In this document: positions 1 through 64,000 of the stretch, in pieces | Layout: each line of letters begins with the position of its first letter | How positions within the stretch are numbered: position 1 is the first letter of the stretch | Assembly: GCA_963795085.1 (NCBI GenBank) | Contig: CAWCFX010000001.1 | Coordinates: forward strand, 1,088,001 to 1,152,000 | Direction of reading: 5' to 3' | Length of the DNA stretch: 64,000 nucleotides | From: an uncultured Gemmatimonadales bacterium | GTDB taxonomy: Bacteria; Gemmatimonadota; Gemmatimonadetes; Gemmatimonadales; GWC2-71-9 | The notes under the pieces: generated by a model | What the model was told of the DNA's origin: nothing | Seen by the model: only the letters and a program-made list of their open reading frames with translations | Database searches by the model: none | Program-made: the position numbers and the translations under genes

Positions 1-163
1 CAGAGCGTATCATGAGCGACCTGGAGGAAGTACCTATACGGGTGGGGGGTTCTGGCTCGAAAGCGATCTCCCGATAAACCTTCATGCGTTCGAACATATC
101 GTAAGAACATCAATCTGCGCCTGGTGGTTGAATCTGGCGTATCCCACCACCGGGGCATCCTGA

Positions 164-1285
164 CTAGCCCATTATCAAGTGCTCTAGTTTTGCAGTTGCT
201 TCCTCTTGAAGGGTTGGCAAGACGGCCGAATAGGTGTCCATCGTCAGAACAATGGATGCGTGCCCTAGGCGCTCGCTCACAACCTTGGCATTGGTGCCGG
301 CCGCTAACATTAGTGACGCGCAGGTATGGCGAAGGTCGTAGGTGCGCAAGTGAGACAGCTTCGCCCTGTTAAGAATCTTCTGAAAATGCCACTTGCGGAG
401 GGACGAAACATTGATCGGCCCGCCAGTCGGGCCAGCAAAGATGAGACCTTGATCCTCGTAGATACTCCCGAGACGAAGCCTAGCTTCTGCCTGCTGCCTC
501 TTGTGATCCCGAAGGGACTTTAGGACGACCTCAGGAAGTGGCACAGTTCTTCGGCTCCTACTTGTCTTGGGCTCCCTGATCTCTGAGCCACCCCGATAGC
601 CAAAAACCAGGGCTCTCTGAATCCTGAGATTGGTCCCCTCAAGATCGGTCCACTTAAGAGCAGCTGCTGCCTCACCCGGACGAAGGCCACCAAACAGGAG
701 GACGAGCCAGAGGGCAGACCATTCGTCCTCCTTGGCAGCTTCGACGAACCTAGCCGCCTCAGCTGGCGGCAGAATGGTGAGTTCTCTTCTGATCATTTTG
801 GGGAGGGTTACAAGTGACGCAGGGTTGCGAGCGAATGGCATTCCAGAGGACTGCTTGCTTAAGCGCGCTTCGCAGGACGGCATGCACATACCTGACAACC
901 CTAGGAGATAGGCCACGGAGGGATAGCCCGTTGTAGAAGCGTTGAAGGTCGGCAGGGCTCAGAGACGAGAGCTTCACATCCCCTAGGGCGGGCTGAATGT
1001 ACCGACGGGTCAGATCAGCATAGTCACGGTGGGTTCGATTGCTTACGCGGGGCTTGGCGATGTTTTCGAGCCAATCAACCAAGAACTCCCCAACGGTTTG
1101 GCGGGAAGGCTCAGCGAAGGTTCCCGAGGAAACATCTGAAATAGTCTTGGCCGACCGGCTCCCGCCTGCCGCTTCGACCCCTTGATGGTCTTGTTTAGGT
1201 AGCGTCTTCGTCCATCCGCCCGCCTCACTAGGTAAACCCGGCACAACCAGATCCCAGGTCCTCGGTTAATCAGTTGGCCAGCCAT
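164..1285 (-). CDS. Tyrosine recombinase/integrase, phage/ICE type; split over three frames by indels
   Basis: ORFs 1043-1285 (arm-binding-like N-terminus), 759-1244 (core-binding domain) and 164-916 (GLRPGE, PKT, YDLRHT, LGHA, TMDTYS catalytic motifs) are contiguous pieces of one integrase. Confidence 0.9.
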
Positions 1286-2068
1286 TTGGGGGTCCTCGGA
1301 AGGGGGTTACCTCAAGATAGGAAAACCCAACTCCGCACACAATAGGCACACATGTAACAATATGCCATTTAGACACAACGACTTACAATGCACCAACGGA
1401 TTTATAGTCAGTAGGGCGTGCAAATTCCTAAAGTCTTGCGTCCGGAGATTTCTGGCGCATACTCTCTTCGAGTCCCCTCCCTAATGAAGAACACATGAAG
1501 AAACGGCGTGTATACGAATGCCCAGCAGTTGTGATGGATACCGACGTGTAATCGAGATCAGGTAGGATTTGCACCTGGATCGATCCGAGAAGATCAGGAA
1601 GGAGTTGGGGCGTGGCCCCAGTTTGGCCAAGTCGAGGGCGGCGCAGCTGCTAGTTGTGTAGTGCTTAGGCCCGTGCCATCTGTCGTCCGCAGTATCCCAC
1701 CGCAGTCCTCCATCGCCATTTTCAGGGCGTCGTACCCAAGCGCAGAAATTAGCGAAATCAATTGGCTAACTCCGGAGTGTGATCGCTACCTGTCAGGATG
1801 ATACTTCACTGTCCTCGACCACGAAATCACCCCAGGACACGAACCGTCAGGGTACCCCCCAGTTCGATGAAGAACCCAAGATCCCCTGGTCTACCACATG
1901 GTACCACATTTCCGGGTCTACCGAGGGGTGGACTCTTCGGGACATCATCCCGTCTCTTAGACGGGCTCGCTGCGACGTCCACCGGGATCGATCCTGCAGC
2001 GATTTGGTCAGACGGATGACTGAGCCCCCAGTTGAGGCTCACTGGTACACACCCAGAGCTCTATCATG

Positions 2069-3373
2069 TCAACCCTCCCCGCCACAATGTGACTTCTCCT
2101 GGCCATGTGCATCGCAGCCTAAATTGATGCGAAGGCCGCATTGGAGGCAGTCTAATACCTGCTTTGAGGCCCGAGGGCTAGGCCCCGGCTCGGCTCCTGC
2201 ACGGATACAGTTGACATACTTGACAATCATGGGAGCGCCCAGAGAATCACGCCTTACACCCGTCAGTACTCCGTCAAAAATGAACTTCGCTTGTAGGTCT
2301 GCAGGAAGGAGACGTCTTCGAAGTAGCGTACCATTGGCACTGTATACGTGCCACTCGAAGTGCGTCATATTATCGGCCCCGTACACTTCAATCCAGATAT
2401 CGCCGTTGTTGGCCACAAGAACTTGCCGAACTGAAGGTTTCACTGATGGGATCCTTATCAGTGGTCTCAACTCTGGATGAATATCGACCAAGTCATGATC
2501 TATGCTGTCAACCTCTTCTTGTGTCAATGCGAAGCGAGAGTTTGATCCCACATACTGTCTGAGCATCCTGCTAGTGGAATCATAAACACTAATTGTGTAA
2601 TCTCTTCCATTCGCGATGTAAATCTCCGCACTTGGCCCAATAGCCCAGTACTGCCTTGGTGCGAAGGGTGCGGGGGCGGAAGCACTAACTCCTGGACGTC
2701 GCACAGATACGAATGCTTGAGAATCAGTCCAGGTGAATGACGTCGTTTGTTACACCCGACTGCCAAGAAGCGTACTGAATCACGGACATGCCGTCATCAT
2801 CCGCCGGTGGACTTCGATATACCGGCCTTGCGTAAAGAAATGTCCCGTAAGGGGTAATAAAGACTGGATCACGGTCTTTCCAATGTGACATAACTGTGTC
2901 GCCCAGAAGACGGCCGTGGAGATCGAAAAAACTTAGTCTATTAGGGATTCGATCCCACACAGCTACTGTATGCATCCCGGATTATGACCCGGGAAGGCCA
3001 GGCGAACTCACCAGGCCCATGTCCGGGTCTCCCGATCTGGGTGGCTAAAGGACCCATCCGCATTGTAAGCAAGCAATCGACGCTCGCCTGCATCAACCGC
3101 GTATAGTTCGCCACTCGCCCCACGGGCAAGGTCCCAGACCTGGTTCAAGAAAGCACTGCTGTCACTCATATCGTTTCCAACTGTGGCTATCTCCTTTGAC
3201 GACATAAGGTCAACACCCATAGCGGTCGAGTGGGTCAGCCTATGGATGGGAATACCCCCCACGGTATCAATCGTAGCTGCCGGTTCAGTGCGCGGGGAAG
3301 GACTTGAGCACGCCCATGCCAAAAGATACTGCGGAAGCATGTAGTACAAAAAAGCGGAGATTACTCTCTGCAT
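2069..3373 (-). CDS. 6-bladed beta-propeller lipoprotein (frameshifted)
   Basis: Joined ORFs 3008-3535, 2941-3129, 2724-2975 and 2069-2704. Lipobox-like LAWAC; IGRPGHGPGEF, VWDxxxNRLSFFDxxG and GVRRDSLG motifs typical of TolB-like/6-bladed propellers. Confidence 0.75.
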
Positions 3374-3818
3374 TTTACAGTCACGTGTCCACTGCTTATG
3401 TCGGCGGTACATGCTGTTTTCCAGTTGGCTTGATTCCCTGGCACGCTTAGAGTATTCAACACCTTCCAGTCTGACTGCCGAAAAACTATTCGCTCGATGT
3501 TTGTGGTAATTATCTGAGACGACAATCCATTCCACTTCCCATCAAAAAACAACTGCAACCCTACATCGGTACCGCAAGCAGCACTTGCGTCGGGGCCCTT
3601 GGCCTCGACAGTCACTGAAGCTTCGGTAGTGTCACCTTGAGAGAAGGTGAATGCAAGAGACCCAGGTGTTCTCTCTTCGAAGACCACGTCAAGAACGCCG
3701 CGGTGAGTGGGAGTTCGATCGGTGGCGCAACGCAGTCCTTGCGCGGACAGGCTTGTCACCGGATTACTGACCGCCAGCATTCCGAGATGATCCCGAGTAC
3801 GAGAGGATGATTGTTCAC
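3361..3818 (-). CDS. Secreted hypothetical protein with 4 Cys
   Basis: ORF 3361-3780, plus GGGGAG RBS and GTG at 3818 one indel upstream; signal peptide ending in SLSA-Q. Confidence 0.6.
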
Positions 3819-3833
3819 GATTGTCTCCCCTAG

Positions 3834-3886
3834 TGACGGGGCCGAAGTGGATAGTTCATCGGCCAGCCTACCCACTTCGCCCGTCA
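3834..3886 (-). other. Intergenic stem-loop directly after the peptide genes
   Basis: TGACGGGGCCGAAGTGGATAG ... CTACCCACTTCGCCCGTCA imperfect inverted repeat, no poly-U tail. Confidence 0.7.
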
Positions 3887-3890
3887 TTGA

Positions 3891-4132
3891 TTAGTTAGGA
3901 ATCGACCTGCATTCCGATATGGCGCCGTTTGCACAACTGGCTGTGCACTGGCCCATACTCGCTTGACAAGTACACCAAGTATTTGAAACAGTGCAGGTGC
4001 AAATACCGCTCGAGCAGCTCGCCTTATCCATTTGAGCAGTTCCTTGACGAACTCCAAGCACCTAGGGCAAGTCCCCAAGTGGCAACGGTCGCCAGTAGTA
4101 CTAGCCGTTTTAGTCGCGGATAAAGTGGCCAT
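3891..4132 (-). CDS. Secreted 8-Cys peptide 2 (not in ORF track; leader interrupted by two indels)
   Basis: 3891-4031 reads MDKASCSSGICTCTVSNTWCTCQASMGQCTASCANGAISECRSIPN*, with the same Cys spacing as peptide 1; signal-like PRLKRLVLLATVATWGLALGA in an adjacent frame. Confidence 0.8.
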
Positions 4133-4168
4133 TGACGGAGTAATGGTTGGACGAAATGGAATGGCCGA

Positions 4169-4406
4169 TTACGGAGGTGTCTGCGTGCCACATTCCGAGG
4201 TTGTTCCGGATACACAGTGTGCCTTGCACGCGCCTCCACCAGAATGACAAGTACAACTTGTTCCGGCGGCCGCGCATGCACATCCGCCGCTGCTACAGGC
4301 CGCACTGTCCTGCGCTACTACAGCGGCCTTTGCGATGGGGATGGCAAAGGTCAGCCATATGGCAATGGCTGCCAATGCGAACGAGATACCTGGTCAGTTT
4401 GATCAT
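4169..4406 (-). CDS. Secreted 8-Cys peptide 1
   Basis: ORF 4169-4375 has a hydrophobic stretch and AKA cleavage site, then DSAACSSGGCACAAAGTSCTCHSGGGACKAHCVSGTTSEC; GGAGGAG RBS and ATG at 4406 (MIKLTRY) are one base out of frame. Confidence 0.8.
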
Positions 4407-4472
4407 CCGCCCTCTCCTCCGTTTGGATTGTAAGGGTACCACGACGGCCGCAGAGTGGGCCGCAAGTAATCA

Positions 4473-5219
4473 TTAGGAGCGATCGACTTGACCAAGCTCA
4501 TGGTGAAGTGCTGCCTTGAGGAGTGTCCAATTAGAGCCTTGGAGGCGCTTGCCATTAATGAAGAACGTGGGGGTGGCCGTTACGACCAGGCTTTGCCCCG
4601 ATACTTCTCGCCTTGTCGACCCTTTCCCTCGTTTCTCTCGAGCTCATGCAGGCATTCAGGTGTTCTCGGGCCAGGCCCAACCTCTCAGAGACGCGGGCGA
4701 TGTAAGAATCTGCATCCTGTGCAACTGCTACTTGATTGGCGAATAACGAGTCATGAAAGACCCAGAAGTTACCGTTGTCAGCGTGACATTCCGAAGCAAA
4801 CGCAGCTATGTACGCATTGGGGTGAAGCGAGGCAATAGGAAAATGAACAAAACGCAGGCGGACCCGGCCTTTGTGTGCTTCAACAAAACCCTTTATGGAA
4901 TCCGCAATAACCGCGCAGGCCGGACACTCGAAATCGGCAAACTCTACAATGTCAACATCAGGAGTGTTGAATCCCAAACTTGGGGAATCCAGACGATGCC
5001 CCTTCCACCCAAGTCCCCTCGAGGGTGAATTTGGCCCAAGTCTCGATTGCGGTCAGCCGCTCGGATATTCCGGCACCAAATTGGCTCATTCGCTCATCAA
5101 GGGCCTTGTCCGTGGTCTTAACTCGTCGATCAAGTGAAAGATGAGAACCGGTGCCCCACTAATAGCGTGCTTAAGACGATTAGGAGGGACCTGATGCTCT
5201 TGTCTGAATCAGAGGTCAT
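4473..5219 (-). CDS. DsbA-family thiol:disulfide oxidoreductase with N-terminal membrane anchor (frameshifted)
   Basis: EFADFECPAC active site, HFPI motif, C-terminal VTATPTFFINGKR (cis-Pro loop) in a neighbouring frame; hydrophobic N-terminus from ATG 5219. Confidence 0.85.
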
Positions 5220-6362
5220 TGCAGATACCCTTGTTATGATGGGAAGCGACCGTAGCTGAAGGTATAGAGGACAACAACAGGTTGAACTGAGTTTCCTAGG
5301 GTAACTCCTATGACCTGAGACTCTGCGAGCCGCGGTGAGCCTTACTGGTAGGGTTACGTTACCACAATACGCACCTGAGTTTCTTCGGAATACATCGTAG
5401 TCAAAGGCACTTGTATGGGCCTCAGGTCGTGGAACGCGCACAACAACAAGACTATCAGTCACCAAGAACTCGAGAACAGAAGACTTTGTCTTTGGAATTA
5501 GCGACTGAATGTCACCTGGCGTTAGCCTGTCGTACCAGCGGCGTTCAGAGCTACAAGAACGTCCTCCTCAGTTACGGGGATTGGGCGACGACGACGGCCT
5601 ATGACCTGATTTGGCAGTGCGGGATGACTAGCCTGGATGGCGTATTCCCTGCTGAGACTAGTGAACAACTCCCCCGTTGGTGCCATCGCCCATTGAGTGC
5701 GGTTGGCCATTTCAAAACCTAGGCTTAACGAACTGACTGTGCGGTCCAGCTTGGTTACTACGCTGCTCTTGACATCAAACGGGCCGAGTGAATCAACAAC
5801 CACACCTTCAAGGGAATACACTTGGGTGAACTCTGCATATGTGCCGTCGCTCCTGGACATATGAAGTCCGACCGCGACTTCGTTTCGATCGTTCGTTGCA
5901 ACAGGTAGACATAAAAAATGCCGGCCGGCTCAAGAATTAAAAGCCTCCGATCGATCCATCGGGACTCAAGGTGATGATTTGCCTCTTGGCTGCGTCCCAT
6001 ACAAAAAGGTGTCCATCAGGCGTGGAGCTAAATCCAACTAAGCTAGACGAGAATTGAAGCCCAGGAGCGTCCGGAGCAAATGTCTCAAGGCGATCGCCCC
6101 TCCACGATAACCTTTGAGCTTCACGAGATTGCACGTCGAGGATGTACAGTGAACTGTCAGGGCCAAAATCAACGTCCACCACTAAGCGGCTTACTGTGTC
6201 TGGTGGAATTGGCAGCAGTGAAAGCGAGCTTGTTTGCTGAAGAGTGACACTTTCAACACATTGGTCTAGCTCGATACTTGAGAGGTCGGTATTTAGTGAG
6301 GCCCCCTTCTCGCAGCCCTGTACAAAGCACACCACCAAAAGCAGACGTGTATAACTGGCCAT
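5216..6362 (-). CDS. 6-bladed beta-propeller lipoprotein (frameshifted)
   Basis: ORFs 5937-6464, 5522-5860 and 5130-5465; lipobox VQGC; DVDFGPDSSLYILD and DGHLFVWD blade motifs; end coordinate approximate. Confidence 0.65.
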
Positions 6363-6957
6363 GGAGAGGTTACGTGAAATAGCTCGTTCACTGGTCCAGC
6401 ACGACATGATATGGCCCTTGGTTCGTAGACGAGGCTGCTCTTGGGGACTCATAGTCTTAAGCATCCCCTTATAGAAGGATTTGTCAATAGGTCGTGGGCA
6501 GCATTACATGCGCCCTAACCGTAACGCGGCAGGGTCAACCAAGTATCAAACCATTGTGGCGCATTGCCTTAGTGAAGGGTATGCTTTCTGTTGGTGAGTG
6601 AGCCCCAATACCGTTTTGGGCCGTAAACGTAAGGCTGCCTTGTGAGTTAGCTGGCAGCCACAGATCAATGCACAACAAGATTCAAGTTGAGTATTGCTAA
6701 CACTGAAGTATGGCGCGATTTCTCAAGTCTCGGGCCTAGCCTGTTCTCCCTAAGCGGAAGGCTGATGCTTCCAGTCGCAATCGCTGGCGAGCAATCAGCG
6801 CATCGACTATTGGCAGCATTGACCGTGCATTTCAGGATCGACGCACCCCCACCCTAAGGCATGGTTGGAGCTTGGATTCAGAAGGTTTCCTTGATCTTGC
6901 CCCGGAAAAGTGGACACCGAGTTAGGTCGGATGCAAGTTACCGACGGGAGGTGGTCC

Positions 6958-7250
6958 ATGAAAGCGACGCGACGGCGGTTCAGCCGGGAGTTCAAGCTGG
7001 AGGCGGTCCGGCAGCTGGCGGCGGGGAGCCGGTTGGCCGATGTGGCCCGGGCGCTGGCGGTGGATGCCCAGGTGCTGCGGCGGTGGCAGGCGCAGGTGGC
7101 GATCGACCCGGTGACGGCCTTTCCGGGCAATGGCCGCGCGCCGGCCGACGAGGCCGAGTTGCAGCGGTTGCGGCGGGAGGTGGTCCAGCTGCGGGCCGAG
7201 CGTGATTTCCTAAAAAAGCGGCGGCGTTCTTCGCGAAGGACGCCAAGTGA
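6958..7250 (+). CDS. IS3 transposase OrfA (HTH)
   Basis: RRRFSREFKLEAVRQL...LRRW...LRAERDFLKK; A6G slippery run at 7212-7218. Confidence 0.88.
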
Positions 7251-8108
7251 GATTCCAGGCCCTGCGCACGATCGCGAGCGTGCTCCCGCTGCGGCGGCGG
7301 TGTGCCTTGCTCGAGGTGTCGCGGAGCGGGTACTACGCCTGGTGCCGTCGTCCGGCCAGTCGGCGGGCGCTGGCGAATCGGCTGCTGGTGGGCGTGATCA
7401 CCCGGGTGCACCGCGAGGTCGACCGGACCTATGGCAGTCCGCGGATGCAGCAGGAGCTGGTGGGCCAGGGCTGGCGCTGTGGCCGGCACCGGGTCGCCCG
7501 CCTGATGCAGGCGCACGGGATCCGGGCCAAGCAGGCGCGGCGCTTTCAGGTGACGACGGACAGCCGGCATGGGTACGCGACGGCGCCGAATCGGCTGGCG
7601 CGGCAGTTTACCGTGGCGGCACCGAACCAGGTCTGGATGAGCGATGTCACCTACCTCCCGACGGCGAGCGGGTGGTGCTACCTGGCCGTGGTGCTGGACG
7701 CCTGGTCGCGCCGGGTGATTGGGTGGGCGGTCGATACGCAGATCACCGCGGCGCTGACGCTGGCCGCGCTGGAGCAGGCGACGACGTCGCGCCGGCCGCC
7801 GGTCGGGGTCCTGCACCACTCCGATCGCGGCGTGCAGTACGCTTGTACCGCTTATCGGACCGCCCTGCAGCGCCTGGGCATGGTGGCGAGCATGAGCCGG
7901 CGGGGCAATTGCTGGGATAACGCGGTGGTCGAGAAGTTTCTTTGCCTCGCTCAAGACCGAGCGCACCGGCGACAAACGGTATGGATCGTGGCAGGAGGCC
8001 GAGGCCGATGTGCGGGATTACATCGAGCGCTTTTACAACCGGCAACGGCGGCACTCGACCCTCGGGCACCTCAGCCCGGCGATCTACGAGCTCTGCCAAG
8101 TGGCCTAA
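7247..8108 (+). CDS. IS3 transposase OrfB (DDE integrase core); one indel near 7935
   Basis: SRSGYY, YGSPR, WMSDVTY, LHHSDRGVQY and CWDNAVVE motifs; the C-terminal YIERFYNRQRRHSTLG continues in another frame. Confidence 0.92.
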
Positions 8109-8188
8109 TGCTGTCCACTAGAACGGGGCAAGGTCACCTGGCAATATCCGGCGCCGCTACTTGTTGAACGGGACCGTGCGAATCCAGC

Positions 8189-8425
8189 TTGTTCCGGATA
8201 GTACATCATTGTCTTACACAATTAACTCCTTCCCTTGCCCTTATACCGGTTGCGTGGGCTGCACTGCCGGTTTGTGGGATTATCGTGTGGCAGGGCTCCA
8301 CAGTCGCCTCTAGTCTCCTCTTTACGGTATTGGGACTTGGCGTTCTCTTTGTTGCATCTTGGATGGTTGCCCAGTACCAATTGGTTCGGCTTCTCCGTGT
8401 AGCCGTGCGCGGTGTTGCCAGCTAA
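8189..8425 (+). CDS. Membrane protein fragment (cassette gene, probably IS3-interrupted)
   Basis: Two hydrophobic helices; stop codon lies inside the attC R'' box (AGCTAAC). Confidence 0.45.
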   Translation: MFRIVHHCLTQLTPSLALIPVAWAALPVCGIIVWQGSTVASSLLFTVLGLGVLFVASWMVAQYQLVRLLRVAVRGVAS

Positions 8426-8517
8426 CACGGGCTTGGAGTGACCATTCGCGCCGGGCCCATCTGATGGATGCCGGGACATGATGAGCGCGAATGCCACTAA
8501 AGCGCTAACCATTTGGC
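8420..8517 (+). other. Degenerate integron attC site a
   Basis: AGCTAAC...GCTTGGAGTG..ATTCGCGC...GCGCGAAT..CACTAAAGC...ATTTGGC; aligns along its length with the sites at 9735 and 10067. Confidence 0.65.
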
Positions 8518-8541
8518 TGCTCACAATATCTGAGGGTTTTT

Positions 8542-9464
8542 ATGCCGACAGTACGGGACGAGCTGATCCGAATCCATGAGGACACTGGTGCGTTGGTGTC
8601 ACTCGTTGAGGGCAGTACGGACATCTCCAACGCGAAGTTGCACAGGATCTATCTCAGTTTAGCGCAGAGGTTCAACGGGCGCTTGAGACCCATTCGTATT
8701 CGACGGCACAATACGTAGACCAACTCGACGACAGGTTGCGAGACCTCCGAGATCACTGATGGCGTCGGCCATTGATGCAAATGGTTCGCTTATATACAAG
8801 GGCCAACAGGAGCAAGCGGCTCAAATCAGCGGCAGCGTGGTCGCCGCTGGAGTTGTGGGCGGGCTGTTCTCGCTACTGGGTACCGCGATCGCAGCTAAGC
8901 TAGTCAGTAACGCTATTGAAGACGCAACGGACCATCGACCGCCTACAGCGGAAGAACTGAAGGAAAGGGCGCTACTCCTGCTCATCGCGACAATTCAGAA
9001 GGAACGATCCTACATTCCACTAAACGACATCCTCGACCGTGCCTGTGGACCAAAGGCGATCCTGACGGCAGAGGATGTCCGTCGAATCCTGATGCTACTC
9101 GCATCTGAGGGTGCGGTAGAACGCAAAACGGACGAGGAAGACGCTCCACTCCGTGTTAACCCCCACCATCCCAAAGGAATACCTGTCCTTAGCCACACCT
9201 TCGCAACACAGGCTCCAGACTCTACGAATCCTCTGCCCTTCGTGGACCTGGGACCACTTCTTTGGAGTGAGTCTCAGTAGAGACAAGGCCAAGGAGGTCA
9301 ACTTCGTCAAGGTCTATAAGAGCGCGGACAAGTACAAAGTGTTCGTCGGCCATCATGTCTATCCAGACCACGCATTCGCCACGTCGGAAGCTTTCACGAC
9401 TAAGGAGGAGGCAGAGGTGGCCCGAATCGACACGCACACTCGGCTGCGCAAAGGTCTCTCATGA
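8542..9464 (+). CDS. Hypothetical cassette protein(s) with a central hydrophobic Gly/Ala segment (frameshifted)
   Basis: ATG 25 nt after attC a; ORFs 8759-9280 and 9153-9464 continue on the same strand up to the next attC remnant. Confidence 0.45.
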
Positions 9465-9487
9465 TTATCTAGAGCAGCCCACCAGGC

Positions 9488-9517
9488 GCTGCGCAGTCTG
9501 AACGCTATCCGTTAAGC
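9488..9517 (+). other. attC right-half remnant b
   Basis: GCGCAGTCTGAACGCTATCCGTTAAGC ends in GTTRRRY, one mismatch from the complement of the next R'' box (GCCTAAC); no left half recognisable. Confidence 0.45.
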
Positions 9518-9734
9518 TGTGCCGACGAGCTCCTAAACTGAGAGTCAATAGCCGGTAGGATTTGCCATAAATGTCGAGGCGCTGGCGCCTGGCAGAGGAT
9601 CTAGCCGCGCGCGGTGAGCTTTGAGCAGCTGGGTGACTAGGGAAAGCTTCTGAGCTGGCCTCAATAGCTTGGAACGAGATCCCAACTACCGCGTAGCGCG
9701 ACCCATCCTTGACCGTGTCGGACCTAGTGCTGAC

Positions 9735-9830
9735 GCCTAACAGCGCTTGGAGCGGTCGAACCGCGCCCAGTTACACTGGACGCTACCATATGCTGCGCGC
9801 GGATTGCCGCTCAAGCGCCCACAGCTAGAC
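9735..9830 (+). other. Integron attC site c
   Basis: GCCTAAC-AGCGCTTGGAGCGG..AACCGCGC...GCGCGGATT.CCGCTCAAGCGC..GCTAGAC; imperfect palindrome with an unpaired G in the L box. Confidence 0.8.
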
Positions 9831-9853
9831 AGCCTACTTCAGGAGGTGAGCCA

Positions 9854-10038
9854 TTGTTTGCTAAGGCCAATTTGAAACGGGCACTCAGTGCAATTGAGGA
9901 CGCCACAAGTGCTTTAAATCGAGCTCGTCACACACAGAGGATACCTCGGCAGCCTCTCAGATTCGGCGGGCGCTAAGTGAGCTCGATGATGCCGAAACGA
10001 AGGTCAGGCGTGCGATCAAGGAATTACCAGATGAGTAA
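9854..10038 (+). CDS. Small (~61 aa) alpha-helical cassette protein (one indel; not in ORF track)
   Basis: AGGAGG RBS plus TTG; MFAKANLKRALSAIEDATSALNRAR...QIRRALSELDDAETKVRRAIKELPDE*. Confidence 0.65.
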
Positions 10039-10066
10039 AACAGTGCGGCCCCAGCCCGAGACGACT

Positions 10067-10162
10067 GTCTAACAGCGCTTGGAGCGGTCAACCGCGCCGG
10101 GTCACGGGCTGGACGCCACGATATTGTGAGCGCGGTTTGCCTATCACGCGCCTACCTTAGGC
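10067..10162 (+). other. Integron attC site d
   Basis: GTCTAAC-AGCGCTTGGAGCGGTCAACCGCGC...GCGCGGTTTGCC...GCGC..CTTAGGC; near-identical 5' part to site c. Confidence 0.8.
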
Positions 10163-10189
10163 GTCATTGACAGAGGAATCGAGGCCCCT

Positions 10190-10927
10190 GTGACTCTGCG
10201 GCTTATTTCACTTAAGAGTGGAATTCTCCTCGTAACGAGCATTGGCGTGCTCGTCGCCTTCTGGGTCATCTACGGTTACGGACTTATCACAATTCCTTCT
10301 TGGATTTTAGCCGTCGCCCTCTTACTCATCGGATTGTCTCTCGTCTACTTCGCGTTGCGACCCACTTCTGCCCTTAGCTCACCTGTCAGTGTTGCCGCGT
10401 CTCCTGAATCCTCTACAGTCAAGCCGACACCCCCCTACACGCTTACTTACCAGGAATTAATCGATTTGTTCAAGCACTGGGATACAAGAGTATCACATCA
10501 CGGAGAATATCTTTGTACCTACTACGGCAGCGCCTTTAGTTGGCGTACTGGCCGCTTGGGAACATATCCCGACACTTGCTGCCACCGTTGCTGCGTTGGC
10601 TTCGGTAGCCATTTACGTATCGTACTTGCTAACCTTGCGAAGGAGCTCTGTGTTTTTCAAGACAATATTTTCTCTAGCCTTAAGCAACTCCTCACAAACT
10701 TCCCGAGTATAGTTGATGAACCCAAAGGCTGGATTGGGATTGCGCGGCGGCTCCGTGTACTTGGATTGCCGTTCCTGTCTACTATTTGGGCTCTAACTCT
10801 CCTGGCGAAGGTGATCGGTCAAAGCCCCAGGCTAAGTCTCTTGGAACTGCTTGCAGTAGGAGTACCCTTGCTTCCAGCGTTCATTTACACAAGACGCCTT
10901 TGGCTCGACACTCCTAGAGTAAATTAG
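10190..10927 (+). CDS. Multi-pass membrane hypothetical protein (cassette gene)
   Basis: Starts 28 nt after attC d with a GAGG RBS; at least four hydrophobic segments; middle part probably out of frame. Confidence 0.55.
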   Translation: MTLRLISLKSGILLVTSIGVLVAFWVIYGYGLITIPSWILAVALLLIGLSLVYFALRPTSALSSPVSVAASPESSTVKPTPPYTLTYQELIDLFKHWDTRVSHHGEYLCTYYGSAFSWRTGRLGTYPDTCCHRCCVGFGSHLRIVLANLAKELCVFQDNIFSSLKQLLTNFPSIVDEPKGWIGIARRLRVLGLPFLSTIWALTLLAKVIGQSPRLSLLELLAVGVPLLPAFIYTRRLWLDTPRVN

Positions 10928-10980
10928 GCCGACCTCTCATGCCGGCCGGCAATCAAAACCCGCACAGCCCGGAGAACTGT

Positions 10981-11433
10981 ATGACGGCTATCTCTCGTCT
11001 CACACACTATTTGACTATTCTCTTTCTGACGGCCCTTGTCGGGTGTAAGGAAGCGCTACCCCCCACTTACTCTGATGCTGGGATATTAGAGCTACAGCAG
11101 AGAGTTTTGCGGCTCTAGAGCAGAGCGTTGACAGCCTCAAGTCTGAACTTGCTGCCATCCGTACATCAGCTCAGCGTGCGCAGTCGACCGGGGGCACGGA
11201 GTTCCACAGGTGACTGTCAACGCTTTCTCGGCCGCTGGTCACCCCAAGGGGTTGAGATCTCACGCCAAGGCGGACAATACATATGGCGAGACAATGGAAA
11301 TCTGTTTGGCGTAAAGCAGTTCAAGTGCAGCGGCGGCGAACTCGTAGGCTCCGACCTGGCCGGAAACGTTACATTCAACACGGCTACGGGTCAGATCTAC
11401 TTCTTCGGCCGGGAGTTCCAACGCGTACGATAA
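10981..11433 (+). CDS. Hypothetical lipoprotein (frameshifted)
   Basis: GGAG RBS, MTAISRLTHYLTILFLTALVG-C lipobox, coiled-coil linker, then joins the C-terminal half of ORF 11128-11433. Confidence 0.55.
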
Positions 11434-11927
11434 TGCCGGTTTCCTTTACCGATCTCGACAAACCGAGATTATAATTGACCGGCGACGCTGAGGAGAAAGC
11501 GATGATCAATTTCCCTACATCTACCTCGCGGTGCAGAGCTACAACCGGGGGGCTAGGGGCAAGCGCTGGAGACATAGCAGCATAAGGTTATTTCGCATCG
11601 TTTCTGGCGGGAAGATCTTGGGAAGGAGTGCCCGAGGAACAGGTGCAAATGGACAGGAACAACCGGGAAGGTCAAGATAGCAAAAACCGCTTAAATGCCA
11701 CGAGGTGAAGCGCTTCGAAACTGAATGCAAAGATTAGAAGAGAACTGCAAAACATCCACCCATCGATGTGTGCTCTCGAGTGTGCCTCTGACGAAACTAG
11801 TTGAGAAACTACTGCTTCCAAAAGGACAGGCATCCGGGGAACCGGTAGAGAGCTATCTCGGCTCCATAAGGTCACTCTGAACAATTAGAGAACCATTTAA
11901 GACCAATAGCGTTCAGATTACCATTCG

Positions 11928-11972
11928 GGACTCATAATCCGTAGGTCGTGGGTTCAAGTCCCACAGGGCCCA
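11928..11972 (+). repeat. 3' half of tRNA-Ile2(CAT), att-site direct repeat; not a complete tRNA
   Basis: GGA-CTCATAA-TCCG TAGGTC GTGGG-TTCAAGT-CCCAC AGGGCCC-A gives anticodon loop, T arm and 3' acceptor strand; no D arm or 5' acceptor strand upstream. Confidence 0.85.
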
Positions 11973-12005
11973 TGGCACTTAAGGAATTGAAGGAATTACG
12001 TTCCC

Positions 12006-13486
12006 TCACTCTCGCCCGCGTCGCCCCATCCTGACCCGCACGATCTGCCCGCCTTCCGTCGCCCGGTGGCGGCCAGGCTCCACCGGCCCATGGCGATCCA
12101 CCTCCCCCGACGGCCACTCGACGACCACCGATCCACCCGCTCTCACCCAGCCCGAAGTGAATCACCGGATCGTTGCTCCCCGCGTAGCCGGTGCTGGCCT
12201 CGAGCCAGCGGTGCTGCCAGCGGCCTACCGAGCCGCGGCTGGTCCGGACCGAGACCCGGGCCCCGATGCCGCGGCGGTTGGAACGGGTCCCCCGTAGCTC
12301 GAGCACCAGCCAGCCTGCCGCCGGGGTGGGATCGGCCGCGGAATTCCGGTAGAGCCGGCTGGGTGAGCCCGGGCTGCCCCAGTTGGACACGAACAGATCG
12401 CAGTCCTGATCCCGCGTCCAGGTCTCCCCAGGCAATTCCGGCAGAGGTGTCGGCCGATTCCGACGGAATCCGGTTCCATCCCTCCCCGCGTCTCAGGTAC
12501 AGCTGGTTGTATTGGTCCGGCGCCGGTGTGCCACTGCCGAGGTAGAGATCGAGGTTCCCGTCCAGGTCGTAGTCTCCCCAGGCATGCCCCTTGGAGGCCG
12601 CGCTCGCCAACAGCGGACCCCACGAAGAAAGTTCCCAGCGGCCATCGCCCACGTTCCGGTAGAGGACGTTGTCGCGGTTGAAGTTGGCGATGAACAGATC
12701 GAGCCTGCGATCCTGGTCCGCGTCGGCCCACGACACACCGTAGGAATAGGCGCTGTCGCGCTGCAGCCCGGGCAGGTCACCCGAGGTGAAGCGAAAGCCT
12801 GCCCTGGTTCAGGAGCAGCAGGTCGGGCCGCTGGGCGACGGCCACCGCCAGGTCGGGCAGGCCGTCGCCATCGGGATCGCCGAACGCGCAGGCTCGGCCA
12901 TCGCCCTCCCCGCGCGCCCCGGCCGGCAACGCCACCTCGGCGAACCTGCCGGCATTATTGCGGAAGAGCTGGTTGCGCCCGGTACGATAGCCAACCAGGA
13001 AGACGTCCAGGTCGCCGTCCCGGTCCACATCGGCCCAGCAGGCCATGGAGGCGCTCATGGAGTCCGGCGCGATCGGAGTGCCGAAGACCCGGGTCAGGCG
13101 GCCGGCGTCGTTCTGAAAGAGCAGGCCCTGGCTGCCGCTCCGCCCCACCACGTGGAGGTCCAGGTCGCCGTCCCCGTCGAAGTCCACGAACACCGCACCT
13201 TCGGAGTCTCCCCCATCGATCGAGGCGGGACTCTCCGGGTGCCGGCGCAAGACGCCACCATCATTGATATAGAGGGTGTTGCGGAAGCCGCGACTGCGGG
13301 TGACGTACAACTCCGGGTAGCCATCGCCGTCCAGGTCGCCCCAGGCGACCCCGCGGGTGGGCCCGCTATCGGCGGCAGCGGTCCAGGCGACGGGGCTCAG
13401 CAGCGCCGGCTGCTGTGCGGCCAGCGGCGGCGGGCTGCGGCCAGGCCGATGCCGGCGGCGCCGAGCAGGGCGGCCCGGCGAAACAT
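12006..13486 (-). CDS. CRTAC1-family FG-GAP repeat protein with C-terminal ASPIC/UnbV domain (frameshifted)
   Basis: Repeated W(G/A)DxDGDGDLDL motifs in ORFs 12777-13310 and 12143-12736; LRGTRSNRRGIGARV...HFGLG in ORF 11932-12435. Confidence 0.85.
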
Positions 13487-13514
13487 CGCTTCGCCCGCTG
13501 TTCCGGTGGGCGGG

Positions 13515-14918
13515 CTATGGCGCGGCTGCGCGGGGGGCCGGCACCGGCACCGCGATGCCCCGGACCGACCCGATCCGGTCCACCGTCCAGCCCCGGGCCT
13601 TGAGCCTCGCCTGGAGGAAATCGAGAGGCATGCCCCCGGCGGCCGACGACGAGTAGGCCCAGCGAAGGGAAGGTACGTAGATGAAGAGGGAGCCCTGCGC
13701 GTCGGGATAGTCAATCGGTTCCAGCCAGAGCGAGTCGCCCCCCACTCTCAGCCAGGCGCCCCGGACGACCCCGCGCGCGGCTGTCGCCGGCTGGCCGTGG
13801 TTGCGCAGAATCAGGCCGGCGGAGGGGAGCGCCCCGCGGGCGACGTGCAGCGGCACCTGGCGCCGGGTCAACCAGGCGAGGCCCCCGTTTCCGCCGGACG
13901 GGCTGGTGACGATGGCGCCCGCCAGTGGGCCAGTGCCGGTTTCCTCGAGCCAGCGCACCGCCCGTTCGGTGATGAGCGGCGCCTGGCCTCCCTCCAGCAA
14001 CAGCCACCGGTTGCCCACCCGGACCGCGCCCACCGGAGTGCCGAAGGCGCCGAAGGTTGCGAACGAGCCTTCAATGATCTTCGCCGAGTCCACCGGGAGG
14101 TCGTACATCGGCTGGGTGGCGGTGGCCAGGTACGCGGCGCGCAGCGAATCGCTCACGGCGAAGGAATCGGCGGTCGCGACGGTATCGAAGGCTATCGAGA
14201 GCACGGTGATGCGCTTGTAGGGACGCCCCACCCGCCGGATATCCAGCTGGGTCGGCATGGTCACACCCACCGGCATCTTGCTCCACTTGGAATACCAGAC
14301 CTCGACTTCCATTTCTCCCCAGGGCGCCAGGCCGAAATCGTTCACCTGCGCGGCCCGGTACCGCGCCATGGCCGGCATGCCGTCCGTTTGCCGGAAGAAG
14401 ATGGTGGCGGGGAACCGGTCAATGGTGGCGCTGACCCGGGCGTGGCGAATGCCCCCGATGGTGGTATCCGCCCCGCTCCGAAGATCGGGGGCGCTCCTCG
14501 CCTGCGGCAGCAGACGCTCGGCGGCGAACGCGAACAACTCCCGGCGCTCGTCCAGGTACGCGATGTTGAGCGGGGCCCAGGTGCCGTTCATGCGCCGGAT
14601 GGCCACGCTGTCCCGGACGATGTCCGTGAACTCGCGCCAGGTGGCACCGGCCCCGGCGAACCGGCGGGTGTTTCTCCAGGCGGGGATGGAATAGTCCCGG
14701 ACATCGGTATGCCATTCGTAGGAGGGCAGGTCGGTGTAGGGCCGCTCCTCGAACGACGTGCGCTGCCACTGGGTCATCATGTCCATGCGGACCCGGACCA
14801 CCCGTTCCAGCGCGGATCGTCCGCCCATCCGCGCGAGGGCGGTATCCACCGTGCTGACGGCGGCGGGGTCGGGAGCCTGGAAGGCCAGCAGCCCCGCTAT
14901 CAATAGAGTTGAAGACAT
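13515..14918 (-). CDS. Secreted hypothetical protein with degenerate MBL-like C-terminal domain
   Basis: Signal peptide; ALARMGG N-terminal motif; host-like codon usage; no HxHxDH motif. Confidence 0.7.
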   Translation of the reverse strand: MSSTLLIAGLLAFQAPDPAAVSTVDTALARMGGRSALERVVRVRMDMMTQWQRTSFEERPYTDLPSYEWHTDVRDYSIPAWRNTRRFAGAGATWREFTDIVRDSVAIRRMNGTWAPLNIAYLDERRELFAFAAERLLPQARSAPDLRSGADTTIGGIRHARVSATIDRFPATIFFRQTDGMPAMARYRAAQVNDFGLAPWGEMEVEVWYSKWSKMPVGVTMPTQLDIRRVGRPYKRITVLSIAFDTVATADSFAVSDSLRAAYLATATQPMYDLPVDSAKIIEGSFATFGAFGTPVGAVRVGNRWLLLEGGQAPLITERAVRWLEETGTGPLAGAIVTSPSGGNGGLAWLTRRQVPLHVARGALPSAGLILRNHGQPATAARGVVRGAWLRVGGDSLWLEPIDYPDAQGSLFIYVPSLRWAYSSSAAGGMPLDFLQARLKARGWTVDRIGSVRGIAVPVPAPRAAAP

Positions 14919-15229
14919 GGGGATTCTAACGCGATGATCCAGGACTGGGTTTCAGTCTGGGCTGATTGCAGGCGGGCGTCCACCATCAACTGAGGCCGAG
15001 CCTCCACACCTGGGGCGGCGATGCCTCAAAGCCGTCCGGTTGGTATGGGGGACACCCAGATCGGACGGTGCAGGGGGGCCTGAGCATGGGACGGCCTAAC
15101 CCTATCTGAATCCCGCTGTTGCGGTACGCGGCGAGTTCAAACTGTGGCGCGGGACCCGCGGCACGCCGGATGCCAACATGAGGATCAGAATCCCGGCAAC
15201 CTGACATCCCGGTGGACCCTGGAGGCCCA

Positions 15230-17899
15230 GTGGTGCGGCTTCGTGCAACAGTTGGTTTGGCCCTGTTCCTGGTGGCGTGTGGGGGTGACAGCACCGGACC
15301 CTCTGGCGGACGCGCCGCGGTTTCCCTGGTCCTGGTGTCCCCTGGCGCGAGTTCGATGCTGGTCGGCGCCACCGAGCAGCTCACGGCCACCATCACCGAT
15401 ATCCAGGCCAAGCCGCTTACCGGCCGCCCGCTGGTCTGGCGCAGCAGCGACAATGCCAGGGCCGCGGTGAACGCCCAGGGCCTGGTCACGGCGCTGTCCA
15501 CCGGCCCGGTGACCATCACCGCCACCAGCGAGGGAAAGACGGGAACCTCCACGATCGAGATCCTCCCGCTTCCGATCGCCTCCATCTCCGTCGTGCCGGG
15601 TACCGCCACCCTGGGGCTCGGCACCACCTCGCAACTGAGCGCGGTGCCCCAGGACTCACTGGGCCGCCCGCTGGCCGGACGGGTGGTGACCTGGTCGAGC
15701 AACAATACCGCGGTGAGTGTCGCGCCCACCGGAATGGTCAGCGCAGCAGGCTTGGGGACGGCCATGATCACCGCGACCAGCGAGGGCAAGAGCGGGACGG
15801 CGGCCATCACGGTCACCCCCATCCCGGTGGCCTCGGTGACGGTTGCGCCGGCCATGCCCACCGTCGCCGTCGCGGCCTCCACCCCGCTCACCGCCACGGC
15901 GCGGGATGCCAACGGCAATGTATTGCCCGACCGAGTGATCTTCTGGAGCAGCGCCGACACGACGCGGGCCCGGGTCAGCGCGACTGGCGTTGTCACCGGT
16001 GTCCTCAAGGGAACCACGATCATCACGGCCACCAGCGAAGGCCACAGCGGGAGCGCCACGGTCACCATCGTGCCGGGCGCGCCGGCCTCGGTGACGATCG
16101 CGCCGGCCCCGCTCACCCTGGAAGCGGGCGATACTGCCCGTCTGACCGCGGTGGTGCGGGATGCCTCGGGCGACAGCATCACGGCGGCCGTCACCTGGAG
16201 CAGCGGGAGTACGAGCCTGGCCACCGTCAACGGAACCGGCCTGGTCACCGGGGTGGCCGAGGGCACCGTCATCGTCACCGCTACCAGCGGGACGGCCTCG
16301 GGCACCGACACGGTGTACGTGACGCCGGCGCCGGTGACCAGCGTGACCATGAACTCCGGCGGTACCCACCTGGGCGTGGGCGGGACTTTACAGCTCTACG
16401 CCACGCCACGCGGCGCCCAGGGCCAGGCCCTGAGCCAGCGGGAGATCACCTGGTCGAGTTCCGACAGCGGCGTGGCAACGGTCTCCTCCAGCGGCCTGGT
16501 CACCGGCGTCAGCATCGGCGACGCGACCATTACGGCGACCTGCGAGGGCCAGTCGGCCTCCACCGCCGTCGTGGTGGAGTATGAGTCGGTCGCGAGTGTC
16601 AGCCTGGACCCGCCGTCCGCGGCGGTCGGGGCGGGACTCGGCGCACAGTTCACGGTGTACGTCATCGGAAGCAGCGGCGACACCCTCGTCAACCGGGTGG
16701 TGACCTGGAGTAGCTCGGCCCCGGGAGTGGCCACGGTGAACGCTAACGGCCTGGTCGTCGGGGTCGTGGCGGGCACGGCGACGATCACGGCCACCTCGGA
16801 AGGCGTGAGCGGAACCGCGGACGTCACGGTCCAGGTGCACCTCGCCTTCCCGGCGCTCGATGGCGGATACTCGCATACCTGCTCGCTGACGGCGAATGGG
16901 GTGACGTACTGCTGGGGATCCAACACGGCCGGTGAACTGGGGAACGGCGCGGTCAATACCGGCAGCGCGGTCCCCGTCCTGGTCAGTGGCGGCCAGAGTT
17001 TCGCCAGCCTGTACCCCGGGGGGCGGCATACCTGCGCCCTCACGGCGGCCGGATCCGCCTGGTGCTGGGGCGGGAACGCCCGGGGCCAACTGGGGACCGG
17101 CGATACCACCGGGTCGGCGCGGCCCCGGGCCGTAGTGGGCGGGCTGGTGTTTACCCAGCTGACCGGCGGCTTCTCCCATGCCTGCGGTCTCGCCGCCAGT
17201 GGCGCCGCGTACTGCTGGGGCAGCAACACCCAGGGCGAACTGGGCAACGGGACCGCGACCCAGCGGGTGATGCCTACCCCGGTGGTGGGCGGGCACCAGT
17301 TCGTGGAGCTGAGCGCCCGGGGCGCTCACAGCTGCGGCCTGACCTCCGGCGGCGCGGTCTATTGCTGGGGCAAGAATGCCGACGGCGAACTGGGCGACGG
17401 CACCACGACGAACCGCACGGTACCCGTGCTGGTGAGCGGCGGCAACGCGTTCTCCTCGATCACCACCGGAGCGGGGCATACCTGCGCCATCACCGGTGGA
17501 GGCGCCGCCTACTGCTGGGGGGATAACTCGCTGGGCGAGATCGGGGACGGCACCCTGACCGACCGGCTGGCGCCGGTCGCCGTTGCCGGGGGCATCGCGT
17601 TCCAGCAGATCAAGGCGCGTGGCGGCCATACCTGCGGCATCGCCACGGCCGGTCCCACTTACTGCTGGGGCGAGAATACCAGCGGGCAACTGGGTGATGG
17701 CACCATGACCATGCGGACCGTCCCGGTCGTGGTCCAGGGCGGCCATAGCTTCACCGATGTCTCCAGCGGAGCGACCTTCAGTTGCGGGGTCACCGGCTCG
17801 CCGGTGCTGTATTGCTGGGGCGAGAACGGCGATGGCCAGCTGGGGAATGGCTCCTTTGCCAACAGCACGGTGCCGGTGAAGGTACTGGGACAGCCCTAG
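15230..17899 (+). CDS. Surface lipoprotein: six Big_2 Ig-like domains plus 7-blade RCC1 propeller
   Basis: Lipobox LVAC; six VTWSSS...GLVTG...ITATSEG-like repeats; seven HxC...(Y/W)CWGxNxxG(E/Q)(L/I)G-type repeats. Confidence 0.92.
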   Translation: MVRLRATVGLALFLVACGGDSTGPSGGRAAVSLVLVSPGASSMLVGATEQLTATITDIQAKPLTGRPLVWRSSDNARAAVNAQGLVTALSTGPVTITATSEGKTGTSTIEILPLPIASISVVPGTATLGLGTTSQLSAVPQDSLGRPLAGRVVTWSSNNTAVSVAPTGMVSAAGLGTAMITATSEGKSGTAAITVTPIPVASVTVAPAMPTVAVAASTPLTATARDANGNVLPDRVIFWSSADTTRARVSATGVVTGVLKGTTIITATSEGHSGSATVTIVPGAPASVTIAPAPLTLEAGDTARLTAVVRDASGDSITAAVTWSSGSTSLATVNGTGLVTGVAEGTVIVTATSGTASGTDTVYVTPAPVTSVTMNSGGTHLGVGGTLQLYATPRGAQGQALSQREITWSSSDSGVATVSSSGLVTGVSIGDATITATCEGQSASTAVVVEYESVASVSLDPPSAAVGAGLGAQFTVYVIGSSGDTLVNRVVTWSSSAPGVATVNANGLVVGVVAGTATITATSEGVSGTADVTVQVHLAFPALDGGYSHTCSLTANGVTYCWGSNTAGELGNGAVNTGSAVPVLVSGGQSFASLYPGGRHTCALTAAGSAWCWGGNARGQLGTGDTTGSARPRAVVGGLVFTQLTGGFSHACGLAASGAAYCWGSNTQGELGNGTATQRVMPTPVVGGHQFVELSARGAHSCGLTSGGAVYCWGKNADGELGDGTTTNRTVPVLVSGGNAFSSITTGAGHTCAITGGGAAYCWGDNSLGEIGDGTLTDRLAPVAVAGGIAFQQIKARGGHTCGIATAGPTYCWGENTSGQLGDGTMTMRTVPVVVQGGHSFTDVSSGATFSCGVTGSPVLYCWGENGDGQLGNGSFANSTVPVKVLGQP

Positions 17900-17999
17900 C
17901 GGGCGGTCCCCCCCTCGCTGCTCAACGGAAAACCCGCCGGGGATTTCGCCGCGGCGGGCGGCCGGGAGGTCTTCCCGCCCGGTCCGCCGGTCTCCACCC

Positions 18000-19103
18000 C
18001 TACTGACGCACCGCCTGCCCGGCGCAGAGTCCGCCGCTTCCCTGGCTCGGTCCCTCAAGAAAAACGTAGTAGGAAATCTGGGAGAACCGGTCGCCGCCGG
18101 CACTCAGGGTCCAGCTGAAATCTTCCCGGTACGTGGATCCCGGCGCGCCTCCGATGAAGAACCCACGAAGGACGTGGGGGTTGCCGGGTACGCCGGCGGC
18201 CTGGTAGGTCGCGAGGTCTCCCGACGCGGGAGGATCTTCGTCCAAGATGTCGATGGTGTTGCCGCCGGCGACCGCCAGGGTAAGAGTGGCCTGGCCAAAC
18301 TCGGGAGGCAGGCAGGCCCAGTCCTGGAGAAACACCCCAGCCCAGTCGCTGAGCACGCCATTGGCGCCGCAGGGAATCGTGACGTTTGAACTGGGCAACG
18401 TGGTCGCGGCGCCGTCCGGGTCGGTATATCGCACGGCGGTCACTGATGCAGTTGCCCGGGTGAACAGGAAGCTCCAGAGTGATGCGAGGGTTCCGTTCGG
18501 GCCAGTCACCTCGACTTGGGCATTTCCGTTGAGACTGTAGGCGCACGCGTTCGCGACCGAGTTGCCGGCTCCGGTCGCGGCTTTCATGAGCAGCGGCTGG
18601 CCCGGATCGACGCTGACGGTGGTGGTATTGCCGGTGACCATCTCGGTAAATACCCCGGACCCCGATATCTCCCGGCCCGCGGCCGTCAACTGGAAGTCCA
18701 TCGAGCCGGCGAAAGCGCCAAGCCCCCCCGGGATCCCCATGGTGAAATCGAGATGGCCCCCGAAACCGATACCCGCCAGGGCCGGGTCTCCATTGAAGGC
18801 GGCCGAACCACCGATCGTGATCTCTGGCGTCCCGTCGCCATCGCCGTCCAGCGGAATGGAAAAGGTGTAGGTATGGGGAGCGACATCAGGCTGGAACACA
18901 ATGCCTCCGGCTCCGGCCGAGGCCGGATTCAGCAGGAAGGGCAACCGGCCCTCGAATCCGCCGAGTCGCGGGATCACGACCCGAATGCCGGCCTTTTCGT
19001 AAGACTCGAGTTGAAGAGCGGCGGGCGGGACCGGATCCGAGGATTCACTGCTGGCACAGGCGGAGAGGAGCAACAACAGGGTAACGCAGGGTAGCCCTCG
19101 CAT
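18000..19103 (-). CDS. Hypothetical lipoprotein
   Basis: GGAGG RBS; MRGLPCVTLLLLLSA-C lipobox; beta-rich sequence. Confidence 0.75.
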   Translation of the reverse strand: MRGLPCVTLLLLLSACASSESSDPVPPAALQLESYEKAGIRVVIPRLGGFEGRLPFLLNPASAGAGGIVFQPDVAPHTYTFSIPLDGDGDGTPEITIGGSAAFNGDPALAGIGFGGHLDFTMGIPGGLGAFAGSMDFQLTAAGREISGSGVFTEMVTGNTTTVSVDPGQPLLMKAATGAGNSVANACAYSLNGNAQVEVTGPNGTLASLWSFLFTRATASVTAVRYTDPDGAATTLPSSNVTIPCGANGVLSDWAGVFLQDWACLPPEFGQATLTLAVAGGNTIDILDEDPPASGDLATYQAAGVPGNPHVLRGFFIGGAPGSTYREDFSWTLSAGGDRFSQISYYVFLEGPSQGSGGLCAGQAVRQ

Positions 19104-19281
19104 TGGGTCCCTCCTTTTTGCCCATCGGGGTCTGTCTGGTGTGCCGGACAATGTAGCGGTCGGTCCCGCTTCTGGCCTCCCCCCGGGCCGGTGGACTCGG
19201 CCAGCCGTAGGCGGAGCCGTCCCGGCGGCTTATTATGGAGATGACGCCGCGGCCCGGCGTTCTCTCCCACAGGCGCGCACC

Positions 19282-19632
19282 ATGAAAAAACTCATCTGGC
19301 TGGCCCTGTTCGCCGGGGCGGCGTACGTCGGTTACCTGGCCTACAAGGAAAAGCCCGGTGAGGGTCCCAAGGCTCGGCAGGGCAAGGCGGCGGTGCAGCC
19401 GGTCGTCAACGCCCTGGAGTCCTACCGGCAGGCGCACAACACCTATCCCGCCGACCTGGAAGACCTGGCCGGGGAGGGAGGCGGGCTGCCCGGCCAGGTG
19501 CTGGGCCATCCCCTGCGCTACGAGCGCCACGGCGCCACCTATGATCTCACCTTCTCCTACGCCACGCCGCTCCCCGTGCACTGTACCTACAGCCCGGAGA
19601 CCCGCTGGAAGTGCGGGTTCCTCCGAGGGTAA
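19282..19632 (+). CDS. Small membrane-anchored protein with T2SS GspG/pseudopilin-like segment
   Basis: MKKLIWLALFAGAAYVGYL anchor; ALESYRQAHNTYPADLEDL resembles the GspG helix-YP motif. Confidence 0.65.
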   Translation: MKKLIWLALFAGAAYVGYLAYKEKPGEGPKARQGKAAVQPVVNALESYRQAHNTYPADLEDLAGEGGGLPGQVLGHPLRYERHGATYDLTFSYATPLPVHCTYSPETRWKCGFLRG

Positions 19633-19720
19633 CCCACCGCCCCAGCGCTAAAGTCGGGGCGGCTCCGGTCGAGATTATGAGTGGCAGTGGTGCCTTCTCT
19701 CGACCCTGAACAGCCAACCC

Positions 19721-21895
19721 ATGCCGCCAGCCGAAAAATCAGGCCCTGGAAAGCCGATCCGTAGCCCGTGGCCCGACCGGTGGCTGCTGGATGCCTTGCA
19801 GCGCCTTGGTCACCCGGCCGTGGATAACCTGACCGGGTCCAAGGCCGGCTGCGCCTGGGACGGCCTGCTCGCCGCGGGCGCCGGTGAGGAGGAAATGCTT
19901 GACCTGGCCTGTGCGGTGTCCAACCGGCCGGCGGCCGACCTCTCCGAGATGGGCGGCAACCGCGCCGAACTGCTGGATAGCGCCATGGCGTTCCGGTACG
20001 GCGTGGTGCCGGTCCGGGTCTGGGATGGTGAGCTCGAAGTGGCAACCTCCAATCCGCTCCATCCTTCCCTGGAAGCCGACCTCGAGTTCGCCACCGGGCG
20101 CCGGATCACACTCACCGTCGCCAGCCCCGGCGCCATCCGCACCGCGCAGGCCCAGGTGTACGGGCAGAGTTCCAGCGGCGGCGCTCCCCAGGGATTCTCC
20201 TGGGTCCTCACGGCCGCGGCCACCCGTAACCACGTCGTCGCGCCGCTGAAGGGCGCCGCGGTGGAGACGCTCGACCGGGTGGTCATGCAGGCCGTGGGCA
20301 CCGGGGCGAGCGACATCCATTTCGAGCCGACCGATGCCGGACTCCTGGTGCGGACCCGGATCGACGGCATCCTGCACGACGTGGCCCAGCTTTCCACCGA
20401 CGTAGCGGCCCATCTGATCAGCCGGGTCAAGGTGATGGCGAACCTGGATATCGCCAACCGCAAGCGGCCCCAGGACGGCAGCGCGTCGGTCATGTTCGAC
20501 GGCCGTCCCATCGACCTCCGGGTCTCCACGCTCCCGCTGGGCTCCCGCGGGGAGAAGGCGGTCATCCGGATCCTCGATCCCCGCAACGCGATCTCCGATT
20601 TCAGCTGCCTCGGCTTCGGCGCCGGGGAGCGCTACCGGTTCGAGCGGCTGCTGGCCATCCCCGAAGGCATGGTCCTGGTCACCGGTCCCACCGGCTCCGG
20701 CAAGACCACGACGCTCTATTCCGGGCTCCGGCACATCAAGTCGCAGCAGAAGAATATCGTGACAGTGGAAGACCCGATCGAGTACCGGATCGAGGGCGTC
20801 AACCAGGTCCAGGTCCACGAGAAGTCGGGGCTGACCTTCGCGGCCGCGCTCCGGTCCATCCTCCGGCAGGACCCCGACGTGGTCCTGGTGGGCGAGATCC
20901 GGGACCGGGAAACGGCGGAGATCGCCCTCAAGGCCGGCATGACCGGCCACCTGGTGTTGACCACCCTGCACACCAATAACGCCGTCTCCGCCGTCACCCG
21001 GATGCTGGAAATGGGTGTCGAGCGGGCCGCGTTGAGCGGCGCCCTCAAGGGCATCGTGGCCCAGCGGCTGGTCCGCCGCCTGTGCGATGCCTGCGCCCGG
21101 CCCACCACCCTCGCCGACATTCCGCCGGATCAGCAGCACCTGCTGGAGGGAAAGAAATGCGACCGGCTGCGAACGTCGGTCGGATGCCCGGCGTGTATCG
21201 GTACCGGGTTCCGGGGGCGCCTGGCCCTGGCCGAGGTCCTGCTGGTGAACGAGGAAGTCGCCCGGGCCATCGCCCAGCAGGCATCGCTCGAAGACCTGCT
21301 GGTGTCGGCCCGCCGGGGCGGGATGCTGTCGCTCTGGGAGTCAGGGATGGACCGGGTGCTCGCCGGGACTACTTCGCTCCACGAGCTGGTGGACAACGTG
21401 GCCACGCCGGTCGAGGAAGCGACCGATGACCAGGGCTCCGTGGACCAGCTCATCGCCAGCTTGCGGTCGCCAGACCCGGGGGCCGGCATCCAGGCGCCGG
21501 TCATCCGGGAGCCGGCGCCCACCGCACGGAAGACCGGCCCCCGGGTCCTGGTGGTTGATGACGACCGGGTGGAACGCCGGGCGACGCGGGACGAGCTGGA
21601 GCGGGCCGGCTTCGTGGTGATCGAGGCGGCCGACGGCGAAGCCGCGGCATCCTACGTCAGGCGGCTCACACCAGATGCGATCGTGTGCGAGGTGGCGCTG
21701 CCGAAACTGGATGCCGTGGGACTGCTCCAGTCGCTCCGGGGACAGGATGCTCCGCCGCTGGTCGTTCATTCCCGCCAGGTTGACGCTTCGCTCCAGGAAT
21801 GGCTGCTCGAACTGGGTGCCTCCGACGTGCTGGCCAAGTGCGAAGGGGCGGAACGCCTGGTCGCCAGCCTGCGAATGCGGATGGCGGCGACCTAG
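19721..21895 (+). CDS. GspE/PulE/PilB-family secretion ATPase with C-terminal receiver domain
   Basis: ASDIHFEP, RKRPQDG, GPTGSGKTTT, TVEDPIEY, LRQDPDVVLVGEIRD, TLHTN, CxxC...CxxC; C-terminal VLVVDDD REC fold. Confidence 0.93.
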   Translation: MPPAEKSGPGKPIRSPWPDRWLLDALQRLGHPAVDNLTGSKAGCAWDGLLAAGAGEEEMLDLACAVSNRPAADLSEMGGNRAELLDSAMAFRYGVVPVRVWDGELEVATSNPLHPSLEADLEFATGRRITLTVASPGAIRTAQAQVYGQSSSGGAPQGFSWVLTAAATRNHVVAPLKGAAVETLDRVVMQAVGTGASDIHFEPTDAGLLVRTRIDGILHDVAQLSTDVAAHLISRVKVMANLDIANRKRPQDGSASVMFDGRPIDLRVSTLPLGSRGEKAVIRILDPRNAISDFSCLGFGAGERYRFERLLAIPEGMVLVTGPTGSGKTTTLYSGLRHIKSQQKNIVTVEDPIEYRIEGVNQVQVHEKSGLTFAAALRSILRQDPDVVLVGEIRDRETAEIALKAGMTGHLVLTTLHTNNAVSAVTRMLEMGVERAALSGALKGIVAQRLVRRLCDACARPTTLADIPPDQQHLLEGKKCDRLRTSVGCPACIGTGFRGRLALAEVLLVNEEVARAIAQQASLEDLLVSARRGGMLSLWESGMDRVLAGTTSLHELVDNVATPVEEATDDQGSVDQLIASLRSPDPGAGIQAPVIREPAPTARKTGPRVLVVDDDRVERRATRDELERAGFVVIEAADGEAAASYVRRLTPDAIVCEVALPKLDAVGLLQSLRGQDAPPLVVHSRQVDASLQEWLLELGASDVLAKCEGAERLVASLRMRMAAT

Positions 21896-22055
21896 CGCCG
21901 GTGTCGGAGCGGGGGCGTCCCCGGGCACCCTCGAACCCGGTGTGGGATCCGCTAGGGAATGCTCACCAGAGGATAAGGTGCGGACCGGCGGGCCGTCCGC
22001 CTGTCCGCCCGCCCCGGTTCCGCTTAGCTTGAAGTCTCCCCAGCCGAAACCTTCC

Positions 22056-23549
<1,494 letters not shown>

Positions 23550-23566
23550 CCCGCTCGCCCGGCGAC

Positions 23567-24802
23567 GTGACTGTTGCGGTAATTGGCGCCGGGGCTGCCG
23601 GCCTCATGGCGGCGATCCATGCGGCCCGGGCCGGCGTCCGGGTCCTGCTGCTGGAGCGCACCCGTGACGGGGGCCGCAAGATCCTGATCAGCGGCGGCGG
23701 CCGCTGCAACATCCTCCCTTCCCGGCTCGACGAGTCCCGCTTCATCACCGATTCCTCTCCCCACACGCTCCGCAACATCGTGCGCTCCTGGCCGCTGCGC
23801 GAGCAGGTTGCCTTTTTCGAGCACGAACTGGCACTGCCGCTGGTGGAGGAGCCGGAGTCGGCCAAGCTGTTTCCCGCCAGCAACCGGGCCCGGGACGTGC
23901 GGGACGGTCTGCTGGGGCTGGCCATCCGGAGCGGCGTCGAGTTCCGGCCCGACACCCTGGTTACCGGCTTCGTGCCCGAGGGGGGAGCGTGGCGGGTCGA
24001 GGTGGAAGGCGGCGAGCCGGTAAGCGCCAGCGCCGTCGTCGTGGCGACCGGGGGCCTCTCGGTGCCCGCGACCGGCAGTGACGGCCGCGGGCTCGCCGTG
24101 CTCCGGCGGCTGGGCCATACCGTTCATCCCACGTACGCGGCGCTGACCCCGGTGACCGCCGACCCGCCCCCGTTCGGCGATCTCGCCGGCATCTCGCTCC
24201 CGGTGACCATCACCGCCCGGAGCACCGGGCGGCGGGCGACCGCCACCGGCGGGTTTCTCTTTACCCACCGGGGCTACAGCGGCCCCTCGGTGCTGGATGT
24301 GTCGCACGTGCTGGTGCGGGAGCGGGCGGAGGGCGGGCGCGATGCGAAACTCCTGGTGCAATGGACCGGCATGAACGAATCCCAGTGGGAGGCGGCGCTG
24401 CACCCGGAGGGCACCCGGAGCGTGGGCGGGGTGGTCCGCCGAGTCCTGCCCGATCGGCTGGCCGATGCGCTGATGAAAGCCGCGGAGGTAGATCCGGCCC
24501 GCACCCTGGCGCAGTTGCGCCGGGAGGAACGGCTGCGCCTGGTGGAGACGATGGTCCGGGGGGAGCTGCCCTGGCACGGAGACGAGGGTTACAAGAAAGC
24601 CGAAGTGACCGGCGGAGGCGTGAGCCTGGCAGAGGTAGATCCCCGGACCATGGAGAGCCGGAAACACCCGGGTCTGTTTATCTGCGGCGAAGCGCTGGAC
24701 GCGTTCGGGCCGATCGGCGGCTACAACTTCTACTGGGCCTGGGCCACCGGCCGGGCGGCGGGGCAGGGTGTGGCGCTCGCCTGCGTCACATCGGGGGTGT
24801 GA
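23567..24802 (+). CDS. HI0933/YhiN (BaiN-like) flavoprotein
   Basis: GAGAAG, GRKILISGGGRCN, ATGGLS, LFTHRGYSGP, VTGGGV and GPIGGYN motifs. Confidence 0.93.
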   Translation: MTVAVIGAGAAGLMAAIHAARAGVRVLLLERTRDGGRKILISGGGRCNILPSRLDESRFITDSSPHTLRNIVRSWPLREQVAFFEHELALPLVEEPESAKLFPASNRARDVRDGLLGLAIRSGVEFRPDTLVTGFVPEGGAWRVEVEGGEPVSASAVVVATGGLSVPATGSDGRGLAVLRRLGHTVHPTYAALTPVTADPPPFGDLAGISLPVTITARSTGRRATATGGFLFTHRGYSGPSVLDVSHVLVRERAEGGRDAKLLVQWTGMNESQWEAALHPEGTRSVGGVVRRVLPDRLADALMKAAEVDPARTLAQLRREERLRLVETMVRGELPWHGDEGYKKAEVTGGGVSLAEVDPRTMESRKHPGLFICGEALDAFGPIGGYNFYWAWATGRAAGQGVALACVTSGV

Positions 24803-24851
24803 TGTGGGTCGCTGTGACGACCCGGGGGAAGGTGTATTTCACACTACACGC

Positions 24852-24910
24852 ATTTCAGATTTGAGATCAATGACATTCAATCTGAAATCAGAAATCTGAG
24901 ATCTGAAATC
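24852..24910. repeat. AT-rich heptamer array in inverted arrangement
   Basis: ATTTCAG ATTTGAG ... ATCTGAA ATCAGAA ATCTGAG ATCTGAA in one 7-bp register. Confidence 0.65.
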
Positions 24911-24927
24911 CCAAAGGAGCGCATCTC

Positions 24928-25083
24928 ATGTTAGCAACCATTGCGGTTATCCTGCTGGTCGCCTGGCTGCTCGGGTTCCTGGCGTTCAACGTCGCCGGTG
25001 GGCTGATCCACATCCTGCTGGTGATTGCGGTTGTGGCCCTCATCATGCACTTCGTCCGGGGACGCGGCCGACCGATCGTCTAG
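24928..25083 (+). CDS. lmo0937-family small membrane protein (51 aa; not in ORF track)
   Basis: AAGGAG RBS; MLATIAVILLVAWLLGFLAFNVAGGLIHILLVIAVVALIMHFVRGRGRPIV with the GGLIHILLV signature. Confidence 0.88.
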   Translation: MLATIAVILLVAWLLGFLAFNVAGGLIHILLVIAVVALIMHFVRGRGRPIV

Positions 25084-25211
25084 CAGTCTGCTTGCGAGGC
25101 ATGGGCGGATGTGCCGGGGCGGGCTGGTCCACCGGGTGAGATGATCACCCAGGGCCGGCCAGGTTTCCCCGGCACATCCTTCTCGCGCCGCCCTCTCACG
25201 TACGAAAATCA

Positions 25212-25240
25212 GAACAGGCGAGCCATCGGCTCGCCTGTTC
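25212..25240 (-). terminator. Hairpin downstream of tRNA-Val
   Basis: GAACAGGCGAGCC-ATC-GGCTCGCCTGTTC, a perfect 13-bp stem, followed on the minus strand by TGATTTT. Confidence 0.7.
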
Positions 25241-25252
25241 GTTGTCTGCGTA

Positions 25253-25326
25253 TGGGGGATGAGGGGCTCGAACCCCCGACCTCGCGCATGTGAGGCGCGC
25301 GCTCTAACCAGCTGAGCTAATCCCCC
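25253..25326 (-). tRNA. tRNA-Val(CAC)
   Basis: GGGGGATTAGCTCAGCTGGTTAGAGCGCGCGCCT-CAC-ATGCGCGAGGTCGGGGGTTCGAGCCCCTCATCCCCCA full cloverleaf; CCA not encoded. Confidence 0.97.
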
Positions 25327-25439
25327 GGTGTCCCGCCAACATCACCTGAATTTGGGAGCCGGATTCTAAACCTGCCCCCACCGTATTTCAAGATGCCGGC
25401 GCTCGCGTCCTGCGGTTGCCGCGGGCCTTTTTCCGCTCG

Positions 25440-26477
25440 CTATATCAGCCCGCTTCTCCGCAATCGCCCGATCTGGTCAAACCGTTCCTCGTGCACGGCC
25501 AGGACTTCGGCGCCGCTGACGGTGGCGACCCCCGCCTTGCCGACTTCCACCCCGGCGGCGTAGTTGGCGAGAATGGCGCCTTCCAGCACCGAGGCGCCGG
25601 CGGCCAGGGCGGTGCCCATCCATGCCGTCACCGTGTCGCCCGCCCCGGAGACGTCGTACACCTCCCGCGCGATGCTGGGGATGTGGGTGATCCGCTGGTC
25701 CTTGGTCACCAGCACCATGCCGTCGGCGCCGAGGGTGACCAGGAGATTGTCTACCTTGAGCCGGGTGAGGACCTCGGGCAGGGCATCCCGGTGCTGCAGG
25801 TCCACCGCTGCGCCGAGGGCGGACTCCAGTTCCCGCCGGTTGGGTTTGAACACCGTGGCGCCGGCGTACTCGAAGAACTGGCGGAACTTGGGGTCCACCA
25901 CCACCGGCACGCCGCGCTTGCGGGCGGCACCCATGGCCGCCGCGATCAGCGGGGGGGCCAGGGCGCCCTTGTTGTAGTCTTCCATCAGCAGCGCATCGGC
26001 GTTGCTCAGGGCCTCCAGCAGGATCGCGGTGAGCTGCTCCAGCGCCGGGCCCTCGAGCAGGGTGTCCACCTCTTCGTCGATCCGGACCACCTGCTGGGAG
26101 CGGGCCAGCACCCGGGTCTTGGAGGTCGTGGGCCGGTCCGCCAGCGACACGATGCCCCGGTCGTCAATGCGGGCCGCCGCCAGTTCCTGCCGCAGGGCTC
26201 GGCCCTCCGGGTCATCGCCGACCACCCCGACCAGCTGGCAATGTGCGCCGATGGCAACCACGTTGGCGGCCACGTTGGCCGCGCCGCCCAGTGCGGTGCG
26301 TCGTTCCTTGATGGTCACCACCGGGACCGGAGCCTCGGGAGAGAGCCGGTCGGTCTCGCCGATGAGATAGCGGTCGAGCATGACGTCGCCCACCACCACA
26401 ATGCGGGTGGCCTTGAGCCGGTCCAGCAGGAGCAGGACCCGGTCGCGGGTGAGCGGCGGATAGGGCGTCTGTCTCAC
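25440..26477 (-). CDS. rfaE1: D-glycero-beta-D-manno-heptose-7-phosphate kinase (HldE/RfaE domain I, stand-alone)
   Basis: VGDVMLDRY, RLSPEAPVPV, GGAANVA, DYNKG, KPNRRE and DVSGAGDT motifs. Confidence 0.93.
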   Translation of the reverse strand: MRQTPYPPLTRDRVLLLLDRLKATRIVVVGDVMLDRYLIGETDRLSPEAPVPVVTIKERRTALGGAANVAANVVAIGAHCQLVGVVGDDPEGRALRQELAAARIDDRGIVSLADRPTTSKTRVLARSQQVVRIDEEVDTLLEGPALEQLTAILLEALSNADALLMEDYNKGALAPPLIAAAMGAARKRGVPVVVDPKFRQFFEYAGATVFKPNRRELESALGAAVDLQHRDALPEVLTRLKVDNLLVTLGADGMVLVTKDQRITHIPSIAREVYDVSGAGDTVTAWMGTALAAGASVLEGAILANYAAGVEVGKAGVATVSGAEVLAVHEERFDQIGRLRRSGLI

Positions 26478-27994
26478 GGCAGTTTCCCTCGACGTGACGT
26501 GCCGACGGTGATGAAGAGGCGGCCTTCGAAACGGTTCGCGGTGGCCCCTTCAATATGGTTCTGGTTCTCGATATGGTGGAACCCCGCCGACGCGTTGACC
26601 CGGAACGGGCGCAGGGCCCCCGAGATCCCCAGCCCGGCGCGCCAGGTCCGCTCCACGACGCCGATGAACAGTTGCGGAGTGGAGCCCAGTTCCCCGCTGC
26701 CCGAGGTCGGATAGGGATCCTGGATGCGGCCCTCGCCCTGGCGGAGCATGCCGACCTCGGGCGCCAGCAGCCAGCCCCGGGCGACCGGCAGCGTCACCGT
26801 GACGACCAGCTGATCGTTATCCGCAAAGTTGCGGCCGATGCCCACCCCGTCATCGGTGAAGTCCTGGAACTGGTTGTCGAAGGTGCGGAAGGCCAGGCTG
26901 GATGCCTGGGTGTACCAGGCCCGCCATGCGTAGCGCCGCGCCAGGGGTCCGGAGCCCATGAGGGTAAACGCCCAGCGGTCCGGGTTCCGAGTCGGGGAGC
27001 CGCGGTCCTTGTACGTCAGGTCGTCCAGCGCGAACTGGCCCTGCAACGTCAGGCGGCGGGAGACGTTCCAGAGCACGTCCGCCCCCAGCATCGAATTGGT
27101 CTCCGCGCCCAGTCCATAGGCGTTTTGCAGGAAGCTGAGACTGAGGGGGCTCAGTTGCCGGAAGTCCGCGTTCCGGCTGGCCCCCGCGAAGACCACCGTT
27201 TCCCACAGCGCGACATGCAGCCGGGAGGAAACCCGCGCCGCCAGGCGGTGGGCAAAGAAATAGCGGTGCACCACCTGGTTCGCGCTGTCCCGTTCGTCGG
27301 TCAGCTGGGCCGCCTGCGCGCTCAACCGGATGGCCGGCGTCCCCACTTCCAGGCCGAGCACCGGGCGTCCGTATCCATAGTTACTGAGGCTGATGCCGGG
27401 GACGCCCGCCGGTCCCCAGTTCTGGTCCAGCTGGCCGTACAGCAGCCGGGCGAGGCCGAACTGGCCGCTGATATAGGATTCCGCCTGCCGCCCCGCGACG
27501 TCCAGGTCTTTCCGCCCCGGCCAGTCGGGATCCACGATGAGCCGCGGCTCCAGCACCGGGCGGGTGGCCAGCACCAGGTTGCCGATCACGGCCTGGAGGT
27601 CCACCTCTCCATAGGGCCGGGCGCCGTCCGGGCCGGCCGGATGCCAGGGATCCCGCCGGGCATGGGTGTAAGCCTGGCCGCCCACGCGTACTGAGGCCCG
27701 CCACCGGTTGGCCTCGGGCAGGTCGTCGTACATATCCGCCAGTCGCGCCAGCTGCGCTGAATCGCCGCGGCCCGCGGAATCCGACGCGAGGAGCTCCCGC
27801 CGCAGGTCGGCCCGCCGGAAGGGGCGGACCATCGGGGAAGGATCGCGGATATCGCCGCGGACGATCAGGTGCTCGACCAGCGGGAGGCCGGGATCGTCCA
27901 GCGGGATGTAGGGCGAGGCCTGGGCCGCGAGACCGGCCGGTCCGCCCAGCAGGGCGGCCAGGGCGGCGAAAAGACCACGGCGGGTGAGAGTCAT
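26474..27994 (-). CDS. Outer-membrane protein, capsule assembly Wzi-like
   Basis: C-terminal part of ORF 26474-28993 from MTLTRRGL (signal peptide); NWGP, FFAHRL and GQFALDD motifs. Confidence 0.65.
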   Translation of the reverse strand: MTLTRRGLFAALAALLGGPAGLAAQASPYIPLDDPGLPLVEHLIVRGDIRDPSPMVRPFRRADLRRELLASDSAGRGDSAQLARLADMYDDLPEANRWRASVRVGGQAYTHARRDPWHPAGPDGARPYGEVDLQAVIGNLVLATRPVLEPRLIVDPDWPGRKDLDVAGRQAESYISGQFGLARLLYGQLDQNWGPAGVPGISLSNYGYGRPVLGLEVGTPAIRLSAQAAQLTDERDSANQVVHRYFFAHRLAARVSSRLHVALWETVVFAGASRNADFRQLSPLSLSFLQNAYGLGAETNSMLGADVLWNVSRRLTLQGQFALDDLTYKDRGSPTRNPDRWAFTLMGSGPLARRYAWRAWYTQASSLAFRTFDNQFQDFTDDGVGIGRNFADNDQLVVTVTLPVARGWLLAPEVGMLRQGEGRIQDPYPTSGSGELGSTPQLFIGVVERTWRAGLGISGALRPFRVNASAGFHHIENQNHIEGATANRFEGRLFITVGTSRRGKLP

Positions 27995-28069
27995 GAAGCT
28001 GGAAGGTATCCCGTCCCGGAAGGATCGTACAGCCGTGCGGCATCCCCGGGGACGCGTTACTTTGGAGCC

Positions 28070-29077
28070 ATGGCCGATCTGCATGTAGAGGCGACCCGGG
28101 GCGATCTCGTGGAATCGGTGCACCGGGTCTCGGTGGCGGTGGTGGATGACGGCGGAAGGCTCATCGCGGAGTCGGGCGACCCCGACCTGGTGACCTTCTG
28201 GCGCTCGGCGGCCAAACCCTTCCAGGCCCTCCCGCTCGTGCTCGATGGCGGGGCTGACCGGTTCGGGTTCGAACCGCGGGAACTGGCGCTCTGCTGCGCG
28301 TCCCATTCCAGCGAACCCGAGCACCGCGCCGTCACCGATACCATCCTGGCCCGGCTGGGGCTGTCCGAGGAGGCGCTGGCCTGCGGGCCCCACACCCCGC
28401 TCTCCAGCGCGGTCGCCGAAGCTGCGGTGCGCACCGGCACCCGGATCACCGCGCGGTGGAGCAACTGTTCCGGCAAGCATGCCGGCATGCTCGCGCTCGC
28501 GCTGCATCACGGCTGGCCTGTCGAAGGGTACAACGAGATTGCCCACCCGGTGCAGCAGCGGATCCTCGAGGAACTCGAGCGGTGGACCGGGGTCTCCCGG
28601 GATGATGTGTTCTGTTCGGTTGACGGCTGCAACACGGTATGTTTTGCCCTCTCGCTGCGCGGCATGGCCGCCGCGTACGCCCGCTTCGGGACGGCGTCCG
28701 AGCCGGGACCTGCGCGGCTCCGGGCGGCCATGACGGGTCATCCCCACCTGGTCGGCGGCACCGGGCGTCCCTGTACCGACCTGATGGCGGCGTTCGGGGG
28801 GGACCTGGTCGCGAAGATCGGTGCCGAGGGGGTGTACAGCGCCGCGCTTCCGGCCCATGGCCTGGGGATCTCGCTCAAGGCCGAGGACGGGGACATGCGG
28901 AGCGCGCCCATTGCGCTGGTGGCGGTTCTGCAGCAGGTGTTGCAGGCGCTGGGCGACCAGCGGGGCATCGCCCTGCTGCAGCGTACCGCGCACCAGCCCC
29001 GGATCCCGATCCGGAATACCCGCGGCATTGTGACGGGCGCCCTGTCAGCGGCCGGCGATCTGCGTTTTCTTAGATAG
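28070..29077 (+). CDS. L-asparaginase II (Rhizobium-type) family protein
   Basis: RGDLVESVH, RSAAKPFQA, ASHSSE, NCSGKHAG, DGC and AKIGAEG motifs. Confidence 0.92.
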   Translation: MADLHVEATRGDLVESVHRVSVAVVDDGGRLIAESGDPDLVTFWRSAAKPFQALPLVLDGGADRFGFEPRELALCCASHSSEPEHRAVTDTILARLGLSEEALACGPHTPLSSAVAEAAVRTGTRITARWSNCSGKHAGMLALALHHGWPVEGYNEIAHPVQQRILEELERWTGVSRDDVFCSVDGCNTVCFALSLRGMAAAYARFGTASEPGPARLRAAMTGHPHLVGGTGRPCTDLMAAFGGDLVAKIGAEGVYSAALPAHGLGISLKAEDGDMRSAPIALVAVLQQVLQALGDQRGIALLQRTAHQPRIPIRNTRGIVTGALSAAGDLRFLR

Positions 29078-29125
29078 CACTCCAGGTTTTTTGGTGCCGC
29101 ATTGTGTGGCCGGGGATATAGACTG

Positions 29126-29767
29126 ATGGCGAAACAGGACAATCTGGATCAACATACGCTCGCGCTGGTCCGCCTGGCGGCGGCGGTGGCCCAGGGATAC
29201 GAGCCGGAACTCCGGGAACGGATCGCCGATGTACGCCGGGCCATGGTGCCGCTCCCCTGGGTCGAAGAGCTGCTGCTGCAATCGGTCCTGATGGCGGGGT
29301 ATCCGCGGACCCTCATTGCCCTCACCATCTGGCGCAAGCTGTCCCGGCTGGAGGCCCCCGACACCGATCCGGATTCCGATTACGCGAACGTTGCGGAATG
29401 GACCCGCCGGGGCGAAGAGACCTGCCACCGCATCTATGGCGACAACTACCGGCGGCTCCGGGCCAACGTGCAGGAGCTGCACCCGGCGCTGGACAAGTGG
29501 ATGATCACCGAGGGCTACGGTCGGACGCTTTCCCGGCCGGGGCTCGACCTGCTCCGGCGGGAACTCTGTACGGTGGCGCAGACCGCCGTGCTGGAAGCGC
29601 CCCGGCAGCTCCACTCGCATATGCGGGGCGCCCTGAACGCCGGGGCCGGCTTCGCCCAGATCGAAGCGGTGCTGTCGGTGGTCAACCCGTTGCTGTCGTT
29701 TGAACAGTGGAAAGCGGTGAAAGAGCTATGGCGATCGGTCAAGGAAAGCTGGATCCCCGACGACTGA
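29126..29767 (+). CDS. Carboxymuconolactone decarboxylase/AhpD-like family protein
   Basis: EELLLQSVLMAGYPR; YGRTLSRPGLDLLRRELCTVA...QLHSHMRGALNAG. Confidence 0.85.
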   Translation: MAKQDNLDQHTLALVRLAAAVAQGYEPELRERIADVRRAMVPLPWVEELLLQSVLMAGYPRTLIALTIWRKLSRLEAPDTDPDSDYANVAEWTRRGEETCHRIYGDNYRRLRANVQELHPALDKWMITEGYGRTLSRPGLDLLRRELCTVAQTAVLEAPRQLHSHMRGALNAGAGFAQIEAVLSVVNPLLSFEQWKAVKELWRSVKESWIPDD

Positions 29768-29836
29768 ACCGGTCCGGCGGTACGCCGAAGGCCCGTCCGG
29801 CCCCTCCCTGGTGTCTCCAGCTGACAACGAGCGTGC

Positions 29837-30865
29837 ATGTTCATTGATCGAGCGGTAGTGCGGGTCATCGCCGGTACCGGCGGGAGCGGCGCGGCGTCAT
29901 TCGCGCGGTTCAAGTACCGCCCCAAGGGCGGCCCGGACGGCGGCGACGGCGGGCACGGCGGCAGCGTGTACGTCCGGGGCGACTCCAACCTGGCCACCCT
30001 GCTCGACTACCGCTACAAGAACGTCTGGAAAGCCGAACGGGGCACCCATGGCAAGGGCAAGACCATGACCGGCGCCAGCTCGGAGGACGTGTACCTCCCG
30101 GTCCCGCCGGGCACCCTGGTGAAAGACGCGGAGACCGGCGAGTTGCTGGGCGAGATCCTGGACAACGGCAGCGAGGTGCTGGTGGCCCGGGGCGGCCGGG
30201 GCGGCCGGGGCAATGCCCGGTTTGCGACCTCGACCCACCAGGCGCCCCGGGAATGGGAGCCGGGCGAAGAGGGCGGGGATCGCCAGATCGAACTGGTGCT
30301 CAAACTCATCGCCGATGTCGGATTGGTGGGCGAGCCCAACGCCGGCAAGAGCACTCTCCTCTCCGTGATCTCGGCGGCCCGGCCCAAGATTGCCGACTAT
30401 CCTTTTACGACGCTGGAGCCCAACCTCGGCGTCGTGGGTCTCTCCGGCAACCGCTCGTTCGTGGTGGCGGACATTCCCGGCATCATCGAGGGTGCCCACG
30501 CCGGCAAGGGCCTGGGGCTCAAGTTTCTGCAGCACGTCGAGCGGACCCGGGTGCTGGCGTTCCTTATTCCGCTGGAATCAGAGAGTCTCCAGGCGGTGTA
30601 CCAGCAGCTGCGGCACGAGATTCATTCGTACAGCGAGGAACTCTTCGCCAAGCCCCATGTCGTGCTGCTGACCAAGCGAGACTTGCTGGCGCACAGTGCC
30701 AGCCTGCCGCCCCTTCACGCTCCGGAGGCAACCGCCGTGCTGGCGATCTCCAGCGCGGCGGGAACCGGGTTGGAAGACGTAAAAGAGTTTCTGTGGCGGT
30801 TCGTAGAGCAGGCCAAGGCAACCACGGCACCTGTCGAGGAGACCCGTGATACCCCCGATCCATAG
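29837..30865 (+). CDS. obgE: GTPase ObgE/CgtA
   Basis: MFID, Gly-rich Obg fold, GEPNAGKS, YPFTT, DIPG and TKRD motifs. Confidence 0.97.
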   Translation: MFIDRAVVRVIAGTGGSGAASFARFKYRPKGGPDGGDGGHGGSVYVRGDSNLATLLDYRYKNVWKAERGTHGKGKTMTGASSEDVYLPVPPGTLVKDAETGELLGEILDNGSEVLVARGGRGGRGNARFATSTHQAPREWEPGEEGGDRQIELVLKLIADVGLVGEPNAGKSTLLSVISAARPKIADYPFTTLEPNLGVVGLSGNRSFVVADIPGIIEGAHAGKGLGLKFLQHVERTRVLAFLIPLESESLQAVYQQLRHEIHSYSEELFAKPHVVLLTKRDLLAHSASLPPLHAPEATAVLAISSAAGTGLEDVKEFLWRFVEQAKATTAPVEETRDTPDP

Positions 30866-31959
30866 ACCGGCCTATGTGGCCCTTGCGCTGACGCCGGGGA
30901 TTGGCGCCGCGCGCCTGGCGACTCTGCTTCGCGTATTTGAAACTCCGGACGGCGCTCTTCAGGCGCCGTTCGCGTTTTTATGTACCCTGCCCGGAATCTC
31001 CCGAGCCGCGGCCACCGCTATCCGGTCGGCCCGGGCCGATGCGGGCGCCCGGGTGCTCGAGGCGATCGACCGGCTGGGGGCCCGGTGCCTGCTCCCGGGC
31101 GATCCCGATTTTCCCGCCGCCTTCGGCACCATACCGGATCCGCCGATTCTCCTGTTCGCCCAGGGACGCCTGGACCTGCTCGCCCGGCCCGCGGTCGCCA
31201 TCGTCGGGAGCCGGGATCACTCGAGCTATGGCGCGGAGGTCGCCGCACTGATCGCGGGCCGAGCCGCCGCGGCGGGCGTCGTCGTGGTGAGCGGGATGGC
31301 GCGGGGCCTCGACGCCGTGGCCCATGCCGCGGCGCTCGATGCGAAGGGCGGCACCATCGGGGTGCTCGGCAACGGGCTCGGCGTCATCTACCCGGCGGCC
31401 AACCGGCACCTCTACGAGCGGGTCTGCGCTGCGGGGGTGCTGCTGACCGAGTTTCCTCCAGGCGAACGGCCCCGGGTGGGCAGCTTTCCCCGCCGGAACC
31501 GGCTGATCAGCGGGCTGGGCCGGGTCACCGTGGTCATCGAGGCGGCGGCGGGATCGGGGACGCTCATCACGGTGGAGGCCGCGCTCGACCAGGGGCGCGA
31601 GGTGATGGCGGTTCCCGGGGCGATTACCAGTCCCACCTCGGTAGGTACCAACCGGCTGATTCGCGACGGCGCCAGCGCCTCTTCTCGAAGCCGGGGACCT
31701 GTTGCAGCACTACCCGGAGCTGGAGACAGCCCAGGTGCCGTTGCCACTTGCGTCCCCCTCGGTCCCGCCACCCCTGCCCGCATCATTGTCGGAAGGCGAA
31801 GCGCGGCTGGCCCGGTTGCTGGGACCGGACCCCGCGCACCTCGACTCCGTGGTCAAGGCGGCGGGTCTCTCGGCGGGCGAGGTGATGGCGGGCCTGAGCG
31901 GGCTCGAACTGGAAGGCGTGGTCGAGCAGCTGCCGGGATGGCGGTTCCGCCGGATCTGA
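30846..31959 (+). CDS. dprA: DNA-processing protein DprA (one indel near 31,680)
   Basis: AIVGSR, VSGMARGLD, FPRRNRLISGL and GTNRLIRDGA motifs; C-terminal winged helix (LELEGVVEQLPG) in ORF 31702-31959. Confidence 0.93.
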
Positions 31960-32114
31960 AATGCGGCGCCCCGAAGGGACGCAAGAAGGGAGACCCGGAA
32001 ATGCAACCCAGGCCAATGCCTCACCCCGCAGGGGCGCGAGAGCGCAAGGTCCTAACCTCACGCCCGACGACCCACGAGGCGCGCCGGGAGATTCAGGCGG
32101 CTCCGTGAGATCGA

Positions 32115-32529
32115 GAGACCTACGCGATCCTCTGCTACCATATCGTCTTCAGCACACAGTGGCGACGGCGAACAATCAAGAAGGAATGGTGCGCGCGATT
32201 GCATGAATTTCTGGGGGGGATGGTCCGGGGACAGGGTGGGCACGCCGTTGTGGGAGGGGTCGAGGACCACGTTCATATGCTGATCAACTTGAAACCAAAC
32301 CACCGGCTGTCGGACGTCATGAAGGAGGCCAAACACGAATCGTCGCGCTGGATTCACGAAAAGCCTGGGTGAACCAGGATTCCGCTGGCAAAAGGGTTAT
32401 GGGGCCTTTACGGTGAGTCCCTTGGCGTATCCGAAAGTCAAGGAATACATTCTCAATCAACGCAAACATCACGAGAGGAAGACATCTCGCCGGTCTCACG
32501 TCTCGCGCCGCTCCGCGGTGCCGGGGTGA
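32115..32529 (+). pseudogene. tnpA: IS200/IS605-type (RAYT-like) HUH Y1 transposase remnant
   Basis: Manual translation YHIVFST...GGVEDHVHML...SSRWIHE / FRWQKGYGAFTVS...YILNQRKHH; one frameshift, no clear start, C-terminus truncated. Confidence 0.85.
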
Positions 32530-32634
32530 CGTTGGGGTTTACATCTCACGTCTTGCGCCGCTCCGCGGCGTCGGGGTGATCGCCGGGGGTCGTACGTCTC
32601 ACGTCGCACGCCGCTCTCCGGCGCCGGGGGTGAT
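32494..32634 (+). repeat. Three ~50-bp tandem REP-like repeats
   Basis: TCTCACGTC..CGCCGCTC..CGG.G.CGGGGTGA starting at 32494, 32544 and 32597; internal GCGCCGC-TCC-GCGG(T/C)G hairpin. Confidence 0.8.
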
Positions 32635-32658
32635 CTCCCTTCCAATTACATTCCGCCC

Positions 32659-33807
32659 GTGCATCTCTACCTCCATGTCCCCTTTTGCGCCCGGCGCTGC
32701 AGCTACTGCGATTTTGCGATTGCCGTGCGCCGTACGGTGCCGGCCCGTGCTTATGCCGACCTGGTTATCCGGGAATGGCAGGCCTGGCAGGCCTCCCCGG
32801 CGTGGGACGGAGACATCGAGACGATCTATTTCGGCGGGGGTACTCCCTCGCTGCTCGATCCCGCCGAGCTGGAGCGGATGCTCGAGGCCTTTCGCCACCA
32901 GCGGCCGGTGGCTGCCGCTGCTGAGATTACGCTGGAGGCCAATCCGGACGATGTGTCGCCTGAGCGGGCCCGGGCCTGGCGCTTGCTGGGATTCAACCGG
33001 GTGTCGCTGGGAGTCCAGTCCTTCGATCCGGGCGTGCTGCAATGGATGCACCGCACCCACACATCGGAGGATGTGCCCCGCGCCGTCGCCGCCCTCCGCG
33101 CCGCGGGGTTCGCCAACCTGTCGCTCGACCTGATTTTCGCCCTTCCCGCGCACCTGGGCCGGGACTGGTCACGTGACCTGTCCCTCGCGCTGGCATTGGG
33201 GCCGGAGCATCTCTCCCTTTACGGCCTCACCGTGGAAGAGCGTACCCCGCTGGCCCGCTGGGTGGCCCGGGGTGAGACCATCCGGTCTGATGACAGCGCC
33301 TACGCCGGTGAGTTCCTGGAGGCCGATGCCGCGATGCGGCAGGCCGGTTTTGAGCATTACGAGGTTTCCAACGCGGCCCGGCCGGGATTTCGGTCCCGCC
33401 ATAACAGCGCCTACTGGCACCGGCGACCCTTTATTGGCCTGGGCCCATCCGCCCACAGCGGCTGGGACAACCAGCGCCGCTGGAACATCCGGGAGTGGAG
33501 CGCCTACGAGCGGGCGGTCAGTGAGGGCCGGCCGGCGATGGAGGGCGAGGAGCACCTCGACGAGTCCGCGGTGGCCCTGGAGACCCTCTATCTGGGCCTG
33601 CGCACCACGGAAGGTGTCCCCCAATCCTCGGTGCCCAAGGACCAAGCCGACGCGTGGACTGCGGCCGGCTGGGCCCAGCGCTACGAGGGCCGACTCCGCC
33701 TGACGCCCGAAGGGTGGCTCCGGCTGGATGCCCTGGTGGCGTCGGTGGAGATGGCCCGAAGCTTCCCCACCGGCTTAGGTTTGGGTCATGACCGAACCTC
33801 TGACTGA
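32659..33807 (+). CDS. hemW: Radical SAM heme chaperone HemW
   Basis: LYLHVPFCARRCSYCDF, YFGGGTPS, EANP, YEVSN and HNSAYW motifs; upstream of hrcA. Confidence 0.93.
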   Translation: MHLYLHVPFCARRCSYCDFAIAVRRTVPARAYADLVIREWQAWQASPAWDGDIETIYFGGGTPSLLDPAELERMLEAFRHQRPVAAAAEITLEANPDDVSPERARAWRLLGFNRVSLGVQSFDPGVLQWMHRTHTSEDVPRAVAALRAAGFANLSLDLIFALPAHLGRDWSRDLSLALALGPEHLSLYGLTVEERTPLARWVARGETIRSDDSAYAGEFLEADAAMRQAGFEHYEVSNAARPGFRSRHNSAYWHRRPFIGLGPSAHSGWDNQRRWNIREWSAYERAVSEGRPAMEGEEHLDESAVALETLYLGLRTTEGVPQSSVPKDQADAWTAAGWAQRYEGRLRLTPEGWLRLDALVASVEMARSFPTGLGLGHDRTSD

Positions 33808-34819
33808 GCGGCAGCTTCGGGTGCTGGAGGCTGTCGTCCAGACGTATATCCAGACGGCGGAACCCGCCGGCAGCCAGACCATTGCCAGCCGGTTCGGGCT
33901 GGGCGTGTCTTCGGCCACCATCCGGAACACGATGAGCGAGCTGGAGGAGAAGGGGTACCTGTTTCATCCCCATACCTCGGCCGGCCGGATTCCCACCGAC
34001 CGGGCCTACCGGCTCTACGTGGACAACCTGATCCGGCTCAGCCCGCCCAGCCACAAGGACCAGACCACGCTCCGGCAGGAGCTCCCCCAGGCCAGGAGCG
34101 AGGTTGAAGAGATCCTGAGCCGCGCCGCTCAGGCGCTCAGCGTGCTCACCGCGGAGCTCGGCGTGGCGGTGGCGCCCGCGCTGGACAGCCTGGTGCTGGA
34201 GCGGCTGGAGCTGGTGCAGGTCTCGTCCGAGCGGCTGCTGCTGGTGTTCAACCTGCGAAGCGGAGTGGTCCGGACCCTCTTCGTCCAGGTTCCGTCCACT
34301 ATGGCGGCGGAATCGGTGCACCGGGTCGCCCAGGTTCTGAACGAGCGTCTCGCCGGGTTGACTCTGCAGGAGATCCGGAACACGCTGGGCGAGCGGCTTC
34401 GCGACTGGGACCACAGCGTCGAGGGTACCCGGCTGCTCAACATATTCATTGAAGAGGGCGACGAGATCTTCGACCTTTCGGCCGGGCGCAGTACCCTGGT
34501 CCTGGGCACCGCCCAGCGGCTGGCGGAACAGCCGGAGTTCGCGTCCAACACCCGGATGCGGGACCTGCTGGAACTGACCGAACGGCGCGACCTGCTCAAG
34601 ACCGCCCTGGAAGCCCGCCGGACCGGCGGCCTCAGCATCAGCATCGGCGCCGAGAACCTGAACCCCCGGCTCACCGATTTTACGCTGGTGACGTCGTCCT
34701 ACCGGGCCGGGGACCTCACCGGTGTCATCGGCGTCCTTGGACCGACCCGGATGCCCTACGAAAAGATCATTGGCCTGGTGGCCCACACCACCCGATTGGT
34801 GGAAGGTTTGCTTGAATGA
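33788..34819 (+). CDS. hrcA: Heat-inducible transcription repressor HrcA
   Basis: SSATIRNTMSELE, HPHTSAGRIPTDRAYR and GVLGPTRMPY motifs. Confidence 0.97.
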   Translation: MTEPLTERQLRVLEAVVQTYIQTAEPAGSQTIASRFGLGVSSATIRNTMSELEEKGYLFHPHTSAGRIPTDRAYRLYVDNLIRLSPPSHKDQTTLRQELPQARSEVEEILSRAAQALSVLTAELGVAVAPALDSLVLERLELVQVSSERLLLVFNLRSGVVRTLFVQVPSTMAAESVHRVAQVLNERLAGLTLQEIRNTLGERLRDWDHSVEGTRLLNIFIEEGDEIFDLSAGRSTLVLGTAQRLAEQPEFASNTRMRDLLELTERRDLLKTALEARRTGGLSISIGAENLNPRLTDFTLVTSSYRAGDLTGVIGVLGPTRMPYEKIIGLVAHTTRLVEGLLE

Positions 34820-35940
34820 GTGAGTTCTATCGTTTGCTCGACGTGTCCCGTGAAGCCTCCGAGGCCGAGATCAAGAAGGCCTACCGGAAGCTGGCGATGG
34901 AGTACCATCCCGACCGCAACCGGCAAGCGGGCGCCGAGGAGAAGTTCAAGGAGATCACCGAGGCGTACCAGGTCCTTTGCGATCCCCAGAAACGCGCGCT
35001 CTACGACCGCTACGGCAAGGCGGGCGTGGAGCGGGGCGGAGGCGGGTTTCACCACGTGGATCTCAGCGAGGCGCTCAACATTTTCATGCGCGACTTCGGG
35101 GGATTCGGCGGGTTCGAATCGTTCTTTGGCGGCGGCCGCAGCCAGGAGGACCACCGGCGGGGCCAGGACATCCGGGTCACGGTGAAGCTGACCCTGGCCG
35201 AGGTCGCGACGGGCATCAAGCGGACGCTCAAGCTCAAGACCCTCGACCGCTGCACCCAGTGCGAGGGAAACGGCGCGGCCCGGGGCACCCGGCCGGTGGC
35301 CTGCTCCACCTGCAGCGGCAGCGGGGAAGTCCGCCGCGCCACCCGCAGCATGTTCGGCCAGTTCGTATCGGTGCAGCCCTGCCCGACCTGCGCCGGCGAG
35401 GGAGAGGTCATCACCTCCCCGTGCGAGGTGTGCCGCGGCGAAGGCCGCGTCAAGTCGGACAAGACCGTCTCGGTCGAGGTCCCGCCCGGCGTCTCCAGCA
35501 ACAATTACCTGACCCTCCGGGGGCAGGGAGCCGCCGGCCCGCGCAACGGGCCCAACGGCGATCTCCTGGTGCTGCTGGAAATCAAGGACGACGAACGGTT
35601 CGAGCGCTCCGGGGACGACCTCATCTTCGACCTCCCGCTCGCCTTCTCGCAGGTGGCCCTGGGCGGTGTGTTCCTGGTCCCGAGCGCCACCGGCGAAGAG
35701 GAGGTCACCGTGGCACCGGGGACCCAGACGGGCACCATCATCCGTCTCAAGCACAAGGGGCTTCCCCATCTGGGCCAGGACGGCAGGGGCGATCTCCACA
35801 TCCGGATCCACGTCTGGACCCCGGAATCGCTCTCCCCCGAGCAGGAACGCCTGTTCCGGGAACTGTCCGCCCTGGAGGGAGAGCCGCCGCGGCGCAGCGC
35901 AGGGTTCTGGACCCGGGTCAAGGAAGCCCTGCGCGCGTGA
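34816..35940 (+). CDS. dnaJ: Chaperone DnaJ
   Basis: J-domain HPD, G/F region, four CxxCxGxG repeats. Confidence 0.97.
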   Translation: MSEFYRLLDVSREASEAEIKKAYRKLAMEYHPDRNRQAGAEEKFKEITEAYQVLCDPQKRALYDRYGKAGVERGGGGFHHVDLSEALNIFMRDFGGFGGFESFFGGGRSQEDHRRGQDIRVTVKLTLAEVATGIKRTLKLKTLDRCTQCEGNGAARGTRPVACSTCSGSGEVRRATRSMFGQFVSVQPCPTCAGEGEVITSPCEVCRGEGRVKSDKTVSVEVPPGVSSNNYLTLRGQGAAGPRNGPNGDLLVLLEIKDDERFERSGDDLIFDLPLAFSQVALGGVFLVPSATGEEEVTVAPGTQTGTIIRLKHKGLPHLGQDGRGDLHIRIHVWTPESLSPEQERLFRELSALEGEPPRRSAGFWTRVKEALRA

Positions 35941-36764
35941 GCTGGTGGGCGCTGGATATTCGCCCTGGACGGCATGACCAGCAGCAGCTCGCCGCCTGGC
36001 TGGTGGAGCGTACCGGCCAGTCGGTGGAGGAGCGCGACGACGGCACGGTCGTCACCTTCGCCCCCGATGGGGACAGTGCCGACCAGCTGGTCTCGGCCAT
36101 CGCCAAGTACGACCGGGAGACTCGGGTCACCCGGCGGGCGCTGGAGGATCACGACTGGTCGGTCCGCTGGCGCGACGGCCTGGGCCCCCGCCGCCTGGGC
36201 CGGCTGGTGATCGTGCCCTCCTGGATTCCCTACGCCGCCGGGCCGGACGACGCGGTGGTCATCATCGATCCCGAAACCGCGTTCGGCAGCGGCGAACATG
36301 GCTCCACCCGGGCGGCGCTCACCCTGCTGGAGCGCCACCTGCGGCCGGGCGACCGGGTCCTCGACCTGGGCAGCGGCAGCGGCATTCTCGCGATCGCCGC
36401 CGCCCGGCTGGGCGCCCGCACCGCTGTGGGCATCGAGATCGACCCGGAAGCCGCCCCGGTGGCGGAGAAAAACGCCGAACGCAACACGGTCCAGGACCGC
36501 ACCCGCTTCCTCACCGAGGACGCGGTGGTCGCGCCGCTTCTCGGCCCCGTGGACCTGGTCTGTTCCAACATCCTGCGCCTGATCAACGAGGGGTTCCTGC
36601 CCGAAATCCGGCTCGCCCTGCGCCCCGGCGGCTTGGCGATCTTCTCGGGGATGCAGGCGGACGAAGCGGACCTCTTCCGGCCGGCGCTGATGCGGGCCGG
36701 GTTTACCGTGAAGGACGAGATCGTGGACGAAGCGTGGTGGGCGGTGGTGGGTAGTCGGGCATGA
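35937..36764 (+). CDS. prmA: 50S ribosomal protein L11 methyltransferase
   Basis: C-terminal part of ORF 34977-36764 from GTG 35937; IDPETAFGSGEHGST and VLDLGSGSGIL motifs. Confidence 0.93.
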   Translation: MSWWALDIRPGRHDQQQLAAWLVERTGQSVEERDDGTVVTFAPDGDSADQLVSAIAKYDRETRVTRRALEDHDWSVRWRDGLGPRRLGRLVIVPSWIPYAAGPDDAVVIIDPETAFGSGEHGSTRAALTLLERHLRPGDRVLDLGSGSGILAIAAARLGARTAVGIEIDPEAAPVAEKNAERNTVQDRTRFLTEDAVVAPLLGPVDLVCSNILRLINEGFLPEIRLALRPGGLAIFSGMQADEADLFRPALMRAGFTVKDEIVDEAWWAVVGSRA

Positions 36765-37459
36765 TTACCGTGCTCGCCGAGCCGGGCATGATCAAGGTCG
36801 GTGCCCTGCTGGCGCTGGACCCCCAGGAAGCCCACCACCTCCAGGTGCGGCGGGCCGCCTCGGGCGACAGCATCCGCCTGATTGACGGGCGGGGGACCGT
36901 GGGGACCGGCGTCGTCAGCCTGGCCAGGAAGGAAGCCCGGGTCGAGGTGCGGGAGGCGGTGACCTTCCCCCCTCCCGCGCCGCTCCTTCTCGGCGTCGGC
37001 GGCGGAGACCGGGAGCGGTTTGCCTGGATGGTCGAGAAGTGCGCCGAACTGGGCGTGACCGCCATCGTGCCGCTCACGACCACGCGCTCCGCCAATGTCG
37101 CGGGCCGGATCCGGCCCGAGCACAGCCTGAAGCTGGCCCGGCGGGCGCTCGAAGCCTGCAAGCAGTCGGGCAACCCCTGGACTACCGCCGTCGATTCTCC
37201 CATGGAACTGGAGACCTTCCTGGCGTCCCTCTCCGCCTCCACCAGGCTCGCGGCCGAGCCGGGCGGAGCCCCGGTGCCGCCGACCGGGGCGGGCGAATCG
37301 ATCGCGGTGCTCATCGGGCCCGAGGGTGGCTGGACCACCGGGGAAACCGCCGCCAGCCGTCAGGCCGGCTTCATCGCGGTGAGTCTCGCCCCGCATACGC
37401 TGCGCTTCGAGACCGCGGCCGTCGCCGCGGCCGCGCTCATTGTTTCCCGGAGGTCCTGA
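36761..37459 (+). CDS. rsmE: 16S rRNA m3U1498 methyltransferase
   Basis: HHLQVRR, EKCAELGV, IGPEGG and LRFETA motifs. Confidence 0.93.
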   Translation: MITVLAEPGMIKVGALLALDPQEAHHLQVRRAASGDSIRLIDGRGTVGTGVVSLARKEARVEVREAVTFPPPAPLLLGVGGGDRERFAWMVEKCAELGVTAIVPLTTTRSANVAGRIRPEHSLKLARRALEACKQSGNPWTTAVDSPMELETFLASLSASTRLAAEPGGAPVPPTGAGESIAVLIGPEGGWTTGETAASRQAGFIAVSLAPHTLRFETAAVAAAALIVSRRS

Positions 37460-37462
37460 GCC

Positions 37463-37813
37463 ATGGCAACCGATTGCGTGTTCTGCCGGATCGTATCGGG
37501 AGAGATTCCCGCCACCATCGTCCGGCGGTCGCCCCACGCGGTGGCCTTCCGCGACCTCGATCCCAAGGCGCCATCGCACGTACTGGTGATTCCGACGACG
37601 CACGTCGCCGCGGTCCGCGACGCGGACGGTCCCGGGGGGGAGCTCCTGCTCGGGCGCCTGCTTGCGTTCGCGGCCGAGGTGGCTACCGGACTGGGCCTGG
37701 ATGAGGGAGGATACCGCATCGTCACCAACACCGGTTCCGATGGCGGCCAGTCGGTCTTTCACCTGCACTTGCACCTGCTGGGCGGCCGCCGGCTCGGCTG
37801 GCCTCCGGGATGA
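37463..37813 (+). CDS. hinT: Histidine triad nucleotide-binding protein
   Basis: DCVFCRI, GQSVFHLHLHLLGG. Confidence 0.93.
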   Translation: MATDCVFCRIVSGEIPATIVRRSPHAVAFRDLDPKAPSHVLVIPTTHVAAVRDADGPGGELLLGRLLAFAAEVATGLGLDEGGYRIVTNTGSDGGQSVFHLHLHLLGGRRLGWPPG

Positions 37814-38217
37814 GCGACCCGGTGCTCCTCTACGACGGCGTGTGCGGCTTCTGCAATGACAGCGTCCAGTTCATCCTTCGCCATGAATCGCGGCGCGACC
37901 TGCGGTTTGCCGCCTTGCAGGGGCACCATGCCGCGGGCGTGATCGCCCGGCACGCCGAGCTTCTCGAGGTGGACTCCCTCATCTGGGTGGAAGGCCGGGA
38001 CGGGGCGGAAATCGTAAAGGTCCGGTCCGCCGCGGCCCTCGCCGTGGCCGCCTACCTGGGCGGCGCCTGGCGCGCGCTGCTGGCGCTCTGGCTGGTGCCC
38101 CGGCCTCTGCGCGACTGGGGATACGACCTCTTCGCCCGCCACCGGTACCGGTTCTTCGGCCGCCATGCGAGCTGTCCGGTTCCCCCGCCGGAACTGCGGG
38201 CGCGCTTTCTCGGGTAG
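37810..38217 (+). CDS. DCC1/DUF393-family thiol-disulfide oxidoreductase
   Basis: LYDGVCGFC, FAALQ and RHRYRFFG motifs. Confidence 0.9.
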   Translation: MSDPVLLYDGVCGFCNDSVQFILRHESRRDLRFAALQGHHAAGVIARHAELLEVDSLIWVEGRDGAEIVKVRSAAALAVAAYLGGAWRALLALWLVPRPLRDWGYDLFARHRYRFFGRHASCPVPPPELRARFLG

Positions 38218-38261
38218 GGGCGTCCTCTTATCTTTCCCGCCCTACCCCTTGTGAGGACCTC

Positions 38262-38711
38262 GTGGCGCCACCCCTTTCCATCGCGACCCGGCTGCAGGAA
38301 TCGCTCAACGCGGCCCGCAAGGCCCAGGACAAGCCGCGGCTGCTGCTGGTGGGAACCATTCTGGCGGCGATCAAGAATCGGGAGATCGAACTGGCCCGCT
38401 CGCCTTCCGAGGAGGAAGTCATCGAGGTCCTCCGTCGCGGCATCAAGACCCGGCGCGAGTCGGTGGAACAGTATCGCAAAGGCGGGCGCCCGGAGCTGGC
38501 CGACCAGGAAGCCGCCGAGATCGCCATCCTCCAGGAGTATCTCCCGGCGGACGTAGATCCGGCCGAGATCCGTGCCGCGGTGAAGAGCGCCATCGCGTCC
38601 GGCGCCGGCGACGTGGGGAAGGTGATGGCCCAGGTGATGCCGAAGTTCAAGGGCCGGGCCGATGGCAAGGTGATCACCGAGATCGTGCGCGAGGAACTGC
38701 AGACCGGATGA
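38262..38711 (+). CDS. GatB/YqeY domain protein
   Basis: KTRRESVEQYRKGGRPELADQE...YLP...GKVM...GRADG. Confidence 0.92.
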   Translation: MAPPLSIATRLQESLNAARKAQDKPRLLLVGTILAAIKNREIELARSPSEEEVIEVLRRGIKTRRESVEQYRKGGRPELADQEAAEIAILQEYLPADVDPAEIRAAVKSAIASGAGDVGKVMAQVMPKFKGRADGKVITEIVREELQTG

Positions 38712-41152
38712 CCGGGACGACCGCCGCCGAGACGACCGGGGTGCCAGCGATGGACACTGGCACCCCGGTGTCGTTGGCGCCCGACGTCTTCGCCGATGCG
38801 CTCGAGTCGCTGGAGTTTGCCGCCGTGCTGGACCGGGTCGCCGGCCACGCGGCCGGCCCCCTTGGGGCGGCGGTGATCCGTACCCGCCCTCCCACTGGAG
38901 ACATCGCCTGGATCGAGGGTGAACTGGCCCTGGTCGATGACGCGGCCGGGCTCATCCGGACCCGGCAGGGGGTGGCCGCGGAATCGGTCCCCGACATCAG
39001 CCGGGCGCTGAGCCGGCTCGGCATTGATGGAAGCGTACTCGAGATCGGCGAGATGATCGCGATCCGGCGGGCGCTGGCGGCCGCCCGCCTGGTCGCCGCC
39101 GAACTCAAGCGGGTCGAGAAGGATGCCCCCCGCCTCGCCCTGCTGGGCCGGCCGCTGCCATCCCGGACCGTCGAGAAACGGCTTGAGCAGTCGTTCGATA
39201 CGGACGGCTACCTGCTCGATACCGCGAGCCCCGGGCTGGCGGCGGCCCGGAAAGACGTCCGTGCCGCCCGGGACCGGCTGGTGAAGCGACTGGAGTCCCT
39301 GCTCAAGGCCGCCGAAGGGTCCGGCGCCGAGGGCTCGGTGACGGTGCGCAACGGCCGCTACGTCATCCCGCTTCGCCGCGACGCCCGGAGCCGCCCCGGC
39401 GGCATCGTCCACGGGGAGTCGGCGAGCGGGGGCACGCTCTTCGTCGAACCGGCCGAGGCGATCGAGCTGGGGAACGCGCTCCGCGCCGCCGAGGCGGCCG
39501 AGGAGCGGGAGGTGCTCAGGGTGCTGCGCGAACTGACTGAGCTGGTGCGGCCCGAGGCGGCGGTGATTCGCGAGGCGCAGGCCATGTGCGTGCGGGTGGA
39601 CGAGGTCGTCGCGCGCGGCAGGTATGCCGTGGCGGTGGACGGGCAGCGGCCCGCGGTTCGCGCCGCCGGAAGCGACATTACAATCCGGCACGGCCGCCAC
39701 CCGCTGCTGTTCGGGGACCGGGAGGTCATTCCCTTTGACCTCGACCTGGCGGGCGGGGAACGGACCGTGCTGATCAGCGGCCCCAACACCGGCGGCAAGA
39801 CCGTCCTGCTCAAGGCGGTCGGGCTGATCTCGGCCCTGAGCCAGTGCGGCATTATCCCTCCGGTCGGAGCGGGCACCGCGCTCCCGGTGTTCCTGAGCTT
39901 TTTCGCCGACATCGGGGACCGCCAGTCCATCGCGGCGAGTCTTTCCACCTTCAGCGCCCACGTCAAGGCGCTCCGCGATATCCTCGAGCACGCCGATGGG
40001 GCCAGTCTTATTCTGCTGGACGAGGTCGGCAGCGGCACCGACCCCGCCGAGGGGGCCGCCCTGGCGGCGGCCGCCCTGCTCTCGCTCACCGGCCGCCGCG
40101 CGCTGACGCTGGCCTCCACCCACCTCGGCACCCTCAAGCAGCTGGCCTCAGTCTCGCCGGGGGTGGTGAATGCCTCGCTGGAGTTCGACGCCGCGTCGCT
40201 GTCCCCCACCTACCGGTTCCTCAAGGGGGTGCCGGGGCGATCCTACGGCCTGGCGATCGCCCGCCGGTTGGGGGTGCCGGAGCCGGTGCTGGCCGCCGCC
40301 GAGGCGCAGGTGCCCGATACGGAGCGCCATCTCGATGCCGTCCTGGCCGCCGCCGAGCAGCGGGAACGGGAGATGAACGCGCGCCAGCAGGCCATGGAAG
40401 AGCGGGCCTCGGGGCTGGAGATGCTGGCCGCCCGGCTCACCGCGCAGGCCGGGATCCAGGAGCAGAGAGAGGTGGAGCTCCGGAAACGGGAGCGGGACGC
40501 CGAGAAGCAGGCTCGCAAGGAATCGAAGACCTATCTCCTGGAGGCGCGCCGGCGCGTCGAGGCCGCCATCTCCACGGTGCAGTCGGGCGCGGCCGAGACG
40601 ACTTCCCGGGAGGCGAGGCGGCTGGTGGAGGAGGGGATCAAGGCGGAGGCCGAGGCCCTGGACCAGGTGGAACAGGCGGAACGGGACGGCCGCACCGCGG
40701 CGCCGGTCTCGATCGGGCAGCGGGTCCGGATCGGGGCAGGCAGCGTGGGCCAGGTCAGGAAGCTCCGCTCCGACGGGAAGCTGGAGGTGATGGTGGGTGC
40801 CATGCGCATGATCGTTGACCCGGCGGGGGTCACCCCGCTCGGGGCGGAGGCCGAGGTGCCGGCGGCTCGCCCGGCGGCCCCGTCGCGGGACCCGGTCACG
40901 CGGGAATCGCCGTCGGAAGTAGATCTTCGCGGCATGACCGGCGAGGAGGCCGAAGCGGCGACCGAACAGGCGGTGGACGCGGCCTTCCTCGCCGAACGCC
41001 CCTTCCTGCGTATTATTCACGGCATGGGGACCGGGGTCGTGCGCGAGCGGGTGCGCCGGGTCGTATCCGCGGACCGGCGGGTCGCGAAATTCGGATTCGC
41101 CCCCGCCAACCAGGGCGGCACCGGGGTCACCATCGTGGAGTTCGCGGAATGA
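38708..41152 (+). CDS. mutS2: Endonuclease MutS2
   Basis: SGPNTGGKT, DIGDRQSI, STFSAH, DEVGSGTDP; C-terminal Smr domain (DLRG, IIHGMGTG). Confidence 0.96.
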   Translation: MTGTTAAETTGVPAMDTGTPVSLAPDVFADALESLEFAAVLDRVAGHAAGPLGAAVIRTRPPTGDIAWIEGELALVDDAAGLIRTRQGVAAESVPDISRALSRLGIDGSVLEIGEMIAIRRALAAARLVAAELKRVEKDAPRLALLGRPLPSRTVEKRLEQSFDTDGYLLDTASPGLAAARKDVRAARDRLVKRLESLLKAAEGSGAEGSVTVRNGRYVIPLRRDARSRPGGIVHGESASGGTLFVEPAEAIELGNALRAAEAAEEREVLRVLRELTELVRPEAAVIREAQAMCVRVDEVVARGRYAVAVDGQRPAVRAAGSDITIRHGRHPLLFGDREVIPFDLDLAGGERTVLISGPNTGGKTVLLKAVGLISALSQCGIIPPVGAGTALPVFLSFFADIGDRQSIAASLSTFSAHVKALRDILEHADGASLILLDEVGSGTDPAEGAALAAAALLSLTGRRALTLASTHLGTLKQLASVSPGVVNASLEFDAASLSPTYRFLKGVPGRSYGLAIARRLGVPEPVLAAAEAQVPDTERHLDAVLAAAEQREREMNARQQAMEERASGLEMLAARLTAQAGIQEQREVELRKRERDAEKQARKESKTYLLEARRRVEAAISTVQSGAAETTSREARRLVEEGIKAEAEALDQVEQAERDGRTAAPVSIGQRVRIGAGSVGQVRKLRSDGKLEVMVGAMRMIVDPAGVTPLGAEAEVPAARPAAPSRDPVTRESPSEVDLRGMTGEEAEAATEQAVDAAFLAERPFLRIIHGMGTGVVRERVRRVVSADRRVAKFGFAPANQGGTGVTIVEFAE

Positions 41153-42990
41153 GCATGATCCCGGATGAAATCATCGACCAGGTGCGGGACAGCACCGACC
41201 TGGTCGGGGTCATCGGGGAATCGGTCGAACTCAAGCGGATGGGGGCCGATTACCGCGGGCCCTGTCCCTTTCACGGCGGAACTCACCGCAACTTCGCGGT
41301 CATCCCCAAGAAGAACCTCTTCTACTGTTACGTCTGCCACGCAGCCGGGGACGTCTTCTCCTATTTCATGAAGCGGTTCGGGATGGACTATCCCAGTGCG
41401 GTGCGCGAGGTGGCGCGCCGGGCCGGCATCGTGATCCCGGAGCAGACCAGCCGCGCCGGCCCCGACCCCCGGGAGCCGCTGTACAGCGCGGTCTCCCTGG
41501 CCCAGGACTGGTTTGCCCGCCAGCTGGCTGAACTGCCGGAGGCCGAGGGAGCCCGGAAGTACCTGGAGGGCCGCAGCCTTGCCCTCGACATCGTCCAACC
41601 GCTTGGACTCGGCTATGCGCCGCTGGGCAACCTGTTCACCGCGGCCATGGCCAAGCACCAGATTCCCGAGGGAGTGCTGCTGGAGGCCGGGTTGCTCCAC
41701 AAGCGGGACGACGGCAAGGTCTCGCCCCGCTTCCGGGGCCGGCTATTGTTCCCCATTCACGACCTGCGGGGGCGGGTGGTCGGGTTCGGGGGCCGGATTC
41801 TGCGGGATGGCGAGCCCAAGTATCTCAACAGCCCGGAGTCGCCGATCTTTCACAAGGGGACCATGCTGTATAACCTCCACCAGGCCCGCCATCCTATCCG
41901 CAAGGCGGAAGCGGCGATCGTGGTGGAGGGCTACTTTGACGTGCTCCGGCTGGTGCTCGCGGGGATCGAGAACGTGGTCGCGCCGATGGGCACCGCCATG
42001 ACCGGCGACCAGGCCGTGCTGCTGCGCCGGTTCGCCCCGACCGCGATTCTCATGTATGACAGCGACACCGCGGGGCAGCGGGCCACCTTCCGGGCCGGGG
42101 ATGAACTGCTGCGGCGGGAGTTCCGGGTGAAAGTCGCCACCATGCCGCCGGGCGAGGACCCCGACACGCTGGCGAAGAACGGCGGCGCGGCCGCGGTGGA
42201 GGCGGTGGTCCGGGACGCGGTGGACCTGCTGGAGCGCAAGATCCAGTTGCTGGAACAGCGAGGCTGGTTCCGCAACGTCGAGCACCGCCGGGAGGCGCTG
42301 GACCGGCTGCTTCCCACCATCCGGGCGGCGAAGGACCCGATCACCCGCGACCTCTACCTCGGGCTGGTGGCGGAGCGGACCGGCGTGAGCAAGAGCGTAC
42401 TGGAGCAGGAACTGGCCCACGCCCCGCCGCCGCCCCCCCCGGCCCCCCCGTCCCGGGAACCTCCATCCACCCAGCGGTCGGCCGGCAAGGGCAGGGCGTT
42501 TCGGCAGGGCAGTCCGCAGGAGCGCACCTTTCTCCGGGTGCTGGTGCACTTCGAGGGATGGATCGAGCGGGCCCGCACCGACATTCCTCCCGGCCTGATG
42601 GAGTCGGCGGAGACCCGCGCGATCTACGAGGCGCTGCTGCGCCAGGGGGACCGGAACCTTCCCATCGACGTTCTCGATGGGCTGCCGGCGGAGTCCCGGG
42701 CCCTGTGGGGCGAGGTGAATCGGCCCATGAACGAAGCGGACTCCATGACCGCCGGCGACATCTACGAATGGGCCCGGCAGAACCTCGAGGCACGGCCCCA
42801 CTTCCGGGAGTATGAAGACTTCATGGACCGGCTCAAGGGCGCGGAAGGAGCCGAGAAGACCGCCCTCGCCGCCGAACAACTGGAGCGCCGGCGCGCGCTC
42901 AAGGAGCGATACCCCATTGCCGCAGACAAGTATTTCATGGGTACCGTAGGCCGCCGGCTGCGCCGCGAGAAGAAGGGGAACTCCCGCTGA
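41149..42990 (+). CDS. dnaG: DNA primase
   Basis: CPFH...CYVC zinc finger, KYLNSPES, VEGYFDV, YDSDTAG and DPD motifs. Confidence 0.97.
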   Translation: MSMIPDEIIDQVRDSTDLVGVIGESVELKRMGADYRGPCPFHGGTHRNFAVIPKKNLFYCYVCHAAGDVFSYFMKRFGMDYPSAVREVARRAGIVIPEQTSRAGPDPREPLYSAVSLAQDWFARQLAELPEAEGARKYLEGRSLALDIVQPLGLGYAPLGNLFTAAMAKHQIPEGVLLEAGLLHKRDDGKVSPRFRGRLLFPIHDLRGRVVGFGGRILRDGEPKYLNSPESPIFHKGTMLYNLHQARHPIRKAEAAIVVEGYFDVLRLVLAGIENVVAPMGTAMTGDQAVLLRRFAPTAILMYDSDTAGQRATFRAGDELLRREFRVKVATMPPGEDPDTLAKNGGAAAVEAVVRDAVDLLERKIQLLEQRGWFRNVEHRREALDRLLPTIRAAKDPITRDLYLGLVAERTGVSKSVLEQELAHAPPPPPPAPPSREPPSTQRSAGKGRAFRQGSPQERTFLRVLVHFEGWIERARTDIPPGLMESAETRAIYEALLRQGDRNLPIDVLDGLPAESRALWGEVNRPMNEADSMTAGDIYEWARQNLEARPHFREYEDFMDRLKGAEGAEKTALAAEQLERRRALKERYPIAADKYFMGTVGRRLRREKKGNSR

Positions 42991-43054
42991 TGCCCTGGGC
43001 GACTCCGCCCCGCTCCACCTGACCACCCTTTCCCGGATATGCGACCACTGCCCT

Positions 43055-43762
43055 ATGCATGCTGACCTGACCAAACTGCTCGACCTCCAGGCGAAGGACA
43101 GCGAACTGTTCCACCTGGACGACCGGCTCCGCCTGCTGGACGACGAACTGGCCGTCCTGGAAACCTCGATGGGGCAGGCCCGGGAAGGCGTCGCCGCCGC
43201 CCAGCGCGCCATCCAGGCGGAGTCGGTTCGCCGCGACGAGCTGGAACAGAAGATCGAAGCCCACCGCAAGCACCAGGAGAAGCGGCGCGAGAAGCTGGAA
43301 TTCATGAAGACCCAGAAGGAAGTGGCCGGCCTGATGGCGGAGATCGACCTGGCCAGGGGCTCCATCGTTACCGAGGAGGGCGACTGGCTCAAGTCCAGCG
43401 AACAGGTGAGTCAACTCGAGATGAGGAAAGTGGACGCGGAGCAGGGGGTGGCCGCGATGGAAACGGAACAGTCCGCGGCCCGCGCCGCCATCGGCGCACG
43501 GCGCCGGGACCTCGAGGCGGAACGGGCGGCCGCCCAGGCCCGCCGGGACGCCAGCGCGGCCGGGGTCCCGAAACCCGTCCTCCAGCACTATCTCAAGTTG
43601 CGCGCGTCCAGCACCCGCGCCGAGGTGGTCGTGGCCCTGGCGGGAGCGGCCTGCGGCGCCTGTTTCACTACCATTCCCATGAGCCGCAGGAGCCTGATCC
43701 GGGGGGGCGAGGCCATCGAAGGATGTGAGAATTGCGGCGTAATCCTGTACTTCGCGGGCTGA
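43055..43762 (+). CDS. Coiled-coil protein with C4 zinc ribbon (DUF164/CT398-like)
   Basis: Long coiled coil plus CGAC...CENCGVIL. Confidence 0.88.
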   Translation: MHADLTKLLDLQAKDSELFHLDDRLRLLDDELAVLETSMGQAREGVAAAQRAIQAESVRRDELEQKIEAHRKHQEKRREKLEFMKTQKEVAGLMAEIDLARGSIVTEEGDWLKSSEQVSQLEMRKVDAEQGVAAMETEQSAARAAIGARRRDLEAERAAAQARRDASAAGVPKPVLQHYLKLRASSTRAEVVVALAGAACGACFTTIPMSRRSLIRGGEAIEGCENCGVILYFAG

Positions 43763-43807
43763 CTTTTTGATGCGCCATTCGTCCCCCGCATCCGCTACCT
43801 TTCCCGC

Positions 43808-45526
43808 ATGACCGCACCTCCGTCCGCCTTGCCGCTCCGCTGGGTTCTCACTCCCGCGCCCCCCGCCGAACGGGTGCGCGCGCTGGCGGCGGACCTGAAT
43901 CTCCCGGAGCCCCTCGCGGCGCTCCTGATTCAGCGGGGGCATGCCGACCCGGGCGCCGCGAAACGGTTCCTGCGCCCGTCGCTCACCGACCTGGCCAATC
44001 CCCTGGACCTGGCCGGCATGGCCGCCGCGGTCGCGCTGGTCAGCGAGACCGTCCGGTCGGGCGGCAGCATCCTGGTGCATGGCGACTACGACGTAGACGG
44101 GCAGTGCGCCTCCGCGCTGCTGACCCGGGCCCTCCGGATCGGCGGGGCAACCGTCCATACCTTTCTGCCCCACCGGCTCCGCGACGGCTATGATTTCGGG
44201 ACGGCCGGACTGAACGCCGCGGTGGCCGCCGGGGCCGCGCTCATCATCACGGTGGATTGCGGGATCACGGCCACCGAAACGGTGCTGGCGGCCCGGGCCG
44301 CCGGGATCAAGGTGATCGTCACCGACCATCACCTGCCGGGGCCCGAGCTGCCCGCCGCCAACGCCATCATTAACCCCCAGCAGCCGGGCGATATGTCCGG
44401 GCTCACCATGCTCTGCGGGACCGGGGTAGCCTTCAAGCTGGTACAGGCCCTGGTGCCGGCCCTCGGCCTCCCCCCCAATCTTCCGTTCCACCTGCTCGAC
44501 TACGTCGCGCTCGCCTCGGTGGCCGACCTGGTTCCCCTGGTGGGCGAGAACCGGATCCTGGTCAAGCACGGCCTCAAGCTCATCGCCGACCCCCGCTGGC
44601 CCGGTCTCCGGAGCCTGCTCAAGGTCACCGCGCTGCTCGGCCGGGAGGTCAAGGCCAGTCATCTCGGCTTCATGCTGGGGCCCCGGCTGAACGCGGCCGG
44701 GCGGGTGGGCGATGCGGCGGACGGGCTCCGCCTGCTGCTCACCGATGACCCGGCGGAAGCCGACCGGCTGGCCGGCAAGCTGGAGATTCTCAACACCGAA
44801 CGGCAGGCGCTGGACCAGCAGATCCTGGAGGAGGCGCTCAAGCAGGTCGAGGAGAAACCGCTGGACCGCACCGCCGCCTTCGTGCTGGCTGGCGAGGGCT
44901 GGCATCCCGGCGTGGTCGGCATCGTCGCCTCCCGGGTGGTCGAGCGGTACGGCCGGCCGACTTTCATCGTGGCGCTGGACGGCGACATCGGCAAGGGCTC
45001 AGGGCGCAGCATTTCGCGCTATGATCTCCACCGGGCGCTGGTGGGGTCAGCCGAATTCCTCGAACGGTTTGGCGGCCACCACATGGCGGCGGGCCTGACC
45101 ATTCTCCGGACCCAGCTTCCCGCCTTCGAGCGCCGGTTCCAGGAACTGGCGCTGGAACAGCTCGACCCGGACCAGCTGGGACCGGAGCAGCGGGTGGATC
45201 TCGAGGTCGGGGTGGCCGACCTGACCCGGGGGCTGGAGCGGCTCTGCCGCTACCTGGAACCCTGCGGCATGGGCAACCCGGGGCCGGTGTTCGGGGTCCG
45301 GGGCGTGCGCTTCGGCGAGCGAAAGCGGGTCGGCGACCGCCACCTGAAGGGACTCATCGTGCGGGACGCGTCGAGCATCGCGGCGATCGGTTTCGACTGG
45401 GCGGACCGGGTACCCTGGCTGGGCGACGACCCGGTGGACGTGGCCTTCCGGCTGGAATGCAACGAGTGGCAGGGCCGGGAGTCGCTGCAGGCCCGGGTGA
45501 TGGGGATCTCGCCGGCCTCGGGCTGA
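43808..45526 (+). CDS. recJ: Single-stranded-DNA exonuclease RecJ
   Basis: GDYDVDG, TVDCG, TDHH, PRLNAAGR, GSGRS and GGHHMAAG motifs. Confidence 0.96.
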   Translation: MTAPPSALPLRWVLTPAPPAERVRALAADLNLPEPLAALLIQRGHADPGAAKRFLRPSLTDLANPLDLAGMAAAVALVSETVRSGGSILVHGDYDVDGQCASALLTRALRIGGATVHTFLPHRLRDGYDFGTAGLNAAVAAGAALIITVDCGITATETVLAARAAGIKVIVTDHHLPGPELPAANAIINPQQPGDMSGLTMLCGTGVAFKLVQALVPALGLPPNLPFHLLDYVALASVADLVPLVGENRILVKHGLKLIADPRWPGLRSLLKVTALLGREVKASHLGFMLGPRLNAAGRVGDAADGLRLLLTDDPAEADRLAGKLEILNTERQALDQQILEEALKQVEEKPLDRTAAFVLAGEGWHPGVVGIVASRVVERYGRPTFIVALDGDIGKGSGRSISRYDLHRALVGSAEFLERFGGHHMAAGLTILRTQLPAFERRFQELALEQLDPDQLGPEQRVDLEVGVADLTRGLERLCRYLEPCGMGNPGPVFGVRGVRFGERKRVGDRHLKGLIVRDASSIAAIGFDWADRVPWLGDDPVDVAFRLECNEWQGRESLQARVMGISPASG

Positions 45527-46041
45527 TGCGCATCATCGCCGGCGTCTATAAGGGCCGCCGCCTCGCGGCGCCCCGGGACGGCCGGGTGCGCCCTACCGGC
45601 GACCGCCTGCGGGAAGCATGGATGAGCATCCTGCAGCCCGCGCTGCCCGGCGCCCGGGTGCTCGATCTCTTCGCCGGCAGTGGCGCGCTGGGCCTGGAGT
45701 CGCTCTCCCGGGGCGCCCGGTCGGCGGACTTCGTGGAGTTGCACCAGGCGTCGCTCACCGCCTTGCGGCAGAACATCGAGGCGCTGGGCGCCGGCGACCG
45801 GGTCACCGTGCACCGGGGCGATGCCCTGCGATTCCTGGAGCGGGTCGTTCCCGGCAGCTATGACATCGTCCTGGCCGACCCCCCGTATACCATCGATTAT
45901 GCCGCCCAGCTGGTCGCCCTCTTCCGGGCGCGGCCCTTTGCCCCCATTCTTGCGGTCGAACACCGCGCCACCACCGTGCTCCCCGGCGACGACACCCGTC
46001 GCTACGGCGACTCCGCTCTTACCTTCTGCCACGCGCCATGA
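45526..46041 (+). CDS. rsmD: 16S rRNA m2G966 methyltransferase
   Basis: MRIIAG, RPTGDRLRE, LDLFAGSGALGLE and DPPY motifs. Confidence 0.94.
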   Translation: MRIIAGVYKGRRLAAPRDGRVRPTGDRLREAWMSILQPALPGARVLDLFAGSGALGLESLSRGARSADFVELHQASLTALRQNIEALGAGDRVTVHRGDALRFLERVVPGSYDIVLADPPYTIDYAAQLVALFRARPFAPILAVEHRATTVLPGDDTRRYGDSALTFCHAP

Positions 46042-46529
46042 CCCGACTCGCCCTCTACCCCGGCTCGTTCGATCCGCCCACCCGCGGGCACGAGGACCTG
46101 ATCCGGCGCAGCCTGGCCCTGGCCGACCGGGTCATCGTGGCGGTCGCCGCCAACGCCTCCAAGCAGCCCCTGTTCACGGTGGCCGAGCGGCTCCAGCTGC
46201 TCCAGACCGTCGCCGGCGATCTTCCCGCGGTCAGCTTCGAGACCTTCGACGGCCTGCTGGTGGATTTCGCCCGGAAGGTGAAAGCCGATATCATCGTCCG
46301 GGGCCTCCGGGCGGTCAGCGACTTCGAGTACGAGTTCCAGATGGCCCTGATGAACCGGCAGCTGCACCAGAAACTGGAGACCGTCTTCCTGGTCCCCGCG
46401 GTGGACCAGACCTATTTGAGCTCCAGCCTGGCCCGGGAAGTCGCCCGCTATGGCGGCGATGTGAGCGCCCTGGTTCATCCCGCGGTGGCCGAAGCCCTGC
46501 GGCGGAAGTTCGCGGCGCGGGCCCCCTGA
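46038..46529 (+). CDS. coaD: Phosphopantetheine adenylyltransferase
   Basis: YPGSFDPPTRGH, RGLRAVSDFEYE and LSSS motifs. Confidence 0.97.
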   Translation: MTRLALYPGSFDPPTRGHEDLIRRSLALADRVIVAVAANASKQPLFTVAERLQLLQTVAGDLPAVSFETFDGLLVDFARKVKADIIVRGLRAVSDFEYEFQMALMNRQLHQKLETVFLVPAVDQTYLSSSLAREVARYGGDVSALVHPAVAEALRRKFAARAP

Positions 46530-46558
46530 TCTCACCGTCCCCCACGCCTGGAATCTCC

Positions 46559-47041
46559 ATGACCACCCCCCGCGTCTTCGTTTTCGTCGCGCTCGCCTTT
46601 CTCGCCCGCGCTCCAGTGGCCGCGCAGGAGGCGGCACCCGCGGAGCGGCGGGCGGTCCTCGCCGCGGTGGACAGCCTGTTCACCGCGATGACCCGCCGGG
46701 ACTCCGCCGCCTCGCGCCGGGTCATGGTGCCGGGGGCGGTTTTTTACTACCTCGGTGCCGGCCGCCCTTTCGGCACCACCACGGACACGGAATACCTGGG
46801 GATGCTGGCCGATGGGGGCCCGGTATTTCTGGAGCGAATCTGGAACCCCGCGGTCCGGATTTCGGGACCCATCGCCATGGTCTGGACCCGCTATGACTTT
46901 CACCGCAATGGAAAGTTTTCGCACTGCGGAGTGGATAACTTCAGCCTGGTCCGGCAGGGGGAGCGTTGGCTGGTTGCCTCCATTACCTACACCGTTGAAA
47001 CCGCCGGCTGTCCGGAGAGTCCGCTCGGCCCCGTGTCCTGA
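46559..47041 (+). CDS. Secreted NTF2-like/SnoaL-fold protein
   Basis: Signal peptide; ERIWNP...AMVWTRYDF...FSHCGVDNFSL. Confidence 0.8.
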   Translation: MTTPRVFVFVALAFLARAPVAAQEAAPAERRAVLAAVDSLFTAMTRRDSAASRRVMVPGAVFYYLGAGRPFGTTTDTEYLGMLADGGPVFLERIWNPAVRISGPIAMVWTRYDFHRNGKFSHCGVDNFSLVRQGERWLVASITYTVETAGCPESPLGPVS

Positions 47042-47150
47042 GGGGGAGGGGGCAAAAGCGCGGCCCACCGGCCTGCCCGCCCCGCCATCTAGCCCCATAA
47101 GCCCAAACCTTGTATGATCTTATAGCGGTCGGTTCCCCACCAATGGAGGC

Positions 47151-47489
47151 ATGATGGGCTTCACCACCCAGAAGGATTCCGGGGGCGTCCTGGTTGTCCG
47201 CGTCGAGGGCCAGTTGATCGTGGGCAATCGGCAGGAGCTCAAGAGCGTCATCCAGGAGGCGGTGGACAACGGGGAGCGCAAGTTCCTCATCGATTTCTCC
47301 AAGACCGGCTATATCGATTCCTCGGGACTGGGCGCGCTGGTGTCCATCTCGAAGAAGGTGCGCGAGCAGGGCGGCGAGCTGCGGCTCTCCGGACTCAACG
47401 AGGATCTCCGGTCGCTGTTCGAGCTGACCAAGCTGGACACCCTGTTCGCCATTACCGATACGCCTGAACAGGCGCTCGCGGCGTTCTGA
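47151..47489 (+). CDS. STAS-domain anti-sigma factor antagonist (RsbV-like)
   Basis: YIDSSGLGALV phospho-Ser motif; LFELTKLD. Confidence 0.92.
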   Translation: MMGFTTQKDSGGVLVVRVEGQLIVGNRQELKSVIQEAVDNGERKFLIDFSKTGYIDSSGLGALVSISKKVREQGGELRLSGLNEDLRSLFELTKLDTLFAITDTPEQALAAF

Positions 47490-47491
47490 CC

Positions 47492-48010
47492 GTGCTGGAC
47501 CGTGAGCCGGCTCCCGGCGGGACCGCACCCCGTCACGAGGACGAGGGGCGGTCTTCCCTGCGGGTGGTGGTCCGCCGGGCCCCGGCCCGGGATGCCGCCG
47601 GGATCCTGGTCCGGGTCGAGACCCGGTTCCCCAGCGAAATTCACGCGGTGGAAGAGGCCGTTGAACTGATCGTACGGCATTGCCTCTCCGGCGCCGCGGT
47701 GGCGCAGCGGCTCCGCTTCAATCTCTGCGTCGCCCTGGCGGAATCGCTCGCCAACGCCATCATCTGCGGCAACCAGGAAGATCCCGTCAAATGGGTGCAT
47801 GTCCGGGCCGAGCTTCGGCCTGAGTCCATCGTCGTGCACGTTACGGACGAAGGCGACGGGTTCGATCCCGCCGCCGTCCCCGATCCCACCGGCCCGGAAG
47901 ACCTCGACGCCCCCTGCGGCCGCGGCCTCTTCCTGATTCGCAACCTGGTTGACGACGTCCGGTTCAACTCCAAGGGGAACTCCATCTGCTTCACGCTGCG
48001 CCGCAAGTAG
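47492..48010 (+). CDS. Anti-sigma factor Ser kinase (RsbW-like HATPase)
   Basis: ESLANAI, VTDEGDGFD and GRGLFLI boxes. Confidence 0.88.
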   Translation: MLDREPAPGGTAPRHEDEGRSSLRVVVRRAPARDAAGILVRVETRFPSEIHAVEEAVELIVRHCLSGAAVAQRLRFNLCVALAESLANAIICGNQEDPVKWVHVRAELRPESIVVHVTDEGDGFDPAAVPDPTGPEDLDAPCGRGLFLIRNLVDDVRFNSKGNSICFTLRRK

Positions 48011-48090
48011 CGCGGCTTCGTTCCGTCCTGGCCCAACTCGGTGAACTGGTCGGCGGCACGCTCCGCCTGTGGCGCTTCGATGGCCACCGG

Positions 48091-49590
48091 ATGTGCGGCC
48101 TGCCGGGTGACCCGGCCGGGTGGACGCCGCCGGCTCCGCCCCGGGAGGGAGAAGTGGACTCTCCCCAGGGCCGGGCCGTGCTGGTCCCCCTGCCGGAGGC
48201 CGAGGATGTCTGGCTCAGCCTGAGCGGTCCGGGCGACCTCGCCGCCGGCATTCGCCGGATCCTTCCCATCGCGGAAGCCATCTGTTCCTCCGAACGCCAC
48301 GCCTTCCAGATCTCCGACGAGCTGGCCAGCCTCTACGAGGAGGTGGACCTCCTCTACGCCATCTCGGACACGCTCGGCCGCACCGTGCAGCTGGAAGAAG
48401 CCGCCCGGCAGATCGTGCACGATGTGAGCAACGTCGTCGGCGCCAGCCGGGCATCCATCATGGTGTACGACGACCAGGCGGCGGTGCTCCGGACCGTCGC
48501 CGCCCGGGGGTTCAAGGCCGACCAGCTGGTCCCGGTGGACCCGGCGTCTGACCTGTCCATCGCGGCCCTGGTCTTCCGGGAGTCCCGGGTGATCGCCTAT
48601 GATCCGGGCGACCCGTCGCAGGAAAACCTCGCGCTGGCGCCGGAGCGGGGCTATCGCGGCGGGGCCTTCGTCAGCCTCCCCATCATGTACTCGGTGCCGG
48701 GCCTGCCGTCTCGATGTATCGGCGTGATGAACCTGACGGAGCGGCTGGGGAGTGATTCCTTCAGCCGGCGGGACATCAAGCTGCTCACCGCCATCGCCAA
48801 CCAGGTCGGCTCCGCGATCGAGAACTCCCGGCTGGCCGCCCACGACCTTCGGCAGCGGGCCCTGCGGCGCGAGCTGGAACTGGCCCGCGACCTCCAGTTG
48901 CGGCTGCTGCCCTCGCCAGCGGTGCTGCAGGGGGCAGCCCGGATCGCCGCCCGCTGCCACCAGGCCGAGTCGGTGGGCGGCGACTTCTACACGTTCAGCC
49001 GGCTGGGTGGCGGCCGCATCGGCGTCATGGTCGGCGATGTGTCGTCCCACGGTTTTTCCGCGGCCCTGGTCATGGCGCTGGTCCTCTCCGCGGCGGGCAT
49101 TCACGCCGCCTCGTCGTTCACCCCCGACGAGACGCTGCGCTCCCTGCTGGAGAGCCTGGCCACCGAGCTCGCCTCCGCCGACATGTACCTCACCGCGTTT
49201 TATGGCGTGCTCGATCCCGATGGCCGGCACCTGGTCTATGCCAGCGCGGGCCACCAGCATGCCTTCCAGGTCCCCGCGACCGGCGATCCGGTCCGGCTGG
49301 AGTCCACCGCGCCGCCGCTGGGCCTCGCCGCCGGAGACATGATCGAGCGGCGCGACCTCGAGTGGGACGGTGAGAACGACCTGCTCTGCCTGTGGACCGA
49401 CGGCCTGGTCGAAGCCAGGAACGAGGCGGGCGAGCCCTACGGTGAGCCGCGTCTCCTGGAGGCGATCATGCGCCGGCGCCACCTGCCGGTGGACGACATC
49501 CTGGCCGGCGTGTTTGAAGAAGCGGACGGCTGGAATCCCACGCCCACCGACGACCGCACCTTCCTGGTCATGCGGATGAAGGGCGAGTGA
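48091..49590 (+). CDS. GAF plus PP2C/SpoIIE phosphatase (RsbU-like); true start may be upstream
   Basis: GAF domain, then VGGDFY, GDVSSHG, SAGH, TDGLVE and DDRT motifs. Confidence 0.9.
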   Translation: MCGLPGDPAGWTPPAPPREGEVDSPQGRAVLVPLPEAEDVWLSLSGPGDLAAGIRRILPIAEAICSSERHAFQISDELASLYEEVDLLYAISDTLGRTVQLEEAARQIVHDVSNVVGASRASIMVYDDQAAVLRTVAARGFKADQLVPVDPASDLSIAALVFRESRVIAYDPGDPSQENLALAPERGYRGGAFVSLPIMYSVPGLPSRCIGVMNLTERLGSDSFSRRDIKLLTAIANQVGSAIENSRLAAHDLRQRALRRELELARDLQLRLLPSPAVLQGAARIAARCHQAESVGGDFYTFSRLGGGRIGVMVGDVSSHGFSAALVMALVLSAAGIHAASSFTPDETLRSLLESLATELASADMYLTAFYGVLDPDGRHLVYASAGHQHAFQVPATGDPVRLESTAPPLGLAAGDMIERRDLEWDGENDLLCLWTDGLVEARNEAGEPYGEPRLLEAIMRRRHLPVDDILAGVFEEADGWNPTPTDDRTFLVMRMKGE

Positions 49591-50408
49591 CCCTGGCAAA
49601 AAAATCGCTGGGCCAGCACTTCCTGTTCGATCCCCGGATTCTGGCGCGGATCGCGGACAGCCTGGCCCCGGAACCCGGAGAGACGGTGCTGGAAATCGGG
49701 CCGGGGCGGGGCACCCTCACGGAAACCCTGGCGCTCCGGGCCGGGCGCCTGGTCGCGATCGAGAAAGACCGGGACCTGATCGGGGGGCTCCGGGCCAGGT
49801 TTCCCGGGGTGGAGATCGTCGAGGGCGATGCGCTGGAGGCGGATTGGCATGCCCTGGCCGGGCCGGGGGCCTTCGCCGTCATCGGCAACATTCCCTACAA
49901 CATCACGTCCCCCCTGATTGACAAGGCACTGACCCCGCCCCGTCCCCGCGCGGTCGTCTTCCTGGTCCAGAAGGAAGTCGCCGACCGGGTGGCCGCTCCG
50001 CCGGGGGGCCCCGACTATGGGGCGTTGAGTGTGGGGGTGCAGGCGGTGGCGAAGGTGGAGCGCCTCTTCCGGGTTCCCGCCGGCGCCTTTTCGCCGCCGC
50101 CCCGGGTGGATTCCGCCGTCGTCCGGATGACGCCGCTGGACCCGCCGCTGATCGCGGACCGCGAGGTCGCGCCCTTTCGCCGCATGGTGGTGGGGCTCTT
50201 CGGATTTCGGAGGAAGCAACTGGCCCGGGGGCTGCGCGAACTCACCGGGGCGGGCCCCGAACAGGTCATGATCTGGCTGGGGCAGGCCGGCGTGACGTAC
50301 TCCCAACGACCCCAGGAACTCTCTCCCGGCCAGTTCGTGGGACTCTTCCGGACCATCACGGGTTCCCCGCGGGGGGGCGGAGCCGGTGAGCTAAGCGCTA
50401 TACAGTGA
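49587..50408 (+). CDS. rsmA: 16S rRNA dimethyladenosine transferase RsmA/KsgA
   Basis: KKSLGQHFL, EIGPGRG, GNIPYNIT, QKEVADR and PPPRVDS motifs. Confidence 0.96.
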   Translation: MTLAKKSLGQHFLFDPRILARIADSLAPEPGETVLEIGPGRGTLTETLALRAGRLVAIEKDRDLIGGLRARFPGVEIVEGDALEADWHALAGPGAFAVIGNIPYNITSPLIDKALTPPRPRAVVFLVQKEVADRVAAPPGGPDYGALSVGVQAVAKVERLFRVPAGAFSPPPRVDSAVVRMTPLDPPLIADREVAPFRRMVVGLFGFRRKQLARGLRELTGAGPEQVMIWLGQAGVTYSQRPQELSPGQFVGLFRTITGSPRGGGAGELSAIQ

Positions 50409-50454
50409 TAGACATACGCTTCGTGATTGCTCTTGGTCGCGGCTTGCCGTAGAT

Positions 50455-50472
50455 TTGTGAATCATTTCACAA
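50455..50472 (+). promoter_or_regulatory. Rex operator
   Basis: Perfect TTGTGAA-TCAT-TTCACAA palindrome 6 nt before the rex ATG. Confidence 0.92.
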
Positions 50473-50478
50473 AGCATC

Positions 50479-51099
50479 ATGCGCAAGATCGCCGAGTCAA
50501 CCGTCCGCCGTTTGTCCCTGTACCTGCGGTTCCTTGAAGAGTTCGAGGAACAGGGCATCGCCACGGTCAGTTCCGACGCGCTGGCGCTGCGCGGCGGCAC
50601 CACCTCCGCGCAGGTACGGAAGGACCTGTCGTTCTTCGGGTCATTCGGCAAGCGGGGCATGGGGTACGCGGTGCCGGAACTGGCCAGCCGGCTGCGGGAG
50701 ATTCTGGGTCTGGGGCGGGAATACCGGGTCGTGCTGCTGGGGGCCGGCAAGATCGGCAGCGCCCTGATCCAGTACCGCGGGTTCCAGCGCCGGGGTTTTG
50801 ATATCGTCGGGATCTACGACATCGACCCCGCCAAGATCGGCCGCCGCTGGAACGGCCTCACCGTGAGCGACATCGCCAGCCTGGAAACGGAACTGGCCGG
50901 AACGAGCACCGACATCGCCGTGCTGGTGACCCCGGCGGAGGTGGCCCAGGAACTGGCCGACCGGCTGGTACGGCTGGGCATCAAGGCGATCCTGAACTTT
51001 GCACCCCTCCAGCTGTCCGTGCCGGACGATGTCTCGGTCAAGAACGTGAACCTGGCCCTGGAACTGGAAGCGCTGAGCTATGCGTTGACCAACCGGTAG
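50479..51099 (+). CDS. rex: Redox-sensing transcriptional repressor Rex
   Basis: RRLSLYLR, QVRKDLSFFGSFGKRGMGY, GAGKIG and ILNFAP motifs. Confidence 0.97.
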   Translation: MRKIAESTVRRLSLYLRFLEEFEEQGIATVSSDALALRGGTTSAQVRKDLSFFGSFGKRGMGYAVPELASRLREILGLGREYRVVLLGAGKIGSALIQYRGFQRRGFDIVGIYDIDPAKIGRRWNGLTVSDIASLETELAGTSTDIAVLVTPAEVAQELADRLVRLGIKAILNFAPLQLSVPDDVSVKNVNLALELEALSYALTNR

Positions 51100-51146
51100 C
51101 CACCGGGGCCACGCCACCCGTCACCCACCGGTTGTAGATTGACTCC

Positions 51147-52379
51147 ATGACTGCGCTGAACGTAACCTCCGAAATTGGCCGCCTGCGGTCGGTCCTGGTC
51201 CACACGCCCGGGAACGAACTGGAGGCGGTGACGCCCGGGACCCGGGAAGATTATCTCTACGACGATATCATCGACCTGGAGATTGCCCAGCGGGAGCACC
51301 GGAAGTTCGTTTCGGTGCTGTCCCAGTTCACCGAGGTCCACGAGGTGGCCGACCTGGTGACCGACGTGCTGGCCCAGCCGGAGGCCCGGGAGTTTCTCAT
51401 CACCAAGACGATGGACGTCTTCGCCTCCGACGCGCTGGCGCAGACGCTCAACGCGCTCCCCCCGCCGGCGATCGTCCAGATGCTGATCGAGGGCGTCGAG
51501 GAGGAATCGGGCCCCATTGCCCGGAGCCTGAACGAGGCGGGCTATGTCTTCCCCCCGCTGCCCAACCTGTTCTTTCCCCGCGACATCGGCATCGTGATCG
51601 GCGAGCACGCGATCGTCGGCTCCATGCGGTACGGCGTGCGCTGGACCGAGGAACTGCTGATCAAGGCGCTCTTCCGGTTCCATCCCGCCCTCAGCAACGC
51701 GGGGATTCTCTACGATGGCTCGGAGGAGCGCCGCAGCAACTATACCCTCGAAGGCGGGGACGTTCACGTGCTCCGCGAAGACCTCCTGGTGCTGGGGTTC
51801 AGCGAGCGGTCCTCGCCCGCGGCCCTGGACCAGTTGTGTGACGTGGTCTTCGCCAGCGGGACGGTGACGGACGTCATCGTGGTGGTGATGCCCAAGGAGC
51901 CCACCGCGATCCACCTCGACATGCTGTTCAGCCAGATCGACCGCGAGCTCTGCGCGATCTACCCGCCCTACTTCGTGGGCCCCGAACGGCTCGCCGTGCT
52001 GCACCGCCGGAAAGGCCTCCAGGCGGTGCGGGAGATGCCCAATTTCTTCGCGGCCCTCCAGGCGGTAAACCAGCCGCTGGAACCGGTCTTCTGTGGCGGC
52101 GCCCATCGCCCCACCCAGGAACGGGAACAGTGGGCCTCGGCCTGCAACTTCCTGACGCTCTGGCCGGGCACGGTGCTCAGCTACCACCGCAACGAAGGCA
52201 CCCTGGGCGAACTGATCAAGGCCGGGTTCAAGGTGATGCCGGGGAGCGAGTTGATTGCCACCGGTACGATGCCGGCGGAGGGCGGGCGCACCGTCATCAC
52301 CATCGAAGGAAGCGAACTGGTGCGGGGCGGGGGCGGGCCGAGGTGCATGTCGTTGCCACTGAATAGAGATGAGCTGTAG
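51147..52379 (+). CDS. arcA: Arginine deiminase
   Basis: VTSEIGRL, PNLFFPRD, EGGD, IHLD and GGGPRCMS catalytic motifs. Confidence 0.9.
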   Translation: MTALNVTSEIGRLRSVLVHTPGNELEAVTPGTREDYLYDDIIDLEIAQREHRKFVSVLSQFTEVHEVADLVTDVLAQPEAREFLITKTMDVFASDALAQTLNALPPPAIVQMLIEGVEEESGPIARSLNEAGYVFPPLPNLFFPRDIGIVIGEHAIVGSMRYGVRWTEELLIKALFRFHPALSNAGILYDGSEERRSNYTLEGGDVHVLREDLLVLGFSERSSPAALDQLCDVVFASGTVTDVIVVVMPKEPTAIHLDMLFSQIDRELCAIYPPYFVGPERLAVLHRRKGLQAVREMPNFFAALQAVNQPLEPVFCGGAHRPTQEREQWASACNFLTLWPGTVLSYHRNEGTLGELIKAGFKVMPGSELIATGTMPAEGGRTVITIEGSELVRGGGGPRCMSLPLNRDEL

Positions 52380-52380
52380 G

Positions 52381-52436
52381 GCAGCGTGGGGCGTGCAGCG
52401 TGCAGCGTGGGGCGTGCAGCGTGCAGCGTGCAGCGT
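52381..52436 (+). repeat. Heptamer array, 8 x G(CA/GG)GCGT
   Basis: Direct reading; starts 1 nt after the arcA stop. Confidence 0.9.
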
Positions 52437-52441
52437 GCCGT

Positions 52442-52855
52442 TCAGTCAGGGGGATGGCCAGGTTTGCGCTTCTGAGTCTTGAGATTTGCTATCCTCCGTT
52501 GCAACGATCGCTTGAGGGCGCTGACCAGTTCGGACGTTGACCGCCCGAGCTTCATGAGATGGTCGAACTCGCTTGCATCAATGAGTTGTGCATCGAACGC
52601 CACGTAGAGGTGGGATCGAACCTCGGCGGCGGATGCTTTTGCAATTCCCAGAAAGCGATGAAATTCTGCCGTGGTACTGCTCTCGAAACCTTCCGCAATG
52701 TTGGCCATGACCGAGGCAGCGGCCCGGTTCAACTGGCCCGCGAGAGCGTAGTCGCGACCGAGCAACGCAGAGCCAGGCACGCTGCGTAGGGCCTTCGTTA
52801 ATTCCCGGGCCCGTTGCCAGGCAAGCAGATCCTCAAACTGGGTGACTCCGGCCAT
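52442..52855 (-). CDS. Four-helix-bundle protein (23S rRNA IVP/Avd-like family)
   Basis: FEDLLAWQRA, QLNRAAASVMANIAEGF and FLGIAKASAAEVRSHLY motifs. Confidence 0.92.
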   Translation of the reverse strand: MAGVTQFEDLLAWQRARELTKALRSVPGSALLGRDYALAGQLNRAAASVMANIAEGFESSTTAEFHRFLGIAKASAAEVRSHLYVAFDAQLIDASEFDHLMKLGRSTSELVSALKRSLQRRIANLKTQKRKPGHPPD

Positions 52856-52958
52856 GGGTGATTGTACCGGGAACCGACCCGGGAACCATCATCGAAAAGC
52901 AGCCACACCCCACCAGGAAAACGCGTTGCCGCCTATGCCTATCCAGGTTCAACATCCC

Positions 52959-53007
52959 ACGCTGCACGCTGCCCCTTGCACGCCGCATGCCCCACGCTGC
53001 ACGCTGC
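52959..53007 (-). repeat. Heptamer array, ~7 x ACGCTGC (reverse complement of the array at 52381)
   Basis: ACGCTGC ACGCTGC CCCTTGC ACGCCGC ATGCCCC ACGCTGC ACGCTGC. Confidence 0.85.
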
Positions 53008-53022
53008 ACGTCTGAACTCTAA

Positions 53023-53847
53023 ATGATCTCCGCCCACCCCGACCGCACCCTCGCCGACCGCGCGCTGGACCGGATGCTCCAGGGGCCCCAGTCCGCGCTG
53101 GACCTCGCCAGCCAGGTGCTGGGTCTCGCCCAGGCCTCGCCGGTCATCGCCGAGCGGCTGGCGATCGCCCTGCTGGGCGCGGATCCCCGGGTGCGCCAGC
53201 TCCCCGATGGCCGCTGGGCCGCGGTGTCCGCGGTGCGGGAGGTCCCGTCGCTCCGCGAATGCAGTTTTGCGGTCGTGGACGTGGAAACCACCGGCATGCG
53301 GTCGCGGATGGACGACCGGATCACCGAGATCGCGGTGGTCACCGTGAGCAACGGAGTGGTGCGGCTTGCCTTCGATTCGCTGATCAACCCCGGGCGCTAC
53401 ATCCCGCCCCGCATTACCGCGGTCACCGGCATTACCAACGACATGGTGGCCCGGGCGCCCCGGTTCGCGGAGGTGAGTGATGCGCTGCTCGGCGCGCTCT
53501 CCGGCCGGGTGTTCGTGGCCCACAATGCCCGCTTCGACTGGAACTTCGTGGACGCCGAGATGCGCCGGGCTCGGGACCTGGTGCTGACGGGACCGCGACT
53601 CTGCACCGTCCGGCTGGCCCGCCGGCTAGTGCTCGGGGTGCAGTCCTGCGGACTGGATTCCCTGACCCACTACTTTGGCTGGGAGAACCAGGCCCGGCAC
53701 CGGGCCGCCGGCGATGCGCTGGTGACCGCCCAACTGCTCAACCGGCTGATCCAGCTGGCGACCGAGCGGGGCGCCCACACCGTGGACGACCTGGTGTCCA
53801 TCAGCACGCTGCCCAAGCGCCGCTTCCGGGACCGCTGGGCCTCCTGA
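53023..53847 (+). CDS. DEDDh 3'-5' exonuclease (DnaQ/PolC-like)
   Basis: VDVETTG, VAHNARFD and HRAAGDA motifs. Confidence 0.92.
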   Translation: MISAHPDRTLADRALDRMLQGPQSALDLASQVLGLAQASPVIAERLAIALLGADPRVRQLPDGRWAAVSAVREVPSLRECSFAVVDVETTGMRSRMDDRITEIAVVTVSNGVVRLAFDSLINPGRYIPPRITAVTGITNDMVARAPRFAEVSDALLGALSGRVFVAHNARFDWNFVDAEMRRARDLVLTGPRLCTVRLARRLVLGVQSCGLDSLTHYFGWENQARHRAAGDALVTAQLLNRLIQLATERGAHTVDDLVSISTLPKRRFRDRWAS

Positions 53848-53990
53848 CCCACTGTCCCACTGACCCACTGACCCACTGTCCCACTGTCCCACTGACCCAC
53901 GTCCCACTGACCCACTGACCCACTGTCCCACTGTCCCACTGACCCACTGACCCACTGTCCCACTGTCCCACTGACCCACTGACCCACTGA
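53848..53990 (+). repeat. Octamer tandem array, 18 x CCCACTG(A/T)
   Basis: Counted directly; one 7-bp unit at 53896; followed by ~4 CCCCCTTN-like octamers to ~54025. Confidence 0.95.
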
Positions 53991-54033
53991 CATACCCCTT
54001 GCCCCCTTACCCTCTTGCCCCCTTCTTAGCTCC

Positions 54034-54975
54034 ATGACCATCGCGCACTCATTCCATGTCGGCGGCCTTCGCTGTATCACCCTGGAGGCGGGCCGAATCC
54101 GGCTCGATGGCGGCGCCATGTTCGGCGTGGTACCCAAGCCTCTCTGGTCAAAGCGGATTCCCGCGGACGAACGGAACCGGATTCCCCTGGCCATGCGCTG
54201 CCTGCTGATCGAACATCCCGGCGGACTCGTCCTGGTGGACACCGGCCTGGGCAACAAGCAGGATGCCAAGTTCCAGGATATCTATGGCGTCGAGAACCGG
54301 GGATCGAGCGGCGCCACCCAACTGGAGGACGGCCTGCTCGACCTGGGGTATACGCCCGGTGAAGTGACCATGGTGATCAACACTCACCTTCACTTCGACC
54401 ACGCCGGGGGGAACACGGCGGACCGGCGCGCGGCCGGGCAGGGGGAGGAGACCGACCGCGCGGTCGCCGCCGTGGAACTTGCCTTCCCCAATGCGACGTA
54501 TGTCGTGCAGCGCCGGGAACTCGAGTTCGCCCGGATCAGGAACGAGCGGATCCGCGCCAGCTACCTGGCCCCCAATTTCGACCCGGTGGAAGCCGCCGGT
54601 CGCTGGAAACTGCTGGATGGAGACAGCGAGGTGCTGCCCGGTATCTCCGTCCGGCTGACGCCGGGTCACGTGCCGTTTCATCAATCGGTCGTCATCCAGG
54701 ACCAGGGCGAGACCGCGGTCTTTCTCGGCGACGTGATGCCGACCGCCGCCCACCTGCCGCTGCCGTGGATCATGGGGTACGACCTCGAACCGCTCCGCAC
54801 CCTTGAGAGCAAGCGCGGACTGGTCGCTGAAGCCGCTGATGGGAACTGGCGCTTTGTCTTCGAGCACGACCCTGTGGTGGCCTTCGGCCGGGTGGTCCGG
54901 GAAGGAAGGGACGTGGCGCTGGCCGATGTGGTGACGGCGCCACTGGGGAAGGTGCCGTCCGCGTCGGGGGTGTGA
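54034..54975 (+). CDS. MBL-fold metallo-hydrolase (YtnP-like)
   Basis: LDGGAMFGVVPKPLW, THLHFDHAGG, TPGH, WIMGYD and FEHD motifs. Confidence 0.92.
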   Translation: MTIAHSFHVGGLRCITLEAGRIRLDGGAMFGVVPKPLWSKRIPADERNRIPLAMRCLLIEHPGGLVLVDTGLGNKQDAKFQDIYGVENRGSSGATQLEDGLLDLGYTPGEVTMVINTHLHFDHAGGNTADRRAAGQGEETDRAVAAVELAFPNATYVVQRRELEFARIRNERIRASYLAPNFDPVEAAGRWKLLDGDSEVLPGISVRLTPGHVPFHQSVVIQDQGETAVFLGDVMPTAAHLPLPWIMGYDLEPLRTLESKRGLVAEAADGNWRFVFEHDPVVAFGRVVREGRDVALADVVTAPLGKVPSASGV

Positions 54976-55165
54976 GGCCCCCACCCCCTGTGGGCACGAA
55001 TCATTCCTCACAGGCTCCGTCGCCTAAGGGCTGGCAGGCCTTCGGCTTGGCCATTCATGTGTCGATGAGGGACCTGGCCCTTCACTTAGATGAGTCGGCC
55101 GAGAGCGACGAGTTGTGCGCCGGGACCTCGGGTTACTCGTCTCTTAGTGCATCCAAGGAGTCCCC

Positions 55166-56479
55166 ATGCCTAGGCCGCGTTCGCGCCGAACCCTGACGTC
55201 GAAGACAACCGTTTTCTTTGCCGCCGTGGTCCTGGCGTGCTCAGGGGACGATCCCACTGAACCAGTCGATCCGCTCGATGTGCGGGTGTCTCCCAGTCAT
55301 GTCTTCGCCGGTGGAGAGGTCTTCCTGGTCGGTGACTGGTATCGAGCTTCCGGCAAGGCGTATTCGCTGAGCTTGGATACGGTCAGCCTGGCCGTGCGCC
55401 GGGTGAACGACTCCACGGTCGGCATCACGGTTCCGCCCGGTAAAAACGGCGTGGCGACGCTGGTTGAGCGGATCGGCGGCACGGATATCCAGCGGGCATC
55501 CCTGGAGGTGTACGGCCTCGCTCGCATCGCGACTATCCCGATGCCGGTCCAGGCGCAATTCACCCCATCCCAAAACCCTGCGGTTCCCTATGCGGTCACT
55601 GGGGACTCGGGTGGAGTGTCGGTCATTAGCCTTCGAACCGACCTGGTAAAACGCTACCCTGGAATCGGGCGTCTGGGCTACGAATTGGGAAGCTGTCACC
55701 GTATCGCCGGTCCCAGCTACGCGGATGGGGCGTTTCTGATCTGGGATTCGACTCCGTATCCGTCAATGAAAGCAACTCGATGGCAGTTAATCCCCGACAC
55801 CCTCCGGGGCCAAGCCTTGTTCCCCCCTGGCGCAACCTGCGGGATGGCAGAGGTCAGCCCGCAGGTCTTCATGCATACGGGAAGCCAGGGTGGTGCGGCG
55901 TTCGTCTCCCTCGATTCCATCGACGATGCCGGGAACCGGACCAATTTCTACAGTGATGTCGTCATCAGCAACAAGGGGTTCTTCTGGTCCGGGAGCAGAA
56001 TGGTGTTGCGGGGAACGAACAACGAGGGCGTGAGCGTCATTGATCTGCAGGCCCGAGCGCGTGCCTTTGTGGTTCCATGGATGAGGACGGTGCACTCGGC
56101 CGCCTTTTCCATCGATGGGACAGCGATCTACTTGTGTGGGTACGGTCCTCTCCCCTCCCTTCTGATCTCGGTTAGCGCCGCCACCGGAGATTCGCTTGCC
56201 GCGAAGCCAGGTTCGTGTCTGGCCTTGGCCATCGATCCGCAACTCGGGGTGCTCTACACCCTGGCAGGCGGAACCGATGGGACGTCCGTTCTGGTGCTGA
56301 ATCCGGTGACGCTGGGGGAAGTCGGGAGAATCAATCTCACCTCCATGGAATGCGTTAACTGCGAGGAAAGCGTGATCAGCGTGGATCGGGCGAACGGGGA
56401 ACTCGTAGTTCTCCATTACCTGCTCTCCCAGTCAGGGATCGGCCTCGCCCATGTACGGATTCCGCCCGAGTTCCCATAG
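55166..56479 (+). CDS. Hypothetical lipoprotein, probable Ig-like plus beta-propeller
   Basis: AAGGAG RBS; lipobox VLAC; AFSIDG and LAIDP blade-like motifs. Confidence 0.7.
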   Translation: MPRPRSRRTLTSKTTVFFAAVVLACSGDDPTEPVDPLDVRVSPSHVFAGGEVFLVGDWYRASGKAYSLSLDTVSLAVRRVNDSTVGITVPPGKNGVATLVERIGGTDIQRASLEVYGLARIATIPMPVQAQFTPSQNPAVPYAVTGDSGGVSVISLRTDLVKRYPGIGRLGYELGSCHRIAGPSYADGAFLIWDSTPYPSMKATRWQLIPDTLRGQALFPPGATCGMAEVSPQVFMHTGSQGGAAFVSLDSIDDAGNRTNFYSDVVISNKGFFWSGSRMVLRGTNNEGVSVIDLQARARAFVVPWMRTVHSAAFSIDGTAIYLCGYGPLPSLLISVSAATGDSLAAKPGSCLALAIDPQLGVLYTLAGGTDGTSVLVLNPVTLGEVGRINLTSMECVNCEESVISVDRANGELVVLHYLLSQSGIGLAHVRIPPEFP

Positions 56480-56630
56480 CCGCCCTGAGCGGAGCTTCCT
56501 GGCAAGCCGTCAATCCCGCGACCTTCTACCCTTTCCCGCCGTTCCCCGTCGGGTAGCCAACCGCCGGGTTCTCCGGTATCTTCACCTACCCCCGTTCACG
56601 CAATAACAGGTCACTCAGTTCGGAGCACCC

Positions 56631-59600
56631 ATGCGACTCGCCCAGCGTCGCGGCCTCGCGTTTGCCGCTTCCCTCCTGTTGCTTAGTGCAACGTCTGCCA
56701 TTGCCCAGGTCCGGTCTCCCGAGGCCGCCAACTTGGCGCCCGTGTTCAGCCGGATGGGCCACGACACCGCAACCCTTCCGCTAAAACCCGCCCGCTGGGC
56801 CCGGTTTACCGCGACCAAGTCGACCTGGATGTCGGTGGACGTGAGTCCCGACGGCCAGATGCTGGTGTTTGACATGCTGGGAGACTTGTACACGATGCCC
56901 ATCACCGGCGGCCGGGCCACCCGGCTCACCCAGGGCATTGCCCATGACATGCAGCCGCGCTTCAGTCCCGATGGCAAGCGGGTGGTTTTCGTCTCGGACC
57001 GGAGCGGCGACGAGAACGTCTGGATCATGAGCGTGGACGGCCGGGACACCGTCTCGGTGACCCGGGGGGTGGCCAGCGCCTATCTCTCTCCTGATTGGAC
57101 CCCTGACGGGGAGTACATCGTCGTGTCCCGCCAGGCCCCCCTCGCGGGACTCGAAAAGATCTGGCTCTACAGTGTGCGGGGCGGCACCGGCCTGGAGATG
57201 GTCGCCGGTCCACCCGGTGCCCGCATGATGGGCCCCGCCTTCGGCAAGGACCCGCGCTACGTCTGGTACGCGGTCCGCTTCGGCGCCTGGCAGTACAACG
57301 CCGTCTTCCCCCAGTTCCAGCTCGAGGTGTACGACCGCGACAACGGCACCCGGACGACCATGAGTTCTCGTTACGGATCGGCCTTCCGCCCCGCTCTCTC
57401 GCCGGATGGTAAGTGGCTGGCCTACGGCACCCGGCACGACGCCGAGACCGGGCTCCGCATCCGGGACCTGGCGACCGGCGAGGAGCGCTGGCTGGCCCAC
57501 CCGATCCAGCGGGACGACCAGGAGTCCATCGCCAACATGGACGTGCTGCCCGGCTATTCCTTTACCCCCGACTCGCGCGCCGTGGTGATCTCCTACGGCG
57601 GGGAGCTCTGGCGGGTGCCGGTGGCGGGTGCAGCGGCCGAGAAGATCGCCTTCTCGGTCGAGGCCGAAGTCGCGGTGGGGCCGGAGCTCAAGTTCGAGTA
57701 TCCCATCGACGATTCACCCACCTTCACGGTCAAGCAGATCCGCGACGGAGTGCCCTCGCCGGACGGGCGGCGCGTGGTCTTCAGCGCGCTGGACCGGCTT
57801 TACGTGGTCGACCTCGCGGGCGGCGCACCACGCCGGCTCACCAACCAGGAGGTGGGCGAATACAACCCGGCCTGGTCTCCCGACGGCAGTGCGGTCGCCT
57901 ACGTGACCTGGGACGAGCGCGAGGGCCACGTCATGCGGGTCCGGGCGACGGGCACCGCGCCGTCGGTGCCCCGGCGCCTGACTCGCGCCTCCGCGTACTA
58001 TCAGCAGCTGGCCTGGTCGCCCACCGGCGGCCGGATCGTGGCCATGCGGGCGTCGCACCGGGACCTCCATGAATCCGTTGATCCGTTCATGGGGAACGGG
58101 CTCGGCGCCGAGTTTGTCTGGCTTCCCGCCGAGGGCGGCGATGCCACCGTGATCGGCCCCACGGAGGGACGCCAGCGGCCCCACTTCACCACCGATTCCA
58201 CCCGCATCTACACCTACGGCTTCGTGCCGCCGCCGACCGAGGGCGGGCCCGGTACGGTGGCCCTCGTCTCCACCCGGTGGGACAACACCGATCTCAAGAC
58301 CCACCTCCGGGTCACCTGGGAGATCCCCATCTTCTCGGGCGCCTGGGTGCCGGACCGCCACTCCGACATCATGCTCCCGCGGGACTACAGCCGGGAGCAG
58401 GAAGTGATTCCCCAGGCCTCAGCGGACCTGGTCATGATGGCGCCCCGGGGCGACCTGGCGCTGGCCCAGGTCAACAACGACATGTACGTGATCACGGTGC
58501 CCCGCACTGGCGGCGCGGTTCCCTCGGTGCGGGTCAGCAAGCCCGACAGCGCCGCCATGCCGGTGCGGAAGCTCTCGGATATCGGGGGTGAGTTCCCGGC
58601 CTGGGGCGCCGACGGGCGGACCGTGCACTGGGCCATCGGCAATGCCTTCATTACCTATCGCCTGGACCGGGCCGAAGCGGTGGACGACAGCCTCTACCAG
58701 GCCCACGCCGACTCGGCCGCCCGGATGCAGGCGGCCTATCGCCCCGAGGAAAAGCGGATCGCGATCAGTGCCGCCCGGGACATTCCGCAGGGCGTCGTGG
58801 TGCTGCGCGGCGCCCGGGTGATCAGCATGCGCAATCGCGAGGTGATCGAGAACGCGGACGTCGTCATTACCAACAACCGCATCACCTCGGTCGGCCCCCA
58901 GGCCGCGGTCCCGGCGGGGGCCCGCGTCATTGACGTGAACGGCAAAACCATCGTGCCCGGCTTCGTGGATACCCACGCCCACATGTGGAACCTTTGGGGG
59001 CTGCACTGGAGCCGGCCCTGGATCTACCTGGCCAACCTGGCTTACGGCGTCACCACGACCCGGGATCCCCAGACCGCGACGACCGACGTGCTGACCTACG
59101 CGGACCGGGTGGACGCCGGCCAGATGCCGGGGCCCCGCGTCTATTCCACCGGCCCCGGCGTGTTCTTCACCGAAGGTGTGCGCAACCTGGACCACGCCCG
59201 GGAGATTCTTCGCCGCTACAGCGACTATTACGACACCAAGACGTTCAAGATGTACATGTCGGGCAACCGCCGGCAGCGGCAGTGGCTGGTCATGGCGGCG
59301 CGGGACCTCAAGCTGATGCCCACGACCGAAGGTGGACTGGACTATCGCCTCAACATGACCCACGCCATGGATGGGTATCCCGGCATCGAGCACGCCATGC
59401 CGATCATCCCGGCCTACGACGACGTGGTAGAACTGTTCAAGACCTCGCAGACCACCAACAGCCCGACGCTGCTGGTCTCCTACGGCGCGCCCTGGGCGGA
59501 GAACTACTTCTACACCACCGAGAACGTGGTGGGAGACAAGAAGCTGGCGTGGTTTACGCCGGAGGCCGAGCTGGATGCCAAGATCCGGCGCCGCAACCCG

Positions 59601-60068
59601 GGTCCCGGCCCCGGCGGCTGGTTTCGCGAGGATGAGTATGCTTTCAAGAAGCACTCGGCCTGGCTGGCCCGGCTGGTGGAAGCCGGCGGCCGGACCGGGG
59701 TCGGCAGCCACGGGCAGTTGCAGGGCCTGGGCTATCACTGGGAGCTCTGGGCCCTGCAGAGCGGGGGAATGAGCAACCACGACGCGCTCCGCGCGGCCAC
59801 CCTGATGGGCGCCGAGGCGATCGGACTGGGCCGCGACCTCGGGTCCATCGAGGCCGGCAAGCTGGCGGACCTCCTGGTGCTCGACGCCAACCCGCTGGAG
59901 AACATCCGGAATTCCAATACCCTGCGCTACGTCATGAAGAACGGCCGGCTCTACGACGCCGGCACCATGGACGAGATCTGGCCCCGCCAGTTGCCGGCGC
60001 CGGACGAGTCGTGGCGGCATTCCCGGCCCGCCAATGTTTCGGCCGGCGTGGCGGGAGGTGCCCGATGA
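56631..60068 (+). CDS. Secreted PD40/TolB-repeat amidohydrolase family protein 1
   Basis: Signal peptide; SPDG repeats; PGFVDTHAH; GSHGQLQG; GSIEAGKLADL. Confidence 0.92.
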   Translation: MRLAQRRGLAFAASLLLLSATSAIAQVRSPEAANLAPVFSRMGHDTATLPLKPARWARFTATKSTWMSVDVSPDGQMLVFDMLGDLYTMPITGGRATRLTQGIAHDMQPRFSPDGKRVVFVSDRSGDENVWIMSVDGRDTVSVTRGVASAYLSPDWTPDGEYIVVSRQAPLAGLEKIWLYSVRGGTGLEMVAGPPGARMMGPAFGKDPRYVWYAVRFGAWQYNAVFPQFQLEVYDRDNGTRTTMSSRYGSAFRPALSPDGKWLAYGTRHDAETGLRIRDLATGEERWLAHPIQRDDQESIANMDVLPGYSFTPDSRAVVISYGGELWRVPVAGAAAEKIAFSVEAEVAVGPELKFEYPIDDSPTFTVKQIRDGVPSPDGRRVVFSALDRLYVVDLAGGAPRRLTNQEVGEYNPAWSPDGSAVAYVTWDEREGHVMRVRATGTAPSVPRRLTRASAYYQQLAWSPTGGRIVAMRASHRDLHESVDPFMGNGLGAEFVWLPAEGGDATVIGPTEGRQRPHFTTDSTRIYTYGFVPPPTEGGPGTVALVSTRWDNTDLKTHLRVTWEIPIFSGAWVPDRHSDIMLPRDYSREQEVIPQASADLVMMAPRGDLALAQVNNDMYVITVPRTGGAVPSVRVSKPDSAAMPVRKLSDIGGEFPAWGADGRTVHWAIGNAFITYRLDRAEAVDDSLYQAHADSAARMQAAYRPEEKRIAISAARDIPQGVVVLRGARVISMRNREVIENADVVITNNRITSVGPQAAVPAGARVIDVNGKTIVPGFVDTHAHMWNLWGLHWSRPWIYLANLAYGVTTTRDPQTATTDVLTYADRVDAGQMPGPRVYSTGPGVFFTEGVRNLDHAREILRRYSDYYDTKTFKMYMSGNRRQRQWLVMAARDLKLMPTTEGGLDYRLNMTHAMDGYPGIEHAMPIIPAYDDVVELFKTSQTTNSPTLLVSYGAPWAENYFYTTENVVGDKKLAWFTPEAELDAKIRRRNPGPGPGGWFREDEYAFKKHSAWLARLVEAGGRTGVGSHGQLQGLGYHWELWALQSGGMSNHDALRAATLMGAEAIGLGRDLGSIEAGKLADLLVLDANPLENIRNSNTLRYVMKNGRLYDAGTMDEIWPRQLPAPDESWRHSRPANVSAGVAGGAR

Positions 60069-63000
60069 ACCGGATCGCGACGATCAACCGGAGATACCTG
60101 ATGACCGTATCCGCGCGGGCCCTGGCGCTGGTTGTGGCGCTGGCGTGGCCGAGCGAATCGCCCGCGTTCGCCCAGGAGGGCGGCGGCAAGCCCAAGCCGC
60201 CGCTGCCGCTGGAAGCGGCGCGCAAGGCGGAGTTCACCGCCACCCACGGCACCTGGATGTCGCTGGACGTGAGCCCCGACGGCCAGACGATCGTCTTCGA
60301 TCTGCTGGGCGACCTCTACACCCTGCCCATCGCCGGCGGCCGCGCCACCCGGATCACCAGCGGAATGGCGTTCGATGCCCAGCCCCGCTTCAGTCCGGAC
60401 GGCAGGCGGATCGCCTTCGTCTCCGACCGGAGCGGCGGCGACAACCTCTGGACCATGGCGCTCGACTTCCGGGATACCACCCAGGTGAGCCAGGGCAACG
60501 GCAACCTGTACGTCTCGCCCGAGTGGTCGCCGGACGGCCGCTTCCTCATCGTCAGCAAGAGCAGCGGCCCGCTGGGCGGCGCCGCCAAGCTGGAGATGTA
60601 CCGGGTCGGCCGGCGGAGCCCCATTCCCGTGATCCGGGCTCCCCAGCCCTTCAAGACCCTGGGGGCGGCATTCAGCCCCGATGGCCGCTACATCTGGTAC
60701 GCGGGCCGCAACGGCGACTGGACCTACAATGCCAATTTCCCCCAGCTCCAGCTCTTCCGCTACGACACGGAGCGGGGCCAGTCCACGCTGATGAGCAGCC
60801 GTTATGGCTCCGGCTTCCGGCCGGCCATCTCGCCCGACGGCAAGTGGCTGGTCTACGGCACCCGGCAGGGCGCCGAGACCGGCCTTCGGATCCGCGACCT
60901 CGGCACCGGCGACGAGCGCTGGCTGGCCTACCCGGTCCAGCGGGACGACATGGAATCCCGGGCCCCGCTCGACGTGCTGCCCGGCTACAGCTTCACCCCC
61001 GACAACAAGTCGGTCGTCGTTTCGTACGGCGGCGAGATCTGGCGGGTCCCGGTGGATGGCGGTGCCGCGGTCAAGATTCCGTTCGAGGCGCCGGTCCAGG
61101 TGGATATCGGTCCCGAGGTGAAGTTCGCGTACCGCATTGATACCACCAGCAACGTCACCGCCCGGCAGATCCGGAACCCGGTCGCTTCCCCCGATGGCAG
61201 GAAGCTCGCGTTTACCGCCTTTGACCGGCTCTACATCAAGGACATGCCCGAGGGCACGCCGCGCCGGGTCAGCGAGGCCGACCTGAGCGAGCACCACCCG
61301 GCCTGGTCGCCGGACGGGCAATGGCTGGCGTACGTCACCTGGGACGACACCTCCGGCGGCCACATCATGAAGGCCAGCGCGACCGGCCGCGGTGCCCCGG
61401 TGCGGCTCACCTCGGTGCCGGCCCTGTATTACAACCTGGCCTGGTCTCTCGACGGCCAGCGGATTGTCGCCACCCGGGGCGCCGCCCGGGAAATGAAGGA
61501 AGCCGCCGGCGCCTTTTTCGGCCCGCTGGGCGGGGAGTTTGTGTGGGTGCCCGCGGCCGGCGGAACGGTGATGGTCATTGCGCCCACCGGGTCGCGCGAC
61601 GTGGCCCACTTCGCCAGTGACCAGCCGGATCGGATCTTCGCCTACAGCCCCTCGGAAGGGCTGGTATCGTTCCGCTGGGACGGCACCGACATCAAGCGCC
61701 ACCTCCGGGTGGTCGGCGCCCCCGCCGGGTCGGCGGGCGCGCTCGATCCCGATGAGCCGGAGTTCCTGCCCCGGCGGGTCGGCGCCCTGATACGGAACCT
61801 GGAGCAGCACGCCGAGCTGGAGCAGAACCCCACGCCGCCCGCGGCGGGCCTGGTGCTGATGTCGCCTGCGGGCGGGCGCGCGCTGGCCCAGGTGGGCAGT
61901 CACCTGTACGCGCTGGAGGTCGCCGAGGTGGGCGGCCCGGTACCGGTGGTCTCGGTGGCGAATCCGAACGGCGCCACGGTCCCGGTCCGGAAGCTGACCG
62001 ATGTCGGCGGCGAATTCCCGTCCTGGAGCGCCGACGGCCAGCGGATTCGCTGGTCCATCGGCAACGCGTTGCTGACCTACGACCTCTCGCGCGCCGAAGC
62101 CATTGATGACAGCGTGCTGGAAGCGGGGCGCGAACGGGTGGGCCGGGCCCTCCGGGTGCGGGCGGTGCTGGACAGCCTCAAGGCGGCGCGCGCGCTGGTG
62201 GACAGCATCAAGAAGGCGGGCCAGCTGGTGCCGGACTCGCTCAAGAGCAAGCTGAACGGCCTGATCGCCGACTCGGTGCGGTCCCACGCCGACATCCTGA
62301 CCCACCAGGCCGATTCCATCCGGGCCCGCGCGCTCGCGATCATCGCCCGGGCCGATTCCCTGCGTCTCACCGGGCCCGACTCGGCCCGGGTGGATACCAC
62401 GAGGCTCTACAACCCGAGGGAGACCCGGATCTACGTCCCCCTCGCCCGCGACGTCCCCCGCGGCGTGGTGGTGCTGCGAGGCGGACGCGTGGTCTCGATG
62501 AAGGGGATGCAGATCATCGAGAACGCCGACGTGGTGATCCGGGACAACCGGATCGTGGCGGTGGGCGTCCGGGACTCGGTGCCGATTCCCGAGGGGGCCG
62601 AGATCGTGGACGTCGCCGGAAAGACCTTGCTCCCCGGCTTCGTGGATACCCACTATCACGCCCAATGGCTGATCCCCGAGATCCATCCCCGCCAGGCGTG
62701 GCAGTATCTCACCAACCTGGCCTACGGCGTCACCACGACGCGCGATCCGCAGACCTCGTCCACCGATATCCTGAGCTACCAGGACCGGGTGGAGACCGGC
62801 GGGATGCTGGGCCCCCGCATCTTTTCCACCGGCCCCGGGGTGTTCGTGGGTGAGAACATCGCCAGCGCCGAGCAGGCGGAGAGCGTGCTGCGGCGGTACT
62901 CCGAGTACTACGACACCAAGACGCTCAAGATGTACATGACCGGCAACCGGCAGCAGCGGCAGTGGATCATCCAGGCCGCCAAGAAGCTGCAACTGATGCC

Positions 63001-63748
63001 GACCACCGAGGGCGGGCTCGATTTCAAGCTGGACCTGACCCACGCGCTGGACGGGTATCCGGGGATCGAGCATGCCTTGCCGGTGGCGCCGATGTACGAG
63101 GACGTGGTGAAGCTCTTCCGCGCGTCGCAGACTACGAACACGCCCACCCTGCTGGTCTCCTACGGCGGCCCGTTCGGGGAGAATTACTTCTACGCGAAGG
63201 AAGAGGTGCACGACAACCCCAAGCTGCGCCGCTTCGCGCCGGAGGCCAACATCGATGCCCGGAGCCGCCGCCGGGGGCCCGGCGCCGGGGGCAGCCCCGG
63301 CCAGGCCGGCTGGTTCCTGGACGAGGAGTACGTGTTCGGGAGGCACGCCGACTTTGCCCGCCGGATGATGGCGGACAGCGCCCGGGTGGCGGTGGGCAGC
63401 CACGGCCAGCTGCAGGGGCTGGGCTATCACTGGGAGCTGTGGGCGCTGGCCTCGGGCGGGATGTCGAGCCACGACGCGCTCCGGGCCGCGACCATCTTCG
63501 GCGCCGAAGCGATCGGGCTGGGCCAGGATCTCGGTTCCATCGAGCCGGGCAAGCTGGCCGATATCCTGGTCTTCGACCGGGACCCGCTGGCCGATCTTCG
63601 GAACTCGGTTGCGATTCGATATGTCATGAAGAACGGCCGGCTCTACGACGCGGAATCTCTGGACGAGGTGTGGCCTCGCAAGCGCGCGCTGGGGTCGCAG
63701 CCGTGGCAGGCATTCGGGCCGGGTGGCGTGAGCGCGGGGGTTCAGTAG
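60065..63748 (+). CDS. Secreted PD40/TolB-repeat amidohydrolase family protein 2 (tandem paralog)
   Basis: ATGA overlap with the stop of paralog 1; same architecture; PGFVDTHYH; GSIEPGKLAD. Confidence 0.92.
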   Translation: MNRIATINRRYLMTVSARALALVVALAWPSESPAFAQEGGGKPKPPLPLEAARKAEFTATHGTWMSLDVSPDGQTIVFDLLGDLYTLPIAGGRATRITSGMAFDAQPRFSPDGRRIAFVSDRSGGDNLWTMALDFRDTTQVSQGNGNLYVSPEWSPDGRFLIVSKSSGPLGGAAKLEMYRVGRRSPIPVIRAPQPFKTLGAAFSPDGRYIWYAGRNGDWTYNANFPQLQLFRYDTERGQSTLMSSRYGSGFRPAISPDGKWLVYGTRQGAETGLRIRDLGTGDERWLAYPVQRDDMESRAPLDVLPGYSFTPDNKSVVVSYGGEIWRVPVDGGAAVKIPFEAPVQVDIGPEVKFAYRIDTTSNVTARQIRNPVASPDGRKLAFTAFDRLYIKDMPEGTPRRVSEADLSEHHPAWSPDGQWLAYVTWDDTSGGHIMKASATGRGAPVRLTSVPALYYNLAWSLDGQRIVATRGAAREMKEAAGAFFGPLGGEFVWVPAAGGTVMVIAPTGSRDVAHFASDQPDRIFAYSPSEGLVSFRWDGTDIKRHLRVVGAPAGSAGALDPDEPEFLPRRVGALIRNLEQHAELEQNPTPPAAGLVLMSPAGGRALAQVGSHLYALEVAEVGGPVPVVSVANPNGATVPVRKLTDVGGEFPSWSADGQRIRWSIGNALLTYDLSRAEAIDDSVLEAGRERVGRALRVRAVLDSLKAARALVDSIKKAGQLVPDSLKSKLNGLIADSVRSHADILTHQADSIRARALAIIARADSLRLTGPDSARVDTTRLYNPRETRIYVPLARDVPRGVVVLRGGRVVSMKGMQIIENADVVIRDNRIVAVGVRDSVPIPEGAEIVDVAGKTLLPGFVDTHYHAQWLIPEIHPRQAWQYLTNLAYGVTTTRDPQTSSTDILSYQDRVETGGMLGPRIFSTGPGVFVGENIASAEQAESVLRRYSEYYDTKTLKMYMTGNRQQRQWIIQAAKKLQLMPTTEGGLDFKLDLTHALDGYPGIEHALPVAPMYEDVVKLFRASQTTNTPTLLVSYGGPFGENYFYAKEEVHDNPKLRRFAPEANIDARSRRRGPGAGGSPGQAGWFLDEEYVFGRHADFARRMMADSARVAVGSHGQLQGLGYHWELWALASGGMSSHDALRAATIFGAEAIGLGQDLGSIEPGKLADILVFDRDPLADLRNSVAIRYVMKNGRLYDAESLDEVWPRKRALGSQPWQAFGPGGVSAGVQ

Positions 63749-64000
63749 CCGCCGCGCCGCATTTCTCTCCGAGAGCGACTAACCGACTGGATGCCGGATG
63801 GATGGGGGCCCCGGTCAGGCGGTCCTGGCAAGTGCAACCGGTTCGCTGACGATTGGTATGTCGTTATACACCAATATATTATGTCGTCACATTTGAACTG
63901 ATTCGATGCCCCGATCCCCATCTGCCTCCGGGATCGCCGAAGCGATCGGGCTGGGGCAGGAGTCCCGGCAAGTCAGCCGGGGGTCTGCACTTGGCCTTGA

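What the first reader, a model, noticed from the sequence alone, without database searches (positions are those of the whole stretch)
3891..4406. Hidden second peptide defines a conserved 8-Cys scaffold
Seen: the ORF track shows only peptide 1 (CSSGGCACAAAGTSCTCHSGGGACKAHCVSGTTSEC). Reading the minus strand by hand gives a tandem paralog, CSSGICTCTVSNTWCTCQASMGQCTASCANGAISEC. Both follow C-x4-C-x-C-x6-C-x-C-x6-C-x3-C-x7-C with no gaps and share D-x-A-x-CSSG, CTC, G-x-C-x-A-x-C and G-x-x-SEC, while the two 6-residue loops and the leaders differ almost completely. Inference: a fixed disulfide frame with variable loops, as in toxin or ligand families. The exact spacing match makes a chance ORF very unlikely.
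Basis: seen in the sequence. Interest (0 to 1): 0.82.

Follow-up and report, generated by a model that had tools for sequence, protein, structure and literature searches.

The report
Tandem secreted eight-cysteine peptide genes
Two neighbouring small genes encode diverged copies of a rare, unnamed family of exported eight-cysteine peptides that sit with their own disulfide-forming enzyme and propeller-shaped lipoproteins on a mobile island, but in this assembly their leaders are broken by single-base frameshifts.

Summary
Both minus-strand reading frames exist (cores at 4190-4297 and 3909-4016) and align without gaps over eight cysteines. That cysteine spacing occurs nowhere else in the 3.9-Mb genome. 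The substitution pattern between the copies shows long purifying selection.

A full HMMER scan of 1.84 billion proteins found 8 true homologues. A word-index search added two, and one related genome (G380) adds another. All are 75-90 aa, carry a signal peptide and have the same spacing. None is named or has a Pfam, NCBIfam or PDB match.

In G380 the gene is intact inside an operon-like cassette: propeller lipoprotein, membrane-anchored DsbA-like protein, peptide, small secreted protein, propeller lipoprotein. The window carries the same cassette on a 17.8-kb low-GC island at tRNA-Met. Here every island gene with homologue or Pfam support, including both peptide leaders, is split by frameshifts. 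I could not tell consensus error from recent decay.

Most likely these are Sec-exported peptides with four disulfides, folded by the cassette's DsbA-like enzyme and acting together with the propeller lipoproteins. The end function is unknown.

Earlier notes of this scan describe similar peptide/thioredoxin-like/propeller modules in other phyla. I found no paper describing them.

The parts
4169..4393 (-). Peptide 1: open frame holding the hydrophobic leader core, a predicted signal cleavage region (AKA/AVVAQD) and the 8-Cys core (Cys codons span 4190-4297). The listed ORF starts at TTG 4375; the stop is at 4169-4171.
   Evidence: 40% identity to the intact G380 peptide, E 4e-14
4380..4420 (-). 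Probable true start of peptide 1: Shine-Dalgarno GGAGGAG (4414-4420), ATG 4404-4406 and the first 9 codons (MIKLTRYLV). These lie one frame away from the rest of the gene. The frame change must fall within about 4378-4393.
   Evidence: The N-terminus matches the family consensus M-x-x-L-R-x-x-L...A-x-W.
3891..4061 (-). Peptide 2: listed ORF (GTG 4061, internal ATG 4031) with the 8-Cys core (Cys codons span 3909-4016). It has no signal peptide in this frame.
   Evidence: 54% identity to the G380 peptide
4027..4132 (-). Peptide 2 leader remnants: ATG 4130-4132 in one frame, and a hydrophobic core (KRLVLLATVATWGLALGAWSS, 4027-4110) in a second frame. Both differ from the core's frame, so there are two frame changes.
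4476..4977 (-). DsbA-like thiol:disulfide oxidoreductase (Thioredoxin_4/DSBA, active site C-P-A-C), split by one frameshift at about 4590. The N-terminal membrane-anchor region is not in frame.
   Evidence: (41% identity to the G380 protein, E 6e-34)
5280..6464 (-). Upstream beta-propeller lipoprotein gene (propA; lipobox VQGC), in at least 3 frame pieces.
   Evidence: summed tblastn E 1e-31 against the G380 protein
3361..3887 (-). Small secreted 4-Cys protein of unknown family. It occupies the position of the 165-aa protein of G380. Its signal-like N-terminus is in another frame.
   Evidence: E 0.22, not significant; the first two Cys align
2069..3535 (-). Downstream beta-propeller lipoprotein gene (propB; lipobox LAWAC), in several frame pieces.
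   Evidence: (35% identity, E 8e-30). The G380 orthologue hits PF17170 DUF5128 at 30.8 bits against a cut-off of 22.9.
164..1244 (-). Tyrosine integrase of the island, split into two overlapping frames.
6910..8167 (+). IS3-family insertion sequence (orfA HTH_Tnp_1, orfB rve), 71% GC, inserted into the island next to the cassette.
11928..11973 (+). Right end of the island: a 46-bp perfect direct repeat of the 3' part of tRNA-Met. The tRNA lies 5.8 kb left of the window, at C1:1082100-1082173.

Best explanation
The two ORFs are old tandem paralogues of a rare, unannotated family of small exported peptides.

What the homologues show about the precursor:
- It is 75-90 aa long.
- It has an N-terminal Sec-type signal (M-x-x-L-R, a hydrophobic core with a conserved Trp, and often L-R-A just before a conserved Asp).
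- It has a 36-residue core with 8 invariant Cys plus invariant or near-invariant S, G, T, G, A and G.

Inferred mechanism:
1. The precursor is exported and the signal is cut a few residues before the first Cys.
2. The membrane-anchored DsbA-like protein encoded just upstream puts in four disulfides. The host's single VKOR homologue re-oxidises it.
3. The compact, all-beta, disulfide-locked peptide of about 42-46 aa then works in the periplasm or outside, together with the DUF5128-type six-bladed propeller lipoproteins that flank it. It could be their ligand or small subunit, or a toxin that they handle.

The cassette travels on mobile DNA. In this assembly both peptide genes, and every other island gene with homologue or Pfam support, carry frameshifts (single-base where the junction could be mapped). 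As written, peptide 1 could at best start at a weak TTG, and peptide 2 has no export signal. Either the island's consensus sequence is poor or the cassette has recently died.
For: Real and conserved:
- The gap-free alignment, the uniqueness of the Cys spacing in the genome, and the codon-position pattern.
- 8 homologues from a full HMMER scan, 2 more from the word-index search and 1 intact copy in genome G380. All have a signal peptide and identical spacing.

Cassette:
- In G380 (L020) the minus strand reads propeller lipoprotein 10793-12022, DsbA-like 10041-10919, peptide 9724-9990, 165-aa secreted protein 9137-9634, and propeller lipoprotein 7920-9146. All are open, and some overlap their neighbours.
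- The window has the same order, with 41%, 35% and 40% identity for the DsbA-like protein, propB and the peptide.

Recurrence of the module with unrelated Cys-rich signal-bearing peptides:
- A second set in G380 (L020 14917-17223).
- G452 (L166): peptide, then DsbA-like, then DUF5128 propeller with a 4-nt overlap.
- The window's own genome at C4 (L165): a peptide overlapping the first of four propeller genes by 4 nt.

Re-oxidant: VKOR is present at 98 bits. No DsbB was found, and MauE was below its cut-off.

Precedents: a dedicated thiol oxidoreductase next to a 4-Cys peptide toxin (PMC6671954, passages read). MauD is needed for the six disulfides of methylamine dehydrogenase, whose light chain is MauA (preprint 10.64898/2026.03.05.709764, passages read).
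Against: - No disulfide, export, cleavage site or binding has been measured. No SignalP-type tool was available.
- The structure model is poor (mean pLDDT 57.6, 13-sequence alignment), so neither fold nor disulfide pairing is known.
- Most DsbA-like genes (found in 290 of 301 family genomes) and most propeller paralogues are not next to such peptides. Only 2 of 28 propeller loci had one within 1.5 kb. The link therefore rests on four genomes, two of them for this peptide family.
- Context could not be read for any of the 10 metagenome homologues.
- In this genome the genes are broken as assembled, so they may do nothing here.
Confidence: 0.65

Rival explanations
1. Secreted antibacterial peptide toxin (bacteriocin-like). 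The disulfide-locked peptide kills competitors, and the small secreted protein or the propeller lipoproteins give immunity or act in processing. The two diverged copies widen the target range or act as a pair.
For: - The cassette is an accessory, mobile, patchily distributed module. It was found in 2 of 401 family genomes and is missing from 4 same-genus genomes. It sits on a tRNA-Met island.
- The loops vary on a fixed frame.
- P0001 and P0002 both report '5 contigs, longest 17469', which suggests a second tandem pair.
- Bacteroidetocins are 42-aa, 4-Cys toxins with their own thiol oxidoreductase.
Against: - There is no double-glycine leader, C39 ABC exporter or known immunity family in the cassette.
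- No bacteriocin Pfam or NCBIfam hit.
- Propeller lipoproteins are not known immunity proteins.
- No activity data.
Confidence: 0.25
2. Periplasmic metal-binding peptide (metallothionein-like thiolate cluster). The DsbA-like protein would act in copper or thiol handling rather than in making structural disulfides.
For: Two C-x-C motifs and 22% Cys in the core. Some DsbA-family proteins work in copper tolerance (recalled, not tested).
Against: - No metallothionein or metal-chaperone family hit.
- No His or Met enrichment, and no metal pump or regulator in the cassette.
- The exported location next to an oxidase favours disulfides.
Confidence: 0.07
3. Precursor of a modified peptide (lanthipeptide-like or radical-SAM cross-linked), since the core is rich in Ser/Thr and Cys.
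For: 10 Ser/Thr and 8 Cys in 36 residues of peptide 1. An earlier scan note reports radical-SAM genes in sister clusters of a similar module in another phylum (e1-2371722, not checked).
Against: - None of the cassette ORFs sent to Pfam and NCBIfam, in the window or in G380, matched a Lan enzyme, radical-SAM, cyclodehydratase or peptidase-exporter family.
- The leader is a normal Sec signal and not a recognition leader.
- The nearest radical-SAM gene (32659-33807) lies 28 kb away in native DNA next to hrcA.
Confidence: 0.04
4. On the status of the copies in this genome: the frameshifts are real, and the whole island is a recently decayed relic, so the two genes are pseudogenes.
For: - At least 7 frame changes within about 6.4 kb of the cassette and integrase, and split Type III restriction genes further left.
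- 15 native ORFs with Pfam hits show no split domain.
- A native low-GC peptide/propeller module at C4 is intact.
- An IS3 element has been inserted into the island.
Against: - No in-frame stop appears in the pieces that align to the intact G380 proteins or to Pfam, and no large deletion was seen.
- All 16 Cys codons and all other invariant codons are kept.
- 5 of 6 mapped shifts are most simply one extra base. This is the opposite of the usual deletion bias of bacterial decay (recalled) and looks more like a low-coverage long-read consensus.
- No reads could be obtained.
Confidence: 0.4

Closest known systems
Bacteroidetocins (class IIf bacteriocins of Bacteroidales; PMC6671954, passages read)
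   Same: Ribosomal peptide with a mature length of about 42 aa, several Cys, and a dedicated thiol oxidoreductase gene beside the peptide gene. Several diverged peptide variants occur across strains.
   Different: - Bacteroidetocins have 4 Cys, a 15-aa double-glycine leader, a peptidase-ABC exporter and a 5-TM protein.
- Here there are 8 Cys, a Sec-type signal, no exporter and two propeller lipoproteins.
- No sequence similarity was found.
Methylamine dehydrogenase system MauA/MauB/MauD (preprint 10.64898/2026.03.05.709764, passages read; that MauB is a propeller is recalled)
   Same: A small exported Cys-rich protein encoded with a thioredoxin-fold CXXC protein needed for its disulfides, and with a beta-propeller partner protein. 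In genome G452 a CCP_MauG di-haem gene follows the module.
   Different: - No MauA or MauE family hit.
- No conserved Trp for a quinone cofactor.
- The propellers are DUF5128-type six-bladed lipoproteins.
- The oxidase is DsbA-like (Thioredoxin_4).
Bacteroidales clusters of NVEALA small proteins (PF14055) with DUF5128 propellers and thioredoxin-like lipoproteins
   Same: A trio of small exported Cys-containing peptide, thioredoxin-fold protein and DUF5128 six-bladed propeller lipoprotein, often in swappable or mobile cassettes.
   Different: - The peptides here have no PF14055 hit.
- The phylum is different (Gemmatimonadota).
- The oxidase is a membrane-anchored DsbA-like protein and not a lipoprotein.

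Membership tests
Unnamed 8-Cys secreted peptide family (P0001-4, P0006-11, G380 peptide) | Core C-x-S-G-x-C-x-C-x6-C-x-C-x6-C-x3-C-x2-G-x4-C with no gaps | tested here: met
   Both window copies carry all 11 columns that are invariant in all 13 sequences, and also the four near-invariant ones (D, T, G, A).
Unnamed 8-Cys secreted peptide family (P0001-4, P0006-11, G380 peptide) | N-terminal Sec-type signal peptide in frame with the core | tested here: not met
   As assembled, the peptide-1 ATG is one frame off, and the peptide-2 leader is spread over two other frames. The leader pieces themselves are recognisably homologous.
Class II bacteriocins / bacteroidetocins | Double-glycine leader with a C39-peptidase ABC exporter in the cluster | tested here: not met
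   No GG leader appears in any of the 13 sequences. No such Pfam or NCBIfam hit among the cassette ORFs sent.
Class II bacteriocins / bacteroidetocins | Antibacterial activity | not testable with these tools
   Needs an overlay assay with the oxidised peptide.
Lanthipeptides and other RiPPs | A modifying enzyme (LanB/C/M/KC, radical SAM, YcaO) encoded next to the precursor | tested here: not met
   No such hit among the cassette ORFs sent, in the window or in G380.
MauA (methylamine dehydrogenase light chain) | Sequence match to the family and the two Trp that form the quinone cofactor | tested here: not met
   No Pfam hit. No conserved Trp in the core.
NVEALA small proteins (PF14055) | Match to PF14055 | tested here: not met
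   0 Pfam families at E <= 0.1 for either window peptide or for the G380 peptide.
Bacterial metallothionein and heat-stable enterotoxin families | Match to the Pfam models of these Cys-rich families | tested here: not met
   0 Pfam families at E <= 0.1. 0 PDB sequences at E <= 10 with the family profile.
DUF5128 six-bladed beta-propeller (PF17170), for the flanking lipoproteins | Match above Pfam's gathering score | tested here: met
   G380 propB scores 30.8 bits and prop3 28.4 bits against a cut-off of 22.9. The G452 propellers score 30.7 and 33.1 bits. The broken window pieces and G380 propA gave no Pfam hit of their own, but they match the G380 proteins.
DsbA-like oxidoreductase (PF13462/PF01323) | [quoted passage not shown] | tested here: met
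   Window piece: Thioredoxin_4 44.5 bits (cut-off 23.2), DSBA 38.2 bits (cut-off 25.6), motif C-P-A-C. Catalytic activity was not tested.

The most novel reading that the evidence does not exclude
The 8-Cys peptides are one allele family of a widespread, undescribed periplasmic system. In it, fast-evolving and mutually non-homologous Cys-rich mini-proteins are the small subunits or ligands of DUF5128 six-bladed propeller lipoproteins. A thioredoxin-fold oxidase encoded alongside matures them, much as MauD matures MauA for MauB. The whole module moves between genomes as a cassette. It may serve as a polymorphic recognition or antagonism system.
Probability: 0.3. Interest if true: 0.75.

Novelty: new variant of a known kind. 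Interest (0 to 1): 0.5.

Why it matters
- Small Cys-rich secreted peptides of Gram-negative environmental bacteria are almost unstudied, and gene callers routinely miss them.
- This family has about a dozen members among billions of predicted proteins, no name and no fold.
- It sits in a module (peptide, thioredoxin-fold oxidase, DUF5128 propeller lipoprotein) that this scan keeps meeting in several phyla and that no paper I could find describes.
- The intact G380 cassette offers a compact, testable set of five genes. With it one could learn what DUF5128 propellers do and whether these peptides are toxins, ligands or enzyme subunits.
- A 42-aa scaffold with four disulfides may also be of use in peptide engineering.

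Tried and rejected
- Sequencing runs: none was listed for window 3700-5100, and no RNA holder was listed. Reads could therefore not settle the frameshifts.
- Complex prediction (G380 propB with the mature peptide): the queue was full, and the tool was declared unavailable. Nothing was folded.
- Word-index search with peptide 1 alone: no hit.
- The search for related loci:
  - P0002 and P0006 in metagenome contigs found none.
  - The G380 peptide in genome contigs found none.
  - P0003 in viral contigs found none.
  - So no context was obtained for any metagenome homologue.
- Structure: the AlphaFold2 model of the peptide-1 core is too uncertain to search with (pLDDT 57.6). No fold search was run.
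- PDB profile search: 0 hits at E <= 10.
- ESM Atlas: best score 0.79, no lead.
- Weak genome hits: the 14 matches (E 7e-4 to 9e-3, 18-22 bits) were not seen again at E <= 1e-5 within the family, and I treat them as chance. P0005 (453 aa, nine short repeat matches) was rejected as spurious.
- Homology of the fourth gene (window 3361-3780 against the G380 165-aa protein): not significant (E 0.22). Only two Cys and a few motifs align.
- A common sequence motif at the frameshift sites: CCWGG was seen at two sites only, and no pattern emerged.
- Promoter and terminator scan of 3300-6700: fewer sites than in shuffles.
- Literature: searches for DUF5128/NVEALA/BF3164, Gemmatimonadetes with cysteine-rich, secreted peptide and DsbA, and disulfide-rich peptide with DsbA, gene cluster and beta-propeller returned nothing relevant. 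I judged this from the listings only.

Full report
OBSERVATION

Their mature parts align over 47 columns at 46% identity, and the only gap lies after the last Cys. All 8 Cys and 13 further columns are identical.

A regex for the bare Cys spacing finds only these two places on both strands of all six contigs, 3,885,868 bp in total. A protein search of the genome itself links the two at E 1.5e-7 and finds no third copy.

Over 43 aligned codons, first, second and third positions are identical in 25, 29 and 18 cases. pS is 0.69, pN is 0.37 and dN/dS is about 0.27. The copies are therefore old paralogues that diverged under coding constraint in exactly this frame.

A REAL FAMILY

Peptide 1 alone found nothing in the word-indexed database. 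A profile of the two cores, run by HMMER over 1.84 billion representative proteins, gave 9 hits at E <= 1e-3.

- Eight hits are proteins of 75-90 aa with an N-terminal signal-like segment and the same spacing.
- The ninth (P0005, 453 aa) matches only through nine short repeats, and I reject it.

A profile search of 5.77 billion clusters gave 9 proteins and added P0010 and P0011. None has a Pfam domain. Names are 'hypothetical protein' or absent. All ten clusters are singletons.

In the 13-sequence alignment, 11 columns are invariant: C, S, G, C, C, C, C, C, C, G, C. D, T, G and A are near-invariant.

P0011 has two extra Cys. One replaces the conserved Ala and the other a hydrophobic position after the second C-x-C start. 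This hints that these two positions touch (inference from one sequence).

No Pfam, NCBIfam or PDB sequence matches the family. The protein atlas gave no lead.

TAXON AND SPREAD

The window's Obg protein is 62-83% identical to those of its 13 best-matching records, all Gemmatimonadota MAGs, mostly Gemmatimonadaceae or Gemmatimonadales.

- In 401 genomes sampled from the phylum, only the window's genome and G380 (same family, another genus) have a strong match. Fourteen others have 18-22-bit matches that I treat as chance.
- In 401 genomes of the family at E <= 1e-5, the count is again 2 of 401. Four genomes of the same genus (completeness 94, 79, 81 and 64%) have none.

CONTEXT

In G380 (L020) all genes are open on the minus strand, in this order:

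| Gene | L020 coordinates | Notes |
|---|---|---|
| Propeller lipoprotein | 10793-12022 | |
| DsbA-like protein | 10041-10919 | Membrane anchor; Thioredoxin_4 at 63.6 bits |
| 8-Cys peptide | 9724-9990 | 88 aa, with signal |
| Secreted 4-Cys protein | 9137-9634 | 165 aa |
| Propeller lipoprotein | 7920-9146 | PF17170 DUF5128, 30.8 bits against a cut-off of 22.9 |

The window has the same order. Identities to G380 are 41% for the DsbA-like protein (E 6e-34), 35% for propB (E 8e-30) and 40% for the peptide (E 4e-14). PropA matches at a summed tblastn E of 1e-31. The fourth gene is only a positional counterpart.

THE ISLAND

The cassette lies in the largest low-GC stretch of the genome: 51-56% GC against 67% for the genome. 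The island runs from tRNA-Met at C1:1082100-1082173 to a 46-bp perfect repeat of the tRNA's 3' end at window 11928-11973, about 17.8 kb in all. It also carries:

- fragments of a Type III restriction-modification system;
- an integrase;
- an inserted IS3 element of native composition.

In G380 the cassette also lies in DNA of lower GC than its surroundings, between two copies of a SuhB-like gene fragment and next to IS genes. The gene names here are read from the ORF translations and were not scanned.

FRAMESHIFTS

The intact homologues show that the peptide-1 precursor should start at ATG 4404-4406, behind GGAGGAG. That ATG is one frame away from the rest of the gene.

The peptide-2 ATG (4130-4132), its hydrophobic leader (4027-4110) and its core lie in three different frames.

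Other island genes are also split:

- the DsbA-like gene, once, at about 4590;
- propA, twice;
- propB, at least once;
- the integrase, once;
- the ResIII domain of the restriction gene, across two ORFs.

No in-frame stop appears in the aligned pieces. By contrast, 15 of 26 long ORFs sent from the native part of the window had Pfam hits, and none of them shows a split domain. Many cover their profile nearly end to end, for example Aldedh 9-461 of 461 and ADI 4-377 of 377. The other 11 ORFs had no hit, and some are probably antisense frames. A native low-GC peptide/propeller module on contig C4 is also intact.

The frameshifts are therefore specific to the island. Five of the six shifts I could map are most simply one extra base. 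I lean slightly (about 0.6) towards a poor local consensus, for example an island present in few reads, over real decay. No reads were obtainable.

As assembled:

- Peptide 1 could start only at TTG 4375, without a charged N-region or a good ribosome-binding site.
- Peptide 2 has no signal peptide.

THE MODULE RECURS

DsbA-like genes are common in the family (290 of 301 genomes). So are propeller paralogues (59 of 121 genomes, up to 15 matches per genome). Most of them are not next to Cys-rich peptides. By a simple signal-plus-six-Cys filter, 2 of 28 propeller loci have one within 1.5 kb. The same filter finds 6 such ORFs in the whole 3.9-Mb genome.

The trio nevertheless recurs with unrelated peptides:

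- G380 has a second set (peptide, DsbA-like, propeller at L020 14917-17223) and a further Cys-rich signal-bearing ORF at 12066-12266.
- G452 has peptide, then DsbA-like, then DUF5128 propeller with a 4-nt overlap, followed by a CCP_MauG di-haem gene and another propeller.
- In the window's own genome, a 109-aa Cys-rich signal-bearing ORF overlaps by 4 nt the first of four propeller genes on C4.

Earlier notes of this scan report the same kind of trio in Bacteroidota, Cloacimonadota, KSB1 and other groups. These notes are unchecked. They agree with what I found here but are not independent proof.

MECHANISM

Shown:

- the family is conserved;
- intact members have a signal-like N-terminus;
- synteny with a DsbA-like gene and DUF5128 lipoproteins holds in two genera;
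- the cassette is on mobile DNA.

Inferred:

- Sec export, and cleavage near the conserved L-R-A/D;
- four disulfides made by the cassette's DsbA-like protein, which the host's single VKOR homologue re-oxidises (98 bits; no DsbB found; MauE below its cut-off);
- action together with the propellers.

The end function is open. I rate ligand or subunit of the propellers and antibacterial toxin as the two live options.

COMPARISON WITH KNOWN SYSTEMS

- Bacteroidetocins share the peptide size and the dedicated thiol oxidoreductase. They use a GG leader and an ABC exporter.
- The mau system shares the trio logic: a small disulfide-rich exported protein, a thioredoxin-like maturase and a propeller partner (that MauB is a propeller is recalled). 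The family here lacks the Trp residues of MauA.

No paper on DUF5128 or NVEALA modules was found.

VERDICT

The peptide family is new and rare, and the surrounding module is undescribed in print but recurrent in this scan. The function is unknown, and the copies in this assembly are interrupted.

Noticed in passing
window 1-11973, and left of the window to C1:1082174: A 17.8-kb integrative island at tRNA-Met with 51-56% GC against 67% for the genome. A 46-bp perfect direct repeat of the tRNA's 3' end at 11928-11973 closes it.
   Followed up: yes
window 164-6464 and L024 632-4935: Every island gene with homologue or Pfam support is split by frameshifts (single-base where mapped), without in-frame stops in the aligned pieces. 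Native genes in the same window are intact. This is either a local consensus error or recent decay.
   Followed up: partly
L024 632-4935 (C1:1082431-1086734): Fragments of a Type III restriction-modification system: an N6_N4_Mtase piece, and ResIII split over two ORFs.
   Followed up: partly
window 6910-8167: An IS3-family element with both reading frames open (orfA HTH_Tnp_1, orfB rve) and 71% GC, which is native composition. It is inserted into the low-GC island between propA and the plus-strand genes.
   Followed up: partly
L165 2752-9000 (own genome, C4:33751-39999): An intact native module: a 109-aa signal-bearing, very Cys-rich ORF overlapping by 4 nt the first of four propeller genes. 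Of the three sent to Pfam, one hits DUF5128. There is no DsbA-like gene.
   Followed up: partly
L020 12066-12266 and 14917-17223 (G380): Two further unrelated Cys-rich signal-bearing small ORFs. One of them sits with its own DsbA-like and DUF5128 propeller genes. The first cassette lies between two copies of a SuhB-like gene fragment and next to IS genes.
   Followed up: partly
L166 489-5418 (G452:C334): Cys-rich peptide, DsbA-like, DUF5128 propeller, CCP_MauG di-haem peroxidase (E 5.9e-42, apparently in two frames), then a second DUF5128 propeller. The layout echoes the mau cluster.
   Followed up: partly
P0001 and P0002 (metagenome proteins): Both report the same figures, '5 contigs, longest 17469'. 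They probably sit together as a tandem pair, like the two window copies.
   Followed up: no
window 8759-11433: Plus-strand island genes of unknown family: a 173-aa protein, a 245-aa membrane protein and a 101-aa protein. None has a Pfam or NCBIfam hit above its cut-off.
   Followed up: partly
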